A DNA stretch of 64,000 nucleotides, from assembly GCA_039588055.1 (NCBI GenBank), contig JBDHAN010000001.1, positions 26,014-90,013 on the forward strand. Direction: 5' to 3'. The notes below the pieces were generated by a model. That model searched no databases and was not told the origin of the DNA. It saw nothing but the letters and a program-made list of their open reading frames with translations. Every line of letters starts with the position of its first letter. The first letter of the stretch is position 1. The translations under genes were made by a program, and so were the position numbers. Positions 1 through 64,000 of this stretch are shown here, piece after piece. The DNA comes from Gemmatimonadota bacterium (GTDB lineage Bacteria > Gemmatimonadota > Gemmatimonadetes > Gemmatimonadales > GWC2-71-9).

Positions 1-1686
<1,686 letters not shown>

Positions 1687-1749
1687 GCAGCTGCCGGGTT
1701 TCAACTATCAGCAGTCAGCAGGTGAGGGTCGAGGGATAACGGGTAAGGG

Positions 1750-1801
1750 GTGAGGATGAGTGGGGAACGGCGATCCGCTGCATCCCCCACTCGTGACTCA
1801 C
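1750..1801. terminator. Long imperfect hairpin in the convergent intergenic region (possible factor-independent terminator)
   Basis: GTGAG-GATGAGTGGGGA...TCCCCCACTC-GTGA-CTCAC lies between the 3' ends of the malic enzyme (+) and dodecin (-) genes. There is no clear U-tract. Confidence 0.3.
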
Positions 1802-1919
1802 CACGTTCGGCACACAACTCATGGTTCCAGTCCTACCGAATAGCTCGTCACGAATTCCATGACCTTCGACACCGCGAGGATGTCCTCCCCTACATAGCGG
1901 ATACTGTGGGTGTCAGCCC

Positions 1920-2129
1920 TCAGTCATCGAGCGTGAAGCCGATCCGCAGCATGACCTGCCAGTGGGCCAATGCGCCGTCCTCGATGTGGCCGCGGATCTG
2001 GGACACTTCGAGCCATCGCATGTTGCGCACGGTACTTTTGGCCTTCGCAAGCGCGTTGGACACGGCGGTCTCGATGCTTTCCGGAGACGTGCCAACGACC
2101 TCGGTCATCTTGTAGACGTGGTCGGTCAT
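1920..2129 (-). CDS. Dodecin family flavin-binding protein
   Basis: MTDHVYKMTEVVGTSPESIETAVSNALAKA...WLEVSQIRGHIEDGALAHWQVMLRIGFTLDD matches the dodecin pattern. I chose the ATG at 2129 because GGAGG lies 8 nt upstream. The track ORF extends to a GTG at 2177. Confidence 0.8.
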   Translation of the reverse strand: MTDHVYKMTEVVGTSPESIETAVSNALAKAKSTVRNMRWLEVSQIRGHIEDGALAHWQVMLRIGFTLDD

Positions 2130-2269
2130 GAATACTGCCTCCTGTTGAGGTAGCACGGGGCCGATCGGCTGTTTCACCGAACCTGCGATGGAACCGCTTG
2201 CCGGTGCGTGCGTCGGTCGGCATGTTACCGCTCCGACACTCGGATGTCGAGAGGGATAGAAGAGATCGA

Positions 2270-3310
2270 ATGAAACGGCGATCGGCCAGGGCGCGGCAGC
2301 TGCGAATGCGCCGGAAGCTTCTGCAATTCGGCGTCGCTTACCTCGCGATCGTGGCGGCCGGGACCACGGGCTACCTGCTGATCGAGCGGTGGACCGCTCT
2401 CGAATCCCTGTATATGACGGTGATCACGCTCTCCACTGTCGGCTTCAAGGAAGTCCGACCGCTGTCACCCGCGGGGCAGCTGTTCACTGCCGGACTCATC
2501 GTCGCGGGTGTCGGAGCGGTCACCTATCTCTTTGCAGCCATCAGTCAATACATCGTGAGCGGTGAGCTCACAGGTTCCATCCGGAAGGCGCGTATGCAGC
2601 AACGCATTGACGAGTTGAGTGGCCACTACATCGTGTGTGGTTATGGTCGAGTGGGTCAGCAGGTCGTAGTCGACCTTCTCGAGCAGCGGAAGGTGTGCGT
2701 CGTGGTCGAGCTGCAGGAAGAGCCGGTCAGTGGTGCGCCGCAGGGCGCCTATTCCGTGGTGGGTGACGCCTCGGACGACGAGGTACTGGGACGGGCCGGA
2801 ATCGACCGTGCGGCCGGACTCGTTGTGGCGACCGGTGACGACGCCATCAATCTGTTCGTGACCTTGACCGCACGGACGCTCAATGCGGGTCTCACGATCG
2901 TGGCGCGGGCAAACCAGCCGTCCACGGAACCCAAGCTGCGCCGTGCAGGGGCCTCACATATCATCTCGCCTTACACAATCAGCGGGCACCGGATTGCCCG
3001 ACAACTGCTCTACCCGCAGATCATCGACTTTCTAGAAGTCGTGATGCACTCGGACAATCTGGAGTTGGTGCTCGAGCAGTGCCGGGTGCAGCCTGGCAGC
3101 AATATCCACGGCAAGACGGTTGCCGAGGCCGAAGTCCGCAAGCAGACTGGTGCGAACGTGCTGGCGGTCCGCCGACACGATCAAGGGGCAATCCTGACCA
3201 ATCTGCCATCCGAGATGCGGTTTGAGCCGAAGGACGTCATCATCGCGTTGGGCACGCACGAGCAGTTACAGACGCTGGCGGACCTCGCAGGCGACCGCGC
3301 GACCCAGTAA
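2270..3310 (+). CDS. Potassium channel with RCK (TrkA-N / TrkA-C) domains
   Basis: It has two TM helices flanking the selectivity-filter-like TLSTVGFKE, then IVCGYGRVGQ (Rossmann TrkA-N) and a C-terminal TrkA-C. The start is uncertain: ATG at 2270, or an upstream start at 2198. Confidence 0.8.
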   Translation: MKRRSARARQLRMRRKLLQFGVAYLAIVAAGTTGYLLIERWTALESLYMTVITLSTVGFKEVRPLSPAGQLFTAGLIVAGVGAVTYLFAAISQYIVSGELTGSIRKARMQQRIDELSGHYIVCGYGRVGQQVVVDLLEQRKVCVVVELQEEPVSGAPQGAYSVVGDASDDEVLGRAGIDRAAGLVVATGDDAINLFVTLTARTLNAGLTIVARANQPSTEPKLRRAGASHIISPYTISGHRIARQLLYPQIIDFLEVVMHSDNLELVLEQCRVQPGSNIHGKTVAEAEVRKQTGANVLAVRRHDQGAILTNLPSEMRFEPKDVIIALGTHEQLQTLADLAGDRATQ

Positions 3311-3375
3311 CACACGTACACGCGGCCGAGCACTTCTGCACCCGGCCGCGTCACGCGCAATCGAAACGACCGCTG

Positions 3376-3897
3376 CTACCGGCTCAGCGAGCCCGTGAAC
3401 AAGTAGTCGTTGTCCGCCTGCTGAGCATGGCACCCCTGGCATCCACCGACCCGGCCCTGCGCTTCGACCGTGCCGTCGGCCAGACGCTTCACGAAGAACC
3501 AGTTGCCGAAGTCCGGATTGTAGCCGTCCACCTTATACATGATGGTCACCGCGGCGAGCATGCTGTCGGGCATGTAATTCTCTTTCACCACGATGGCCCC
3601 CGCCGGCATCGTGCCCGTCTTGTTGGTCAACGCGTCGAGCGCGGGGCCGTTCACATAGGTCGTGAGCAGCATTCCGTGCGGCTCGGTGCCGGGGTACAAC
3701 TCGCCCTTTCCGGGCCACAGCGGCCAGTCGGCCGTGTAGCTGGCATCCGTCAGGTGTGCCCACAGCGACGCTGCAGTCGTGTCCGGCATCGTCGCCTGCA
3801 TGGACGGCGTGTCTTCAGCCTGCTCCTGCTCGGCCGGCGCACACGCCCCCACCGCCAGTACCACCACAGCAAGTGTAATTCCCGTGAATCGCCTCAT
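3376..3897 (-). CDS. Cytochrome P460 family protein (exported)
   Basis: Signal peptide MRRFTGITLAVVVLAVGACAP and a single C-terminal haem motif CQGCH. The overall pattern (WPLWPG...YVN...VKENY...NWFF) resembles cytochrome P460. Start chosen at the internal ATG 3897. Confidence 0.65.
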   Translation of the reverse strand: MRRFTGITLAVVVLAVGACAPAEQEQAEDTPSMQATMPDTTAASLWAHLTDASYTADWPLWPGKGELYPGTEPHGMLLTTYVNGPALDALTNKTGTMPAGAIVVKENYMPDSMLAAVTIMYKVDGYNPDFGNWFFVKRLADGTVEAQGRVGGCQGCHAQQADNDYLFTGSLSR

Positions 3898-3946
3898 GTC
3901 TCTCTCCATTTCAGCTGGTGAATTTCGTTTCTCCAAGAGTTCGTGA

Positions 3947-5302
3947 TCAGCGCGGCAGTGGTTGCGGGAGATCGGCGACGACATAAGCCATCACCGCCAT
4001 CGCCGCAACACAGCGAGCCATGTCTGCCGGGTCCAGCTTGTCGATCGTATCCGCATCCGAGTGGTGGTACCAGAAGTACTTGGAGCCGTCCACGGTGAGC
4101 CCCATTCCTGGGACCCCCTCACGCATGATCGGGCCAATGTCTGCGCCGCCACCTCGCGGCGTTACGGTACCAGCGTCGATGGGCTCCAAAAGGTTCCCGA
4201 TCTGCCGAACCACCGCGTACGCCTCGTCGGACCCTCCGAACCCGAAGCCCCTGGGCTGGAACACGCCGGCGTCCGACTCGATCGCGAGCACGTGCTTGTC
4301 GAGCTCCTGCCGGTGGCTGTCCCGGTAGGCGATTCCACCCCGAAGGCCGTTCTCCTCGTTGGCCCAGAGCACCACTCTGAGCGTCCTACGGGGCCTCAGG
4401 CCGAGGCGCTGGATAAGTCGCACGGCCTCCCACGCCGCCACGCTGCCGCCACCATCGTCCATGGCACCCTGCCCCACGTCCCACGAATCGATGTGACCGC
4501 CCAAGACGACGACCTCGTCAGGTCGCTCGGAGCCCCGAAGTTCTGCGACCACGTTCCGGGATGCCACGTCGGGGAGAGTGCGCGCTGCGAGTCTGAGCCG
4601 CACCACCACCTGGTCGCCGCGATCCACCATCCGCTGCAGCATCTCGGCATCCTCCACCGTGATCGCCGCGAAGGGGATGCGCGGCACACCATCGGCATAG
4701 CTCATTGCCCCGGTGTGGGGGGTCTGCAGCGAGTGCGGTGTCACCGACCGCAGGAGCGCAGCAACGGCCCCGACCCGCGCCGCCGCAATGGCGCCACCTC
4801 CACGGTAGCGCACGGTCTGTCCGTAGGTGGTGAATGGCACATTGAACAGCACGATCTTGCCTCGGGCTTCACCCGCCCGAGCTTCGAGCTCCTCGTAGCT
4901 TCGGACGACGACCACCTCACCGGCAATGCCGTCCGGCGGCGTCCCGACACTCCCGCCGAGGCTCAGCATCGGCAGCTCACGACGCCGTGGTTCGAGCAGC
5001 TCCGCCGACTCTTCGCCTCGAACCCATCGGGGCACCATCACGGGTTCGCCGCGCACGTCCTCCAGTCCATCACGGGCCATCTCCGCGAGGATCCAGTCCA
5101 GCGCGTGCTCCAGGTTCTCCGATCCACTGAACCGCGCGCCGAACCGGTCGACCAATTCCGCGAGTCGCTCATAGGCCCCGCTGTCCGACAACGCAGCGTG
5201 GATGATCCGATTGGCAACGGGTCGATATCGCTCGACGGCCTCCGCTTCTTGAGCCTCCAACGGCGCAGCGTGTATGATTGCAGCCGTGGCCATGCAGGAC
5301 AT
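3947..5302 (-). CDS. M28 family metallopeptidase with PA domain
   Basis: HIDSWDVGQGAMDDGGG, WANEENGLRGG and WYHHSDADT are M28 zinc-ligand motifs. The start was moved to ATG 5302 to avoid overlap with the upstream gene and to give a signal-like N-terminus. Confidence 0.8.
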   Translation of the reverse strand: MSCMATAAIIHAAPLEAQEAEAVERYRPVANRIIHAALSDSGAYERLAELVDRFGARFSGSENLEHALDWILAEMARDGLEDVRGEPVMVPRWVRGEESAELLEPRRRELPMLSLGGSVGTPPDGIAGEVVVVRSYEELEARAGEARGKIVLFNVPFTTYGQTVRYRGGGAIAAARVGAVAALLRSVTPHSLQTPHTGAMSYADGVPRIPFAAITVEDAEMLQRMVDRGDQVVVRLRLAARTLPDVASRNVVAELRGSERPDEVVVLGGHIDSWDVGQGAMDDGGGSVAAWEAVRLIQRLGLRPRRTLRVVLWANEENGLRGGIAYRDSHRQELDKHVLAIESDAGVFQPRGFGFGGSDEAYAVVRQIGNLLEPIDAGTVTPRGGGADIGPIMREGVPGMGLTVDGSKYFWYHHSDADTIDKLDPADMARCVAAMAVMAYVVADLPQPLPR

Positions 5303-5354
5303 GGCGCTGCAGCACCGCCGGAGCAATGCTCGGGTGTTCGGTTGGCTCACTGGT

Positions 5355-6956
5355 CTAGTCCTCGGGAACGCGGAGAATCGGGTAGTAACGGGCACCATCG
5401 AGGCTCTCGTCCACCACATTCCAATTGACGACGCCGTCGTCGGCGCGTGGCTCGAGCAGCGCAAACGCGAGCCGGCCCAACGGCTGCGCCACGGGTACGC
5501 GCACCGTCCCGCCCGGAACCGTAGTCTCTAGCCACTCATATGAACCGTGGACGGTGCGTTCGCGATGTCCCTGGAACTCCCGCCCCATGACGGTGGTGGA
5601 ATCGATAACGAACCGCTCAACCAGGAACCGTTCATCGCGCGTGAGCCGCGTCGATCGCACTCCATGATCCGCCAACAGCCGGAGCACGGGCGTGAGTTCC
5701 GCCGGCACCAGGTATGCGACCGGCGCCGGCGACGCCTCGCTCGCGCGAAACGCGCCGAACTCGGGCATGCGCTCAGGATGGACGACATCCAGGCGGCGGT
5801 ACATGGGCCGCCCAGTGTAGGGATTGCGCTCCTCGGTGACTTCGCCCAGCAGCACCGTTACCGAATCCGGAGATCGTCGCGGGACGGCTCGGAGGGTTAG
5901 CTCACGCCCAACGATGCTCGTCCTGTCTGCCGATTCGACTACGGTCCGGATGCTGGACGCATGCCGGTACGCGAAGTCGACCACTTCTTCGACAAACCAC
6001 CGCGTCCCATTGATGCGGTCCTCGAACGTGGCGTACGCATAGGCCTCGCTCAGGATCGCGAACCGATTGCGCAGTCCAATGTAGTTGGTGTTGAACCGCG
6101 CCCGGTGATCAAAGGTGTACCACCCACGTTCGGCGCGGCTGCCCCGCCACGGCAAATTGCCGTAGTAGTAGTAGTCCCACCCGCGTTCGTCCTTGATCAC
6201 CTGCGTCACTGCCGGGAGCCACTCGCGACGGAGCAAGTCCGTGATACCCGAATCGGTATCAGGATGGAGCCCAGGTGCGTAGAGCAGTTGATAGGCCCGT
6301 CGCGTTCCGTTCGTGGTGTGAAGGTCCAACAGTACATGCGGATCCCACCGGTTCATGAATGCGACCAGCGACCGCGCCTCCGGCGACTCAAGCTTCATGT
6401 GATCGCGGTTGAGATCCAACCCCTGGGCATTCGCACGCTGTCCCATCCCACCGACTGGACCGTGTTGCCCCGGCCGGTTGGTGAGCCGTACCCGCTCGTT
6501 GCCGTCGGCGTTGTAGATGGGCGAAAAGATCAACACCAACGAATCGAGCCACTCACCGTGCTCGCCGGCCGCAATTTGCCGGAGCAGGATCTGCACGGCT
6601 TCCTTTCCGCACACTTCGCCGGCATGAATGTTGGCCTGCACGAAGACACGCGTCTTTCCCGAGGCCCGCACAGCATCCGGGTCCGCCCCACGTATGTCAC
6701 CGACCACAATCACGGGTAGTGGACGTCCCTCCAACGAGTAGCCGAAGGTCGTGACGTGGATGCGCGACGAGGATGCCGCCACCTGATCGACGAAGCGGAT
6801 GACATCGTCGTACGTGCTGGTCTCCCGATATTGTGTGCGTTCCGGTCTGGTCAAGAGAGTCGTCAGGTTCGCCGCCTGGGCATGTGAACGCGGGACGAAC
6901 ATCATGGAACTCATGGCAACGACTATGACCGTGTGGTATGACCGCACTGCGTTCAT
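5355..6956 (-). CDS. M14 family zinc carboxypeptidase (secreted)
   Basis: QANIHAGEVCGKEA (HxxE zinc motif), LDLNRD and LDLHTTNG. Signal peptide MNAVRSYHTVIVVAMSSMMFVPRSHAQA starts at ATG 6956. Confidence 0.8.
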   Translation of the reverse strand: MNAVRSYHTVIVVAMSSMMFVPRSHAQAANLTTLLTRPERTQYRETSTYDDVIRFVDQVAASSSRIHVTTFGYSLEGRPLPVIVVGDIRGADPDAVRASGKTRVFVQANIHAGEVCGKEAVQILLRQIAAGEHGEWLDSLVLIFSPIYNADGNERVRLTNRPGQHGPVGGMGQRANAQGLDLNRDHMKLESPEARSLVAFMNRWDPHVLLDLHTTNGTRRAYQLLYAPGLHPDTDSGITDLLRREWLPAVTQVIKDERGWDYYYYGNLPWRGSRAERGWYTFDHRARFNTNYIGLRNRFAILSEAYAYATFEDRINGTRWFVEEVVDFAYRHASSIRTVVESADRTSIVGRELTLRAVPRRSPDSVTVLLGEVTEERNPYTGRPMYRRLDVVHPERMPEFGAFRASEASPAPVAYLVPAELTPVLRLLADHGVRSTRLTRDERFLVERFVIDSTTVMGREFQGHRERTVHGSYEWLETTVPGGTVRVPVAQPLGRLAFALLEPRADDGVVNWNVVDESLDGARYYPILRVPED

Positions 6957-7134
6957 CGGGCGTGCCCCCGGGAGAAGAGATCCGCCGAATGTAATCGGTC
7001 GTCTGAGGTCACGCTCCCCCGACGCGGAGGTCAAGGGCGACGATTGGCAGCTGGAACGATGGAAGCCACCAATCCCACAGACCAGTGGCTTCCGATGTCT
7101 CGTCTGCTCGGCGCGCCCGCCGCAGAGCCGCCGG

Positions 7135-7602
7135 TTACCCACCCACGGCAAACGCGAATACGGTCGGCTTCACGAGTTGCTCGAAATCCCGGTATGCGAG
7201 CCTGATCAGCTCCGTGTGTGTGCACGCGTTGAACGCGATCTCATCGTCGGCGGCGAGCTGACGATCGGCGAAGACCGGCATGTCGTAGAGATTGCCGAAG
7301 GGCGGCATTGCTCCGACTTCACACTCGGGGAACTTGTGGCGGAAATCCTCCTCGCTGGCGAGCTCGACGCGCGCACCACCGAGGCCTTCCTTGAGGCGGG
7401 CGAAGTCGACCTGTGACGGCGCCGGCAGCACTGCCATGGCCAATTTCCCGTCGACTTTGATGACCACAGTCTTCGCGAGTTCCTTGCCCGGCACATGCGC
7501 GGTCGCGGCCGTCTTCTGCGACGTGTACGCCGGCGAATGGCGAACAGTCTCATAGGCAACCCGGTTCTCGTCGAGAAACTTCTTGAGCGTATTGAGCGGC
7601 AT
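7135..7602 (-). CDS. YbaK/ProX-like aminoacyl-tRNA editing (deacylase) domain protein
   Basis: 155 aa. The segments LAKTVVIKVDGKLAMAVLP..., GAMPPFGNLY and DDEIAFNAC fit the YbaK/EbsC fold. A strong SD (GGGAGGGGGA) precedes the ATG. Confidence 0.75.
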   Translation of the reverse strand: MPLNTLKKFLDENRVAYETVRHSPAYTSQKTAATAHVPGKELAKTVVIKVDGKLAMAVLPAPSQVDFARLKEGLGGARVELASEEDFRHKFPECEVGAMPPFGNLYDMPVFADRQLAADDEIAFNACTHTELIRLAYRDFEQLVKPTVFAFAVGG

Positions 7603-7964
7603 GATGTCCCCCTCCCGGAGCCACTTATAATCCTGTGCTCAGCGTACCGTTGATGGCAAGACGCCAAGCTTCATCGGGGATTCACACTCGTTTTAGGACG
7701 TCGGACGCATTTTTTCCCCGGTAGGGTATGTCGCTCCCTTACCCACCTCAGGATGGCGCGCTGAGGTGCCGTACAAGAAGAGCAATTCGCGACAGGCTCT
7801 GACTTGCAGCGCTCACATTGGCGAACCATGCGGTCGCGGCCGAACCGTATGGGAATGGAGGCCGGAGCTTCCCGTCGCCCTACCGCGAACCCAAATTGAG
7901 GCACCGGCGGCGAGGGAAAGAAGAACGGAGGGAGCAATCCCCCGTCCCCGGCTAACTGATGTGT

Positions 7965-8006
7965 GGGGCGCCCGATCACAACCGGAGCGGGCGCCCCAGT
8001 TTTTTT
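7965..8006 (+). terminator. Rho-independent terminator with no upstream plus-strand CDS
   Basis: Perfect 10-bp GC stem GGGGCGCCCG (7965-7974) / CGGGCGCCCC (7988-7997) with a 13-nt loop, then AG and TTTTTTT (8000-8006). Confidence 0.7.
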
Positions 8007-8075
8007 AGCGTGTGACCGCGCGCGCCCACGCACAGTATCTGAGGGTGGATCAGCACCGTCGCAGGAGGGTCTCAC

Positions 8076-8555
8076 TTGGCGCTCACCCACCCACGCCGCC
8101 GCGTCGCCACGATCCTAGTCTCCGTGGGAACCGTGCTTGCATGTAGTGACCGCCTCGGACCCCTACCAGCCCCCGGCGTCGAACTCATCCCGACGGGTCT
8201 CGTCACAACGCTCGATCCTGCCGCGGCTGCCGGTGCTCCCTACACGATCGACTCCCTACGTGTTCAGTCCGACAGTCTCTATCTGGGCGTTTCGTACGCG
8301 GGTGGGTGTCGGCAGCATCAGTTCCAACTCGTGTTGTCGACCAGTTTCATGGAGTCGGAGCCGGTGCAGACACGGGCTGTGTTGTCACATGACGATCATG
8401 AGGACGCGTGTGAGGCGCTCCTGCAGGACGTGCTGAGCGCGACGCTCGAGCCGATCAAGCACGAGTGGCAGCGGTCGTACCAGTCGCCGTCCGGGACGAT
8501 TCTCCTCAGGCTCTGGACGGCCGCCGAGCCGATCACGATTCCGTACACCTTCTAG
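8076..8555 (+). CDS. Hypothetical lipoprotein
   Basis: TTG start with AGGAGG 8 nt upstream. Lipobox-like signal VGTVLAC. Contains a YAGGC...HQF...ESEPVQ...SHDDHEDAC pattern. I recognise no family. Confidence 0.55.
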   Translation: MALTHPRRRVATILVSVGTVLACSDRLGPLPAPGVELIPTGLVTTLDPAAAAGAPYTIDSLRVQSDSLYLGVSYAGGCRQHQFQLVLSTSFMESEPVQTRAVLSHDDHEDACEALLQDVLSATLEPIKHEWQRSYQSPSGTILLRLWTAAEPITIPYTF

Positions 8556-8580
8556 ACCATGCCGCGCCGCCGCGGCATGG

Positions 8581-10707
8581 TCACATGGTGCTGTGGGCAA
8601 AGCGCTGCTCGAGCTGCCGCAGACCGGCCGGAGTGCCGATGATCGTGAGGCGATCGCCTTCCCGCAGCACGGTTCGGCCCTGAGGGACCAGCATCTCGCC
8701 GTACCGACGGATCAACGCGATCAGGCACCCGGGCGGTAGGTCGAGATCGCGAATCGGATGACCGATCAGCGATTCCGTCGCTGCCTCCGATCGAATCTTC
8801 AGCGACATGAACCGGTCGTCGCGGAGGAGAGTCTCCTTCAGATCCTGCTCATGTCGACTGTCGAGCCAAGCCGGCATGAAGCTCTCGTCCTCGACCCTTC
8901 CGGCTAGCTGCGCGAGAATGCGGAGATGCTGGCCTGGATCCAACTCGCCGCTCACGAGGAAAAAGACCGCCCGGATGGGTACGTCTGCTGCTTGCCGCAC
9001 CATGTCCTCGTCCTCGCTCGGCACTTGCACGCCCTCGGTGCACCGTACGAGCACCATCGCCGACGTTTCGAGCGTGGGAAGCCGAGTGTGCAGAAGCGCT
9101 GCGCCGTGCGAGACCGGCGTCCCACCCATCTGCACGCCTCGGCCAAACGCCTCGAACAACTCGTCGCTCCGGACGGGAAGGCGTCGATCCAGCCGGTCTG
9201 AGGCCTCGCGAATGACGCTCTCGAGTCTGACCGAGACGCTGAAGTCCAGGACCGCCGCGCGGGCCACGACTTCGTCAAAAGGATCCTCCGCGCGAAGGCC
9301 CTTTTCTTTCATGAGGTCGCGCAGCTCGCGGTCCAACCCAGCATAGCGCCGCTTGCCGAGCCGCTCAAACACGTGGTAGATCGCTCCGTCACGTCCGATG
9401 CGCGGCTTCGCGTAATAGGTGTACCAGCCAAAACAGAGTGCGGTGACCCCGACGGTGGCGAGCACCGGCATCCAGCCCATTTCTGCCACGAGCACGACTG
9501 GGACGAACAGACCGATCAGCTGTACCCACGGATAGAGCGGTGTCTTGAAACCCGGGTCATACGACTCGATGCGGCTCTCGCGCATGACGATGACGGCCAC
9601 GTTGATGAGCGCGAAGAGGAGGAGCTGCAACGCGCTCGCAAGCTTCGCCACCTCCTCAACGTTCAGCACGACGAGAAAGAGCCCCAACAAGCCACATGTG
9701 AGCAGGATGGCCTTCGTGGGCGTTCCCCGCCGCCCCGTTGCGGTCAGATGCTCAGGGAAGATTCTGTCCCGCGCCATGGCGAGCGGATAGCGTGATGCCG
9801 CGAGAATGCCAGCGTTGGCCATCGAGGCAAACGCGGCAATGGCCGCCAGCACCACCAGCCAGACCACTGCGCGCGTCGGCAGCACGGCCGTGAAGCCCTC
9901 GGCCGTCGCCGCAACCGGCGTGAGGCTATTGCTCAGGCCCTCCGCACCCAGCACCATGACCATCAGGAACACGCCGGCGACGTACACAACCACCACCGTG
10001 AGGAGGGCAAGCATCATCCCCAACGGGATGTTGCGTTCCGGGTCTTCGACCTCCTCTGCGAGACTCGCAACCTTGGTCAACCCGATATACGAGATGAAGA
10101 CCAACCCTACCGTCCCCAGCAGCCCGTCAACACCGTTCGGCAACAGCGGCGTGAATCGGTCGCGCACACTCGGCATCTCACCGCCAACGCCCAGTTCGAG
10201 GAAGCCTGCGACGATGAAGAACGCCAGTATCGTCAGCAGCGCGACCACGAAGATCCGAAGCAGACCGCTCGACTGCTTCGCCCCGGCAATGTTGAGGACC
10301 CCAAAGGCCACCGTCATCACGAGCGCGGTTGGGATGGGCGGCACATTCAGCACCAGTGCCAAGTAGGCGCCCATGCCGATGAGCGCAAAGGCACTCTTGA
10401 GCACCAGGGCGAGCCACGTGCCGACACCGCCAATGGTCCCCATCAGAGGCCCAAGCGTGCGGTCGAGGAAATAGTAGGCTCCGCCGGCTCTCGGCATTGC
10501 TGTCGCCAGCTCGGCCTGACTCAGCATGGCCGGGATGATCAGGAGTCCCGAAATGGCATATGCGAGCACCACACCCGACCCAGCGCCCGCGGCCGCCACA
10601 CCCGGGAGGAGGAAGAACCCCGAGCTGACCATGGCGCCCGTGCTGATCACATAGACGTCGAACAGCCTCAGCTGCTTCTTGAGCCTCGCGAAATCGCTAA
10701 CGGCCAT
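8581..10707 (-). CDS. APC-superfamily amino acid permease fused to C-terminal PTS-EIIA(type 2)-like and TrkA-C domains
   Basis: About 12 TM helices with the APC-like N-terminus FDVYVISTGAMVSSGFFLLPG. The C-terminus has an EIIA-2-like block (GGTPVSHGAALLHTRLP...AVFFLVSG...HLRILAQLA) and then TrkA-C (LPPGCLIALIRRYGEMLVPQGRTVLREGDRLTIIG). Confidence 0.8.
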   Translation of the reverse strand: MAVSDFARLKKQLRLFDVYVISTGAMVSSGFFLLPGVAAAGAGSGVVLAYAISGLLIIPAMLSQAELATAMPRAGGAYYFLDRTLGPLMGTIGGVGTWLALVLKSAFALIGMGAYLALVLNVPPIPTALVMTVAFGVLNIAGAKQSSGLLRIFVVALLTILAFFIVAGFLELGVGGEMPSVRDRFTPLLPNGVDGLLGTVGLVFISYIGLTKVASLAEEVEDPERNIPLGMMLALLTVVVVYVAGVFLMVMVLGAEGLSNSLTPVAATAEGFTAVLPTRAVVWLVVLAAIAAFASMANAGILAASRYPLAMARDRIFPEHLTATGRRGTPTKAILLTCGLLGLFLVVLNVEEVAKLASALQLLLFALINVAVIVMRESRIESYDPGFKTPLYPWVQLIGLFVPVVLVAEMGWMPVLATVGVTALCFGWYTYYAKPRIGRDGAIYHVFERLGKRRYAGLDRELRDLMKEKGLRAEDPFDEVVARAAVLDFSVSVRLESVIREASDRLDRRLPVRSDELFEAFGRGVQMGGTPVSHGAALLHTRLPTLETSAMVLVRCTEGVQVPSEDEDMVRQAADVPIRAVFFLVSGELDPGQHLRILAQLAGRVEDESFMPAWLDSRHEQDLKETLLRDDRFMSLKIRSEAATESLIGHPIRDLDLPPGCLIALIRRYGEMLVPQGRTVLREGDRLTIIGTPAGLRQLEQRFAHSTM

Positions 10708-10885
10708 AGTCTTGCTAAGTTCTTTTCCCTAGCTATTTTATCCCCCTGCCAGCCGAGCAGGGCGGACGGCGTCCGCCGTCCGGTTTGAGCGGTCTACAAC
10801 AGTACGCTTGACACGCGGTGGAGGCTAGAAGGCTGCCAGCCAGCGGCCATCGCCGGTATGGATTTTGCGCTCTTGGAGATACAGG

Positions 10886-12328
10886 ATGGAGAACGTCCAG
10901 ATTCCACAGCTCTCGTTCGACCGGTTCTTGGCGATCATTGGCCGGACCGGGGCGGAGCGTCTGCGCCACACTGTCGACGACGCGAAGTCGATTCTGGACG
11001 GGCGGACAATCTGGCACATCAACTCCACACGGTCCGGCGGCGGCGTGGCGGAAATGCTCCAGACGTTTCTGGGCTATGAGCGGGGTGCCGGGATCGACGC
11101 GCGTTGGCTGGTCATTGACGGCGACGCCGACTTCTTCACCTTGACCAAGCGGATTCACCACCACCTTCACGGGCGGAACGGCGACGGCCCACGCTTTTCC
11201 GCCGGTGACGAGGATCACTACCTCGAGATCGCGCAGCGCAATGCCCGTGCGGTGCTTCAGCACGTTCGGGCGGGTGACGTCGTCGTGCTGCACGATCCCC
11301 AGACGGCCGGGCTCACTGCTCCCCTCAAACGGGCGGGGGCGCTCGTCGTGTGGCGGTGTCATGTGGGGTGCGACCGAGTCAACCAGATCGTGCACGGTGT
11401 GTGGAAGTTTCTGCGGCCACACCTCGAGCAGGCGGACGCGTTCGTGTTCTCACGGCCTGAATATGTTCCGGCCTGGCTCAGAGACGGGCCGACCCACATC
11501 ATGCCACCGGCCATTGACGCGTTCGCGGTCAAGAACATGCCGATCTCGCGCGGATCGGTGCGTGCCATTCTGCATCAGATTGGCCTGCTTGCCCATGGAT
11601 CGACCAACGGCGAGCTCAATTTCATGCGGACCAACGGGTCCCTCGGCCGCGTCCAGCGACATGCAGAGATCCTTCAGACCGCGCCGATCCCCAACTGGCG
11701 AGTTCCGGTCATCACGCAGGTCTCCCGCTGGGATCCGCTCAAGGACATGCAGGGCGTCTTGCGTGGTTTTGCCGCCCACCTCGACGCCATGGGCTCAGCC
11801 CACTTGGCACTGGTCGGCCCGGACGTGTCCGGTGTCACCGACGATCCCGAAGGTGCCCAAGTATGGAATGAGTGCATCACCCTCTGGCGGGATCTCCCCG
11901 ACCGCGCGAAGGACCACATTCACCTCGTGAGCCTCCCGATGGACGACGTCGAGGAGAACGCGGTGATGGTGAATGCACTCCAGCGGCACTCCACGGTGGT
12001 GGTACAGAAGAGCCTCGAGGAGGGCTTCGGACTCACGGTGACCGAAGCGATGTGGAAGGGGCGCGCCGTTGTCGCCAGCGCCATCGGCGGCATTCAGGAC
12101 CAGATCGTCGACGGTACCCACGGCCTGCTCCTGGAGGATCCCGCAGACCTCTCCGCGCTTGGCACCGCGCTCCAGCGTTTGCTGCACGACCATGCGCTCG
12201 TGCGGCGTCTTGGCCGTAACGCGCGCCAACGGGCAATCACCAGGTTCCTCGCACCACGGCGCCTGGCGCAGCTGGTCGACGTGGTCTACGCGATGGAAGG
12301 ACGGGAGCGAGCGACGCAGGCAGCGTAA
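10886..12328 (+). CDS. GT4-family glycosyltransferase (trehalose-synthase-like)
   Basis: The N-terminal WHINSTRSGGGVAEML block and the C-terminal EGFGLTVTEAMWKGRAVVAS (the GT-B E-x7-E region) support the call. ATG 10886 has GGAG 8 nt upstream. Confidence 0.7.
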   Translation: MENVQIPQLSFDRFLAIIGRTGAERLRHTVDDAKSILDGRTIWHINSTRSGGGVAEMLQTFLGYERGAGIDARWLVIDGDADFFTLTKRIHHHLHGRNGDGPRFSAGDEDHYLEIAQRNARAVLQHVRAGDVVVLHDPQTAGLTAPLKRAGALVVWRCHVGCDRVNQIVHGVWKFLRPHLEQADAFVFSRPEYVPAWLRDGPTHIMPPAIDAFAVKNMPISRGSVRAILHQIGLLAHGSTNGELNFMRTNGSLGRVQRHAEILQTAPIPNWRVPVITQVSRWDPLKDMQGVLRGFAAHLDAMGSAHLALVGPDVSGVTDDPEGAQVWNECITLWRDLPDRAKDHIHLVSLPMDDVEENAVMVNALQRHSTVVVQKSLEEGFGLTVTEAMWKGRAVVASAIGGIQDQIVDGTHGLLLEDPADLSALGTALQRLLHDHALVRRLGRNARQRAITRFLAPRRLAQLVDVVYAMEGRERATQAA

Positions 12329-12330
12329 GG

Positions 12331-12358
12331 AGCTTTCAGCTTTCAGCTTTCAGTTTTC
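12331..12358. repeat. 7-bp tandem repeat (AGCTTTC x3 plus AGTTTTC)
   Basis: Read directly from the sequence in the 69-bp convergent intergenic region. Confidence 0.8.
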
Positions 12359-12370
12359 GGGTGTCCCCTA

Positions 12371-12410
12371 CTCGTCTCTCCTCGTCTTCACTCGTCCTTA
12401 GTCGTCTTTT
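12371..12410. repeat. 10-bp periodic repeat (CTCGTCYYNN x4)
   Basis: CTCGTCTCTC CTCGTCTTCA CTCGTCCTTA GTCGTCTTTT. The last units overlap the stop codon and the final codons of the beta-propeller gene. Confidence 0.6.
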
Positions 12411-13396
12411 CCCACCCACGCCATCCCGTCGGGCTCGTCGCCTGCCACCACTTCACCGTCGAGACGCCACTCGACCAGATTGATCACTGAGATCTTGTCG
12501 TCCTGCGTGTTGGCCACGTAGGCGGTGCGATCATCGGGTGTGATGAGGATCCCGACGGGGACCGCGCCGACCGACAGTCGACGAACGACCTCCCAGGTCT
12601 CGAGATCCACTGCCGCGACCTCGTTCCCCTGTGCGTTTGAGACCAGTGCCTCGCGCCCGTCGGGCCGAATCTTTACGCGTATGGGGAACGCACCTACGTT
12701 GAGATGCCGAGTGACCGTGTTCGAGGTCACGTCGATCTCTGACAGCGTGCCAGCCGCTCGATTCGTCACGTAAACCTTTGAGCCATCCGGCGTCACGTCG
12801 ATGCCCTCGGCCCCGGCCCCGGTCGGCAACTGACTCACCACGGTGCCGGCGACGGCGTCCACCACCGTGACGGTCCCGCTCCCAATGTTGGCGGTGTACG
12901 CTAGGCCCGCCCGTTCGGCGACGACCACCATGTGCGTGACCTGCTGACCGGTCTCGACCGCCTGCAGAATCTCCCGGGTGTCCGGGTCTATCTGCAGCAC
13001 GTGTCGCGAACCCTCGGTCGTCACCCAGATCGTACCGTCGCGAGCCACCGCAATGCCATGCGGCCGGGTGTGCGTGCCAAGGTCGATGGCACCGAGGGCC
13101 TCGCCCGTCTCGAGATCCACGATCGTGATGGTATTCCCTGGTGCTGAACCCGTCCCGTAGTCCGTCACGTAGGCGAAGCGGCCGTCTGCGGAGACGGCGA
13201 CCTCGTGTGGCGCAAACCCGGTTGGGATCGTCGTCAGCGTCTCGCGAGATGTCGGATCGATCACCGAGATCGTGCTGGCGCTCTTGTTCACTACGACGAG
13301 ACGCTGTGCCTGAACGTCTTCGGGTGCCGCGACACAGGCAGCCACTGTACCACCGAGCACGGCCGCAGTGATGATCGGGAGGGTCTTCGAGCTCAT
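12398..13396 (-). CDS. YVTN-family beta-propeller repeat protein (exported)
   Basis: Repeated blades: AYVTDYG, AYTANIGSGTVTVVD, VYVTNRAAGTLSEID, ALVSNAQGNEVAAVD, AYVANTQDDKISVIN. Signal peptide starts at ATG 13396 (MSSKTLPIITAAVLGGTVAAC). Confidence 0.8.
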   Translation of the reverse strand: MSSKTLPIITAAVLGGTVAACVAAPEDVQAQRLVVVNKSASTISVIDPTSRETLTTIPTGFAPHEVAVSADGRFAYVTDYGTGSAPGNTITIVDLETGEALGAIDLGTHTRPHGIAVARDGTIWVTTEGSRHVLQIDPDTREILQAVETGQQVTHMVVVAERAGLAYTANIGSGTVTVVDAVAGTVVSQLPTGAGAEGIDVTPDGSKVYVTNRAAGTLSEIDVTSNTVTRHLNVGAFPIRVKIRPDGREALVSNAQGNEVAAVDLETWEVVRRLSVGAVPVGILITPDDRTAYVANTQDDKISVINLVEWRLDGEVVAGDEPDGMAWVGKDD

Positions 13397-13662
13397 GCGT
13401 TTCTCCAACTGGAGGTCTATCGGATGTGCGAGCATGCAAACTCGCAGGGCTCGGCTGCTCGTGCCACCCCCGCCCGTCAATAAGGCCAACCGCGTGCGCG
13501 AGGCTCCCCATCAGGATGGCAACGGAGCTGAGCTTCGACCACTCAGCGTTGAGCACGACTCAGATCGTACTTCCGGCGGGGCACTTTCGCGCTGAGCCCT
13601 TGCGTCCTCGATAGGGCCCCTCACACGTTTCGCAATCCCACAAACCACGGGAATCGAGCTCC

Positions 13663-14355
13663 ATGCAGGTTCTGGCAGGTACGAGCGGCTACGCCTACAA
13701 AGAATGGAAGGGTTCGTTCTACCCCGAGGACTTACCGAACGACGGGATGCTCGGCTTCTACGCCACACAGTTCGGAACAGTCGAGATCAACAATACGTTC
13801 TATCGCATGCCCTCGGAGCAGGTGCTCTCACAGTGGGCCGACCAAGTTCCGGACACCTTCGCATTTGTGCTCAAAGCCTCGCGACGCATCACGCATCAAA
13901 AACGCCTCAAGGCCGCGGACGACGCCCTCACATACCTTGTGCAGAACGCCAGAGTTCTCGGCGAGCGCCTAGGGGCGATCCTCTTTCAACTCCCGCCCAA
14001 CCTGAAAAAGGACACCGACCGGTTGCGCGACTTCGTGCAGCTCCTTCCGGATGGTCTCGGCGCGGCGTTCGAATTCCGCCATGTCTCTTGGTTCGATGAG
14101 GACGTGTACCACATCCTCGGCGATCACCGAGTCGCCCTGTGCATCGCAGATACCGGTGACGGCACGACACCGCGTGAGATCACTGCGCCGTACGGCTATC
14201 TCCGACTACGCCGGGAGCAGTATGACGAGGCCGAGCTCAATAGCTGGGCTGAGTGGGTCGGGAAACAGCCGTGGGACCGCGCCTTCGTCTTCTTCAAGCA
14301 CGAAGATGCCGGTGCGGGGCCTGCCCTCGCGAAGCAGTTCCTCGCTTCCCTCTAA
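13663..14355 (+). CDS. DUF72 (YecE/UPF0759) family protein
   Basis: The N-terminus GTSGYAYKEWKGSFYPEDL, then VEINNTFYRMP and AILFQLPPN, are typical of DUF72. Confidence 0.85.
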   Translation: MQVLAGTSGYAYKEWKGSFYPEDLPNDGMLGFYATQFGTVEINNTFYRMPSEQVLSQWADQVPDTFAFVLKASRRITHQKRLKAADDALTYLVQNARVLGERLGAILFQLPPNLKKDTDRLRDFVQLLPDGLGAAFEFRHVSWFDEDVYHILGDHRVALCIADTGDGTTPREITAPYGYLRLRREQYDEAELNSWAEWVGKQPWDRAFVFFKHEDAGAGPALAKQFLASL

Positions 14356-14370
14356 GCGACAGGTCGCGCG

Positions 14371-14781
14371 CTACCGACCGCCCAGCTTTCGGATCCGATC
14401 CCACTGGATCTTCGACGCTGGCATCACCGAGAGCCGCGGCATCCGGACCAGCGCGAGATCCTTGAACGCGCGATCGGCCTTGATGGTCTTGAGTTCCACT
14501 GGCTCGGGCAGACGCTCGCGCGCCTTGATGTCGAAGACAACGAGCTTGTCATCGCCTGCCTCCGGATCGGGATACGGAGCCGACACCACACTCGCCTCTC
14601 CAACCACGGCCTTTTCCTTCCCCGAGTGGTAGACGAACACGTGATCACCTTTGCGCATCGCGCGGATGTGCTTGAGCGCAAGGTTGTTGCGGACGCCGTC
14701 CCACACGGTCTGTCTGTCGCGCTCGAGATCGTCGTAGCTATACGCCGATGGCTCCGATTTCACGATCCAGTAATTCGCCAT
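14371..14781 (-). CDS. EVE (PUA-like) domain protein
   Basis: MANYWIVKSEPSAYSYDDLERDRQTVWDGVRN...MRKGDHVFVYHSG is the canonical EVE N-terminus. The start lies 7 nt after the upstream hydrolase stop. Confidence 0.85.
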   Translation of the reverse strand: MANYWIVKSEPSAYSYDDLERDRQTVWDGVRNNLALKHIRAMRKGDHVFVYHSGKEKAVVGEASVVSAPYPDPEAGDDKLVVFDIKARERLPEPVELKTIKADRAFKDLALVRMPRLSVMPASKIQWDRIRKLGGR

Positions 14782-14788
14782 ACGCCCC

Positions 14789-15631
14789 TCACAACTGGTC
14801 CGCCCAGGCAGTGAGCGCCTGGACTAGTTCGGTCATTACGTCCTCGTGGGTCTTTCCGCTCGCCTTCGGCACTTTGAATGAATGGCCTCCGCCATCTACC
14901 TCGTGCAGCGACGCCTTCGGGCCCAGCGCCGCACAGACGGATCTCATCGCGCCCAAGTCCGCCAACGAGTCCCGCGTGCCTTGCAGGAACAGCATGGGCA
15001 CGTCGACCACCTTCAGGTGCTCGGCCCGCTCAGTCCCTGCCACGCCCGGCCGGTGAAGCGGAAGACCGAGCAATGCGAGTCCGACGACGCCCTGCAGAGC
15101 GGATTCGGATTGTGCTGTCGAGGTCATGCGGCCTCCGAAAGACTTCCCGCCGACGATGAGCCGACAGGCCGGAGCGTGCACCATTGCTGCGGCGACCGCT
15201 CCCCGCACGGTAGCCGTCGCCACCGGCGGCGAATCGGGCCGTCCACGACCTCGCTCCATGTAGGGGAAGTTGTACCGCAGCGTCGCAACGCCGCGCGCCC
15301 CCAGACCCATCGCCACACGCTCCATGAACGGGTGCGTCATGCCCGCCCCGGCCCCATGAGCCATGACGTAGAGCAAGGAGGAGTCCTCGGGCAGCATTAG
15401 CAGACCGGACACGTGGCTACCGTCTGGCAACGAGATCTCCACTAATCTTGCCGACTGGGACGACATTGACGACTGAGACGACTCTCTTGCTGAAGCCATG
15501 CTGCCGCTCTGCCGCGCTGCCGCCCTGCCACCTTTCTTCTGCCCCCTCTGCCCCCTCTGCCCCCTCTGCCCCCCCTGCCCCTTCTGCCCCTTCTGCCCCT
15601 TCTGCCTCTTCTGCCTCTTCTTCACCCCCAT
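14789..15631 (-). CDS. Alpha/beta hydrolase (KANL3/Tex30 / dienelactone-hydrolase-like) with a basic (Q-K/R-G)n N-terminal tail
   Basis: Nucleophile elbow GGKSFGG, then LQGTRD and a C-terminal GGGHSF. ATG 15631 lies 1 nt after the ligD stop (TGAGATG) with AGGAG 10 nt upstream. An alternative start at ATG 15499 would exclude the repeat-encoded tail. Confidence 0.7.
   Translation of the reverse strand: MGVKKRQKRQKGQKGQKGQGGQRGQRGQRGQKKGGRAAARQSGSMASARESSQSSMSSQSARLVEISLPDGSHVSGLLMLPEDSSLLYVMAHGAGAGMTHPFMERVAMGLGARGVATLRYNFPYMERGRGRPDSPPVATATVRGAVAAAMVHAPACRLIVGGKSFGGRMTSTAQSESALQGVVGLALLGLPLHRPGVAGTERAEHLKVVDVPMLFLQGTRDSLADLGAMRSVCAALGPKASLHEVDGGGHSFKVPKASGKTHEDVMTELVQALTAWADQL
15540..15620. 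repeat. 9-bp tandem repeat, 9 units (TGCCYCYTC on the plus strand; GARGRGGCA on the minus strand), flanked by degenerate copies at 15502-15539
   Basis: Read directly: 3x TGCCCCCTC, 1x TGCCCCCCC, 3x TGCCCCTTC, 2x TGCCTCTTC. Confidence 0.9.
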
Positions 15632-15632
15632 C

Positions 15633-18185
15633 TCACATCCGCTCCTGCAGCCGCGCGAGTGCGACTGCCAAATCCGGCTTGAGCTGCAGCACCGCCCGAA
15701 GCGGGTCTTCCCCCAAGCGCTTCATGCGCCGGGCGGCGTTCTTGATCGTGTACCGTCCGATGTCCAGCCGGGCGTTTACCTCACGCCAGCGCAGCGGCAT
15801 CGAGACCAGCGCGCCGGGCACGGGTCTCACACAGAACGGTACGACCAGGAGCTTTCCGTGGCCGTTCTGGAGATAGTCCACATAGACTTTGCCTTCGCGC
15901 TGCGAGGGTCTTCGGGCAACGGTCGCGATTTCGGGCAGCTCGTGAGCCACCACCCGCGCGAGGAGCTCACCAAGAGTCCGTGACTGATCATGCGTACACT
16001 GCCGCCCCAACGGAACGAGCACGTGGAGTCCGGACGATCCGCTCGTCTTGACGAAGCAGGGAAGCTCGATCTCGTCACAGAGGGCGCGAAGGGCCTTTGC
16101 GACGTCCACCACATGCCGGAACGGCGCGTCCTTAGGATCGAGATCCAGAATGCACCAATCGGGCTGCTCGAGCGTGCCAATGCGGCTGGCCCAGATATGC
16201 AGCGGGATGGAGGCCAGGTTGATGACGTAGAGCAGCGACTCGTCGTTATCGCACACGAAGTACTTGAGTTCTCGCTCCGTCTGCTCACTCCACACGGTCT
16301 CCGTCCTGAGCCACGGAGGCGCAAAGTCCGGCGCGTCCTTCTGAAAGAACGACTTGCCATCGATGCCGTCCGGAAACCGTGTCATCACCAGAGGGCGGTC
16401 ACGCAGGTAGGGAACGATCCACGGAGCGATCGCCCGGTAATAGTCGATGAGATCTCCCTTGGTGTAGCGTTCTTCCGGCCAGAAGACTTTGTCGAGGTTG
16501 CTGAACTGGAGATCGGGCGCAGGGAAGGCGCCGCCCTCCCCATCTTCCGGGAACTCGTCGTCGGCCCCTTCCCGTTGACCCGATCCAGGAAACAGACACT
16601 CGTCGGCAGGCTTGTCGTCGCGGAAACGGAGAAACACGGGTTGCCTGAGCAGTCCGTCTTCCGTCCATTCCTTGAATCGCACCTCGCAGACGAACTCAGG
16701 TTCCACCCACGCGTGAGCTTCACTTCGAGGAGCGCCGCTGCACGGAGGGTCCGATCGGAGCGACCCCTCAAGACCGTCACGAATCTCGTCCAGCTGCGCG
16801 CTGGTGAACCCAGTGCCGACCCGACCTGAGTAGATCAGCTGCTTCTCGTCATAGGCAGCCAGGTGCAGCGCCCCGAAGCCGCTGCGCGAGCCCTTGGGTC
16901 GCGTGAATCCTACGACGACGAAGTCGCCGGTCCGGTCGGCGCGGAGCTTGACCCAGTTGGGAGATCGGCCGGCGCGGTATGTGGAGCCGGACTTCTTGGC
17001 GACGATGCCCTCGAGGCCGAGCTTTTGTACTTCCTCGAAAAACTCTTCGCCGTGCTCATCAACGTGATCGGAGAACCGAATCGGTCCGACGGTGGGCAGG
17101 GCCTGGCGAAGCAGATCTTTCCGCGTCGTAAGCCCAAGCGACCGGAGATCGTATTCCTCAAAGGCCAGGAGATCGAACGCGTAGAATGTGACCGGCCGTT
17201 CGGACGCCGCCCGGCGGACGTCCAGCGGCCGCGTCAAACGCGCCCGTTTCTGGAGCCGCTGGAAGGAGGGCTTGCCGGCATCATCGTGCACGACGACCTC
17301 GCCGTCCACGACCACGTCCTGAAACGGAAGGTGCCGCAGGGCACTCACGATCTCGGGAAACGCGTGCGTCGCGTCCCGTCCGTTACGGGTGACGAGGTGG
17401 GGCTCACCGCTATCGAGTGCAGCAAGCAGACGGTACCCATCATATTTGATCTCGAAGACCCACCCGGGCTTGGAGAACGCGCGCTTGCGCGTCTCAGCGA
17501 GCATTGGCTTGACATCTCGCACGTGGACCGAATGCTTCTTCGCACGCTTACGCTCGAGCTCGTTCCGAATGTCGTCCGCCGGCCCCCCGGCCGCTTTCAG
17601 CTGCTCCACCGTGAGCCCTGAGAGTACCGAGTCCTGGGGGAACTCGTCTCCCGGCGTTGCAACGAGCCGATCTCGTTCCTTGATGAGCAGCCAATCTTTC
17701 TCACTCTTCTTGAGCTTCACCAATGTCCACGCGCCACGAAGCTTGTAGCCGCGTAGTTCGAAGAGGAGTTTGCCCTTCTCGAACCCTTCGTCGACATCAG
17801 CCAACGGGATCCACACGCCACGGTCCCACACGATCATGGCACCGGCACCGTAGTTGCCTTCGGGAATCACGCTTTCGAAATCGCCGTACTCCAGCGGATG
17901 GTCCTCGACTTTGACGGCGAGCCGCTTGTCTGTGGGATCCCGCGATGGGCCCTTGGGCACCGCCCACGATTCGAGCACACCTCCCATCTCCAGACGGAGA
18001 TCGAAGTGGAGCTGCCGGGCAGCATGCTTGTGCACGACGAACAACCGTCCGCTCCGGTCTGCAACGGTGCCGGCAGGCTCGGGCGTCCGCTCCACTGCAC
18101 GCTTGGCGCGGTAGGATTCCAGCCGATCGCTGTCCTTCTCTTGACTCTTCGGCATGAGGGGAGGATTAATCTGACCCGTAACCAC
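15633..18185 (-). CDS. ligD: Multifunctional DNA ligase D (phosphoesterase-ligase-polymerase order)
   Basis: N-terminal PE domain (YRAKR...TPEP, FVVHKHAARQLHFDLRLE), central ATP-ligase domain (EIKYDGYR, the KxDG motif), and C-terminal primase-polymerase domain (FVKTSGSSGLHVLVPL). An alternative ATG start is at 18155. Confidence 0.95.
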   Translation of the reverse strand: MVTGQINPPLMPKSQEKDSDRLESYRAKRAVERTPEPAGTVADRSGRLFVVHKHAARQLHFDLRLEMGGVLESWAVPKGPSRDPTDKRLAVKVEDHPLEYGDFESVIPEGNYGAGAMIVWDRGVWIPLADVDEGFEKGKLLFELRGYKLRGAWTLVKLKKSEKDWLLIKERDRLVATPGDEFPQDSVLSGLTVEQLKAAGGPADDIRNELERKRAKKHSVHVRDVKPMLAETRKRAFSKPGWVFEIKYDGYRLLAALDSGEPHLVTRNGRDATHAFPEIVSALRHLPFQDVVVDGEVVVHDDAGKPSFQRLQKRARLTRPLDVRRAASERPVTFYAFDLLAFEEYDLRSLGLTTRKDLLRQALPTVGPIRFSDHVDEHGEEFFEEVQKLGLEGIVAKKSGSTYRAGRSPNWVKLRADRTGDFVVVGFTRPKGSRSGFGALHLAAYDEKQLIYSGRVGTGFTSAQLDEIRDGLEGSLRSDPPCSGAPRSEAHAWVEPEFVCEVRFKEWTEDGLLRQPVFLRFRDDKPADECLFPGSGQREGADDEFPEDGEGGAFPAPDLQFSNLDKVFWPEERYTKGDLIDYYRAIAPWIVPYLRDRPLVMTRFPDGIDGKSFFQKDAPDFAPPWLRTETVWSEQTERELKYFVCDNDESLLYVINLASIPLHIWASRIGTLEQPDWCILDLDPKDAPFRHVVDVAKALRALCDEIELPCFVKTSGSSGLHVLVPLGRQCTHDQSRTLGELLARVVAHELPEIATVARRPSQREGKVYVDYLQNGHGKLLVVPFCVRPVPGALVSMPLRWREVNARLDIGRYTIKNAARRMKRLGEDPLRAVLQLKPDLAVALARLQERM

Positions 18186-18265
18186 TTGAAAAACAATCTG
18201 TTAGACCGTGAGCTCCGCGGGACGTTCTTGCGACAGCCCTGGGAACGCTCTATAGTCTCTCGCCT

Positions 18266-19105
18266 ATGCCAGCAAGACCTATCAGCAGTGCTACCGTCTC
18301 GTTCGGACTCGTGTCCGTCCCGATCAAGCTCTACTCGGCGGCCGAATCCCAGTCGAAGATCAGCTTCAACTGGCTGCACAGGGACTGCGGCTCGCGCCTT
18401 CGCCAACAGTACGTCTGCAAGAAGCACGGCGACATCGTCGAGAAGGACGACATGGTCAAGGGCTACGAGTTCGCCAAGGACCAGTACGTACTGTTTACGT
18501 CGGAGGAGCTCAAAGAGGTCGAAGCGAAAGCGACGGAGTCGATCGAGATCGTGGAATTTGTGCCGGCAGAGCAGGTCGATCGCCATTACCTCAGCAAGGT
18601 TTACTACCTCGGTCCCGACAAGGGTGGGGATCGGGCGTACAAGCTGCTGAGCCGCGCCATGCAAGAGACCAAGCTCTGCGCCCTCGCCAAGTATGCCGCC
18701 CGCGGCAAGCAATACCTCGTGCTCGTACGGCCCATGGGTGAGGGGCTGGCCATGGAGCAGCTGCATTACCCCGATGAGCTCCGCTCTTTCGATGAGGTGC
18801 CGCTGGGCGAGAGCGAGATCAAAGACGAAGAGCTGAAACTCGCCGTGGAGCTCATCAAGCAGGCCGCCTCCGAGGAGTTTCATCCCGAGAACTTCGAGGA
18901 CGAGGTCCGCAAGCGAACGCTTGAGCAGATCGAACGGAAGGTTGCCGGCGAAGACATCACGCTGGCTCCGACCGAGGAGCCCAAGACCCAGATCATCGAC
19001 CTGATGGAGGCGCTCAAGGCCAGCTTGGCGAAGGGTGAGCAGCGCGCCGCTGAGCAGCAGGCATCGAAGAAGGCCAAGGCGACACCCAAACGAAAAAAGG
19101 CATGA
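18266..19105 (+). CDS. ku: Ku DNA end-binding protein
   Basis: RPISSATVSFGLVSVPIKLYSA, KGYEF..DQYV and YYLGPDKGG are typical bacterial Ku. The C-terminal tail is Lys-rich (SKKAKATPKRKKA). The gene is divergent from ligD across an 80-bp spacer. Confidence 0.95.
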   Translation: MPARPISSATVSFGLVSVPIKLYSAAESQSKISFNWLHRDCGSRLRQQYVCKKHGDIVEKDDMVKGYEFAKDQYVLFTSEELKEVEAKATESIEIVEFVPAEQVDRHYLSKVYYLGPDKGGDRAYKLLSRAMQETKLCALAKYAARGKQYLVLVRPMGEGLAMEQLHYPDELRSFDEVPLGESEIKDEELKLAVELIKQAASEEFHPENFEDEVRKRTLEQIERKVAGEDITLAPTEEPKTQIIDLMEALKASLAKGEQRAAEQQASKKAKATPKRKKA

Positions 19106-19239
19106 GTGCCATAGCCGTGGCTGCTGGATGCCCCCCCAAAGACCACGCGACAATCACATCATGGAACCAAACGGGCCCGCGCGGTCTTTCAGATCGCAGA
19201 GCCTCGTAATCATTTGACCACAGCAACGGGAGCCCGCTC

Positions 19240-19662
19240 ATGAGCCACAATCAAGATCCCTTTGCGATCGTCTCGCACAACGCTCTCCGTATCGTCGTGG
19301 GGATCCTCTTCTTCATCCGCGGCGCCCAGAAACTGTTTGGATGGTTTGGAAGAGGCGGAGAGACCGTGGAGTTCCTGAGCAGATTCGGGGTGGCTGGTGT
19401 CTTGGAGACGTTCGGTGGGCTCCTCATTGCCCTTGGACTCTTCACGCGGCCTACGGCGTTCGTCCTCTCTGGTCAGATGGCCGTGACGTACTTTTGGATG
19501 CACGTGATCGGGAATGGGAGCCTCTGGTGGTGGGCCAACAGAGGTGAGCTTTCCATGTTGTTTGCGTTCGTCTTTCTCGCACTCTCGGCATTGGGCGCCG
19601 GCACGCTGAGCCTCGATGCAAAGATTGCCGAAAAGAAGTCCGGCGCGACGCCGGCCGGGTAG
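19240..19662 (+). CDS. DoxX family membrane protein
   Basis: 140 aa with four TM helices. LRIVVGILFFIRGAQKLFGWFG is a DoxX signature. Confidence 0.8.
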   Translation: MSHNQDPFAIVSHNALRIVVGILFFIRGAQKLFGWFGRGGETVEFLSRFGVAGVLETFGGLLIALGLFTRPTAFVLSGQMAVTYFWMHVIGNGSLWWWANRGELSMLFAFVFLALSALGAGTLSLDAKIAEKKSGATPAG

Positions 19663-19698
19663 GCCATTGGAAGTCGCTGGATATTCCCTGGATGCGTA

Positions 19699-21318
19699 GT
19701 GGCTGATATCAGGTTGGCGGCCGCGATGTCCACTCCGCAGGGGAGAGCGACAGCACCGCTCGTCTCCCTCCCCTCGGACGTCATCGAGCAGTCCTGCAAA
19801 CGTGTCGGCATTCTCGGGATCGTCTTTGCGCTATTCTGGGCCCTCGCGCTGTTCATGGGCAACGTGGTGCACGGCTTTATCGAACCGGCCGTTCGCATGA
19901 CCGAGTTTGCCTTTCCGATGCCTGGCAACGTGTTTGCCACCATCGGACTGGCCATGTCGCTCGGTATGGTCGTGCTCGCCGGCAGGCTGCAGGACCGCCC
20001 CAACCTGCTGCTGGACCTGAGCCTCGTCTTCATGGTGCTGACGGCCCTCTTGATCGGCATTCTCAATCAGTGGATCCCGAACTTCGAGGGTAGAGGTATC
20101 TCCTGGATCTGTGTCGTCATTCTCGTGTACCCTGCGATTGCGCCGAATACGCCGGGAAAGATCTTACTGGCCGGCGTTCTCGCCGCCTCCATGGATCCGT
20201 TCGGTCTTCTTGTGACAGAGCTGCGCGGGGTGGAGTACGACGCGCCGCGCTCCGCCCTCGGCTTCAAGTTCCTGGCGAACTATTTGTGCGCCCTGCTGGC
20301 CGTCGTGCCAGCCAAGATGATCCGCGTGCTAGGACGGCACGCCCGGCGGGCACGCGACTTAGGGAGCTACCGGCTGGGCGATGAGCTGGGACGCGGCGGC
20401 ATGGGAACCGTGCACCGGGCCGAGCATCGTCTGCTGGCGCGACAGGCGGCCATCAAACTCATTCGGCCGGAGCTGCTTGGCGCCCGAGATCCGGACACGG
20501 CACGCATCATGGTCGAGCGGTTCAAGCGCGAGGCTCAAGCCTCGGCCTCACTCCGCTCGCCACACACCATCGAGTTGTACGACTTCGGCGCCACCGAAGA
20601 CGGCGCGTTCTACTACGTGATGGAGCTGCTCGACGGCATGAGCCTGGATGAGCTCATCGAGCGCAACGGCCCGGTTCCCGCGGAGCGGGCCATCGCGATC
20701 ATCCGACAGGTGTGCCTATCGCTCGCCGAGGCGCACGCCCGCGGTCTCATTCATCGGGACGTCAAGCCGTCGAACATCTTCTTAACGCGTATGGGCTTGC
20801 AGGTCGACTTCGTGAAGGTGCTCGACTTTGGGCTCGTCAAGGCACAGGAGAGCCGCGAACAGACACTGCTCACCCAGCAAGGAATGACCACAGGCACACC
20901 GGCTTACATGGCACCGGAAATGGCGATGGGAGAAAGCGACATCGACAGCCGGGTCGATGTCTACGCGGTCGGATGCGTGTTGTACTATCTCCTCACCGGA
21001 CAACTCGTGTTCGAAGCCGACACGCCAATGAAGATGATGCACCGCCACATCAGCGACGCGCCGGCGCCCCCGTCCCACCGAACCGAGCTCCCGATTCCGG
21101 CTGAGCTCGAGCAACTCGTCATGGATTGTCTCGCCAAAGTGCCCGACGGCCGTCCGGCGAGCGGCGCCGCGGTTGCACAGCGACTCACCGTCATTCCGGT
21201 TCGTGAGCCATGGACCGATGAGCGTGCCCACCGTTGGTGGCACACCAACCGTCCAGAGACACTGGAAGAGTGCGCTTGTGACCAGGGCGTGCTCTGCCCG
21301 GCCATGGTGACAGCGTGA
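19699..21318 (+). CDS. Ser/Thr protein kinase with an N-terminal polytopic membrane domain
   Basis: The N-terminal ~215 aa is multi-TM. The Hanks kinase domain follows (GRGGMGTVHRA...AIK, HRDVKPSNIF, DFG, GTPAYMAPE). Confidence 0.85.
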   Translation: MADIRLAAAMSTPQGRATAPLVSLPSDVIEQSCKRVGILGIVFALFWALALFMGNVVHGFIEPAVRMTEFAFPMPGNVFATIGLAMSLGMVVLAGRLQDRPNLLLDLSLVFMVLTALLIGILNQWIPNFEGRGISWICVVILVYPAIAPNTPGKILLAGVLAASMDPFGLLVTELRGVEYDAPRSALGFKFLANYLCALLAVVPAKMIRVLGRHARRARDLGSYRLGDELGRGGMGTVHRAEHRLLARQAAIKLIRPELLGARDPDTARIMVERFKREAQASASLRSPHTIELYDFGATEDGAFYYVMELLDGMSLDELIERNGPVPAERAIAIIRQVCLSLAEAHARGLIHRDVKPSNIFLTRMGLQVDFVKVLDFGLVKAQESREQTLLTQQGMTTGTPAYMAPEMAMGESDIDSRVDVYAVGCVLYYLLTGQLVFEADTPMKMMHRHISDAPAPPSHRTELPIPAELEQLVMDCLAKVPDGRPASGAAVAQRLTVIPVREPWTDERAHRWWHTNRPETLEECACDQGVLCPAMVTA

Positions 21319-21329
21319 CCAAAGCCTCT

Positions 21330-22928
21330 CTACGACTTGACCGTTGGAGGCTCGCCGTCGCGCACTTGTGGCGCCGGCACCAACTCTGGCAAATTCGTCC
21401 GCCACCACCGCTCCGCCAGCTCTGCCGTCCAGGGATCACCGACATCACAGGAGGCCAGCAACCGACCGAGCGTCATCGCGTCGGCTGGTCGGCGCTCGCG
21501 GTCCTTCTCGATGCAGGTGAGCAGGAGCTCGTCCAACTCACGAGTGACCGGAAGCTCGGAGTGATACGACGCAGGCAGCGGCGTGTTCCGAATGTGCGAC
21601 ATCATCATCTTCATGGGCGTCTCCGCCTCGAAGACCAGGCGGCCCGTAAGCAGCCAATACGCGACACACCCGAGCGCATAGATGTCGCTCCGACCGTCGA
21701 TCTCTTCACCCCGGGCCAGCTCTGGTGACATGAAGGCCGGGGTGCCCGTGGCCATGTTCGGCGCGGTGAGCTTGGCCTGCTCCGTCTCGCTCGCGAGCCG
21801 CCCTTTGACCAGGCCGAAATCGAGCACTTTGAGGAAGTCCGCTTCCAGTCCCACCCAGCAGGTGTAGAGGTTGGCCGGCTTCACGTCCCGGTGTACAAGC
21901 CCGATGGCGTGTGCTTCGGCCAGAGCGCGGCAAGCCTGTTGCAGCAGATACGTGGCACGTGCCGGCCGCATCGGACCGAAGCGCTCGATAAGCGTCTCGA
22001 GGTTGAGCCCCCGTAGGAGCTCCATCACGTAGTAAAAGTCGCCCGCGTCCGTGACACCGAAGTCGTAGAGTGCGATGGCATGTGGTGAATGCAGGCTCGA
22101 CGCGGCCTCGGCCTCCCGCTTGAACCGTCGTACGATGGTCGCGGGTGGTTCGGCCTCACCCGTGCTCAACATTGCCGGCCGAACCAACTTGACCGCCGCG
22201 GGACGGCGGAGCAGCCGGTGTGTCGCCGCATAGACCTCGCCCATTCCCCCGCGGCCTAACAAGTCGCCAAGCTGGTAACTACCGAGCTCGCGAGCGTGGC
22301 GAACCTGATTGCTCAGCCGTGTGATGACGTGGGACGGCAATACGGCGAGAACGGCACACAGGTAGTTGGGCAGAACCGCCCAGACCAACACCGGAACTGA
22401 CGGCAATTCGACACCGCGTGCCCCGGTTATCAGTAGCCCGACGGGATCCATGCTCGCGGCGACCAGCGCTGCGACGAGGGTGCGTCGCCTGGTACTGGGC
22501 ACGATGGCCGGAAACACCAGCACCAACACACAAATCCATGAGAGTCCAGTCGTGTTCGGTGTCCACTGATTCACAATGCCGATTGCGAGCGCAATCACAA
22601 CTTCGTACGCAAGCCCGAGGTCCAGCAGCCGTCGCGTTCCGGCAGCGGCGCTCCGGGTATAGCCATAGACCACGAACGAGGTGACGATCACGACAAGCGC
22701 CGCCGGGTTGCCCGGTACCGGCCACGCGTCGTCCAGCGGCGCCCCCGGCGAGAGAATGGGACTCACGAAGTTGTTCAGCGCGAGCTGCAGTAGCCAAAGC
22801 CCTGCTCCAACGAGGCACGCAACGCCCAGGCGCTTGGTGGCAATCTGAAGGAGATCGGCCGGAACTTCCTCGATTGCACCGAGAGGCCCGGTCCGCACGT
22901 TGACGTCTGGGAATTCCGCTGGGTCCAT
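21330..22928 (-). CDS. Ser/Thr protein kinase, paralog of 19699..21318 with the same architecture
   Basis: The membrane domain shares blocks with its neighbour (NQW.PN..G.SWICV.VLV.PAI.P, AASMDP.GLL.T..RGVE). Kinase motifs are GRGGMGEVYAA...AVK, HRDVKPANLY, DFG and GTPAFMSPE. Confidence 0.85.
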   Translation of the reverse strand: MDPAEFPDVNVRTGPLGAIEEVPADLLQIATKRLGVACLVGAGLWLLQLALNNFVSPILSPGAPLDDAWPVPGNPAALVVIVTSFVVYGYTRSAAAGTRRLLDLGLAYEVVIALAIGIVNQWTPNTTGLSWICVLVLVFPAIVPSTRRRTLVAALVAASMDPVGLLITGARGVELPSVPVLVWAVLPNYLCAVLAVLPSHVITRLSNQVRHARELGSYQLGDLLGRGGMGEVYAATHRLLRRPAAVKLVRPAMLSTGEAEPPATIVRRFKREAEAASSLHSPHAIALYDFGVTDAGDFYYVMELLRGLNLETLIERFGPMRPARATYLLQQACRALAEAHAIGLVHRDVKPANLYTCWVGLEADFLKVLDFGLVKGRLASETEQAKLTAPNMATGTPAFMSPELARGEEIDGRSDIYALGCVAYWLLTGRLVFEAETPMKMMMSHIRNTPLPASYHSELPVTRELDELLLTCIEKDRERRPADAMTLGRLLASCDVGDPWTAELAERWWRTNLPELVPAPQVRDGEPPTVKS

Positions 22929-23145
22929 GGTGCCGTCCTCGATCCGCCCTACGTTACCACGCTGCGAGGGTCTTCGGGACCCGGTCCCTGTGGTAGCTTG
23001 CGCCGGCCTCCGCCAGGGGTATTCTCCGGATCATCCGGCAGGTCCGGATGTGCATGGAACGAGAGGGCACACGGTGATTCGGAAATCGGCCAGCTCGACA
23101 CCTCCCCCAGAGACGTGGCAGCCGGCGCGCCGCGCAGCCGAGGCG

Positions 23146-24516
23146 ATGTTCCGCCCGATCGAGCGCTTCCTGCACGTCGAGGCCGCAAGCGGCATTCTCC
23201 TGCTTCTCGCTGCTGCGGTGGCGCTCGTATGGGCTAACTCGCCGTGGGCCGCCAGCTACGATACCCTGTGGCACACGCCGATTCGGTTCGGCGCCGGGGA
23301 GTGGACCGTCCAGAAATCGCTCCACTTCTGGATCAACGATCTCCTCATGGCCGTGTTTTTCCTCCTTGTGGGCCTCGAGATCAAGCGGGAGATGGTGCAC
23401 GGGGCGTTGTCGGACAGGCGTCGTGCGGCCCTCCCTGTCGCGGCAGCCATCGGCGGCATGGTAATTCCGGCCGGCATCTACTTCGCGGTCAATCCCAGCG
23501 GGCCTGGCGTCTCGGGGTGGGGTGTGCCGATGGCGACCGACATCGCATTTGCCGTTGGCGTTCTCGTTCTCCTGGGTAAACGGGTGCATCCCGCGCTGCG
23601 CGTTCTCTTGCTGGCCTTCGCCATCATCGACGACATCGGCGCCATTCTCGTCATCGCCATCTTCTATTCGAGTGGGTTTGCCGTTCAAGGACTGGCCGTG
23701 GCGGTCGGCGGCTTTCTGCTCACCGTGGTGATGTTGTGGGTCGGCATTCGGCCGGGCCTGGTGTTCGTGTTTCCCTTCCTGCTCATGTGGATCGGGCTGT
23801 ACCAAGCAGGGATTCATCCGACCATCGCAGGCGTAGTGCTGGGTCTCACGATGCCGGTCCGAGCGTGGTTCGGTCCTGAGGGCTTCGTCAACGTGGCGCG
23901 GACCGCGATACGCGACTTCGAACAACGCGTTGCAGAAGGCGTTCGGGACCACGACCTGCTTGAACCGTTGGGACGCCTTGCTGAAGCCCGTCGGGAAGCC
24001 GTGTCCCCGGGTGTCCGTGGCGAGGCTGCGCTGCATCCCTGGGTTGCGTACGGCATCATGCCGCTCTTTGCTCTCGCGAATGCCGGCGTCAATTTGGGTG
24101 GCATCGAGCTGCAGGCCGTCGGCGCCACGACCGTCATGCTGGGCGTCACATTGGGCCTTCTCGTCGGTAAGCCGGTTGGCGTGCTCGCTGCAAGCTGGAT
24201 CAGCGTACGACTGGGCCTGTGCGTGCTTCCCCAGGGGGTCACGTGGAGGAGCATGGGCATTGTCGGAGTGACGGCGGCCATCGGCTTCACGATGGCCATC
24301 TTCATCTCAGAATTGGCGTTCACCGACCCCAGCCTCCTGGCCGTCTCGAAGCTGGGTGTGCTCGTGGCCACGGGCGTCGCGGGAGCGGTGGCGCTCCTGG
24401 GTGGACGGATCTTGTTGCCGCTTGCGGAGCCGGCGGTGGGCGAGTCCATCGGCGAGAGTAACGCCGAAGTCGAAGCGCTCTGGTCGGGTGAGCTCGAGGG
24501 AGCCGGCTTCCCGTGA
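23146..24516 (+). CDS. nhaA: Na+/H+ antiporter NhaA
   Basis: FLHVEAASGILLL, WINDLLMAVFFLLVGLEIKRE, ATDIAFAVGVL and AIIDDIGAILVIA are collinear with E. coli NhaA as I remember it. The start is ambiguous: ATG 23146, or in-frame GTG at 23074 or 23050. Confidence 0.9.
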   Translation: MFRPIERFLHVEAASGILLLLAAAVALVWANSPWAASYDTLWHTPIRFGAGEWTVQKSLHFWINDLLMAVFFLLVGLEIKREMVHGALSDRRRAALPVAAAIGGMVIPAGIYFAVNPSGPGVSGWGVPMATDIAFAVGVLVLLGKRVHPALRVLLLAFAIIDDIGAILVIAIFYSSGFAVQGLAVAVGGFLLTVVMLWVGIRPGLVFVFPFLLMWIGLYQAGIHPTIAGVVLGLTMPVRAWFGPEGFVNVARTAIRDFEQRVAEGVRDHDLLEPLGRLAEARREAVSPGVRGEAALHPWVAYGIMPLFALANAGVNLGGIELQAVGATTVMLGVTLGLLVGKPVGVLAASWISVRLGLCVLPQGVTWRSMGIVGVTAAIGFTMAIFISELAFTDPSLLAVSKLGVLVATGVAGAVALLGGRILLPLAEPAVGESIGESNAEVEALWSGELEGAGFP

Positions 24517-24549
24517 TCGGGTGTTCGTGAGACGAAAGGCGGTGCCACA

Positions 24550-25995
24550 ATGACGACGGAACCACAGCGAGGTCCGTTCGATCGCTTCCTGCGGCTCTTC
24601 ACCGACATCCGGACGGGCGAGTCGACGACGGCGCTCCTCCTCATGCTCAACATCTTCCTGATCTTCGTGGCGTATTCGATCATGAAGGTGCTGCGAGAGG
24701 TGCTGGTTCTCAGCCAGGCAGAGGTCGAGGGTAAGGCCCTATCGGCGGGCGGGCAGGCACTCGTCCTGCTGGCAGCCGTTCCGCTTTACGGCATGATCGC
24801 CTCACGCGTGCCGCGTCGCCGCCTGATCAATGTCGTTACCGTCTTCTTCGTGGCCTGCCTCGGGGTGTTCTATGCCCTCTACACGCTAGAGATACCGATC
24901 GGCATTGCATTCTTCATCTGGCTTGGGGTCTTCAACGTGATGGTGATTGCCCAGTTCTGGGCGTTCGCCAACGACGTCTATACCACCGACGAAGGCAAGC
25001 GCCTGTTTCCCATCGTCGGCTTTGGATCAGCTTCGGGGGCTGTGGTCGGAGCGTGGGCCACTGGTGTGCTGCAAAGCGCGGTTGGCATCGGGTTTGCCTT
25101 GCTCATCGCTGCCGGCCTCCTCCTTCTCGGAGTGGCCGTCACCAACATGGTCGACAGCAGGGAGCGACGTCGCACCGAAGCGCATCTCCCGGACATCCAC
25201 ACGACAGGCACGATGCCTGCCGCCACCGGGCAATTCCGAGCAGCGACCGGCGAGTTTCGCGTGCCGGATGCGGAGTACCAAAAAGAAAGCGGGACGTTCC
25301 AGGCGATTACGTCAGAAGAATCGATGGCAGACGAGCCCCCGAAGTCGACGGGCGGCGCATTCCAACTCGTGTTCCGCAATCGCTACCTGCTGTTGATGGC
25401 GCTGCTGGTGTTGCTGCTCAATTGGGTCAACACGAGCGGAGAGCTGATACTCTCTGCATTCGTGACAGACGCGGCCGACCGTGCGGTGGCGAGCGGACAG
25501 GCAACGCAGGAAGAGATCATCGGGCGCTTCTATTCCGGGTTCCAGGGAACCGTGAACCTCGTCGGGATGCTGGTCCAACTCTTTCTCGTGTCGCGGATCA
25601 TCAAGTACTTGAACATCCCTGCAGCACTCTTGATCTTGCCCGTCGTATCCTTTGCCGCATACTCGCTGATTCTCTTCGTTCCCCTGCTGGCAGCGGTCCG
25701 GTGGGCGAAGACCGGCGAAAACGCTACCGACTATTCGCTGAACAACACGGTGCGACACGCACTGTTCTTGCCCACGACACGAGAGGAGAAATACAAGGCG
25801 AAGCAGGTGGTCGACTCGTTCTCACAGCGGGTCGGCGACGTGCTGGCAGCGCTGACGTGGTTGGGTGGAACAGCGCTCCTGGGTTTCGCCTATACACAGC
25901 TGGCCGCGGTCAACCTCGTGCTCGTGGGGGTCTGGATCGTCATAGCGGTGCTGATCGGGAGACGCTACAAGCGGGTGGCCGCCGTAGCTGCTTGA
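24550..25995 (+). CDS. TLC/NTT-like (Npt1/Npt2 family) putative nucleotide transporter
   Basis: About 12 TM helices. The N-terminal pattern (ALLLMLNIFLIFVAYSIMKVLREVLVL) and FWAFANDVYT are typical of ATP/ADP-translocase-like MFS proteins. A ~90-aa hydrophilic central loop carries three (A/S)TGxF(R/Q) heptads. Confidence 0.65.
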   Translation: MTTEPQRGPFDRFLRLFTDIRTGESTTALLLMLNIFLIFVAYSIMKVLREVLVLSQAEVEGKALSAGGQALVLLAAVPLYGMIASRVPRRRLINVVTVFFVACLGVFYALYTLEIPIGIAFFIWLGVFNVMVIAQFWAFANDVYTTDEGKRLFPIVGFGSASGAVVGAWATGVLQSAVGIGFALLIAAGLLLLGVAVTNMVDSRERRRTEAHLPDIHTTGTMPAATGQFRAATGEFRVPDAEYQKESGTFQAITSEESMADEPPKSTGGAFQLVFRNRYLLLMALLVLLLNWVNTSGELILSAFVTDAADRAVASGQATQEEIIGRFYSGFQGTVNLVGMLVQLFLVSRIIKYLNIPAALLILPVVSFAAYSLILFVPLLAAVRWAKTGENATDYSLNNTVRHALFLPTTREEKYKAKQVVDSFSQRVGDVLAALTWLGGTALLGFAYTQLAAVNLVLVGVWIVIAVLIGRRYKRVAAVAA

Positions 25996-26018
25996 TCAGG
26001 GAGGCGCGCCGCCCAGGG

Positions 26019-28265
26019 CTACTTGTCGCCTTGTGAATCACGCAATTTGCGTAGCTGCTCGAGGTTGAGCGCAATCGACTGATTCGACTGCATGAGGTCG
26101 TCGAGGACTTCCTCGGCCGAGCGACGGGCTGCCGGCTTGACGGCTGGGACCTCCAAGAACGGCCACAACTGCGAGCGAATCCGTTCGGGCAGGGCCGTCT
26201 CCAGATACTCTAGTGCTGTGCCGCGCAGCAGCCGGTCGTTCGTGTGAAGACCGCGGAACGCCACCTTGAGCGGCTGGGGCGGCAACACGAGCGCCAAGAT
26301 GGTGAACACGTGTTCGAGAGCCCGATTCGCCCGCTCCCGCAACACTTCGTCCACTACAGGTGACCACTCGTCATCCTCCATGCGGTCCAGCAGGCGGTGG
26401 CTTTCCCACACGCCTCGATCGACCTTGACCTCCCGAAGGACCACCTCGTACGCGCGCTCCCGACCGACCTGGAGCTCGGGATTGAGGGTCATGAGCCGGC
26501 TGAGCGCGCGGCCACAGCGGTAGCGTACCTCGAAACGCGAATCCTCGAGCCCGCGGAGCAGCCCGTCGACGGCACGATCGGACGGGCACGACGCAAGCAC
26601 CATCGGGAGGCGTCGCCGCACCGCGAACTCCTCGTCTCGATCGAGCAAGCGGTCGACCAGCTGGCCGGTCACGCGCGGAGCGACCTCGCGGAGGGCGAGG
26701 ATCGCCTCATGAAGCACTTCATCCCATGCCAGGAGCGGGACGACGTGAGGCACATGAGTGGCTCTGAGCGGCCCCTCCCGCAGCGCCTCGCGAACGCGCG
26801 TGGCATTCCGCGTACGGAGAGCCGCAATGCGCTGTACCTCTGGGTCGAGCGGCGCATGGGGTTGTGACGGCGCGGCTCCTTGTGCAGGCTCCGCGTCCTT
26901 AGGAGTTGATTCGATATGCTCGACACTGGGTCGAACCCGAGTCAGACCCAACGTCGCCGCACTCTGGAGCACGGCCGTGCGTGTCACGGCGTCCTGAACC
27001 TCGTCCAAATCGAGCTCGACGGCGCGTGACAACAGACTTCGCTCCAGCGTTCGCACATACCCGGCGCGGAGCTGCAGCGCAACGACGACCGCAGCGACCG
27101 ACAACACGATCGCGATGACCAGCAGCGAGCGAGTCGCAACGCCAACGGCTAGTAGCAACATCACCTGCACGATCCCACCGCCAACAACGTCGCCGAGTCG
27201 GACCGCGCCGACATCGATGAGGGCCTTTGCCGCTCGTTTCCGCCGCGCAGCAACCGGCGTGAACAGCAGCTCATATCCGGCGCGGTACAGCCCATTTCGC
27301 AGAACTGACTCGGCACCACGCGCAGCCATGGCACTGGCCAATCCCGGCACCACTAGGGCACCCAGACTCCCGATCGCAGCCCCGGCCGGCAGTAGCGCCA
27401 CGGTCCGCGTGAGGCCGAGGTTCTGGAGAGCTTGCCGGCTGGCTGCTGCCTGGACGACGACGGTGAGGAAAGCAACTCCCGTGTAGAACAGGGCGAACAA
27501 CCGCAGCAACTCCTCGCCTCCGCCATACTCTTGGGTCGCCCTGGCTTTGAACACGTAGTCAATGAGCACTTCACTGACCGTCGCCAGTAGCACCAGGGCC
27601 ACAAGCCCCCGGAGGTACGGCGTGGCGGCAATGATCTTGAGGCCGGAGCGTTCGGCCGACTCCATGTCCGCGAGTGCTGCACCGGCCGTGGTCGTCTCAC
27701 CGCGGTGCCGCACGGCGAGCACCAGCACGGCGCAGCACACGTGCAGTGCCGCCAGGATCGGAAGCATAGTCACCACCGAGAGGTAGGCACCGACGCGCTC
27801 GGCGAGCAGACCGCCGACCAGCCCGCCAACCGTACCGCCCGCGGCAATGCGACCGATGTACCTCTTGGCCGTCCGCGGATCGAACCGCTCATTGACAACC
27901 GACCAGAACCCCGAGATCAGGATCGCCCCGAGGGCGCCATAGTGCAGATAGACGACGATGGCGGCGGCCTGCGGCATCCGGACTGCAAACGCCGATTCGA
28001 TGATGAGCAGCAGCGCGCTGGCGGCGAACGCCGACGGGACCAGTCGCCCCGGCCCCAGCCGGGTCATCCACCGCGAGGCCGCGAGCGCGGCCACGAGGGA
28101 GATGATGGCTGACGTGACGACCATTCGGGGCAGCTTGTCGACGTCAAAGCTCGAGAGAAACAGCGCGTCCCGCGTGGCCTTGCCGCCGACCTGGAAGGCG
28201 ATCATCAACGTGGCAACTGCCACCGCCGCTACGTATGCGCGCTGCTGATCTTGCTCCTCGGCCAC
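26019..28265 (-). CDS. TLC/NTT-like transporter domain fused to a C-terminal HEAT-repeat-like domain
   Basis: The N-terminal ~420 aa is polytopic (GKATRDALFLSSF, FWSVVNERFD). The C-terminal ~320 aa is all-helical with repeated LL..L.D....VR motifs consistent with HEAT/ARM repeats. Confidence 0.6.
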   Translation of the reverse strand: MAEEQDQQRAYVAAVAVATLMIAFQVGGKATRDALFLSSFDVDKLPRMVVTSAIISLVAALAASRWMTRLGPGRLVPSAFAASALLLIIESAFAVRMPQAAAIVVYLHYGALGAILISGFWSVVNERFDPRTAKRYIGRIAAGGTVGGLVGGLLAERVGAYLSVVTMLPILAALHVCCAVLVLAVRHRGETTTAGAALADMESAERSGLKIIAATPYLRGLVALVLLATVSEVLIDYVFKARATQEYGGGEELLRLFALFYTGVAFLTVVVQAAASRQALQNLGLTRTVALLPAGAAIGSLGALVVPGLASAMAARGAESVLRNGLYRAGYELLFTPVAARRKRAAKALIDVGAVRLGDVVGGGIVQVMLLLAVGVATRSLLVIAIVLSVAAVVVALQLRAGYVRTLERSLLSRAVELDLDEVQDAVTRTAVLQSAATLGLTRVRPSVEHIESTPKDAEPAQGAAPSQPHAPLDPEVQRIAALRTRNATRVREALREGPLRATHVPHVVPLLAWDEVLHEAILALREVAPRVTGQLVDRLLDRDEEFAVRRRLPMVLASCPSDRAVDGLLRGLEDSRFEVRYRCGRALSRLMTLNPELQVGRERAYEVVLREVKVDRGVWESHRLLDRMEDDEWSPVVDEVLRERANRALEHVFTILALVLPPQPLKVAFRGLHTNDRLLRGTALEYLETALPERIRSQLWPFLEVPAVKPAARRSAEEVLDDLMQSNQSIALNLEQLRKLRDSQGDK

Positions 28266-28410
28266 CGTTTCTCCTCAGATGAGGCTCGTGTGCCCCTAAA
28301 CTAGTGAATCCTGCCTCCACCGCGACCTCGACCCGTGGACTGGTCAAGACGACGCTTCGACATCACTTTGAAAGATCGTGACGATCGGGACTTCTTCGGG
28401 GGGGCACGAC

Positions 28411-29052
28411 GTGCGACGGCACCAGAGAGCACTGTTGACGGGACTCTTCGGAATCCTGTGGCTGGGTTGCACAGAGGATCGGCCTGACGACGCCAGTGCG
28501 GCCGATACAACCGCGGCGCCCGCTGAGATCGATCCCACACCAGGCGTGGTTTTAGAGACCAACCTCGGACGCATCGTGCTGGAGCTGGACCGTGAGACTG
28601 CCCCCCGCAGTGTCGAGAACTTCCTTCGCCACGTCGAGATCGGGTTCTACGACTCGCTCATCTTCCACCGCGTACGACCGGGGTTCATGGTGCAGGCGGG
28701 CACGTATACACCTGAGCTGGCACGCCGCCGCTCTTCGGCTCCTCCCATCCGGAACGAGAGCGATAATGGCGTGAGAAATCTCCGCGGCACGATCGCCATG
28801 GCCCGGCAGCCCGATCCGCACAGTGCGACCACACAGTTCTTCATCAACCTGGTCGACAACGCCGGCCTCGATTATCGCGACACGCGCGAGATCCCCTGGG
28901 GCTACGCGGTGTTCGGCAACGTGACCGACGGGATGGCCGTCGTCGACTCGATCGCCAAGGTTCCCACCCAGCGACGCGGATCGAACGAAGCGGTCCCGCT
29001 GGAACCCATCGTGATCACCCGGGCGTTCCTGCTGGAGGAGCCGACCACCTAG
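28411..29052 (+). CDS. Cyclophilin-type peptidyl-prolyl cis-trans isomerase (lipoprotein/exported)
   Basis: FHRVRPGFMVQAG, GTIAMAR and TQFFINL are cyclophilin motifs. The GTG at 28411 gives the signal VRRHQRALLTGLFGILWLGC. The track ORF starts at GTG 28378. Confidence 0.85.
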   Translation: MRRHQRALLTGLFGILWLGCTEDRPDDASAADTTAAPAEIDPTPGVVLETNLGRIVLELDRETAPRSVENFLRHVEIGFYDSLIFHRVRPGFMVQAGTYTPELARRRSSAPPIRNESDNGVRNLRGTIAMARQPDPHSATTQFFINLVDNAGLDYRDTREIPWGYAVFGNVTDGMAVVDSIAKVPTQRRGSNEAVPLEPIVITRAFLLEEPTT

Positions 29053-29108
29053 CCGATCGGCCGGTCCAGCGTCAGCCTTCCGTTCTCCTGACCTCCCGAA
29101 GGAGCTCC

Positions 29109-32100
29109 ATGACCCAGCCCAACGGTCGCACGCAGTGGGAGAAGGGCATCTGTGGTATCTGCCCGGCCGGGTGCTGGGTGGAGGTGGGTCTGGATGACGG
29201 CAGGCTGGTCGACATACGCCCCGATTCGGGCCACCCCCTCGGCATGATCTGCCGTCGGGGCCAGCATGCCCCGGAGATCGTCTATTCGAAGCATCGGATT
29301 CCACATCCCCTCAAGCGTGTTGGTCCGAAAGGGACTCACGATTTCGAGCGCATCACGTGGGACGAGGCGTATGACATCATCGTCGACCGGCTCTCAACGA
29401 TTCGCTCGGAATCCGGGCCCGAGGCGGTAGCAGTCTACACGGGCCGTGGGGCGTTCGAGCTGTCCCTGTGCGACATGTTTCAGCCAGAAGGCGTTGCCGT
29501 GTCCTCTGCGTCGAACGTGCTGTTCCCGTTCGGCTCCCCCAACACCATGGGGGTCGGCGCGTTGTGCTACGTGTCATTCGCTATGATCGCGCCGCACGTC
29601 ACGATGGGCCGCATGCTCGTCAACATGTTCTCAGACATGGAATCGGCCGAATCGCTGGTGGTGTGGGGCGCAAACCCGGCGACCGACTCGCCCCCGCTCG
29701 ACATGGCACGCCTCGAAGCCGCGGCCTCTCGCGGCGCAGACATCATCGTCATCGATCCGCGGCGCACCGAGACCGTCACCCGCACAGGAGCCGAGTGGGT
29801 GCCGATTCGGCCCGGCACCGATGGCGCGCTCGCATTGAGCATGATCGAGGTCTTGATCGAAGAGGATTTGTACGACGAGGATTTCACTGACCAGTGGTGC
29901 CACGGGTTCGACGAACTGCGGCAGTACGTGCAGCATTTCACGCCGGAGGTTGCGGAAACCATCACCGGCATACCCGCCGACACGATCCGGGATCTCGCCC
30001 GTCGTATCGGCCGCGCCACGGGCGCGTGCCCGGTCATGTACACGGGCCTCGAATACTCCAATAGCGGCATTCAGGCCATCCGAGCCGTCCACATCCTGTT
30101 CGCCCTGGCCGGTCACCTCGATGTGCCTGGCGGCATCGGGCTCGCGATGCGCGGCTCACATTTCCCGATCAACCGATCGTGTAACCAGTCGAACCCCGAT
30201 CTCGCGCGCGCGGTGGCCAGAGACAAGTATCCCGTGTACTCGGAGTACCGCGGTGAGTCGCACGCGAGCGGATTAGTCTCGTCCGTGCTGCACGGAGATC
30301 CCTATCCCATTCGCGGCCTGATCATTCACGGGGCTTCACTGCTCACGTCGTGGCCCGAGACTTCGATCTGGCGCGAGACGTTGGCCAAGCTGGACTTCGT
30401 GGTCTCCATCGATCGGCAGCTCACCGCGGATGCCGCCTATGCAGACGTCGTGCTGCCTGCCACGACGATGTTCGAGATCGATTCGTACATGGTCTACGGT
30501 CCGATCTTCCGGCTACGCGAGAAGGTGGTCGAACCTTTCGGTGAGGCGCGAAACGACTACCTCATCATGGCCGAGCTCGCCGCCAGGCTGGGGTACGGCG
30601 ACCTATATCCCCAGACGGAAGAGGGGCTCGTCCGGTTTGCGCTCGAGGGCTCTGGATATTCGCTCGAGGAGGTGCGCGACGCCGGCGGATCGGTCAAACT
30701 GCCCTCCCCCATCATGGAGTACAGGAAGTGGGAGAAAGGTGGGCTGCGCGAGGACGGTACGCCCGGTTTCGAGACACCAACCGGGAAGTTCGAGATCTGG
30801 TCGACCGTGCTCGAAGACTATGGCCACGAGGCGCTGCCAAAATACACTGAGCCAGTCGAAGGGCCGCAGGCTCGACCCGATTTGGTGAGCGAGTTCCCTC
30901 TCGTGTTCAATTCCGGTGCCCGCCCGCACACCGACTTTCGCTCACAGCATCATGGCATCGAGGGGCTGAACCGCGACAACCCCGAACCCGCGGTAGAACT
31001 CAGTAGACATGACGCAGAAGCCCGTGGCATCGACGACGGCGATCTCGTGGAAGTCAAAACACCGCGTGGCGCTGTTCCCTTCCGGGCACGAGTCACCGAC
31101 GACATCGTGCCCGGCGCAATCGAGTGCAACATGGGCGGCGGCACACCGGTCGGTCCCACCGCGTGGAACGAGTGGAACGTCAACGAGCTTACGGACTTGA
31201 GCAACGCCGATGAGATCTCGGGATTCCCGGTCTACAAGGCGTTGCTGTGCGAGGTGGTCAAAGTCGCGAGCGGCGACGGTCGGGCCACAACGTGCGATCG
31301 AGGTGCCAGTTGTGGGCCCGTCTTGCTCGACAACGTGCAGCAGCGGCAGCAGCCCAAGCGCCGCATCTATCTTGACAACAACGCCACATCACAGGTCGCG
31401 GACGCCGTCCGAGAGGCAATGCTCCCCTACCTGGGCGACGCACTCGGCAACCCCTCGAGTATTCACAGTACAGGACGCGACGCCCGCTCAGCGATCGACA
31501 CCGCGCGCCGACAGGTCGCTCGCCTCATCAACGCACGCCCCCGGCGCATCATCTTTACGGCGGGCGGCTCCGAAGCCGACAATCTGGCACTCAAAGGCAT
31601 CGCGTTCGCGCGCCGCGAACACGGCAACCACATCGTGACAAGCGCCATCGAGCACCCGGCGGTGCTCGAGGCGTGTCGCTTTCTCGCGACGATCGGCTAC
31701 GACGTGACCTACCTCCCCGTCGACCGTCTCGGCATAGTCACACCGAGCGCGCTTCGCGAGGCTCTCACCGACCGTACCATCGTGGTCTCGATCATGATGG
31801 CCAACAATGAGGTCGGGACGGTGCAGCCGATCAGGGACCTCTGCGCCATCGCGCATGAGCACGACGTGCCGTTCCATACCGATGCGGTGCAGGCAGCGGG
31901 CAAGATCCCAATCAGTGTCGAGGAGCTCGGCGTCGACCTCCTGAGCCTCTCGGGTCACAAGTTCCACGGGCCCAAAGGCGTCGGTGTCCTGTACGCAAAG
32001 AAGGGCATCGAGTTGGCGCCCCTCATCCACGGTGGGAAGCAGGAGGCAGGCGTGCGCGCCGGGACCGAAAACGTCCCGGCGATCGTGGGAATCGGCAAAG

Positions 32101-32516
32101 CTGCCGAGCTAGCTCTCGAGGCGTCGACCGACAGTTCACCGGTAGCACGACTGCGCGACCGGCTCGAGCAGGAAGTCCTTCGGCTCATCCCGGGGGCGAC
32201 GATCAATGGAAGCGTCAAGCATCGGCTGCCCAACACGTCCAACCTCACGCTGCCCGGTTTGCGGGGGGAATCACTCGTGGTCGCGCTCGACCAGCATGGA
32301 ATTGCACTGTCCTCAGGCTCGGCGTGCAAGTCCGGGTCGCCCGACCCCACGCACGTGCTCATCGCCATGGGGCTCCCACCCGAGCAGGTGCACTGCTCGA
32401 TTCGGCTCTCCCTGTCGCGCGACACGACCGAGGAAGACGTCGAGGATACCGTTGCGGCCCTCGAGCGGGTGTTGGAGGAACTCGAGACGACGGTGCGGTT
32501 CCTGCCCTGCAAATAG
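29109..32516 (+). CDS. Fusion protein: molybdopterin (Mo/W-bisPGD) oxidoreductase N-terminal ~740 aa plus NifS/IscS-type cysteine desulfurase C-terminal ~385 aa
   Basis: N-terminal 4Fe-4S motif CGICPAGCW...ICRRG, MopB-type blocks (VVWGANPA, VIDPRRTET, RPGTDGAL) and a C-terminal molydopterin dinucleotide-binding barrel (GDLVEVKTPRGAVPFRARVTD). After a ~40-aa linker come YLDNNATS, GGSEADN, SGHKFHGPKGVG (PLP lysine) and SSGSACKSG (catalytic Cys). It is one uninterrupted frame. Confidence 0.85.
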   Translation: MTQPNGRTQWEKGICGICPAGCWVEVGLDDGRLVDIRPDSGHPLGMICRRGQHAPEIVYSKHRIPHPLKRVGPKGTHDFERITWDEAYDIIVDRLSTIRSESGPEAVAVYTGRGAFELSLCDMFQPEGVAVSSASNVLFPFGSPNTMGVGALCYVSFAMIAPHVTMGRMLVNMFSDMESAESLVVWGANPATDSPPLDMARLEAAASRGADIIVIDPRRTETVTRTGAEWVPIRPGTDGALALSMIEVLIEEDLYDEDFTDQWCHGFDELRQYVQHFTPEVAETITGIPADTIRDLARRIGRATGACPVMYTGLEYSNSGIQAIRAVHILFALAGHLDVPGGIGLAMRGSHFPINRSCNQSNPDLARAVARDKYPVYSEYRGESHASGLVSSVLHGDPYPIRGLIIHGASLLTSWPETSIWRETLAKLDFVVSIDRQLTADAAYADVVLPATTMFEIDSYMVYGPIFRLREKVVEPFGEARNDYLIMAELAARLGYGDLYPQTEEGLVRFALEGSGYSLEEVRDAGGSVKLPSPIMEYRKWEKGGLREDGTPGFETPTGKFEIWSTVLEDYGHEALPKYTEPVEGPQARPDLVSEFPLVFNSGARPHTDFRSQHHGIEGLNRDNPEPAVELSRHDAEARGIDDGDLVEVKTPRGAVPFRARVTDDIVPGAIECNMGGGTPVGPTAWNEWNVNELTDLSNADEISGFPVYKALLCEVVKVASGDGRATTCDRGASCGPVLLDNVQQRQQPKRRIYLDNNATSQVADAVREAMLPYLGDALGNPSSIHSTGRDARSAIDTARRQVARLINARPRRIIFTAGGSEADNLALKGIAFARREHGNHIVTSAIEHPAVLEACRFLATIGYDVTYLPVDRLGIVTPSALREALTDRTIVVSIMMANNEVGTVQPIRDLCAIAHEHDVPFHTDAVQAAGKIPISVEELGVDLLSLSGHKFHGPKGVGVLYAKKGIELAPLIHGGKQEAGVRAGTENVPAIVGIGKAAELALEASTDSSPVARLRDRLEQEVLRLIPGATINGSVKHRLPNTSNLTLPGLRGESLVVALDQHGIALSSGSACKSGSPDPTHVLIAMGLPPEQVHCSIRLSLSRDTTEEDVEDTVAALERVLEELETTVRFLPCK

Positions 32517-32537
32517 CGTTGTTCGCTCAGCGCCGGC

Positions 32538-32984
32538 TCAGAACAATTTGAGATAGTAGCTGAGTGCCGACGTCTCACGCTGCATCCGCCAGCCGGTGAC
32601 ACTGGAGTACCGCATGCGAAAGCACCGGGTGGTCTTCCCATCGGGTGGAGCACCGCCGTCAACCGAAATCTCAACACGCACCGCGAGATCGTCGGGTGTG
32701 CCTCGCGCAGTCATCGAGACAAAATCAATCCGGCTCCGGGCAATGATCTCCTGCGCCTGCTCCGATGCCGCCTGCGCGTTGCCGCTCGCCACGGCCTCCT
32801 CCAACGCCGGCAGTCCTTCGCGCTGGTACTCGGCGGCGAGCCAGAACCGGAGCTCGTCAGCTCCGGCCGACTGCAGCGTGGTTCGTGCCCCGACATAACG
32901 ATATCCGGCAATCGCGACCACCACCGCGAGAACGGCGATGGCCTTCCAGCCAGTCAGCCGGACCTTGATGCTACGCTCCCCCAC
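32538..32984 (-). CDS. Hypothetical membrane-anchored protein
   Basis: 148 aa with a single N-terminal TM helix (WKAIAVLAVVVAIAGY). No recognisable domain. It lies 9 nt downstream of the previous gene on the same strand. Confidence 0.45.
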   Translation of the reverse strand: MGERSIKVRLTGWKAIAVLAVVVAIAGYRYVGARTTLQSAGADELRFWLAAEYQREGLPALEEAVASGNAQAASEQAQEIIARSRIDFVSMTARGTPDDLAVRVEISVDGGAPPDGKTTRCFRMRYSSVTGWRMQRETSALSYYLKLF

Positions 32985-32993
32985 TGCCCTCCA

Positions 32994-34076
32994 TCACACT
33001 TGCCGACATTGCCGTAGAATCTCTCGTTCGGTCTTTCGTGAGTCGTTGATGATCTCGTAAAACTCATCGAAATATTCGAGGGTCCGTTCGAGGCGGCGCT
33101 CCTCCAACCCGTCCTGCCTGCGCCAGATGTCGTAGATCGCCTCTCGGCGCTCGTTGAAGAGATTGAAGGGCGGCACAAACTCCTCAGGCGGTCGGCAGAT
33201 ACCCCAGTACCGTCGGTCCCGCACGCGACGGACGCCGACCAGCGGATCCGGTTTAGCATACGGTGCGGAGATCACGCCCGACCAGTCGAAGTCGTACGGT
33301 ATCGGAACCACCGGTCCGATCATCGTGCCAATGAGCTTGGCGTTGTGACAGCAGCTCTCGCCAGGGACGGCTTGGAAGGCACTCCAGTCCGTATTGCCGA
33401 TGAGGAACTGAAACACCTCGAACAGGAGCAGGCTGGGGGGATCCTGCTGGTCCGGGGGGACAATCGGCACCTCGAGCACTTCCCAGCCATGCCTCGCGGC
33501 CAGCATGTCGAATGGCTCGAGGATGAACATGTACTTGGTCAGCGAATCACGTTTGTCGTCGGTATCGATGTAGGTCGTACGTGCGAGCCGCACGCGGACA
33601 CTCCGATCGGACAGTTGATTGAACGTGCGGTAAATCAGATACTCCTGCAACGTGAACTGCTCGTATTCGTCCTTTTTGTCCTGACAGTGGGCGACGATCG
33701 AGATCCGATTCTGACCGGCAAACACCGTATTCTCGACCTGCCGCCGACGGAAGTTGACGTGGAGATTCGGGAAGCCACACGTCCGCTTCTGCAGCCGGAA
33801 CTTGCCACGGGTTCTTGCCCGCATGTCGAGCACCACGGAATCGCCGCTCTCGTCGACGTAGGAAACCGTGCCAGGATGGTATGTGCTTTCTTGCTCCCGG
33901 TCCTTGAAGATCGTGTTGAACGGCGCCTCGATCCGCAGCTCGAGCACGTCGTGTGACGCGAACAACGGAGCCGTTTCCGCCACTTCCCGGAGCGAGTCGA
34001 CCGCGGCATCGTCCTGAGCGTTGAGCCCAGAACCAGCCAGCAGCATGGCCGCAAACACGGAGAACAAGCGCTTCAT
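32994..34076 (-). CDS. Hypothetical secreted protein (possibly distantly CotH-like)
   Basis: Signal peptide MKRLFSVFAAMLLAGSGLNAQ. The motif order RARTRGKF...FPNLHVNF...LIGNTDWS...CCHNAKL...PYDFDWSG is reminiscent of the CotH kinase fold, but this is only a tentative impression. Confidence 0.55.
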   Translation of the reverse strand: MKRLFSVFAAMLLAGSGLNAQDDAAVDSLREVAETAPLFASHDVLELRIEAPFNTIFKDREQESTYHPGTVSYVDESGDSVVLDMRARTRGKFRLQKRTCGFPNLHVNFRRRQVENTVFAGQNRISIVAHCQDKKDEYEQFTLQEYLIYRTFNQLSDRSVRVRLARTTYIDTDDKRDSLTKYMFILEPFDMLAARHGWEVLEVPIVPPDQQDPPSLLLFEVFQFLIGNTDWSAFQAVPGESCCHNAKLIGTMIGPVVPIPYDFDWSGVISAPYAKPDPLVGVRRVRDRRYWGICRPPEEFVPPFNLFNERREAIYDIWRRQDGLEERRLERTLEYFDEFYEIINDSRKTEREILRQCRQV

Positions 34077-34170
34077 GTTTCCTCCTCAGCAAATCTGCGA
34101 TCCTGCGTATAGCGGAATTCTGGTTCTCGTCGGCTGGACCGCAACCCCTACGCCGCTGTAGAGTAGTCCC

Positions 34171-34782
34171 ATGGCACTCAGGCGCGATGGGGCACGACGC
34201 ATCGTCTGGCTGGCGATGGTCTTCGAGGCGAGCTTGCTGGTGTTTGCGCTGCCAGCGGGTTGGCTCCTCGGCGTCTCGCCATTCGACGATCTGGACCTCA
34301 CCGTGCAGGCAGCTGCTGCCGGGTTCGGAGCTACTGTTCCGCTGCTCCTGCTTATGCTGCTGTTCACGCGCGTGTCGTGGTCACCCTTCCGACGCCTCAT
34401 GCGGGAGCTGGACGAGCACTTGCTCCCGTTGTTTCGGCACTCCTCGACACTGGAACTCGCGCTGGTGGCGTTGGCTGCCGGGCTGGGCGAAGAAGCGTTC
34501 TTTCGTGGCGCGATCCAAGGCGGGGTCACACACATATCCGCCCCTCTTGTGGGGCTCGCGGTCGCCAGCGTGCTTTTCGGCCTGGCACATCTGATCACAC
34601 CCACCTACGCCGTCCTGGCGGGTCTCGTCGGGCTATACCTGGGAGGGCTCTTCCTACTGACCGGCAACCTGCTGGTTCCCATGGTGGTCCACGCGACCTA
34701 CGACTTCGTTGCGCTTAGCTACTGGATCCACTCCCGAGCCGATGAGCGCGACAGCCAGGTGTCCGGCATCGACGCAGACTGA
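34171..34782 (+). CDS. CPBP family intramembrane glutamic endopeptidase (CAAX protease/Abi)
   Basis: GLGEEAFFRGAIQ (EExxxR), FGLAH and VVHATYDF are the three CPBP motifs. The protein is multi-TM. Confidence 0.8.
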   Translation: MALRRDGARRIVWLAMVFEASLLVFALPAGWLLGVSPFDDLDLTVQAAAAGFGATVPLLLLMLLFTRVSWSPFRRLMRELDEHLLPLFRHSSTLELALVALAAGLGEEAFFRGAIQGGVTHISAPLVGLAVASVLFGLAHLITPTYAVLAGLVGLYLGGLFLLTGNLLVPMVVHATYDFVALSYWIHSRADERDSQVSGIDAD

Positions 34783-34797
34783 TCGGCACCACAAGCA

Positions 34798-35466
34798 TCA
34801 TCCGGCCGAGAGTGCCGACGCACCCATGGCCCATGCCGTCACAGCCTCCACGTAGCTCCGGGCCGGCAGATCCAGGTGCAGTCGATCGCGCGCGTTGCAC
34901 ACGGCAGCGCGGGCTCGTTCGAGCAGCGGAGGCGAGGAGTCACGGTCGAGACCCGCCAGGTCCTCGATCCCGATGGACGTAATCAGCTCAGGCTCGGAGA
35001 TCTCGACCCGCTCGACGCGGACCACCGTATCTCCGACGTCTAGCGCCACGCTCGCTCGCCTCTTCAGTACAGTGACAATGCGCGCCGCTGGGAGTGCGCC
35101 TGTGATGTGATGGATGAGTGCTTCATCACCGACTGGGCGGCTCGCGCGCATGGGCGGAACACCGAGCTCGACGAGCACCCGCGCCGCCGCCTCGGCAGCC
35201 ATGGGCAGTGAGTGGTCGTCTTCGGGATACTCCGCCCAAAGCTGGACTCCCAGCTGCGCATCCGCGTCCAACAGCCGCTTGAGCTTGAGACTCCGGCCAC
35301 CCGACCACGCGCGCAGCTTGACGTTGATTCGGCTTTCCGGAAGCCAAAGGTAGCGGTCAACGACCGCTTCGGTCCGACTCGGAAAGGCGAGCTCCGACAG
35401 CCGCTGCACAGACAAACCGTCTGGCGTGCCGAATCCACGCCACTCCCAGTGGAGCCCGTAGGCCAT
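34798..35466 (-). CDS. CYTH-like (triphosphate tunnel metalloenzyme-like) domain protein
   Basis: The N-terminal HWEWRGFG (a variant of ExExK) is followed by alternating basic beta-strand motifs (VDRYLW, INVKLR, SLKLKRLL, TVLKRRASVAL, VVRVERVEI). The assignment is tentative. Confidence 0.45.
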   Translation of the reverse strand: MAYGLHWEWRGFGTPDGLSVQRLSELAFPSRTEAVVDRYLWLPESRINVKLRAWSGGRSLKLKRLLDADAQLGVQLWAEYPEDDHSLPMAAEAAARVLVELGVPPMRASRPVGDEALIHHITGALPAARIVTVLKRRASVALDVGDTVVRVERVEISEPELITSIGIEDLAGLDRDSSPPLLERARAAVCNARDRLHLDLPARSYVEAVTAWAMGASALSAG

Positions 35467-35550
35467 GGACGACCCTTCGCAACGAGTGGTGCCTGGAACC
35501 TACGGGACTATCGGCGTGAACTCCATGCATACAACCGGCGTCCCGTCGAC

Positions 35551-36267
35551 TCAGAAGAGCTGTCTGATCAACACAGCGACCCCGGATGCTGCAGACACGA
35601 ACAGCACCGCCGTCCGCGTGCGACCGCGATCGAGCACCCCCGCCACACCTCGTGACAGGATGAAGCCGATGAGTATCCCAGGCAGGAGCTGGAGTGCCAG
35701 CAGGAACTCCGTGAGGCCGAACCGACCCACGAGGTGGAGCCCAATGAGCGAGATGCTCACGCCCAACACGAAATAGGCCGAGAGTGTGCCACGGATCCGT
35801 GGCCCCGACTCGTGCTGGTAGAGGAGCGCGACCGGCGGACCGCCGATCGAGACCACCGTGCCCATGAATCCGGACACGGTGCCGGCGCTCATGAGCGTTC
35901 GCGGTGATACGCGGAGCCGAAGGCCCGAGATGCTGACTCCCACTGCAACGAGTACCAGCGCACCGAACAGGAGTGCCAGCGCGTCGGTGGGGATGATCGC
36001 AAGCACCGCCACGGCGACCGCAACGCCCACGATCCGGCCCGCCAAGGCCCATTTGATGTCGGTAACCCTGATGGCGTGCCATTCACGATGCGTCAGGAGC
36101 AGGGTGAGGGCCATCGACGAGCAGAGGAGCGGACCGGGAATGAGCGCGGGAGCAACGAGCAGCAACAACGGCACCGAGAACATGCCGAGCCCGAACCCGA
36201 CCGAGCCCTGCAAGGTGGCGCCGATCGTGACGATGACGGTCGCGATGAGGAGGGTAGTGACAGCCAT
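35551..36267 (-). CDS. TauE/SafE family sulfite/anion exporter
   Basis: 238 aa with 7-8 TM helices. N-terminus TIGATLQGSVGFGLGMFSVPLLLL, with an internal repeat GGPPVALLY. Confidence 0.8.
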   Translation of the reverse strand: MAVTTLLIATVIVTIGATLQGSVGFGLGMFSVPLLLLVAPALIPGPLLCSSMALTLLLTHREWHAIRVTDIKWALAGRIVGVAVAVAVLAIIPTDALALLFGALVLVAVGVSISGLRLRVSPRTLMSAGTVSGFMGTVVSIGGPPVALLYQHESGPRIRGTLSAYFVLGVSISLIGLHLVGRFGLTEFLLALQLLPGILIGFILSRGVAGVLDRGRTRTAVLFVSAASGVAVLIRQLF

Positions 36268-36282
36268 CTGGCCTACGGTGCC

Positions 36283-38235
36283 CTATGCCCTCCTTCGCTT
36301 CACGTGCCAGACGAGCCATGCGACCATGGCGGCAATGGTCGCCAACGCGAGCAGCTGTTGGTTCGTGTCGGAGACATCCAGCGGGAAACCGTGGATTGGC
36401 TCGCCGCCCCGCGCGCCGACCCACAGCGCGAGGAGCACCCCCGTGAGTCCGCCACCACCGACGAGTCCGGACCCAAACAGAATACCTTCTTCGCGCCGTC
36501 GCTCCGCTTCGGCGGGCTCTTGGTTGCGCGTGAGCATCCACCGCGTGACGCCACCGATGAAGACCGCGGCCATCGTTGACAACGGCAGGTACACACCGAC
36601 GGCGAAGGCAAGCACGGGGATTCGGAACATCGACGCGACGAGCCCGATCCCCACACCGATGAAGATGAACATCCAGGGAAGGTTCTGATCCAATACGCCG
36701 TCGATCACGAGCTTCATCAACACGGCCTGCGGGGCGGGAAGCTCTGCGCCGCCCAAGCCCCCGGGGACGTTCTGGTGGAGCAGCGTCACCACTAGGCAGA
36801 CAGCACCCGCCGAGGTGACGACACCAATCAGCTCACCGATCTGCTGGAGTCGTGGCGTGGCACCAAGGACGAACCCGGTTTTGAGATCCTGCGACGTGTC
36901 ACCCGCGATCGACGCAGCGATACATACCGAGGTACCGACCATGAGCGCGGTGGCCTTCCCCGCCAGATCGGTCCACCCCATGAGGAAGAAGATGAGGCTC
37001 GTGCCCAGGAGCGTCGCGATCGTCATGCCGGAAGTCGGGTTCGACGTCACACCGACGAGACCCACGATGCGCGAACTCACGGTCACGAAGAAGAACGCAA
37101 AGATGGCAATCAGCAGCGACGCCATCGCCCGAACGCCAACCGAATCGAGATATCCCAAAATGCCCGGGACAAAGGTCAGGATCGCCAGCACCGACAGGAG
37201 CAACAGGCCCGCAATCTTATACGAGAGGTCCAGGTCGGTGCGGTCGATGACCTCGCTGACCGCACCAGCTCGGGCCGTTATCCGGCTCACTCCCAACCGA
37301 AAAGATTCGATCATGGTCGGGATCGACCGGATCAAGGTGACGACACCACCCGTGGCTACTGCGCCGGCACCGATGTAGCGCACATACCGGTGCCAGATCT
37401 CGCCGGACGACATGTCTCGGATGAGCAACTCGGTTTCGGGGAACACGGGCTCAGTGAGTCCAGCTCCCCAGAAGTTGATCGCTGGGATAATGATGAGCGC
37501 GGAGAGCGCTCCGCCGGCCACCATGACGGTCGCGATGCGGATGCCGAGGATGTAGCCAACACCAATGAGCGGAGGGGAGACGCTCGCCGCAACGCTCGCT
37601 TTGTATCCGAGCGATACCTGGAATGTGCCCTGTACGACCTTGAACCCGTCGGTGATGAGCTTGAATAGCATCCCGACGCCGAGCCCCCAGAACACGCCCG
37701 CCGCTTGTTTCCCACCTCCCTCCGCTGCCACCAGCACCTCGGCGCACGCCATGCCTTCGGGATAGGGCAGCTTGCCATGTTCGCCCTTGATGAGGTATCG
37801 GCGAAGCGGAATCATGAAGAGCACGCCGATCAAACCGCCCGCCATGGTGAGCAGGGTGATTTGCCGCCATGCAGGGCTCATCCCCCAGATGAACAGCGCG
37901 GGGATCGTGAACAGCACGCCCGAGGCAACCGAGGAGCTCGCTGACCCGATGGTCTGCGACATGTTGCTCTCGAGAATCGTGTGGCCAATCCCGAGCGACG
38001 TCAGCACGCGGAACACCACCACCGTGAGCACTGCAACCGGTATGGACGTGCTGATGGTCAGTCCGGCTTTGAGCCCCAGGTACGTGTTCGCTGCACCGAA
38101 GATGATGCCGAGGATGGCACCGGCGATGACGGCCTTGATCGTGAACTCGGCGAGCGTCTCGCCCTTCGTGAGAGGAACGAACGTCTCGCCCTCTTTTAGC
38201 TCGTATGCCGTTGACGGAAGCTTGCGACCGTTCAT
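36283..38235 (-). CDS. OPT family oligopeptide transporter
   Basis: About 650 aa and polytopic. The N-terminus ELKEGETFVP...EFTIKAVIAGAILGIIFGAANTYLGLKAGLT is characteristic of bacterial OPT proteins. Start at ATG 38235. Confidence 0.85.
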   Translation of the reverse strand: MNGRKLPSTAYELKEGETFVPLTKGETLAEFTIKAVIAGAILGIIFGAANTYLGLKAGLTISTSIPVAVLTVVVFRVLTSLGIGHTILESNMSQTIGSASSSVASGVLFTIPALFIWGMSPAWRQITLLTMAGGLIGVLFMIPLRRYLIKGEHGKLPYPEGMACAEVLVAAEGGGKQAAGVFWGLGVGMLFKLITDGFKVVQGTFQVSLGYKASVAASVSPPLIGVGYILGIRIATVMVAGGALSALIIIPAINFWGAGLTEPVFPETELLIRDMSSGEIWHRYVRYIGAGAVATGGVVTLIRSIPTMIESFRLGVSRITARAGAVSEVIDRTDLDLSYKIAGLLLLSVLAILTFVPGILGYLDSVGVRAMASLLIAIFAFFFVTVSSRIVGLVGVTSNPTSGMTIATLLGTSLIFFLMGWTDLAGKATALMVGTSVCIAASIAGDTSQDLKTGFVLGATPRLQQIGELIGVVTSAGAVCLVVTLLHQNVPGGLGGAELPAPQAVLMKLVIDGVLDQNLPWMFIFIGVGIGLVASMFRIPVLAFAVGVYLPLSTMAAVFIGGVTRWMLTRNQEPAEAERRREEGILFGSGLVGGGGLTGVLLALWVGARGGEPIHGFPLDVSDTNQQLLALATIAAMVAWLVWHVKRRRA

Positions 38236-38524
38236 GCTCGCTCCTTGGTCCTCCCCGCACATGGGACGCGGCCCAGCCGGCCGCATGAAGCTGCGCGAAT
38301 CTTCACCGGCGCCCGCGGCTTGGCAACCCGTTGATGTAAGACCTGTTCACGCCGTGACTGACGCGCCGCGCGCCGCCGGCTATCTTGGACCATGACCTAT
38401 CGCCGATGTCGGCGGCGTCACTGCCTGGAGACCGCACATTCACGCCCTTGACCTTCTCACTGCTGCCGCGCAGTCGGGCATTGCCGACACGATCCAAGAT
38501 CGGCCGCTCGTCACGCTCCTTGCA

Positions 38525-39169
38525 TTGTTCGGTGCCGGGGTTGCAACGAGTCTGACACCGTGCATCTACCCCATGATTCCGATCACCGCGGGCGTCCTCG
38601 CCGCGTCCACGGACCGCCACACCTCACGGTGGCGAACCGTCCGCCTCACGCTCACCTACGTGTCCGGCCTCGCGCTGCTCTACGCATTCCTCGGCATGCT
38701 CGCCGGACTCACCGGGTCGCTGTTCGGCAGCGTGGCGTCGAATCCGTGGGCCCGGTTCGCCATCGGAAACGTGCTGCTCCTCTTTGCCCTGGCCATGCTC
38801 GACGTCATTCCGGTAGCAGCCCCACAGCGAATCGTCGCGTGGGCCGGAAAGCTCGGTGGTGGATCGTATCCGGCCGTGTTCCTGCTGGGGGCGACGTCCG
38901 GGCTCGTTGCTGCTCCCTGCGGCGCACCGGCGTTTGCCGTTGTCTTGACGTGGGTGGCCACCACCGGCAACGCCGCGCTCGGGTTCATGTACCTCTTCGT
39001 GTTCTCCATCGGCATGACGGCACTCCTTATCGCGGTCGGGGTATCCTCAGGAACGCTGGCGGCCCTGCCGAAGTCCGGGCAGTGGATGGTGTGGATCAAG
39101 CGGCTCGCCGGCCTCGCGATGCTGGCAATGGCAGAGTACTACTTCATTCAGATGGGGATGGTCTGGTAA
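38525..39169 (+). CDS. ccdA: Cytochrome c biogenesis / thiol-disulfide transporter CcdA (DsbD-beta family)
   Basis: FGAGVATSLTPCIYPMIP and LVAAPCGAPAF carry the two conserved membrane cysteines. The only canonical start is TTG 38525, but the protein-like frame continues upstream to 38396 (see findings). Confidence 0.8.
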   Translation: MFGAGVATSLTPCIYPMIPITAGVLAASTDRHTSRWRTVRLTLTYVSGLALLYAFLGMLAGLTGSLFGSVASNPWARFAIGNVLLLFALAMLDVIPVAAPQRIVAWAGKLGGGSYPAVFLLGATSGLVAAPCGAPAFAVVLTWVATTGNAALGFMYLFVFSIGMTALLIAVGVSSGTLAALPKSGQWMVWIKRLAGLAMLAMAEYYFIQMGMVW

Positions 39170-39699
39170 TGCGCACTCGTTGGCTGACCGTCGGGACGAT
39201 CGCGGCACTGCTCACTGGCGCACACGTGCCTGCGCTCCACGCGCAGGCCACGAATGCGGTCGGTCTGCCGGTCGGGTCCACGCCCGAGGCGACGGTCGTC
39301 GAGGATCTCGAGGGGAACGCAGTGGACCTCGGTGCGCTCGTGGGACAGAAGCCGGTGCTCGTGGAGTTCTGGGCCACATGGTGCAACGTGTGTGAGGAGC
39401 TCGCACCGACCATGCAGGCCGCACACGATCGGTTCGGCGAGCAGGTCGACTTCCTCGTCGTCGCCGTTGGCGTCAATCAGAGCCGCCGGTCAATCCGACG
39501 CCACAGGGAACGGCACCCAGCGCCCTTCCGGTTCGTGTTCGATGCCCGCGGCCGCGCGACCCGCGCCTTCAAGGCCCCGACAACCGCGTACGTCGTCATA
39601 CTCGACGCAGATGGGAAGGTCGCCTATACCGGAGTTGGCGCAGACCAGGATCTCGAGGGCGCGCTCGAGCGGGTCCTCAGCGGGCCCGGAAGCCCCTAG
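39169..39699 (+). CDS. TlpA/ResA-like periplasmic thiol:disulfide oxidoreductase (thioredoxin fold)
   Basis: The ATG overlaps the ccdA stop (TAATG). Signal peptide MRTRWLTVGTIAALLTGAHVPALHA and active site FWATWCNVCEE (WCxxC). Confidence 0.8.
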   Translation: MRTRWLTVGTIAALLTGAHVPALHAQATNAVGLPVGSTPEATVVEDLEGNAVDLGALVGQKPVLVEFWATWCNVCEELAPTMQAAHDRFGEQVDFLVVAVGVNQSRRSIRRHRERHPAPFRFVFDARGRATRAFKAPTTAYVVILDADGKVAYTGVGADQDLEGALERVLSGPGSP

Positions 39700-39702
39700 C
39701 AC

Positions 39703-39736
39703 AACGGGCTCGGCAACGGCCGAGCCCGTTTTCGCG
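39703..39736. terminator. Bidirectional hairpin terminator between tlpA (+) and the peroxiredoxin (-)
   Basis: 12-bp perfect stem AACGGGCTCGGC / GCCGAGCCCGTT with a 4-nt loop, followed on the plus strand by TTCGCGTTTC. Confidence 0.6.
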
Positions 39737-39764
39737 TTTCGTCACGCGCGTTCGGCCGGCAGCA

Positions 39765-40328
39765 TCATAACCCGGAATCCGCCGGCGTCACTTCATCAAT
39801 CGCGTCTTCCAGCTCCTCATAGGCCGTCGGATCGATCTCCCTGAACGGCGCCGCGACATAGCTGATTGTGCCACTCGGATCGATCACGAACAGCGCGCGG
39901 CTCCGGGGAGCACCATACAGCCTTCCGACGTTCGCTCCTTCATCGCTGCCGAACAAGAACGGGAACTCATCGTCCTTGGCCCAGGAGGCCAGCGCTTCGG
40001 GTGAATCCGTGCTGATGGCCACGAGCACCACGTTGCGGCCATTCCGAAACAGTTGCGCGTACTGATCACGGTACGCGTGCATTTGGATCGTTCAGCCACG
40101 GGTCCGTGCTCGAAAGAAGAACGCGAGCACGACGGTCTTGCCACGGAAATCGTTCAGCGTGACCTGGTCTCGCAACACGCCGAAGCGTGTCGCGCCCGGA
40201 AGCTCGAAATCCGGAGCCACGGTCCCGACCTGGAGGGGCTCCGCACGCTCCTGACAGGCTGCCGGTGTCACCGCGACTACGGCCGCGCCTGCCGCCGCGA
40301 GCAAAGCAAAGGTCTGCCTGCGCATCAC
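39765..40328 (-). CDS. Putative selenocysteine-containing peroxiredoxin (AhpC/TSA-BCP fold), exported; in-frame TGA at 40092..40094
   Basis: ORFs 40328..40092 and 40082..39765 are in the same frame and are separated only by TGA plus three sense codons. The joined sequence ...GKTVVLAFFFRARTRG[U]TIQMHAYRDQY...VAISTDS...FPFLFGSDE is collinear with BCP-type peroxiredoxins, with the TGA at the peroxidatic Cys position. The N-terminus MMRRQTFALLAAAGAAVVAV is Tat-like. Confidence 0.65.
40056..40077 (-). promoter_or_regulatory. Candidate bacterial SECIS hairpin
   Basis: On the mRNA, 14 nt after UGA: CGCGUAC-CGUGAUCA-GUACGCG, a perfect 7-bp stem with an 8-nt loop containing GU. Confidence 0.45.
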
Positions 40329-40398
40329 TGATTACTCCAATTCAGAATGGTCTCCAAGTATGCACGGCCGCGCGGCACGCGCCACGAACCGCCGTGCG

Positions 40399-41970
40399 TT
40401 ATCTCAGAAGCTCTTTCACTTCTCGGCGTCCGGCCAGTTCGGCGTCAATCTGCACGCCGATCTCACGCGCACGCTCTAAGTCGGCCGTGAGGTCGTCCAT
40501 CGTTGCCATTCCCGCCTGTACCTTGAGCAGCCCGAGCCGTACGTTCTCGAGCGCGGCCACGGTAGTGGCCAGCCGCTCTCCCGTATCGCCGCGGCGGCGC
40601 AACGCCTCGGCGTCGTGCTCCAGCTGCCGTATGACCTCGGGTACTTCCGGCATCCGCCGACGCATGTCACTGGGCAGATCCTGATACAAATCCGCTGCGG
40701 CGCGCCCAAGCACGATCTCGGTTGCATCGCTCGAGGGCAATACGCGATGCTTGGGCTTCTTGAGCCCAAACCCGACCGCGCGGAAGTATGTGCGGCCGAA
40801 CCAGCCGGCCCAGAGCCGGTTCCACAAGCCGTTAACCCGTCGCATGAACTTGCCCGACCCTGCCGCCTCTGCCTCTTCCTCCAGCGCCTGAGCCTCGGCC
40901 AGCAACGCCGCTCGGATGTCCTCGAAACTGTACCCCACATTGAGCAGGCGCCGCGCTCGGGCGACGAGTTGAATGAATAGCGCCAAAAGGATGAAGTTGA
41001 GGAGTCCCGAAAAATTTCCGGCTTCCTGCGAGACCATGGCCGCCGTGATAAACACGGCTGTCGTAACCTCGGCGTTGCGGAGGAAACCTCTGATGAGTGG
41101 AGGAGCTCTGAGCTCCCGGCCACGCATCTCACCGATTGCCTGCGCCAGCTCCTCGCCACTGGGGTAGCGAGCGTCGGGCATCTTCTCCAGACACTTGCCG
41201 ATGAGACCCGAGAGCTTTGCCGGGACCTCGCGGCGGAACTGGGTCACCGCCGGAGCTGGCTCGGCAACGTGCTTGGCCAACAGGGCCGGCACATTCGTCG
41301 CCTCGAATGGGGCGCGACCTGTGAGGGCAAAGAACGCCGTCGCGCCGAGGGAGTACAGATCGCTGCGCGCATCGGTCGGCTCGCCGGCGGCCTGCTCCGG
41401 ACTCATGTATCGCGCGGTCCCGACGACGTGACCCTGTTCCGCCGGCTCATCGACGTCCTCCACATGAGCGATGCCAAAGTCTGTCAGCAGCGCGCGGCCG
41501 GTCGCCTGATCAAACATGATGTTTTCGGGCTTGATATCGCGATGCACGATGCCGCGCTGATGCGCGTACGACAGCCCCCATGAGATCTCCTGCACGAGCC
41601 GCATCGTTTCACGGGGTGACAGCGGTCCGGCGCGGATCACCCGGTCCCGTAGGGTCTCGCCGTCGACATAGCCCATCACAAAGAAGACCAACGTGCCGTG
41701 TTCCTCGACAGAATGGATCGGGACGACATTCGGATGGGACAGCCCGGCCGACGTCCGGGCCTCGCGGAGAAACCGTTCCCGGCGCTCGGGATCTTCCGCC
41801 AACTGCAGAGGGAGCAGTTTCATTGCCACTAAACGATCGAGCGCCACGTCGCGGGCGAGGAGCACGATGCCCATGCCACCTCGCCCCAACTCACGCTCGA
41901 GCGAATAGCGGCCTTTCACGGCGTCCTGCAGGGTCAAGAACTCGGGGCTCAGCATCTCAGCCATGGCCAT
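40399..41970 (-). CDS. Ser/Thr protein kinase with a C-terminal TM hairpin and coiled-coil region
   Basis: GRGGMGIVLLA...AMK, HRDIKPENIMF, DFGIA and GTARYMSPE, followed by two TM segments and a ~190-aa helical tail. I prefer the ATG start at 41970; the track ORF begins at GTG 42009. Confidence 0.85.
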   Translation of the reverse strand: MAMAEMLSPEFLTLQDAVKGRYSLERELGRGGMGIVLLARDVALDRLVAMKLLPLQLAEDPERRERFLREARTSAGLSHPNVVPIHSVEEHGTLVFFVMGYVDGETLRDRVIRAGPLSPRETMRLVQEISWGLSYAHQRGIVHRDIKPENIMFDQATGRALLTDFGIAHVEDVDEPAEQGHVVGTARYMSPEQAAGEPTDARSDLYSLGATAFFALTGRAPFEATNVPALLAKHVAEPAPAVTQFRREVPAKLSGLIGKCLEKMPDARYPSGEELAQAIGEMRGRELRAPPLIRGFLRNAEVTTAVFITAAMVSQEAGNFSGLLNFILLALFIQLVARARRLLNVGYSFEDIRAALLAEAQALEEEAEAAGSGKFMRRVNGLWNRLWAGWFGRTYFRAVGFGLKKPKHRVLPSSDATEIVLGRAAADLYQDLPSDMRRRMPEVPEVIRQLEHDAEALRRRGDTGERLATTVAALENVRLGLLKVQAGMATMDDLTADLERAREIGVQIDAELAGRREVKELLR

Positions 41971-42183
41971 ATCTGCGTTGGGGCGATCATCCACCACACG
42001 ACAAATCACGATTCGCGCGACAACAACTGCTCATGCGGCGTCGCCCGTAAGCTACGTGTCCCCCGACCGCACGACCAGCCATGCACACATGACCGTCTGC
42101 CCACCACGCTTGACCGTCCACCGGCCCTCGGGCATTATCCGCAACGGCCTTTTGGCGGCATGCGCCGCAAGGAGCGCAGCAGG

Positions 42184-42690
42184 GTGATTCAGAAGAAGAT
42201 CTGCATGGTCGGCGTATATGGGACTGGGAAGACGAGCCTCGTCCAGCAATTCGTCCACGCCAAATTCTCCGAGCGCTATCACTCGACCGTCGGTGTGAAG
42301 ATCGACCGCAAGCCGGTGACGGTGGACGGGACCGACGTGAATCTCCTGCTCTGGGACTTAGAGGGTCGCGACGGTGTGCAAGACATCCAGACGAGCTACC
42401 TGCGGGGGGCATCCGGGATCATCTACGTTGCCGACGGAACGAGACTCGAGACGTTCGAGCAGATCCTCGAGCTTCGTGTCGTGGCCAAGAAGGCCATTGG
42501 CGATGTGCCGTCCGTGTGCGCGGTCAACAAGGTCGATCTCACCGAGGAGTGGAAGATCTCCGATGCGCAGATCGAAGGACTGGACGCCCCGACATGGCAC
42601 TCGCTCAAGACCAGCGCAAAGACGGGTGCGGGGGTGGAAGAGGCGTTCCACTGGCTCGCGGCCACAATGATCGGAGGCGCCGAGGCATGA
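42184..42690 (+). CDS. Ras-superfamily small GTPase (Rab/Ras-like)
   Basis: G1 GVYGTGKTS, G2 T in YHSTVG, G3 WDLEGRD (DxxG, with Arg replacing the catalytic Gln), G4 NKVD, G5 TSAK. GTG 42184 has AAGGAG 9 nt upstream. An alternative ATG is at 42160. Confidence 0.8.
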   Translation: MIQKKICMVGVYGTGKTSLVQQFVHAKFSERYHSTVGVKIDRKPVTVDGTDVNLLLWDLEGRDGVQDIQTSYLRGASGIIYVADGTRLETFEQILELRVVAKKAIGDVPSVCAVNKVDLTEEWKISDAQIEGLDAPTWHSLKTSAKTGAGVEEAFHWLAATMIGGAEA

Positions 42691-43571
42691 CCGAGCCGGA
42701 CTTGGATCAAACCCAACCACTTGACGCCGTACCGGAGCCGCCGGTGCGCATCGATGCCTATGGCATCACTGACACGGGCAAGGTTCGACAGCAAAACGAA
42801 GATCAATTCGCCGTCGGCCGCATGACGAGGTCACTCGAGCTCACACATACGAGCCTCGGCACTGTTTCGTCACTCGACCGCCTTGGCAAAACCGCGGCAG
42901 ACATTTACATCGTGGCGGATGGCGTGGGAGGAGTGGCTGGTGGCCAGTTAGCGAGCGGGATCGCTGTGGAGGCCCTGACAGAGTACCTCGCGCAGACGGC
43001 GGGATGCTTCTATCACACGGACATTGCTTTGGAGCACGAGCTCCTCGAGCGCCTGGAACAGGCGGCGCAGCATGCGCACGAGAGGGTCCGGGCTTTTTCG
43101 CCGAAGGGCCAGGGCCCGGCAACAACGCTCACCATGGTGACACTCCTCTGGCCACGCGCATACATCGTGCACATCGGAGACAGCCGGGGATACTACCTGC
43201 GCGGTGAGCGTCTTCGGCAGTTCACCAGAGATCAGACGATGGGCGAGTTGCTGGTGGACGAAGGAGTGGTCACGGAGCAGCAGGCCCGAGATTCCGGACT
43301 GGACAATGTGCTCGCCAGTGCGGTGGGTGCTGACATCAATCCCTCGATTGGCCTGCTGGACCTGCAGTACGATGACACAGTGCTGCTATGCTCCGACGGA
43401 CTCACCAAACACGTCTCGGACGAAGAGATCTCTGCGTTTCTGCAGGAAGGACAGGACGCCGCATCCACGTGCCGCCGGTTGGTTGACGCAGCGCTCGAGG
43501 GTGGCGGAACTGACAACATCACGGTCGTTGTCGCCCGTATGGGACGGCCGGCGAGTCCCTCCAGCGACTGA
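42687..43571 (+). CDS. PP2C-family Ser/Thr protein phosphatase
   Basis: The ATG overlaps the GTPase stop (ATGA). Motifs: TDTGKVRQQNEDQF, VADGVGG, HIGDSRGY, LLCSDGL, GGTDNITVVV. Confidence 0.9.
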   Translation: MTEPDLDQTQPLDAVPEPPVRIDAYGITDTGKVRQQNEDQFAVGRMTRSLELTHTSLGTVSSLDRLGKTAADIYIVADGVGGVAGGQLASGIAVEALTEYLAQTAGCFYHTDIALEHELLERLEQAAQHAHERVRAFSPKGQGPATTLTMVTLLWPRAYIVHIGDSRGYYLRGERLRQFTRDQTMGELLVDEGVVTEQQARDSGLDNVLASAVGADINPSIGLLDLQYDDTVLLCSDGLTKHVSDEEISAFLQEGQDAASTCRRLVDAALEGGGTDNITVVVARMGRPASPSSD

Positions 43572-43719
43572 GACGGTCAGTCGAGCCCGGTTCCCTGCGA
43601 CCGCTCACTCGGCTCGTCACCCTCAGGATCTTTGGCATCGGCCCACCTCTCTATGCGAAAGCCCCGGTGTCCCTATCGGACGCCGAGGCCTCATCAATTT
43701 CGGAAGCAATGTGCCGTCA

Positions 43720-43792
<73 letters not shown>

Positions 43793-43974
43793 TGTGGGCG
43801 AAGAACATCGCCAGGAGCGCGGAGCGGCGCAACCCGTCGGCGCAGGCTCCGGTATCTGAACAGTTCTCTCCCCATCGTGTTCACTCGCCTCGAGACAACC
43901 GCGCACGTGAACATTGCCGAAGCTCAAAGGTACCATATACGCGCTGACCGAACCATCGAGTACATTGTGTCCCC

Positions 43975-46104
43975 ATGATCGCCTCTGCCGCTCTGCTCGC
44001 TGCAACTGCGCTCACCGCAGGACAGCAGGACACGACCGCAATGCCTGACACCGTCATCGTCCTCGACGAGATGGTCGTCAGCGCCATGCGCTCGACGGAA
44101 GTGCAGCGACTGAACCAGCCGTTGAGCTTGTCAGTCGCCCAGCCAACCCTCGCCTCGCGATCCGCGGGATCCGTGACCGCACACCTGCTCCGTGATGTCG
44201 CGGGCGTCCACGTTCAACAGACGTCAGCAGGTCAGGGGGCCGTTGTGCTCCGCGGAATGGTCGGCAACCAAGTGCTTGTCCTGGTGGACGGCATCCCGAT
44301 GAACAACGGCACGTACCGCGACGGTCCCGGCCAATACCTTGCGACGATCGACCCGGAAACAGTCGAGCGCATCGAGATCGTTCGAGGACCTGCCTCCGTG
44401 CTCTACGGATCCGACGCGCAGGGAGGTGTTGTCAACATCATCACGACGTCCCATTCCCACGCCGGGGGTGCGAGCGTTCGTGCTGCCGGCGTCGGGTCGT
44501 CGGCTGACAACAGCGTGCGAGGCCGGTTTTCGGCGGGATACCGGGGAGCGCGGTGGACGATCGGTGTGGGTGGGAGCCTGTCCTCGGTCGGCGATCTGCG
44601 GGCGGGCGGTGACGTCGGCACCCAGACACCTACCGGCTTCACGACCACGGGGCTTGACGCGGAAGTGGAATTCACACCGTCTGCACGCCATTCGTTCAAC
44701 GGCGTCGTGCAACAGTTTAGCTTGAGCGACGTCCCGCGATACGATCGATATGTGACCTTCCGGGCCCCGGTGCCCGGTCGCGATGCTGAACACCTGTTCA
44801 ATCCACAAACCCGGCAGCTTGCGCACGCGCGGCACATCTTCGAGCCCGGAAAGGCCGGTCTGACACGGTTGGTGTCTACGGTGAGCCTGGCGACGCAGCG
44901 GGAGGGTCGCAGTCGGATCTCCCTCGAGGGCGACGGACAACCGGCCGACGAGCGCACGTTCTGGCGGGATGACGTCTACACGCCCGGTGCCAGCGTCGTG
45001 GGATCGAGCTTCTTCGTCGTGGCGGGCCGGCCCATCATGCTTTCCTGGGGCGCCGACTGGCAGCACGACATCTTGAACAGCAGCGGATACCTGGAGGACC
45101 TCACGAACGGCACGCGCACGCCACTCGTGATCGACGCTGGCACCGGCATCATCGAAACGGGAAACTTTCCTGACGGGGCCGAAGCGGATCGGGTCGGGGT
45201 CTTCCTCTCAGCAGAAGCTCCGCTGGCCGAGGCCGTGCGCCTCTCGCTTGGCGGGCGCTGGAGTCGGTTCCACAACGCGGCGACGCTCGACGCCGACTTC
45301 GGCGGGACCGTCTCGAACTCCAGCGCTGCGCTCACCGGCCAGCTCGGGCTCGTTCTCGCGCCGGCACCCCCCTGGCGCGTTGCAGTGCGTATCGCCCAGG
45401 GGTTCCGCGCGCCCAATCTGTACGACCTCACTCGCGTTGGACCCGTACCCGGAGGGATCGCCCTTCCCAATCCCGACGCGGAGCCTGAACACTCGGTGAG
45501 CGCAGAGGTCACGGTGCGCTACGCCACCGCGCGCGCCGCTTTCGACGTCACGGCGTACTACACACGGGTGACCGACTTCATCGATCGCGTCCCCGGTGAC
45601 TTCCTTGGTGACACGCTTTTCAACGGCGAGCGGGTCTTCCAAGGACGCAATGTGGGCACCGCTCGGATACGGGGCATCGAAGCCGAAGCGGCGGCCGGCC
45701 TCGGTCCCCTGCGGCTCCAAACCTCCGTGCAGTACACGCACGGCGACCAAAAAACTCCCGGTGGCGGGGACGAGCCGATGTCGAAGATCCCGCCGCTTGG
45801 CGGCCACGCGAGCGTTCGGTGGAACGTCCCGGTGCGTTCTCTCTCGGTCGAGTATCTGCTGCGTTGGTCCCTCGAGCAAGACCGGCTCGGCTCCCGCGAC
45901 CTCCAAGACCCACGCATTCCGTCTGGCGGCACGACTGGGTTCGCCACGCATGGGGTCCGGGCGTCAGCGGCTATCAGCCCGCTCCTCAACATCTCAGCTG
46001 GCGTCGAGAACCTCACGGACGCGCTGTATCGCACGCACGCCAGCGGCGTGGACGCCGCGGGCCGGCATGTCTGGCTCGGACTATCTGTCGTCGGCGGTTT
46101 ATAG
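43975..46104 (+). CDS. TonB-dependent outer-membrane receptor
   Basis: Signal peptide, a plug domain (VVSAMR...VHVQQTSAGQGAVVLRGM...VLVDGIPMNN, IEIVRGPASVLYGSDAQGGVVNIIT), and then a long beta-barrel with alternating hydrophobic residues. Confidence 0.85.
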   Translation: MIASAALLAATALTAGQQDTTAMPDTVIVLDEMVVSAMRSTEVQRLNQPLSLSVAQPTLASRSAGSVTAHLLRDVAGVHVQQTSAGQGAVVLRGMVGNQVLVLVDGIPMNNGTYRDGPGQYLATIDPETVERIEIVRGPASVLYGSDAQGGVVNIITTSHSHAGGASVRAAGVGSSADNSVRGRFSAGYRGARWTIGVGGSLSSVGDLRAGGDVGTQTPTGFTTTGLDAEVEFTPSARHSFNGVVQQFSLSDVPRYDRYVTFRAPVPGRDAEHLFNPQTRQLAHARHIFEPGKAGLTRLVSTVSLATQREGRSRISLEGDGQPADERTFWRDDVYTPGASVVGSSFFVVAGRPIMLSWGADWQHDILNSSGYLEDLTNGTRTPLVIDAGTGIIETGNFPDGAEADRVGVFLSAEAPLAEAVRLSLGGRWSRFHNAATLDADFGGTVSNSSAALTGQLGLVLAPAPPWRVAVRIAQGFRAPNLYDLTRVGPVPGGIALPNPDAEPEHSVSAEVTVRYATARAAFDVTAYYTRVTDFIDRVPGDFLGDTLFNGERVFQGRNVGTARIRGIEAEAAAGLGPLRLQTSVQYTHGDQKTPGGGDEPMSKIPPLGGHASVRWNVPVRSLSVEYLLRWSLEQDRLGSRDLQDPRIPSGGTTGFATHGVRASAAISPLLNISAGVENLTDALYRTHASGVDAAGRHVWLGLSVVGGL

Positions 46105-46196
46105 GTCGCATAACGCCAACGCACCAAGGGTCGATCGGGTTGCGTGTCAGACATGCCCGCTGCGATATTTGTCCCCCGGCATCCGCGCCGATCCGT

Positions 46197-46268
46197 GGCG
46201 GTATCGTCTAGGGGTTAGGACGCAGCCCTCTCAAGGCTGAAACACGGGTTCGATTCCCGTTACCGCTA
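46197..46268 (+). tRNA. tRNA-Glu (anticodon CUC)
   Basis: Manual fold: GGCGGUA-UC-GUCU-AGGGGUUA-GGAC-G-CAGCC-CUCUCAA-GGCUG-AAAC-ACGGG-UUCGAUU-CCCGU-UACCGCU-A. The G1-U72 pair is a wobble. Confidence 0.8.
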
Positions 46269-46299
46269 TATTTCCCACCATCGCCACAGCTGGTGGCTC

Positions 46300-46371
46300 G
46301 CCCCCATCGTCTAGCGGTCAGGACACCACTCTTTCAAGGTGGGGACAGGGGTTCGACTCCCCTTGGGGGCA
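46300..46371 (+). tRNA. tRNA-Glu (anticodon UUC)
   Basis: Manual fold: GCCCCCA-UC-GUCU-AGCGGUCA-GGAC-A-CCACU-CUUUCAA-GGUGG-GGAC-AGGGG-UUCGACU-CCCCU-UGGGGGC-A. Confidence 0.9.
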
Positions 46372-46658
46372 CTCTCTTCTGCCCACCCCACACCACACCA
46401 CCGCAGCAGGAGCAGCACGCCCGACCGCGAGCACCCAACCACCTGACAAGCGGCATTTGCTGAAGGCTCATGGCTGAGAGTTGACGCTACGTGCGGCAGG
46501 GCGGCAGAAGTGGGAGGGCGGCGGCTGAGGACTGAAAACTGTCAACCGATTACTACTCGCTTTCGACACCCTCCCATAGCCTCTCGTCTCGTAGTAAGAT
46601 CTCCGGTACGCTACGAAACCGTGCCTCGGATCGTCCGTAGGGCCACTCGGGAGACGTT

Positions 46659-47057
46659 ATGGATACCAGCGACATTTCTGACCGCTCGCGCGGTCTCGCG
46701 CTCGTGTTGGCCGGCCCACTCGGGTGGTGCGGAGGCCACCGTTTCTACGCGGGCAAACCCGTGACCGGTGTCCTGATGCTGCTGACGGCAGGTGGGCTGG
46801 GATTGTGGTGGCTCTACGACGTGATCATCCTCGCGGCGGGCGCGTTCCGCGACGATGAGGGCAAACGACTGGTCCGCTGGTGGGAAACGAGCCCGCCTCC
46901 AGGCTTGAACAGTCAAATGGCACAGCAGCTCGATCTGGTGCTCGAAGAGCTCGACGTGCTGCGCGTGGAGATGGGCGACCTGGGTGAGCGGGTGGATTTC
47001 ATGGAGCGCGTCGTGACACGAGCCAAGGAGCGTAACGCCCTCCCGCCGCCTGAGTAG
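46659..47057 (+). CDS. TM2 domain-containing membrane protein with a C-terminal coiled coil
   Basis: LALVLAGPLGWCGGHRFYAGK...GLGLWWLYDVIIL is the TM2 signature. The C-terminus is helical (LDLVLEELDVLRVEMGDLGERVDFMERV). Confidence 0.75.
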   Translation: MDTSDISDRSRGLALVLAGPLGWCGGHRFYAGKPVTGVLMLLTAGGLGLWWLYDVIILAAGAFRDDEGKRLVRWWETSPPPGLNSQMAQQLDLVLEELDVLRVEMGDLGERVDFMERVVTRAKERNALPPPE

Positions 47058-47162
47058 GAGAGGGACAGAGGGGGCAGGAGGGGCGAGGGGCAGAACGCCC
47101 ACCCACTAACCGCCTCGCCACACCGGTTGACTCCACCACAGCGGGAGGCTATTGCAAGGGGC

Positions 47163-48281
47163 ATGCTGAGGCCGTTCCACGTCCCGACCCCACCTTCTGC
47201 AGGAAGATCTTCCCACGAAATCGAGTTCGAACGATTGCTTCGGCGGGTGCGCCTGGCGTTCGGTGCCCTGGTGCTCGTGACTGCGGTCGGCGTGCTCGGC
47301 TTCGTGATCATCGGCGGGAGCGGCTACGGGATCATCGACGCGATTTACATGACGGTGATCACCCTCACCACCGTTGGGTTTGGAGAGATCATCGACATGT
47401 CGCAGAACCCGGCCGGCCGCGCATTCACGGTCGTGCTCGTCCTCGTGGGCATGGGGATCGTCGCCTACACCGTTCCCATGCTCGCCGCACTGATGATCGA
47501 GGGGCAGCTTCACAACATTTTTGCGAGGCGCAGGATGCAGAAGACGATCGGCAAGATGTCGGAGCACTACATCGTCTGTGGCGACACCACGGCGACGTGG
47601 CATGTCGCGGAGGAGTTGACCCGAACACAACGCGATGTCGTCGTCGTTGCTCCGACCCAAGAGTCGCTTGGAGACGTGCAAACGCGGGTCGGTGAAATCC
47701 CATCGGTGATAGGCGACCCTTCGGACGACCAAATACTCCGTTCCGCGGGGGTCGAGCGGGCCGCCGGGCTCGTGTTCTCGATGGGAAGCGACAAGGACAA
47801 CGTCATCGGGGTGTTGACCGCGCGGCGACTGGCCCCGGATGCCCGTATCGTCGGCGCCACAGAGGAACCCGAGACCGAGGCAAAACTCAGAACCGTCGGG
47901 GCGGACGCGGTTGTAAGCCCGAGCCGTATCGGCGGCCTTCGCATGGCATCGGAACTGGTGCGACCAGCGGTCGTGACCTTCTTAGACAAGATGCTGCGCC
48001 AGAAAGGGGGGACGCTCCGCGTCGAGGAGGTCACGATTCCCGCCGACGCCGACATGGGCGACCGCACGCTCGGATCGCTCCGAATCGAGGACATCCCTGG
48101 AGCGCTGCTCGTGGCCGTACGGCTTCCCAAGACCGGCGAGTTCGAATTCAAGCCGGTGCTGTCGACGCCCCTGCAGGCCGGAATGACGATTGTCGTGATG
48201 GCGGATGCGGACGGACTCGAACGCCTTCGGTCACGGTTCCGCAGCGCCACCGGCGCCTATCTCAAGATCGACGAATCGTAG
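47163..48281 (+). CDS. Potassium channel with RCK (TrkA-N / TrkA-C) domains, paralog of 2270..3310
   Basis: Filter-like TLTTVGFGE, then IVCGDTTATW (degenerate Rossmann) and TrkA-C. The start is uncertain: ATG 47163 or TTG 47127. Confidence 0.8.
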   Translation: MLRPFHVPTPPSAGRSSHEIEFERLLRRVRLAFGALVLVTAVGVLGFVIIGGSGYGIIDAIYMTVITLTTVGFGEIIDMSQNPAGRAFTVVLVLVGMGIVAYTVPMLAALMIEGQLHNIFARRRMQKTIGKMSEHYIVCGDTTATWHVAEELTRTQRDVVVVAPTQESLGDVQTRVGEIPSVIGDPSDDQILRSAGVERAAGLVFSMGSDKDNVIGVLTARRLAPDARIVGATEEPETEAKLRTVGADAVVSPSRIGGLRMASELVRPAVVTFLDKMLRQKGGTLRVEEVTIPADADMGDRTLGSLRIEDIPGALLVAVRLPKTGEFEFKPVLSTPLQAGMTIVVMADADGLERLRSRFRSATGAYLKIDES

Positions 48282-48297
48282 GCACCACCTTCCGTCC

Positions 48298-50796
48298 ATG
48301 AGCCACGGTCATCTGATCAGCGGGGTCGTCGGGGTCGTCGCCCTCCTCCTGGTAGCTGCGGCCGCCGCCATTGGGTTCAAGCGCACGAGCTTGCCGTATA
48401 CGGTGGGCCTGGTGCTAGTGGGTCTGGCGCTCGGCGCGATCAGTGACCGAGTCGACGCCCTGGGACCGCTGGAGCAGCTGACGCTCTCACCCGAGATCAT
48501 CTTGTTTGTCTTTCTACCGACCCTGATCTTCGAGTCGGCGTTCAACCTCGACAGCAGACTCCTCTCGCGAAATCTGGTCCCGGTGCTCGCGCTCGCGGCC
48601 CCCGGGCTCCTCATCTCCACGGTCATTGTCGGCTCACTGCTCGCGTGGCTCACGCCACTCGGATTCGGGCCCGCACTGCTCTTTGGCGCCCTGATTTCCG
48701 CGACTGACCCCGTGGCCGTGATCGCGCTGTTCAGGGAGGTTGGCGCCCCGAAGCGCCTGGCGATTCTGGTCGAGGGTGAGAGTCTCTTCAATGACGCCAC
48801 AGCCATTGTTCTGTTCCGGATCATTCTCGGCGTACTCATTGGGGGAGTGGCCTTTGGCGCGGCAACCGTCGGACGCGGTATCCTCGAGTTCTTCGTTGTC
48901 TTCGTGGGCGGTCTGACTGTCGGTGCTTTGATCGGCTACTTGATGATCCGGACGATCGCCCTGGCTGATGACGAGCCGCTGGTGGAGGTAGCGCTCTCGA
49001 CGGTGGTGGCATACGCCGCATTCATCGTGGCGGATCACTACCTGGAGGTATCGGGGGTCATGGCAACGGTCGGCGCCGGGCTGGTCGTTGGCACGCTTGG
49101 CTCAACCCGGTTCACTCCCGCGGTACGCGCCTACCTGCACCAGTTCTGGGAATACGCGGCGTTTGTCGCGAACAGCCTGATCTTCCTCATGGTAGGCATC
49201 TCGGTCAGCCTCGGTGGGTTGGTAGAGTTTCTCGGTCCCATAGGCTGGGCCATCGTGGCCATCATGATTGCCCGCATCATCACTGTCTTTGGGCTGATCC
49301 CCGTAGTGGGTCGCTTGCCCGGTGCGGAGCCCATCGATTGGCGGGTGAAGAGCGTGCTCTTTTGGGGTGGGCTGCGGGGCGCCGTTGCGCTCGCCCTGGT
49401 GTTGAGCCTGCCAACCGACTTCGTCCAGCGCGACCTCCTGGTGAGCCTGGCGGTGGGAGTTGTGCTGTTCACGTTGCTGAGTGGCGGCATGACCATGGGA
49501 CCACTGATCCGCCGGCTTGGTCTTAATCGGCCGTCGCTGTTCGAACGGGTCGCTCACGCGCAGGCGTCGTTGGCGGCAAAGGGCGAAGCGCTGCGCCGGA
49601 TAGCAGACCTCGGTGTCTCACAGCACTTCTCCAACCGCCTCGTGACGGACCTCGAGCACAGCTACCAAGACCACGTTGCAGAGGTCGAGCGGCAGCTCGA
49701 CACGTTGCGCGAGGAATGCACGTCGATGGAGATGCGCCGGGTCGTGTGGTCCGAGGCGTTGAGTACCGAGCGCAACGTCTATCGCGAGCTCTTCGATCAC
49801 GGACTCATATCCGAGCCTGTGCTGCGCGAACTCGAACTGTCCGTGGACTTGCGTCGTGACCGACTGAAGCGTGACGACGTCCAACAGGACGTTCCGGCGG
49901 CGCGTCCAATCGAGGTGCGGATCGCGTCACGATTCATGGCTCTGCTCGAGCGTGTTGCACCGAAGAGCCGTGCCGTGCGGCGGCACCGGATGCGCGCGCT
50001 GGCGGCGGAGTATGAGTTCGATACGGCCGTTCTCGCCGCCAGCACACGGGCCGGCCAGGTCGTCAAAGATCTTGCGGAGCTGGGAGGGGCAAGCACCGAA
50101 CTCGTTGAAGAATGCCGTGCATGGTATCGTCAGCGCGGCGAATCAGCGATTCAACGAATCGATACGGTCGCCGAACACTTTCCCGAGTATGTGCATGCCG
50201 TCCAGCGGCACACAGCTCGTCGCATTGCATTGGATGGCGAAGCCGCCGCCATCGAGCGGCTGGCGGCCGGAGGCGGCATCCCCGAAACGGTCGCGCGCGA
50301 GGCACGCCGCACCGTTGAGCGAGAACAACGTCGTCTCATGCGACAACCCGTGACGGCACTCGAGCCGCGCCCTGAGGAGCTGCTCGCTAAAGTCCCCTTT
50401 TTCCAGGACATCGATCCTGACGATTTTCAGCGCGTGGTCGACGCACTCGTTCCCCGTACCGTCCTCGCCGGAGAGTCGGTCGTGCGGCAGGGCGAAAAGG
50501 GCACGTCCCTGTTTCTCATCGCCCGGGGTGTGGTCGCCGTGATCGTGGCGGCGCCGGGCGCGCCACCCAAACGGGTCGCGTCACTCCACGCCGGCGAGTT
50601 CTTCGGAGAGATGGCGCTGCTCACCCAGGAGGCCCGTTCCGCCACCGTCACGGCCGTCACGGGCTGTCAGATGTTCGAGCTCTCGAGCAAGGATGTCGAT
50701 GCACTCTGTGAAGTATCGCCTGGCGTGCGCGACGCGTTGGTCAACGCCTACGAGGAGCGCCGAAAGGGCGGCATCAGGCCGTCATTGGCCAGCTAG
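48298..50796 (+). CDS. CPA1-family Na+(K+)/H+ exchanger fused to a long helical linker and a C-terminal cyclic-nucleotide-binding domain
   Basis: The N-terminal ~420 aa is a polytopic NhaP-like domain (ISATDPVAV, EGESLFNDATAIVLF, WGGLRGAVALAL). The C-terminal CNBD has GEKGTSLFLIARG...GEFFGEMALL...RSATV. Confidence 0.85.
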   Translation: MSHGHLISGVVGVVALLLVAAAAAIGFKRTSLPYTVGLVLVGLALGAISDRVDALGPLEQLTLSPEIILFVFLPTLIFESAFNLDSRLLSRNLVPVLALAAPGLLISTVIVGSLLAWLTPLGFGPALLFGALISATDPVAVIALFREVGAPKRLAILVEGESLFNDATAIVLFRIILGVLIGGVAFGAATVGRGILEFFVVFVGGLTVGALIGYLMIRTIALADDEPLVEVALSTVVAYAAFIVADHYLEVSGVMATVGAGLVVGTLGSTRFTPAVRAYLHQFWEYAAFVANSLIFLMVGISVSLGGLVEFLGPIGWAIVAIMIARIITVFGLIPVVGRLPGAEPIDWRVKSVLFWGGLRGAVALALVLSLPTDFVQRDLLVSLAVGVVLFTLLSGGMTMGPLIRRLGLNRPSLFERVAHAQASLAAKGEALRRIADLGVSQHFSNRLVTDLEHSYQDHVAEVERQLDTLREECTSMEMRRVVWSEALSTERNVYRELFDHGLISEPVLRELELSVDLRRDRLKRDDVQQDVPAARPIEVRIASRFMALLERVAPKSRAVRRHRMRALAAEYEFDTAVLAASTRAGQVVKDLAELGGASTELVEECRAWYRQRGESAIQRIDTVAEHFPEYVHAVQRHTARRIALDGEAAAIERLAAGGGIPETVAREARRTVEREQRRLMRQPVTALEPRPEELLAKVPFFQDIDPDDFQRVVDALVPRTVLAGESVVRQGEKGTSLFLIARGVVAVIVAAPGAPPKRVASLHAGEFFGEMALLTQEARSATVTAVTGCQMFELSSKDVDALCEVSPGVRDALVNAYEERRKGGIRPSLAS

Positions 50797-50808
50797 GGAA
50801 CGGAAGCT

Positions 50809-51459
50809 CTACAGCCCGCCGAGCGCCCTCCAGCGAAAACACCCCACGAGGTGATCATTGACCATCCCGGCGGCCTGCATGAAGGCATAGCAGATCGTGG
50901 ACCCCACAAACGAAAAGCCGTCAGCGCGGAGCGCACGACTCATCGCATCCGACGTCGGCGTCTTTGCCGGTAGCCTGTCCTGAGTGGGCCAGCGGTTCTG
51001 CTGCGGGGTGCCGTCCACAAACTGCCAGATGTATGTGTCGAACGACCCATGGCGCTCTTGCACATCGAGGAACGCCCGGGCGTTTCGCACTGTTGCTTCG
51101 ATCTTCTGGCGATTGCGAATGATGCTCGGATCCAGACGCAGCTGTTCGACGCGGTCCGCGGAGAAGTCGGCGACGTCATCGGGACTGAAGCCGGCGAACG
51201 CCCGACGGAACCCCTCTCGCTTCTTGAGAACGATCGCCCAACTGAGGCCGGCTTGAAACGCATCGAGCACGAGGTATTCGAACAGCTTGCGGTCGTCGTG
51301 CGCCGGCACGCCCCACTCGCGATCGTGATACTCGATCATGCGTGTCGAGGACAGGCACCACGGGCACCTGAGCTGGGCGTCGCCGGCGCGTTCACTCGTG
51401 ATGGGCTCGAGAACCGGTCGCGCCACCTCGCGCTTGGGTTTCTTCGGTGCGTGCCCCAT
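50809..51459 (-). CDS. tag: DNA-3-methyladenine glycosylase I
   Basis: RCPWC...YHDREWGVP..DDRKLFEYLVLDAFQAGLSW... is characteristic of Tag, including the zinc-snap Cys/His residues. Confidence 0.9.
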   Translation of the reverse strand: MGHAPKKPKREVARPVLEPITSERAGDAQLRCPWCLSSTRMIEYHDREWGVPAHDDRKLFEYLVLDAFQAGLSWAIVLKKREGFRRAFAGFSPDDVADFSADRVEQLRLDPSIIRNRQKIEATVRNARAFLDVQERHGSFDTYIWQFVDGTPQQNRWPTQDRLPAKTPTSDAMSRALRADGFSFVGSTICYAFMQAAGMVNDHLVGCFRWRALGGL

Positions 51460-51497
51460 GGCTCAGCGTCGTGCGATGGGTGAAAGGGGTTGCCGGC

Positions 51498-52163
51498 TCA
51501 CGCGTCCATCCACTCGACCAGGGTTGTGAGATCCGGTACTTCGGCCGTCGGACGGGCGGTACCGGTGGATTGCTCGCCGTTCCGATTCACCCATACGACA
51601 CGGACACCGAATGCACACGCGGGTTCCACGTCGTGAAAATAGCTCTGCGCCACATGCAGCCATCGACGATGTCCGACGATCTCACGCGCACGCTCGAAGT
51701 GGCCGATCGCCGGCTTGTACGAGCGAATCTGCTGGGCGGTGACGTGGAATTCGAAGTCAATGGTGAAGTGTTGCCGCGTCCCGGCCAAGAGATCGTCGTC
51801 GACGTTTGAAAGGATACCCAGCGCGATCCCCTTCGCTGCCAGGGCTTCGAGTGCCGCATTGGTGTCCGGGAACGGAGGCCAACTTGGCAGGCTGTCTGGA
51901 AGAAACGCCGCCTGATCTCGTGATATCCGCCACCCAAAGCGCCGCGCCGTCTCAGTCGCAGCAGCGGTGAGCACAGCACGGTACGGCTGAAACCGACCGG
52001 CCTGCACCTGGGGTTCGACGGCAGCGTAGGTCTCGAGCACTGCTTCCCGATCCAGCGTCACTCCCTGCGCCCCCGCTGCCCGCAAAAACGCCTCGGCGAT
52101 CCCGGTTTCCCAGTCGATTAGCGTGCCGTAGCAGTCGAATGTGAGAACGTCGATCGCTGGCAC
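51498..52163 (-). CDS. HAD-superfamily hydrolase (haloacid dehalogenase type II-like)
   Basis: The GTG start overlaps the upstream stop (TAGTG). Motifs: motif I LTFDCYGTLIDWE, motif II ILSN, motif III/IV YKP...HVAQSYFHD. Confidence 0.8.
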   Translation of the reverse strand: MPAIDVLTFDCYGTLIDWETGIAEAFLRAAGAQGVTLDREAVLETYAAVEPQVQAGRFQPYRAVLTAAATETARRFGWRISRDQAAFLPDSLPSWPPFPDTNAALEALAAKGIALGILSNVDDDLLAGTRQHFTIDFEFHVTAQQIRSYKPAIGHFERAREIVGHRRWLHVAQSYFHDVEPACAFGVRVVWVNRNGEQSTGTARPTAEVPDLTTLVEWMDA

Positions 52164-54883
52164 TACAGCTCAGACAGCTGGGTTGCCAACAGATCGGCTG
52201 CTCGATCGGCGCTCACTGGTTCGGAGAAGAGAAAGCCCTGGCCGTGTTCGCATTCCAGGTTCCGCAGGCTCTCGAGCTGTTGTGACGTTTCGACGCCCTC
52301 GGCAATCACATTGATCCCGAGATCGCGGGCCAGCCGGATGATTGCCTCAACGACCACGGTTCGCTCACCCGCGGAGCCAAGGCTGTTGATGAACGACCGA
52401 TCGATCTTGAGCGTGTCGATGTGCAGGCGATTCAAGTACGACAGTGACGAATAGCCGGTCCCGAAATCGTCGATCTGCACTTGCACACCCAGATCGTTGA
52501 GCCTCTGTACAACGGACGTGCTGTAGTCGGGATCGTCCATGAGCACTGTCTCGGTCACTTCCAACCGCAGCCGCTCAGGATGGATCTTGGACTGCGTGAG
52601 GATCTCTGACACTTCGTTCACGAGATCGGCCTGCTGCAACTGCTTGCCCGACAGGTTGACACTGATGCTGAGGTCCGGGTGGTTCGGGAACCGATCTTCC
52701 CAGTGCGACAGCTGGCGGCATGCTTCCTCGAGCACCCATCGCCCGAGCGGCACGATCACGCCCGTTTCCTCGGCGATGGGAATGAACTCGATGGGTGGCA
52801 CCAGGCCTCGCTCCGGATGCTCCCAACGGATGAGCGCCTCGAAGCCCGTGATGTTCGTGGAGCCAAGCGAGACCACCGGCAGGTAGACGAGACGGAATTC
52901 TTCGCGCTCGATGGCGGCACGGAGGTCGCTTTCGAGCTCGAGCACCCGCATGGCCCGCTCGTGCATCGCTTTGTCGAACACCTCGAAGCGGGCGCGGCCG
53001 CGAGACTTGGCGCGGTACATTGCTGTGTCCGCATCGCGTAGAAGGTGCTCCGGACCGTCGGTGTAATCCTCGCTCGTCGCAATCCCGATGCTTGCACTGG
53101 CGAACACACGGTGTCCGTTGAGGTTGAACGGCGGCTTGAGCTCTTCCTGCACGCGCTCGGCAACGCGCATCGCGTCGTTGGCATCGGCGATCGCGTCGAC
53201 CAAGATGCAGAACTCGTCGCCCGCCAGGCGGGCTACGACGTCACCGGGACGGAGGCACCGCTCCAACCGCTCCGCGACTCCCACCAGCAGCTGATCGCCG
53301 GTGTCGTGGCCGAGGCTGTCGTTTACCAGCTTGAACCGGTCGAGATCCAGGAACAGCACGGCGAACCGGTAATCGCTCCGACGCCGAATCCGCCGAACGG
53401 ACCGCTCGAGCAGATTGGTGAAGAACGCACGGTTCGGGAGCGCCGTCAGTGGATCGTAGAGCGCATCACGTGCCAGCTGCTCTTCCACACGCTTCCGAGA
53501 CGATATGTCCGTGAGGGAGCCCGCCATTCGTTGCGGCTGTCCACCGGCGTCACGCACCGCGATACCACGCATGAGTACCCAACGAAACGAGCTGTCCTTG
53601 TGGCGGACTCGATGCTCGTTCTCGAACTGCTCCGTCTTTCCCTGGAAGTGTGAGTCAAGCTCTGCTTGAACCCGCTCGATGTCCTCATTATGCACTCGTC
53701 TCAGCCACGCATCGATGGAGTTGGGCAGATCGGCAGGCTCGAACCCGAGAATCGCCTTCCACCGATCGGAGAAATACGCCCGCTCGGCTTGCACTTCCCA
53801 GTCCCACAGGCCGTCGTTCGCTCCGCGTGCTGCGAGCGCATACCGCTCCTCGCTCTGACGCAGGGCCTGTTCGGCCTCCTTGCGGCGAGTAATGTCTTCG
53901 CATGTCGTGACCATGCCGATCACGCTACCCTGCGCGTCACGGACAACGTCCGACATCAGGTTGACTGGAAAGACCGTGCCGTCCCGCCGTTTGTTGATAG
54001 CCTCGCGCCGCCAGCTCGACGCTCGCTCGAGTTGCCCAGTGGCAATGCCGGGTGTCTGGGGATCCGCCGCAAAGATCCGGACGTCCTTGCCGAGCAGTTC
54101 GTCGACTGTCCACCCGTGCATGGTCGCTTCCGCCGGATTCGTGTACACGATCTTGCCCTCGGCGTTTGTCACCGTCACACCCAGCTGTGTGGTCTCAACA
54201 GCTTTCTCGAGACGCCGCAGCTCGCGCTCGAGACGCTTTCGTTCCGTGATGTCGCGGTAGCTGGCAAACACCGCGATCTGCCCGGTCGCGTCCTGCACAG
54301 GCGCACCGACGATCGCAACCTCGACTGAGATGCCGTTCTTTTTTTGGCGCACTGCCTCGACACTCACGCGCTCGCCCGAGGCAACCCGCTGGGCGAGGCT
54401 GCGGGAGCTCTCGGCGAACTCCGGTGGCGTGAGGAGTGCGTCGACCTCGCGTCCCAATGTCTCCTCGGGCTCATAGCCAAACAGCTCGGTGAACGGGTGA
54501 TTGATGCGTCGGATGTGCCCCTCCCTGTCGATCAACGCGATCGCCTCGGGAGAGCTCTCCATGAGCTCTGCGAGATAGGCGCGCTCGGCACCAAAGGCCT
54601 GTTGCACCCGGCTCTGCTCGGATGCCACCCGGCTGAACAGAAGGACCGTGAGTGCTACAGCAACCGCCGTCCCGAAGGCCGGGAGGTCCACCGATTCAAA
54701 CGGGGCAACGATCGACCACGATTCGAGCTGCATCGCGAGGACAAGCAGAATCCCCAGGGACAGGAGCGCCAGGAACCCCGCGAACAGCTGCAGATAGAGC
54801 CCCGAGTACCTGACGGCAAGCACCGCTGCCCACACGGCGCTCGCGAGGAGGATCAGCAGTGAGAGCAGTACCAGTAGTGTCAT
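52163..54883 (-). CDS. Membrane-anchored PAS-PAS-PAS-GGDEF-EAL signalling protein (c-di-GMP turnover)
   Basis: It has N-terminal TM helices and three PAS blocks. The GGDEF domain has the variant motif RLAGDEF, preceded by RPGD (I-site-like). The EAL domain has EALIRW, QIDDFGTGYSS and EGVE. Start at ATG 54883; the track ORF extends further upstream without support. Confidence 0.9.
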   Translation of the reverse strand: MTLLVLLSLLILLASAVWAAVLAVRYSGLYLQLFAGFLALLSLGILLVLAMQLESWSIVAPFESVDLPAFGTAVAVALTVLLFSRVASEQSRVQQAFGAERAYLAELMESSPEAIALIDREGHIRRINHPFTELFGYEPEETLGREVDALLTPPEFAESSRSLAQRVASGERVSVEAVRQKKNGISVEVAIVGAPVQDATGQIAVFASYRDITERKRLERELRRLEKAVETTQLGVTVTNAEGKIVYTNPAEATMHGWTVDELLGKDVRIFAADPQTPGIATGQLERASSWRREAINKRRDGTVFPVNLMSDVVRDAQGSVIGMVTTCEDITRRKEAEQALRQSEERYALAARGANDGLWDWEVQAERAYFSDRWKAILGFEPADLPNSIDAWLRRVHNEDIERVQAELDSHFQGKTEQFENEHRVRHKDSSFRWVLMRGIAVRDAGGQPQRMAGSLTDISSRKRVEEQLARDALYDPLTALPNRAFFTNLLERSVRRIRRRSDYRFAVLFLDLDRFKLVNDSLGHDTGDQLLVGVAERLERCLRPGDVVARLAGDEFCILVDAIADANDAMRVAERVQEELKPPFNLNGHRVFASASIGIATSEDYTDGPEHLLRDADTAMYRAKSRGRARFEVFDKAMHERAMRVLELESDLRAAIEREEFRLVYLPVVSLGSTNITGFEALIRWEHPERGLVPPIEFIPIAEETGVIVPLGRWVLEEACRQLSHWEDRFPNHPDLSISVNLSGKQLQQADLVNEVSEILTQSKIHPERLRLEVTETVLMDDPDYSTSVVQRLNDLGVQVQIDDFGTGYSSLSYLNRLHIDTLKIDRSFINSLGSAGERTVVVEAIIRLARDLGINVIAEGVETSQQLESLRNLECEHGQGFLFSEPVSADRAADLLATQLSEL

Positions 54884-55058
54884 GCCTAGTCTCTTAAACT
54901 CCCGGGCGTAGGATCGCCGAACGCCGCAATTTGGGGAATGCCGGTCGGATATGCAAAGCCCCACGGGTTTCCCCGATATGGACGCGCCCGAATCCTCGAT
55001 TATGATCTCTACAGAGAGGACGAACACTGCCCACTTCATGGCTGGGAGGGGAGGAACC

Positions 55059-55727
55059 ATGGGTATCACGCTCACGTTCTTCGGACACGCCGGATTCCTG
55101 CTGGACGATGGCTCGCACCAGGTGGCCATCGACCCGTTCCTCACGGGCAACCCCGTCGCAACCCTGACGCCCAACGACGTGACCTGCCAGTCCATCGTGC
55201 TGACGCACGGTCATGCGGACCATTTCGGGGACACTGTTGCGATCGCCAAGGCGAACGGGGCGACGGTCTTTGCAGCGTTCGAGATCGCGGAGTATCTCGG
55301 TGAGCAGGGTGTCACCTGCGAGCCCGGGAACCCCGGAGGAAAGATCGATGCGCCCTTTGGCTGGGTCGCATTCACGCAGGCGTTCCACTCATCGTCGTAC
55401 AACGGTCGCTACATGGGACTGCCATGCGGAGCCGTCGTACATCTCGGAGGCATCACGATCTATCACCTAGGAGACACGTCACTGTTCAGCGACATGAAAC
55501 TCCTGGGAGAGATCTACAAGCCGGACATCGCTCTCATTCCCGTGGGCGACCGCTTCACGATGGGACCAGAACTTGCAACCCGGGCCGCTGAAATGATCCG
55601 GCCCAAGGTCGCAATCCCAATCCATTACAAGACGTGGCCACTCCTGAAGCAGGATACGACGGGGTTCGAGCCGCGAGTCGTCGACGTGAAGGTCATGGAG
55701 CCCGGGGAGTCGTGGAGCTACACGTAG
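55059..55727 (+). CDS. UPF0173-type metallo-beta-lactamase-fold hydrolase
   Basis: MGITLTFFGHAGFLLD, LTHGHADHFGD and IPIHYKTWP. GGAGG precedes ATG 55059. Confidence 0.85.
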   Translation: MGITLTFFGHAGFLLDDGSHQVAIDPFLTGNPVATLTPNDVTCQSIVLTHGHADHFGDTVAIAKANGATVFAAFEIAEYLGEQGVTCEPGNPGGKIDAPFGWVAFTQAFHSSSYNGRYMGLPCGAVVHLGGITIYHLGDTSLFSDMKLLGEIYKPDIALIPVGDRFTMGPELATRAAEMIRPKVAIPIHYKTWPLLKQDTTGFEPRVVDVKVMEPGESWSYT

Positions 55728-55744
55728 TCAACAGGCTCTCATGA

Positions 55745-56704
55745 GTGCCTGGAGGATTGGCGGCCGCCCTGTTGGCGCTGGACGGCCGCGAGACCGCTGA
55801 CGTGCCTCTTTCCGTCGTCTGGCACCAGGACTACGAGGTAGACATCGGACCGCACGTCTTCCCGACGGCTAAGTATCGGCTTGTCCGCGCGCAGCTGCTG
55901 GACGAGCAGCTCCTGGCACCTGATGACCTCGTCCCCCCTTCACCAGCGACGGATGACGACGTGCGGCTCGTGCACACTGGCGCCTACGTCGAGAAGATTC
56001 TAACGGGCAGTCTCTCCGTCGCTGAGCAACTCATGTTGGAAGTTCCCTTTTCGTCGGAGTTGCGCGAAGCCATGTGGCTGTGCGCGGGCGGCTCGATCAG
56101 CACCGCGCGCCTCGCGATCGAGCACACGATCGCCGTGCACCTGGGCGGTGGATTCCACCATGCCTTCCCTGATCACGGCGAGGGGTTCTGCCTGATCAAC
56201 GATGTGGCGATCGCAATTCGTGCCCTCCGCCGCGACGGCGCGCTCGAGCGAGTCTTGGTCGTCGACTGCGACGTCCACCATGGAAACGGTACGGCGCAGG
56301 CGTTCGCTGACGACTCCGCAGTGTTCACCATGTCCATGCACCAAGAAGCCAACTACCCGGCGTGGAAGCCGCCGAGTGACCTCGATCTTGGCCTGTCGGA
56401 CGGCACGGGAGACGTCGAATACCTGCAGCTCCTGAGCGAGCACCTGCCCCGAATCGTGCGCGAGCACTCGCCCGACCTCACGTTCTATCTGGCGGGGGCA
56501 GACCCGTACGCCGAGGATCAGCTAGGCGGTCTCGCCATGACAATCCGCGGTTTGCGTCGACGCGACGATTTCGTGTTCGAAACCCTCCACCAGGCGAACG
56601 TGCCGATTGCAGTCGTGCTTGCCGGCGGATACGCCCGCCGTCAGGACGACACCGTGGAGATCCACTGCAATACGGTGCGGGCTGCAGAGGCCCTAAGACA
56701 CTGA
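55745..56704 (+). CDS. Histone deacetylase-family (acetylpolyamine/acetoin-utilisation type) deacetylase
   Basis: GGGFHHAFPDHGEGFCLINDVA, VVDCDVHHGNGT and GADPYAEDQLG. The start is ambiguous: GTG 55745 or GTG 55802. Confidence 0.85.
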   Translation: MPGGLAAALLALDGRETADVPLSVVWHQDYEVDIGPHVFPTAKYRLVRAQLLDEQLLAPDDLVPPSPATDDDVRLVHTGAYVEKILTGSLSVAEQLMLEVPFSSELREAMWLCAGGSISTARLAIEHTIAVHLGGGFHHAFPDHGEGFCLINDVAIAIRALRRDGALERVLVVDCDVHHGNGTAQAFADDSAVFTMSMHQEANYPAWKPPSDLDLGLSDGTGDVEYLQLLSEHLPRIVREHSPDLTFYLAGADPYAEDQLGGLAMTIRGLRRRDDFVFETLHQANVPIAVVLAGGYARRQDDTVEIHCNTVRAAEALRH

Positions 56705-56762
56705 GGCGGCCCCCCCGAGGGGGCCGCCTCACGTCATGAATGGTCCGCCAGCCACTCGAGGC

Positions 56763-57398
56763 TCAGCCGGAGGCGCGCTCCAGATAGAGAATGATCTCCT
56801 GTATCTCCCGCTGCGGCGGTGACTGCCGCAGCATCTGCACGGAGTACTGTCGCATCCGGATCACCACCGCCGCCCAGTCACTGGGCGAATGCTGCCGCGG
56901 ATCTGGCAGCTCATGGCACTGGGCGCAGGCCCCCACGAAGAGATCCCGCCCCGCCCCTGCCGGAAGCTCATCGGTCGTGACCCGTAACGGATAGTCGAGC
57001 AGATAGTTCAGCAGAAGTACCCGCTCGCGGGTGTCCGGGACCGGGATGTCGTAGTCCTCTATGACCCCGTCCGTGCGGAGCCACATGCGCCTCAGGACGA
57101 CCGGCCAATCGGTCGCCGAGTGGGTGGCCGGACTGGGAAGGGGGTGGCAGGCCGTGCAGTACTGCACCAACGCTTGCGCGCCTTCCGAGTCGGGCTCTGG
57201 CAGATCTTCGGGCGCCGTCCCAGGAGGTGGGAGGGCGACGCTGGCTGATGCGAGGACCAGATCGCTCGCCGACGGCGCGGGTTGCTGGCTGGTTTCCTCT
57301 CCGCCCGGCGCGGGTTCGCACCCCGCAAGCCACAGCACCATCATCGGAATCCCAATCAACAACCGGATGTCCGCGCGGCTCAGAAGCGACCTCACCAT
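56763..57398 (-). CDS. Dihaem c-type cytochrome lipoprotein (internal duplication)
   Basis: Signal/lipobox MVRSLLSRADIRLLIGIPMMVLWLAGC. There are two CxxCH motifs in duplicated modules (CTACHPLPSPATHSATDWPVVLRRM and CAQCHELPDPRQHSPSDWAAVVIRM). Confidence 0.65.
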   Translation of the reverse strand: MVRSLLSRADIRLLIGIPMMVLWLAGCEPAPGGEETSQQPAPSASDLVLASASVALPPPGTAPEDLPEPDSEGAQALVQYCTACHPLPSPATHSATDWPVVLRRMWLRTDGVIEDYDIPVPDTRERVLLLNYLLDYPLRVTTDELPAGAGRDLFVGACAQCHELPDPRQHSPSDWAAVVIRMRQYSVQMLRQSPPQREIQEIILYLERASG

Positions 57399-57482
57399 GG
57401 TTTCCCCTCTGCAGTTGCTGTCCAAGGGTCTAACGCACCGAGAACGAAGATTCTATGAAGATCGGATGAACGACGACTTCAT

Positions 57483-57938
57483 TCAGGCTGGCGCCCGCTC
57501 GGGCTCCAGCCGCTCGACCATGATCTCCCGAGCAATCGCGGCGTCCAGCGCCAGTTCCGTCTCCCCCACGCGCACAACGGGAGCCGGACGCTGTTGCACC
57601 ACCTCGACCTCGGCCCCCGGCACGAGGCCGAAAACCGCCAGGTTGTTATGACGCGTGGCCGTCCCCGCCCCAAGACATAACACGCGACCACGCTCGCCGC
57701 CCCGCAAGTCCCGAACGGTGAGCACGTTCTCCGGAAGCTCCACGGCAGGACGTTGCCGCCTCCGGAAGAGTCCACTCAGCCACGACACGGCCGGCGGCTT
57801 GTCCGCGAACTCGTACTGACAGCTAGGACAACGAATGAGCTGGCACATGCTGCCCAGGGGACACCCGTGCCGGCAGAGGGTGTCCTCTTTGGCAAACTCA
57901 AACCCGCAGAACGGGCAGCTCAGATATTCGACAGCCAT
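57483..57938 (-). CDS. Cys-rich (zinc-ribbon-like) N-terminal domain fused to a FeoA (SH3-like) domain
   Basis: MAVEYLSCPFCG...CRHGC...C....CPSC (7 Cys), then LTVRDLRGGERGRVLCLG...GLVPGAEVEVVQQRPAPVVRVGETELALD, typical of FeoA. The ATG at 57938 overlaps the feoB 3' end by 19 nt. This is the C-terminal third of track ORF 57483..58883. Confidence 0.7.
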   Translation of the reverse strand: MAVEYLSCPFCGFEFAKEDTLCRHGCPLGSMCQLIRCPSCQYEFADKPPAVSWLSGLFRRRQRPAVELPENVLTVRDLRGGERGRVLCLGAGTATRHNNLAVFGLVPGAEVEVVQQRPAPVVRVGETELALDAAIAREIMVERLEPERAPA

Positions 57939-59917
57939 CGTCCGATGAAGTTGACCGCCCCGCCGACAAAGAAGGCAAATGGAAAGATGAACCCAGCCAT
58001 CCGCCACGCCACCTTGAGTCCATGCTCTTTGGCAATCATCAGAAAGTTGGCAAAGCAGGGCATGAACAGCGTGATGGTAACCATCGCCACCAGGATCTGA
58101 TGTGTCGAGAGCACCGGGACAGGACCGGTCGCCGCGTCGAGGATGTACACCGCGCCAAAGTCGCGCCGCATGAATCCGACGAGAAACGCGTTGGCCATCT
58201 CCTGTGGCAGACCCAGCCACCCGCTGACGAGCGGCTGCATGAGCCGCCCGATTCCTCCGAGGATCCGGAGCCAATCCAGCAGGAACAGGAGTGCTGTGCC
58301 AACCACGAAGAGCGGAATGACCTCTTTGAGATACCAGTTGAGCCGACTCGTAGTCTTGATCAGAACATTTGACAGCTGCGGCCGGCGCATCGGCGGGATC
58401 TCGAGAATGAAGTCGCTCGCCTCGCCGCCAATGATGCGCGCGGTGAGCCACCCCACGAGCACGATGACGCCGAGGACCAGTCCCATCCACACGAGCGCGC
58501 CGACTGGCGACAACGTCGCCATCAGCGCCAGGAGCACACCGAGCTGCGCCGAGCATGGGATCGCAAGCGCCAGCAGCATGGTCGTGACCAGTCTCTCCTT
58601 GCGCGTCTCCAGGATTCGCGTGGTCATCGTGGCCATGGTGTCGCACCCCAGTCCCAGGATCATCGGCAGCACGGCTTTGCCATTGAGACCCATGAACCGG
58701 AACACGCGATTCACCATGATCGCCATACGTGGGAAATATCCCGAGTCCTCGAGAATGCCGAAAACGAAGAAGAACGTGGTGACGATCGGGAGCACGATAG
58801 CGAGAGCGTAGCTCAGCGCCATTGTGAGCGCGCCGTACTCTCCCACCAGAAAGTCGTGAATGAACCGAGTGATGGCTTGCCACCAGGAGAGCTCGACGCC
58901 GGGCGTCAGTGTATACGCCTCTGTCGATACGATACGGTCGATCGTCGCAACACCGACGTCATGCGCCGGTGAGAGGGGAATCGACATTTCGTAGCTGACC
59001 GGTGCGACCACATGCTCGTGAGGGAAAGGGAGCACCGCGTCGGTCAGCCACATGATCCCCGGATTGAGGCGCTGCTGGAACACCCCCATTTCGAGGAAGT
59101 CCACCAGCGTTCCCGCGCCAAACAGTCCAACGAACCAGAACACCGCGAGCAGCACTAAGGCCAGAAAGCCGATCCCGCGGAGCGGATGCATCGCCCAAAA
59201 ACCGAGCCGGATACCGAACGCGGGGTGAGGAGGCTGCACTACCGAGTACGTCTCCGCGAGCATTTCGTGCACCTTGGCCAGCAGGGCGCGGTTGCGCTCG
59301 TAGTCCGACCGGGCTTCCGTGTCGACGCCAGAGAATTCTCGCAATGGTCGGGCCGCCGGAAGCGCGCGAACGAGCTCCGCGGTCCCCCTGTTTGCCGGTG
59401 CCACCGTTGCCACGACCGGCACGCCAAGGAGAGCACTCAATCGGTCGATGTCGATCTTCCCACCCCGTTCTTCCAGCTCATCGAACATGTTGAGGACGAG
59501 CACGGTCGGGTGGCGTAACTCGGCGAGTTGGAGCGTGAGCAGCAGTGCGCGGCGCAGGTTCTTCGCGTCAGCCACCTGCACGACCGTGGCGTCGGCGTGC
59601 TCATCCAGCACCTGTCGAGTCACACGGGCGTCATCACTCCGCGGTGTGAGGTCGTTGATCCCCGGTGTGTCAACGATCTCGATCTGACGGCCATTGAAAT
59701 TGGCTCGCGCACGAACGATCTCGACCGTCGTGCCCGGGATGTTGGAAACCGTGACGTAGCGACTCGTGAGGTTCTTGAAGAGCAGGCTCTTCCCAACATT
59801 CGGATTGCCGACCAGGATGGTGGTTGCCTGGGCCGGCGCTCCCGCAGATGCGCCAGCCGAGCCCTCTGCGGGCGCGTGGTCGGCGCGTCCTTCGTCAGGT
59901 CGCAGGAACTTCATCAT
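57920..59917 (-). CDS. feoB: Ferrous iron transporter FeoB
   Basis: N-terminal G-domain (LVGNPNVGKSLLFN, DTPG, NMFD) followed by a polytopic permease with gate motifs. Confidence 0.9.
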   Translation of the reverse strand: MMKFLRPDEGRADHAPAEGSAGASAGAPAQATTILVGNPNVGKSLLFKNLTSRYVTVSNIPGTTVEIVRARANFNGRQIEIVDTPGINDLTPRSDDARVTRQVLDEHADATVVQVADAKNLRRALLLTLQLAELRHPTVLVLNMFDELEERGGKIDIDRLSALLGVPVVATVAPANRGTAELVRALPAARPLREFSGVDTEARSDYERNRALLAKVHEMLAETYSVVQPPHPAFGIRLGFWAMHPLRGIGFLALVLLAVFWFVGLFGAGTLVDFLEMGVFQQRLNPGIMWLTDAVLPFPHEHVVAPVSYEMSIPLSPAHDVGVATIDRIVSTEAYTLTPGVELSWWQAITRFIHDFLVGEYGALTMALSYALAIVLPIVTTFFFVFGILEDSGYFPRMAIMVNRVFRFMGLNGKAVLPMILGLGCDTMATMTTRILETRKERLVTTMLLALAIPCSAQLGVLLALMATLSPVGALVWMGLVLGVIVLVGWLTARIIGGEASDFILEIPPMRRPQLSNVLIKTTSRLNWYLKEVIPLFVVGTALLFLLDWLRILGGIGRLMQPLVSGWLGLPQEMANAFLVGFMRRDFGAVYILDAATGPVPVLSTHQILVAMVTITLFMPCFANFLMIAKEHGLKVAWRMAGFIFPFAFFVGGAVNFIGRWLSNI

Positions 59918-60085
59918 TTCACGGCGCCTCGAACATCACGAATGGCTTCCCCCTTATGGCGTCCCGAGTCAGGGTAGGCAACACGGCTGCCAATCGCCCT
60001 AAACGAACGATGAAGGGAATCTCAGACACGGCAGGGCGGCAACCCCGAGAGCCACCGCCCTGTCATCCCCTGTGCGCGATCGTGC

Positions 60086-61636
60086 TCAGTTCGTCGCTGG
60101 CGGCGGAACCTTTCGGGGCATCATCTCGTCGCGCATTGCCAGGTGGTAGACGGTCGCCGCTACCACCACCGCCGCCTGCTTCAGATCATCGAGCATCAGA
60201 GCGTCGAACGTATCCACATACGTGTGGTGCGTTCGAATGCCGTACTCGATGGGATCCTGAATGAAGTTGAACCCGGGGATGCCCGCTCCGTCAAACGCGA
60301 GGTGATCGGTGCCGCCCGTGTTCCCGTGCCGTACGGCGACGACGCCCACGTCCCGAAACGGCCAGAGGATTTGCTCAAACACCGGGATCGCTCTCTCGTT
60401 CATCTGGTCCCAGATCCCGCGGACTCGTCCGGTACCGTTGTCGACGTTCACGTAGGCCGAGATGCGCTCGTGGAGCTCTGGATGATTGCGGACCCAGGCA
60501 CGGGAGCCCAAAAGCCCCTGTTCCTCTCCGCTCCACAGCCCGATCCGGATCGTGCGGCGCGGCTGGAGATCGAGTGCCTTGAGAATGCGTAGCGCTTCCA
60601 TCATCACGACCGAGCCAGCCCCATTGTCGGTGGCACCGCCACCGTAGTGCCACGAGTCAAGGTGGGCACCCAGCATGACGTATTCGTCCGCCTTATCAGA
60701 GCCCGGCAGCTCGGCCAGCGTGTTGTACGCCTGGAGGTCCGACTCGTGAAACCGGTTCTGAACGTTGAGCTCGAGCCGAACCGGAACTCCTGCTTCCACG
60801 TTTCGATAGATCTGGTTATACTGCTCGCGAATCACCACGACTTCCGCAACCGGCATCGGATTCGCCGGATTGCGGCCCGACGCGCTCCCGCCCCCACGAA
60901 TGACACCGTAGTTGCGAGACGACGGCGTGAGAACGGCACCGACGCCTTCTTCGGTGAGCATCTGACCCATCTGCTGCCTCACCTCCCGCATGGCACGGAA
61001 TCGCGCCATCATCTCCTCGCGCTGCCGCGCTCGTTCCGCAGCGCGCCGAGCCCGTTCCTCGGGATCCATCCCCTCAGGCTGCGCGAGCAGCTCCTCGCTC
61101 GATGTGCGCCGGTCGGTCCATTCCCATTCCGGCTCGACGTCCGGAGCCGGCTGCACCAAGACGATGGCGTCACGTAGCTGGCCTCGGTAGCGCTCCAGGT
61201 CCTCCACGCTCTCCCCCGTGACCACCACCGCCTCGCCCGTCACCGTGCCGTTCGTCGAACCCGTCCACGCGACTGCCTGCCCGTAGAGCGGTTGCACGAA
61301 CGGCGAGAGGATGCGACCGCTGTATTCCACCCGCTCCCAACCGCGACCGAACTCTCCCCACGGTTCCACCGTCACGTTAGATAGCCCCCACTCGCGGAAC
61401 TTGCTCGCCGTCCACTCGTTGGCCTTCATCATTCCCGGTGAGCCCGTGAGCCGTGGCCCAATGACCTCAACCAAGTGTCGAGCGAGTTGGGGCAGCTGGG
61501 ACCGCTCGAGACCTTCTTCGCGGATCTGCTCGATGACGGCGAGATCCACCGATTCCTGGGCCACTTGCGCACCGGCTGTGACCGGAACGCTCAGCAACAC
61601 GATGAAGCTCAGGGTAGCCAGACAGTGACGTCGCAT
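60086..61636 (-). CDS. M28 family metallopeptidase with PA domain (secreted), second copy in the window
   Basis: Signal peptide MRRHCLATLSFIVLLSVPVTAGA. Motifs: GAHLDSWHYGGGATDNGAG, LWSGEEQGLLGS, GGTDHLAF. Confidence 0.85.
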   Translation of the reverse strand: MRRHCLATLSFIVLLSVPVTAGAQVAQESVDLAVIEQIREEGLERSQLPQLARHLVEVIGPRLTGSPGMMKANEWTASKFREWGLSNVTVEPWGEFGRGWERVEYSGRILSPFVQPLYGQAVAWTGSTNGTVTGEAVVVTGESVEDLERYRGQLRDAIVLVQPAPDVEPEWEWTDRRTSSEELLAQPEGMDPEERARRAAERARQREEMMARFRAMREVRQQMGQMLTEEGVGAVLTPSSRNYGVIRGGGSASGRNPANPMPVAEVVVIREQYNQIYRNVEAGVPVRLELNVQNRFHESDLQAYNTLAELPGSDKADEYVMLGAHLDSWHYGGGATDNGAGSVVMMEALRILKALDLQPRRTIRIGLWSGEEQGLLGSRAWVRNHPELHERISAYVNVDNGTGRVRGIWDQMNERAIPVFEQILWPFRDVGVVAVRHGNTGGTDHLAFDGAGIPGFNFIQDPIEYGIRTHHTYVDTFDALMLDDLKQAAVVVAATVYHLAMRDEMMPRKVPPPATN

Positions 61637-61756
61637 GACCTATTCTCCGAGAGAGCTTTGCGCAGGCATGGAATCGGGGAGTCTAGCCCCGAAGCCACGT
61701 TCCAGCAAACACGTTTCGGTGAGAGCGGGTCGACGAACAGGGTACCGCGCCTGATC

Positions 61757-62989
61757 TCACGTACGGCGCAACACGAGCGCTGCGTTCACCCCGCCAAATC
61801 CAAAGGAGTTCGAAACCACGCAGTCCGGTCGAGCGAAGAGACCTCCGTTGGCAAGGTAGTTCAAATCGCACGCCGCATCGGGCTCTTCCAAGTTCACCGT
61901 GGGCGGCAGCCATCCGCGATCCATGCCCAGCGCACAGATGCCCGCTTCGATTGCCCCACTCGCCCCCAGCGCATGACCGTAGTAGCCCTTGGTGCCGCTG
62001 ACCACCAGCCGATCCGCGTGTCTTCCAAATGCCGATCGGAGGGCGACCGTCTCGGTCGAGTCGTTGAGCGGCGTCGACGATCCATGGGCGTTCACATACT
62101 CGACCACAGCTGGCTCGACGTTGCCGTCAGCGAGCGCCAGGGTCACGGCTCGCGCCGCCTCGCGACCATCGGGCTTGGGCGCCGACATGTGGTATGCGTC
62201 GTTGGTCAGCGCGTAGCCGACGATCTCGGCGTAGATGCGGGCGCCCCGCGCCACGGCTCGATCATACCGTTCCACGACCAGCACGGCCGACCCTTCTCCC
62301 ATCACAAAACCGTCACGCGCGGCATCAAATGGACGAGACGCGCGATCCGGCTCGTCGTTTCGCGTGGACATCGCACGAATGAGCGTGAATGCACCGAAGC
62401 TGAGCGGTGCGAGGGGTGCCTCCGCCCCACCTGCGAGCATCACGTCTGCCCGCCCCGCACGGATCGCATGAAAGGCATCGCCGATCGCGACAGCACCCGA
62501 GGCACAGGACATCCCGTTGGTCGCGTTGGGACCTGTAGTTCCAAACTGAATGGCGATGTTGCACGAGACCGCACCGCCGAATACCGACGTCGCCAGCGTA
62601 GGCTCCACGTGCCGCAGACCGTGCTGCAGGTACATCGCCGACTGCGTCTCGGCCTGGGCAACTCCACCAAGAGCAGATCCCATCATGACACCGATACGAT
62701 CGCGGTTCTCCGCCTCGAGATTCAACGCCGCATCCTCGACGGCGAGCCGTGCGGCCACCACACCCAGCTGCGAAAACCGATCCAGCCGGCGTGCGGCCTT
62801 CGCCGGCAGGTGGTCAGCGGCGCGGAAGTCGTCGATTTCCGCAGCAATGCGACAACGAAACGGCGTTGGGTCGAAGCACGTGATCGTACGAACCGCCGAT
62901 CGCTTCGCTTCGAGACCGGCCCACAGCCCGTCGACACCCGTGCCGATCGGCGTCACGCAGCCGATACCCGTCACCACCACTCGTATCAT
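61757..62989 (-). CDS. Beta-ketoacyl-ACP synthase II-like condensing enzyme (Cys-His-His)
   Basis: MIRVVVTGIGCVTPIG, active-site GMSCASGAVAIG, YHMSAP and VNAHGSSTPLND. The ATG overlaps the upstream stop (ATGA). The track ORF extends upstream to 63340 without support. My manual base count of the start differs by 1 nt from the frame-derived value; I give the frame-derived value. Confidence 0.85.
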   Translation of the reverse strand: MIRVVVTGIGCVTPIGTGVDGLWAGLEAKRSAVRTITCFDPTPFRCRIAAEIDDFRAADHLPAKAARRLDRFSQLGVVAARLAVEDAALNLEAENRDRIGVMMGSALGGVAQAETQSAMYLQHGLRHVEPTLATSVFGGAVSCNIAIQFGTTGPNATNGMSCASGAVAIGDAFHAIRAGRADVMLAGGAEAPLAPLSFGAFTLIRAMSTRNDEPDRASRPFDAARDGFVMGEGSAVLVVERYDRAVARGARIYAEIVGYALTNDAYHMSAPKPDGREAARAVTLALADGNVEPAVVEYVNAHGSSTPLNDSTETVALRSAFGRHADRLVVSGTKGYYGHALGASGAIEAGICALGMDRGWLPPTVNLEEPDAACDLNYLANGGLFARPDCVVSNSFGFGGVNAALVLRRT

Positions 62990-63462
62990 TGTCGCTCTGC
63001 TTCCAGTCTGACCCCTGAGAGGGTGCGCGCGGCAATACCGTGAATGAACACCGGCCCGATCACGAGCTCGGCGACGATCGTACCGATCAGGGGCCAGCGC
63101 GGTCCACGCCACTCGTGAATGATCGTCACGTCGACCCCTGACTCCCCCGACACCAGACGCCAGACAACGTCCATGTCGGTCGTAATGCCGCGGACGTGTC
63201 GGTACCGGATTTCCTGACGTTCTGGCTCGATGTGCATCTCCGAGACCCACCACGTGGGGTACTTGAGCACACCGAACGGCCGCCAGGCAGCCATCTCCAC
63301 GACCCCTCCACCCTCCCGACGTTCCAACATCCGCACCCACCGATAGTGTGGCAGGAACTCGGGCCAGCGCTCGACCTCAGACGCGAGTCGAAATACGCGA
63401 TCTATCGGCGCTGCGATGGTCGCCCGATCAACCGTCCGCACCAGCAGTCTCCCAGTAGGCAA
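62986..63462 (-). CDS. SRPBCC (START/cyclase-dehydrase-like) domain protein
   Basis: VDRATIAAPIDRVFRLASEVERWPEFLPHYRWV...IRYRHVRGITTDMDVVWRL fits the SRPBCC/polyketide-cyclase-like fold. The start is uncertain (TTG 63462 or GTG 63441). The track start at 63570 would overlap the methyltransferase by 143 nt. Confidence 0.55.
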   Translation of the reverse strand: MPTGRLLVRTVDRATIAAPIDRVFRLASEVERWPEFLPHYRWVRMLERREGGGVVEMAAWRPFGVLKYPTWWVSEMHIEPERQEIRYRHVRGITTDMDVVWRLVSGESGVDVTIIHEWRGPRWPLIGTIVAELVIGPVFIHGIAARTLSGVRLEAERQ

Positions 63463-64000
63463 CGAGACGGTAGCCCGGCCGCCGTTCCACCACCCCGTGG
63501 ATCTTTGCTCGCTCGAGAAGACCCGACAGCTCTCGGCGCGTGTACCCACGTCGCACCGAAATGAGACCATCGCGTCGGCTCACGGGGTGGAACCGGAGGA
63601 TGTGCGACGCCATCCAGATACCCCACTCCGCGAGGCGGGCGCGTCGAAGGTCCGCGACGACCACCCCGACGCGTGCAGCCCTGGAGAGCTCCTCGAGAAG
63701 GAGCGTGGCGGCCTCGTTGCTGTAGTGATGTGCCAACTGGCTCGCCACGACGATGTCCACGCCATCCGTCGCGACCGGGAGCACGCGTCCATCGCCTACG
63801 ACAGCCGGAACGGTCGCTTCATCGCACATCTTCGCGGCCTCGCGATGCCAGTCGAGGGCCCTTGCAGCAATCGACCATCCTGCCCGCGACCACCGCTGCT
63901 CGAGATAGCGAGCGATATCCCCACAGCCCGCTCCCACGTCGAGCAGTGTCAGGGGACCCGGGGATCTATGCACGAAGAGGCGTGAGACGCCGTAGGCCAC
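63428..64000 (-). CDS. Class I SAM-dependent methyltransferase (5' end at or beyond the window edge)
   Basis: LLDVGAGCGDIARYL (motif I) and DIVVASQLAHH. The first in-window codon is GTG at the last three bases, so the gene may continue outside the window. Confidence 0.7.
   Translation of the reverse strand: MAYGVSRLFVHRSPGPLTLLDVGAGCGDIARYLEQRWSRAGWSIAARALDWHREAAKMCDEATVPAVVGDGRVLPVATDGVDIVVASQLAHHYSNEAATLLLEELSRAARVGVVVADLRRARLAEWGIWMASHILRFHPVSRRDGLISVRRGYTRRELSGLLERAKIHGVVERRPGYRLVAYWETAGADG

Follow-up and report, generated by a model that had tools for sequence, protein, structure and literature searches.

A hairpin downstream of the in-frame UGA of a Gemmatimonadota peroxiredoxin gene is a probable bacterial SECIS element

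Introduction

A peroxiredoxin gene on the minus strand of a 64-kb stretch of Gemmatimonadota DNA (the whole of which is referred to here as the window) contains an in-frame UGA, and the transcript can fold into a short stem-loop immediately after it. An earlier note, made from the letters of the window, had described this stem-loop as SECIS-like and had considered a perfect palindrome at this place unlikely to be explained by protein constraints alone. The locus therefore raises the question whether the hairpin directs the insertion of selenocysteine at the UGA, whether it is a by-product of the peptide encoded there, or whether it has some other role in RNA or DNA.

Gene and in-frame UGA

The following features of the gene were annotated:

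39765..40328, minus strand: peroxiredoxin gene, predicted selenoprotein (secreted AhpC/TSA, BCP/PrxQ-like), 187 codons including the in-frame UGA, translation checked

40092..40094, minus strand: in-frame UGA, codon 79, in place of the peroxidatic Cys (T-x-x-U), aligned with the invariant Cys of homologues

39765..39767, minus strand: the gene's own terminator, UGA

As the gene itself terminates on UGA, recoding of this codon is local, and the codon has not been reassigned in the organism. The Pfam profile AhpC-TSA covered residues 34-157 (profile positions 1-123 of 124) with an E-value of 9.7e-27 and ran straight through codon 79; its score (93.8 bits, cut-off 26) and the active-site motif T-R-G-U place the product in the Prx selenoprotein family. 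Protein-level conservation extends beyond the UGA in the same frame. In an alignment with 112 Cys-form homologues, the UGA column coincided with the invariant Cys of the motif ...ARTxGC TIQM..., and full-length Cys homologues with 55-65% identity could be aligned over the entire protein. In the 187 distinct orthologues described below, codon 79 was TGA without exception (187/187). The protein carries an N-terminal signal-like segment, and its mature form has no other Cys.

By profile comparison, the nearest protein type was that of the BCP/PrxQ-type thiol peroxidases. The PrxU equivalog (NCBIfam NF040737) scored 46.2 bits with a cut-off of 270, which places the protein outside that family, and the full motif PxxxTxxU is not present, the gene having F-R-A-R-T-R-G-U. 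The Pro of this motif was retained in only 11/187 UGA-containing orthologues (referred to as Sec forms), with Phe or Tyr at its place in 171/187, and was kept in 111/112 Cys forms. Replacement of the active-site Pro by Phe/Tyr is one of two correlates of the Sec state that we observed; the other is CAA at codon +3 relative to the UGA, found in 169/187 Sec forms vs 0/9 Cys-form DNA sequences (CAG in 9/9; Fisher p = 4.8e-09).

Hairpin geometry, folding and chance level

The hairpin and its spacer comprise four elements:

40078..40091, minus strand: spacer ACGAUCCAAAUGCA, 14 nt from the UGA to the hairpin base, length constant in all 187 orthologues

40071..40077, minus strand: 5' arm CGCGUAC; pairs 3 and 5-7 invariant, pair 1 covarying, pairs 2 and 4 with double changes from G-C to A-U

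40063..40070, minus strand: apical loop CGUGAUCA, 8 nt, presumed site of contact with SelB; second loop base G, third U

40056..40062, minus strand: 3' arm GUACGCG; the wobble base of its last Ala codon covaries with that of the codon before the 5' arm

The coordinates, the sequences of both arms, the 8-nt loop with its GU, the perfect stem and its span of nt 17-38 (U of UGA = 0), all given in the earlier note, were confirmed on the minus strand, as was the location of the hairpin within the codons H-A-Y-R-D-Q-Y-A. The stem consists of 7 perfect Watson-Crick pairs, and the loop reads C-G-U-G-A-U-C-A, with G-U at loop positions 2-3 and, when the U of UGA is counted as 1, at nt 26-27. The distance between UGA and loop is 21 nt (40091..40071), constant in the 187 orthologues.

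These properties were compared with the bacterial SECIS (bSECIS) model of Zhang and Gladyshev (bSECISearch), as summarised in a 2026 review (PMC13188914), in which the apical loop has 3-9 nt and the upper stem 4-16 bp, a G stands in the first two loop positions and is usually followed by G or U, the loop lies 16-37 nt from the UGA, and the minimum free energy (MFE) is -7.5 kcal/mol or lower. The hairpin agrees with the model throughout (loop of 8 nt, stem of 7 bp, loop start C-G-U, distance of 21 nt, -9.4 kcal/mol), so that its placement in the usual bacterial range, as first proposed, stands; it is also located within coding sequence, 14 nt after a UGA aligned with the catalytic Cys.

Folding had been suggested as a check. 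The 22-nt hairpin alone yielded -9.4 kcal/mol (mean over the 187 orthologues, -9.2 kcal/mol) and formed the apical portion of the MFE fold predicted for the surrounding 71 nt. The energy of the latter corresponded to z = -1.74, with 16/200 shuffled sequences folding equally well, and z was -0.16 in a 151-nt context. The earlier caution that short hairpins arise by chance in a GC-rich genome was borne out: perfectly paired hairpins of the same geometry, with 7 bp or more, followed 0.8-1.1% of all positions in the 64-kb window (63.5% G+C) and 14/1755 of its TGA triplets. Judged by this one sequence, the hairpin departs only modestly from expectation (p about 0.01), and its significance rests on comparative data, not on the single-sequence fold.

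Orthologue collection

Four public gene calls of 105-108 aa each proved to represent the C-terminal half of the same gene, which had been divided at the TGA; all have an identical hairpin. As these are 94% identical to the window, they carry little evidential weight, and a metagenome scan was therefore undertaken. Metagenome contigs were scanned with the degenerate pattern A-R-T-x-G-UGA-T-[IV]-Q-M, which ends before the hairpin. At least 120 loci were obtained; among the matches listed, 119/120 were true orthologues, all of them with the hairpin. A second set was assembled by a profile-guided scan of genomes, with one genome per species, and contained 80 loci, 79 of which were UGA forms, all with the hairpin, and one a Cys form. 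The titles of the genome-scan entries were nearly all Gemmatimonadota (Gemmatimonadales, Longimicrobiales, unclassified), with a few labelled uncultured bacterium or otherwise. Pooling of the metagenome and genome sets resulted in 187 distinct 240-nt sequences with a mean nucleotide identity of 71% (minimum 50%).

For the Cys-form control, DNA was collected for 9 distinct sequences, comprising 8 that encode exactly AYRDQYA and the one from the genome scan.

Conservation and covariation in Sec forms

The hairpin was found in the same register in 187/187 orthologues, with 7/7 pairs in 172 and 6/7 pairs in 15, which disposes of the first refuting outcome named beforehand, namely loss of the structure in orthologues that carry the UGA. 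No indel occurred in the spacer of any of the 187 sequences, though the residues encoded there vary (T[IVAYT]Q[ML]x). Codon usage across the hairpin was nearly uniform in the Sec forms: GCG at +6 in 99% (184/187), UAC at +7 in 100% (187/187), CGU at +8 in 99% (185/187), GAU at +9 in 97% (182/187), CAG at +10 in 100% and UAC at +11 in 99%. The two loop sequences without CGU have CGG, so loop position 3 is U in 185/187 and G in 2/187, and never C or A. Elsewhere in the gene the same amino acids are encoded by 2-6 codons, with CGU and GAU in the minority; Ala is encoded there by 4 codons, the major one accounting for 45-72%, CGU is minor at the other Arg positions with the exception of codon -2, and GAU makes up 15-44% of Asp codons. 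Overall, a 20-nt core, GCGUACCGUGAUCAGUACGC, is almost invariant across this phylum-level set.

Covariation in an alignment of orthologues, the second check suggested, was assessed with RNAalifold on 150 distinct sequences (positions -12 to +72). The consensus contained exactly the 7-bp helix and nothing more, and the same result was obtained with 185 sequences. In the 150-sequence alignment 98.7% of cells were paired. The closing pair was C-G in 51 sequences, U-A in 48, G-C in 36, A-U in 1 and unpaired in 14; pair 2 was G-C in 148 and A-U in 2, and pair 4 was G-C in 149 and A-U in 1. Compensatory double changes thus affect two inner pairs in addition to the covarying closing pair, and no one-sided change was present in 1050 cells. 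The observed covariation score was reached by 0/500 column shuffles, and pairing fell to 3-52% once the 3' partners were shifted by 1-3 columns. When mutual information was scanned for every two columns between -50 and +150, the closing pair ranked first with 1.43 bits, followed at 0.65 bits by a pair of columns that do not base-pair. In two orthologues (L089 and L115), the A-U at pair 2 results from Ala -> Thr on one arm and Ala -> Val on the other, so that RNA pairing is kept at the price of two amino-acid substitutions. In a third (L077), the A-U at pair 4 arises through GCA together with UAU, a doubly synonymous compensation. The mean nucleotide identity of 71% and the freely varying flanks exclude an artefact of recent common ancestry for both the covariation and the rare-codon data.

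Two further structures were considered and rejected. The lower stem GUGGCUG (including the UGA)/UGGCCGC of the single-sequence MFE fold was supported neither by RNAalifold nor by the mutual-information scan and is either lineage-specific or due to chance. An upstream 8-bp hairpin, CGUGCUCG/CGAGCACG (40131..40124 with 40112..40105), was paired in 16-90% of sequences depending on the position, without covariation. The window contained no second hairpin with the loop CGTGATCA, and the fetched loci gave a single 4-bp chance match (L201).

At the DNA level the element is a perfect inverted repeat, GCGTAC-N8-GTACGC, with GTAC occurring twice and TGATCA in the centre, and could be read as the site of a dimeric regulator or as a target of restriction/modification with no function in RNA; symmetric changes as such would be compatible with this, as symmetric operators can change symmetrically. 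The outermost pair, however, occurs in all four Watson-Crick combinations, and such free exchange fits base pairing and not sequence-specific recognition of half-sites. Moreover, the repeat is situated some 250 nt into the coding region and always equally far from the UGA, is absent or degraded when the codon is UGC, and has an 8-nt centre (CGTGATCA) that is asymmetric as a whole yet invariant. We regard a DNA-level role as very improbable, the least probable of the explanations considered.

Comparison with Cys forms

One objection to a function in RNA is that the hairpin merely reflects the conserved peptide AYRDQYA written in the preferred codons GCG, UAC and CAG. The peptide is indeed present in 35/112 Cys-form homologues, and four of the nine Cys-form DNA sequences fold an in-register stem with -7 to -9.4 kcal/mol; one of them (L205) has all 7 Watson-Crick pairs, and the three others have a stem of 6-7 pairs that includes G-U. 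As codon bias alone suffices for the stem in these 4/9 sequences, the stem by itself is not diagnostic, and it is in part a by-product of A-Y...Q-Y-A read with the preferred high-GC codons GCG and UAC. To this extent the initial argument from the palindrome is weakened.

The remaining properties of the hairpin, in contrast, separate the two groups. GCC or UAU breaks or weakens the stem in most Cys forms, and those outside the four no longer form it, with energies of -2.3 to -4.1 kcal/mol or another fold. The Sec-form loop is absent from 9/9 Cys forms because CGU is never used there: CGU at +8 was found in 185/187 Sec vs 0/9 Cys forms (Fisher p = 5.6e-14). Similarly, GAU at +9 was found in 182/187 vs 2/9, with GAC in 7/9 Cys forms (p = 1.4e-08), GCG at +6 in 184/187 vs 4/8 (p = 4e-05), and UAC at +7 in 187/187 vs 6/9 (p = 6.8e-05). 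Retention of the palindrome in Cys orthologues, the other outcome that had been named as counting against a SECIS, was accordingly not what we found: the Sec-form loop occurs in 0/9 and the full set of 7 Watson-Crick pairs in 1/9. At the protein level, the first Ala position is occupied by A/T/S/Q in the 112 Cys-form proteins and the second by A/P/S/N/E/Q/G/D/T, while both are fixed in the Sec forms save where they change together; this variation shows that the peptide is less constrained when the codon is UGC.

A model of protein constraint and codon bias does not predict rare codons at 99% (CGU) and 97% (GAU) in the loop, a closing pair whose wobble bases covary through four Watson-Crick combinations, or the complete lack of one-sided changes, and we consider an RNA-functionless by-product highly improbable. 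The features that set the UGA forms apart are the fixed stem, its covariation and the rare loop codons. The constraints on the hairpin (fixed distance, pairing, rare loop codons) do not act on Cys forms that encode the same peptide; in terms of a functional definition, the element is conserved and covarying in Sec forms and not maintained in Cys forms.

Proposed mechanism

Taken as a whole, the data led us to assign a probability of about 0.92 to the reading that the hairpin is a bacterial SECIS element directing SelB-dependent Sec insertion, a judgement made from sequence comparison; the SECIS-like character proposed at the outset is supported by the agreement with the bSECIS model and by the retention of the hairpin in all 187 orthologues. 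The mechanism is known and of the textbook kind, and the element is a new and unusually well-conserved case of it. Reading of the SECIS by SelB and the contact with its loop are established for E. coli fdhF and for Moorella SelB, and by analogy with these systems SelB would be the reader here, the loop G-U its contact, and selenium the element incorporated. With the UGA (40094..40092) in the ribosomal A site, the 7-bp stem would start 14 nt further on, immediately beyond the entry channel for the mRNA, and a hairpin base at this distance could stay folded at the mRNA entrance. The apical loop, with G-U at positions 2-3, would be bound by the C-terminal domain of SelB carrying GTP and Sec-tRNA(Sec), and, in place of termination, the secreted BCP-type peroxiredoxin would receive selenocysteine at its peroxidatic position.

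A search of the window and all fetched loci with ARAGORN yielded no tRNA-Sec, and SelA, SelB and SelD were not among the 10 large window ORFs tested, which encode unrelated proteins; as only 64 kb of the genome are in view, this absence is weak negative evidence. It is nevertheless compatible with a UGA-linked RNA structure that acts without SelB, as a generic stimulator of read-through or pausing, with decoding by a near-cognate tRNA (Trp, Cys) or another factor, and the analogical basis of selenium incorporation leaves some room for such a structure. Against this, the UGA replaces the peroxidatic Cys in a family with established Sec/Cys exchange at T-x-x-U/C (PMC1794560, PMC13188914), and an enzyme with Trp or Gly there would be inactive. 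The hairpin geometry and its loop G-U also match the SelB-type model in each of the properties listed above, and both loops that deviate from CGU have CGG, exactly the G[G|U] alternative of the model. Decoding without SelB appears to us quite improbable, if somewhat less so than a mere by-product of the peptide.

Beyond the assignment as a SECIS element, several observations may be joined in a reading that we put forward tentatively and consider rather unlikely to hold in full. The core of 20 nt is frozen, and G-U wobble and doubly synonymous compensation are avoided in the upper stem, which might reflect lineage-specific recognition of the loop and upper stem at the sequence level by Gemmatimonadota SelB. 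The SECIS might have arisen from, or have left behind, the hairpin of the palindromic peptide A-Y...Q-Y-A under high-GC codons, a pre-adaptation that could have eased the switch from Cys to Sec; loss of the active-site Pro would have gone along with it.

Implications

In public gene calls the gene is split at the UGA (76-82 aa plus 105-108 aa) or given L, W or V at this position. Recognition of the SECIS would correct the annotation of a widespread Gemmatimonadota peroxiredoxin that is systematically mis-annotated, and the 20-nt core, located 15 nt after the UGA, makes searches for the Gemmatimonadota Sec-peroxiredoxin family simple and highly specific. As a natural data set for an RNA structure that imposes on protein sequence, the family is unusually clean, with a single compensatory change in the stem altering two amino acids, and it could serve in studies of SelB-SECIS specificity in Gemmatimonadota. 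The replacement of the active-site Pro in Sec forms may be of interest to peroxiredoxin enzymologists.

Comparison with known systems

No Rfam family fits the element: at gathering scores, a search of the whole window returned three tRNAs only, and a permissive search of 39950..40200 gave one meaningless match (E = 7.3). Likewise, the literature searched yielded no account of selenoproteins in Gemmatimonadota.

The element resembles the E. coli fdhF/fdnG type of SECIS in being a stem-loop in coding sequence 3' of the Sec-UGA, with a small loop that has G and then U near its 5' side. It differs from this type in its 8-nt loop CGUGAUCA, in place of a short GGUC-type loop, in a stem without a bulged U, and in having no conserved lower stem, as covariation is confined to the 7-bp helix. 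In fdhF the loop G-U is G23-U24 (U of UGA = 1), so the loop G-U of the present element (nt 26-27) is shifted one codon downstream.

Peroxiredoxins (PF00578, TxxU) are among the established selenoprotein families (PMC1794560, PMC13188914). With Sec peroxiredoxins such as PrxU of Eubacterium acidaminophilum, the protein shares the AhpC/TSA fold and the predicted Sec at the peroxidatic T-x-x-U. Unlike PrxU, it is BCP/PrxQ-like, with an N-terminal signal sequence and no other Cys in the mature form, and it further differs from Sec peroxiredoxins in the replacement of the Pro of PxxxTxxU by Phe/Tyr and in the occurrence of the family in Gemmatimonadota.

Remnant SECIS-like structures have been described after Cys codons following Sec-to-Cys conversion (Zhang et al. 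2006, PMC1794560). Some of the Cys forms studied here are similar in that they keep an in-register hairpin, L205 having 7 pairs and a loop that is one base off. They differ in that codon bias alone can make the stem. In a neighbour-joining tree, which is compatible with either direction of Sec/Cys change, one split contained all 177 Sec forms together with 20 Cys forms, and the protein of L205 (P0009) lay outside those 20.

Finally, the bSECIS elements of different genes are usually said to be dissimilar (PMC13188914), whereas the core GCGUACCGUGAUCAGUACGC of the present element is almost invariant phylum-wide.

Compensatory change in the stem

At two Sec-form loci, stem pair 2 of the hairpin downstream of the UGA is changed from G-C to A-U:

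L089, 1597-1680: compensated stem, pair 2
L115, 3715-3798: compensated stem, pair 2

In both, the two flanking Ala codons have become Thr (ACG) and Val (GUC); the protein sequence gave way and the RNA pairing was kept. The full 7-bp stem is also retained in L205, a Cys-form locus (protein P0009), with a loop one base apart from the Sec loop (CGC for CGU). This hairpin could be the remnant of a SECIS element after Sec-to-Cys conversion, or could simply reflect codon bias.

Codon choice around the UGA

40084..40086, minus-strand gene: Gln codon +3, CAA

Codon +3 is CAA in 169/187 Sec forms, as against CAG in 9/9 Cys forms, and the Gln position that follows has CAG 85% of the time. The rare CAG at codon +3 shows a weak association both with variants of the loop (p about 0.007) and with higher GC3. 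At codon -2, CGU is preferred (74% of Arg). The preferences at codons +3 and -2 point to additional constraints near the UGA.

Sequence upstream of the UGA

Two features of the coding sequence upstream of the UGA were followed across the family.

40105..40131, minus strand: perfect 8-bp hairpin with arms CGUGCUCG and CGAGCACG, within the coding sequence
40113..40115, minus-strand gene: codon -7, the Pro position of the peroxiredoxin PxxxTxxC motif

The CGUGCUCG/CGAGCACG hairpin is not conserved in the family, with per-position pairing of 16-90% and no covariation; the structure is therefore probably due to chance or specific to the lineage. At codon -7, 111 of the 112 Cys-form homologues carry Pro, which is found in 11/187 Sec forms, the others having mostly Phe (115) or Tyr (56) and occasionally Ile (4) or Val (1). 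Replacement of this Pro in the Sec forms may reflect an adjustment of catalysis to Sec, or else may mark the lineage.

Annotation in public records

The selenoprotein is systematically mis-annotated in public records: gene calls break the peroxiredoxin gene in two where the UGA stands, giving one ORF of 76-82 aa and another of 105-108 aa, and a few records place an L, W or V at that codon. The cases comprise loci L001-L004 and the proteins P0004, P0097, P0099, P0108, P0008, P0012, P0018 and P0119.

Gene neighbourhood

38525..39169, plus strand: CcdA/DsbD_TM protein, converging on the peroxiredoxin gene
39169..39699, plus strand: TlpA/ResA-like thioredoxin with a WCNVC motif, converging on the peroxiredoxin gene
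40399..42009, minus strand: Ser/Thr kinase, upstream of the peroxiredoxin gene
42516..43571, plus strand: PP2C phosphatase, adjoining the kinase

The neighbourhood spanning 38525..42009 is conserved, with further examples at L002, L003, L208 and L221, and the thioredoxin and DsbD_TM pair stands beside Cys forms too. The arrangement suggests an extracytoplasmic reductant relay serving the secreted peroxiredoxin. On related contigs (L001 and L003, first 900 nt), a small Ras/Roc-like GTPase is also present in the kinase/PP2C neighbourhood. Kinase, PP2C phosphatase and GTPase form a conserved signalling cluster next to the selenoprotein gene.

N-terminus and mature protein

40254..40328, minus strand: N-terminus of the peroxiredoxin gene, MMRRQTFALLAAAGAAVVAVTPAAC

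In translation, the mature peroxiredoxin has no Cys beside the Sec position, and it would therefore be predicted to act as a 1-Sec peroxiredoxin lacking a resolving Cys. As read from the sequence, the N-terminal stretch MMRRQTFALLAAAGAAVVAVTPAAC looks like a signal of the twin-arginine or lipoprotein type.
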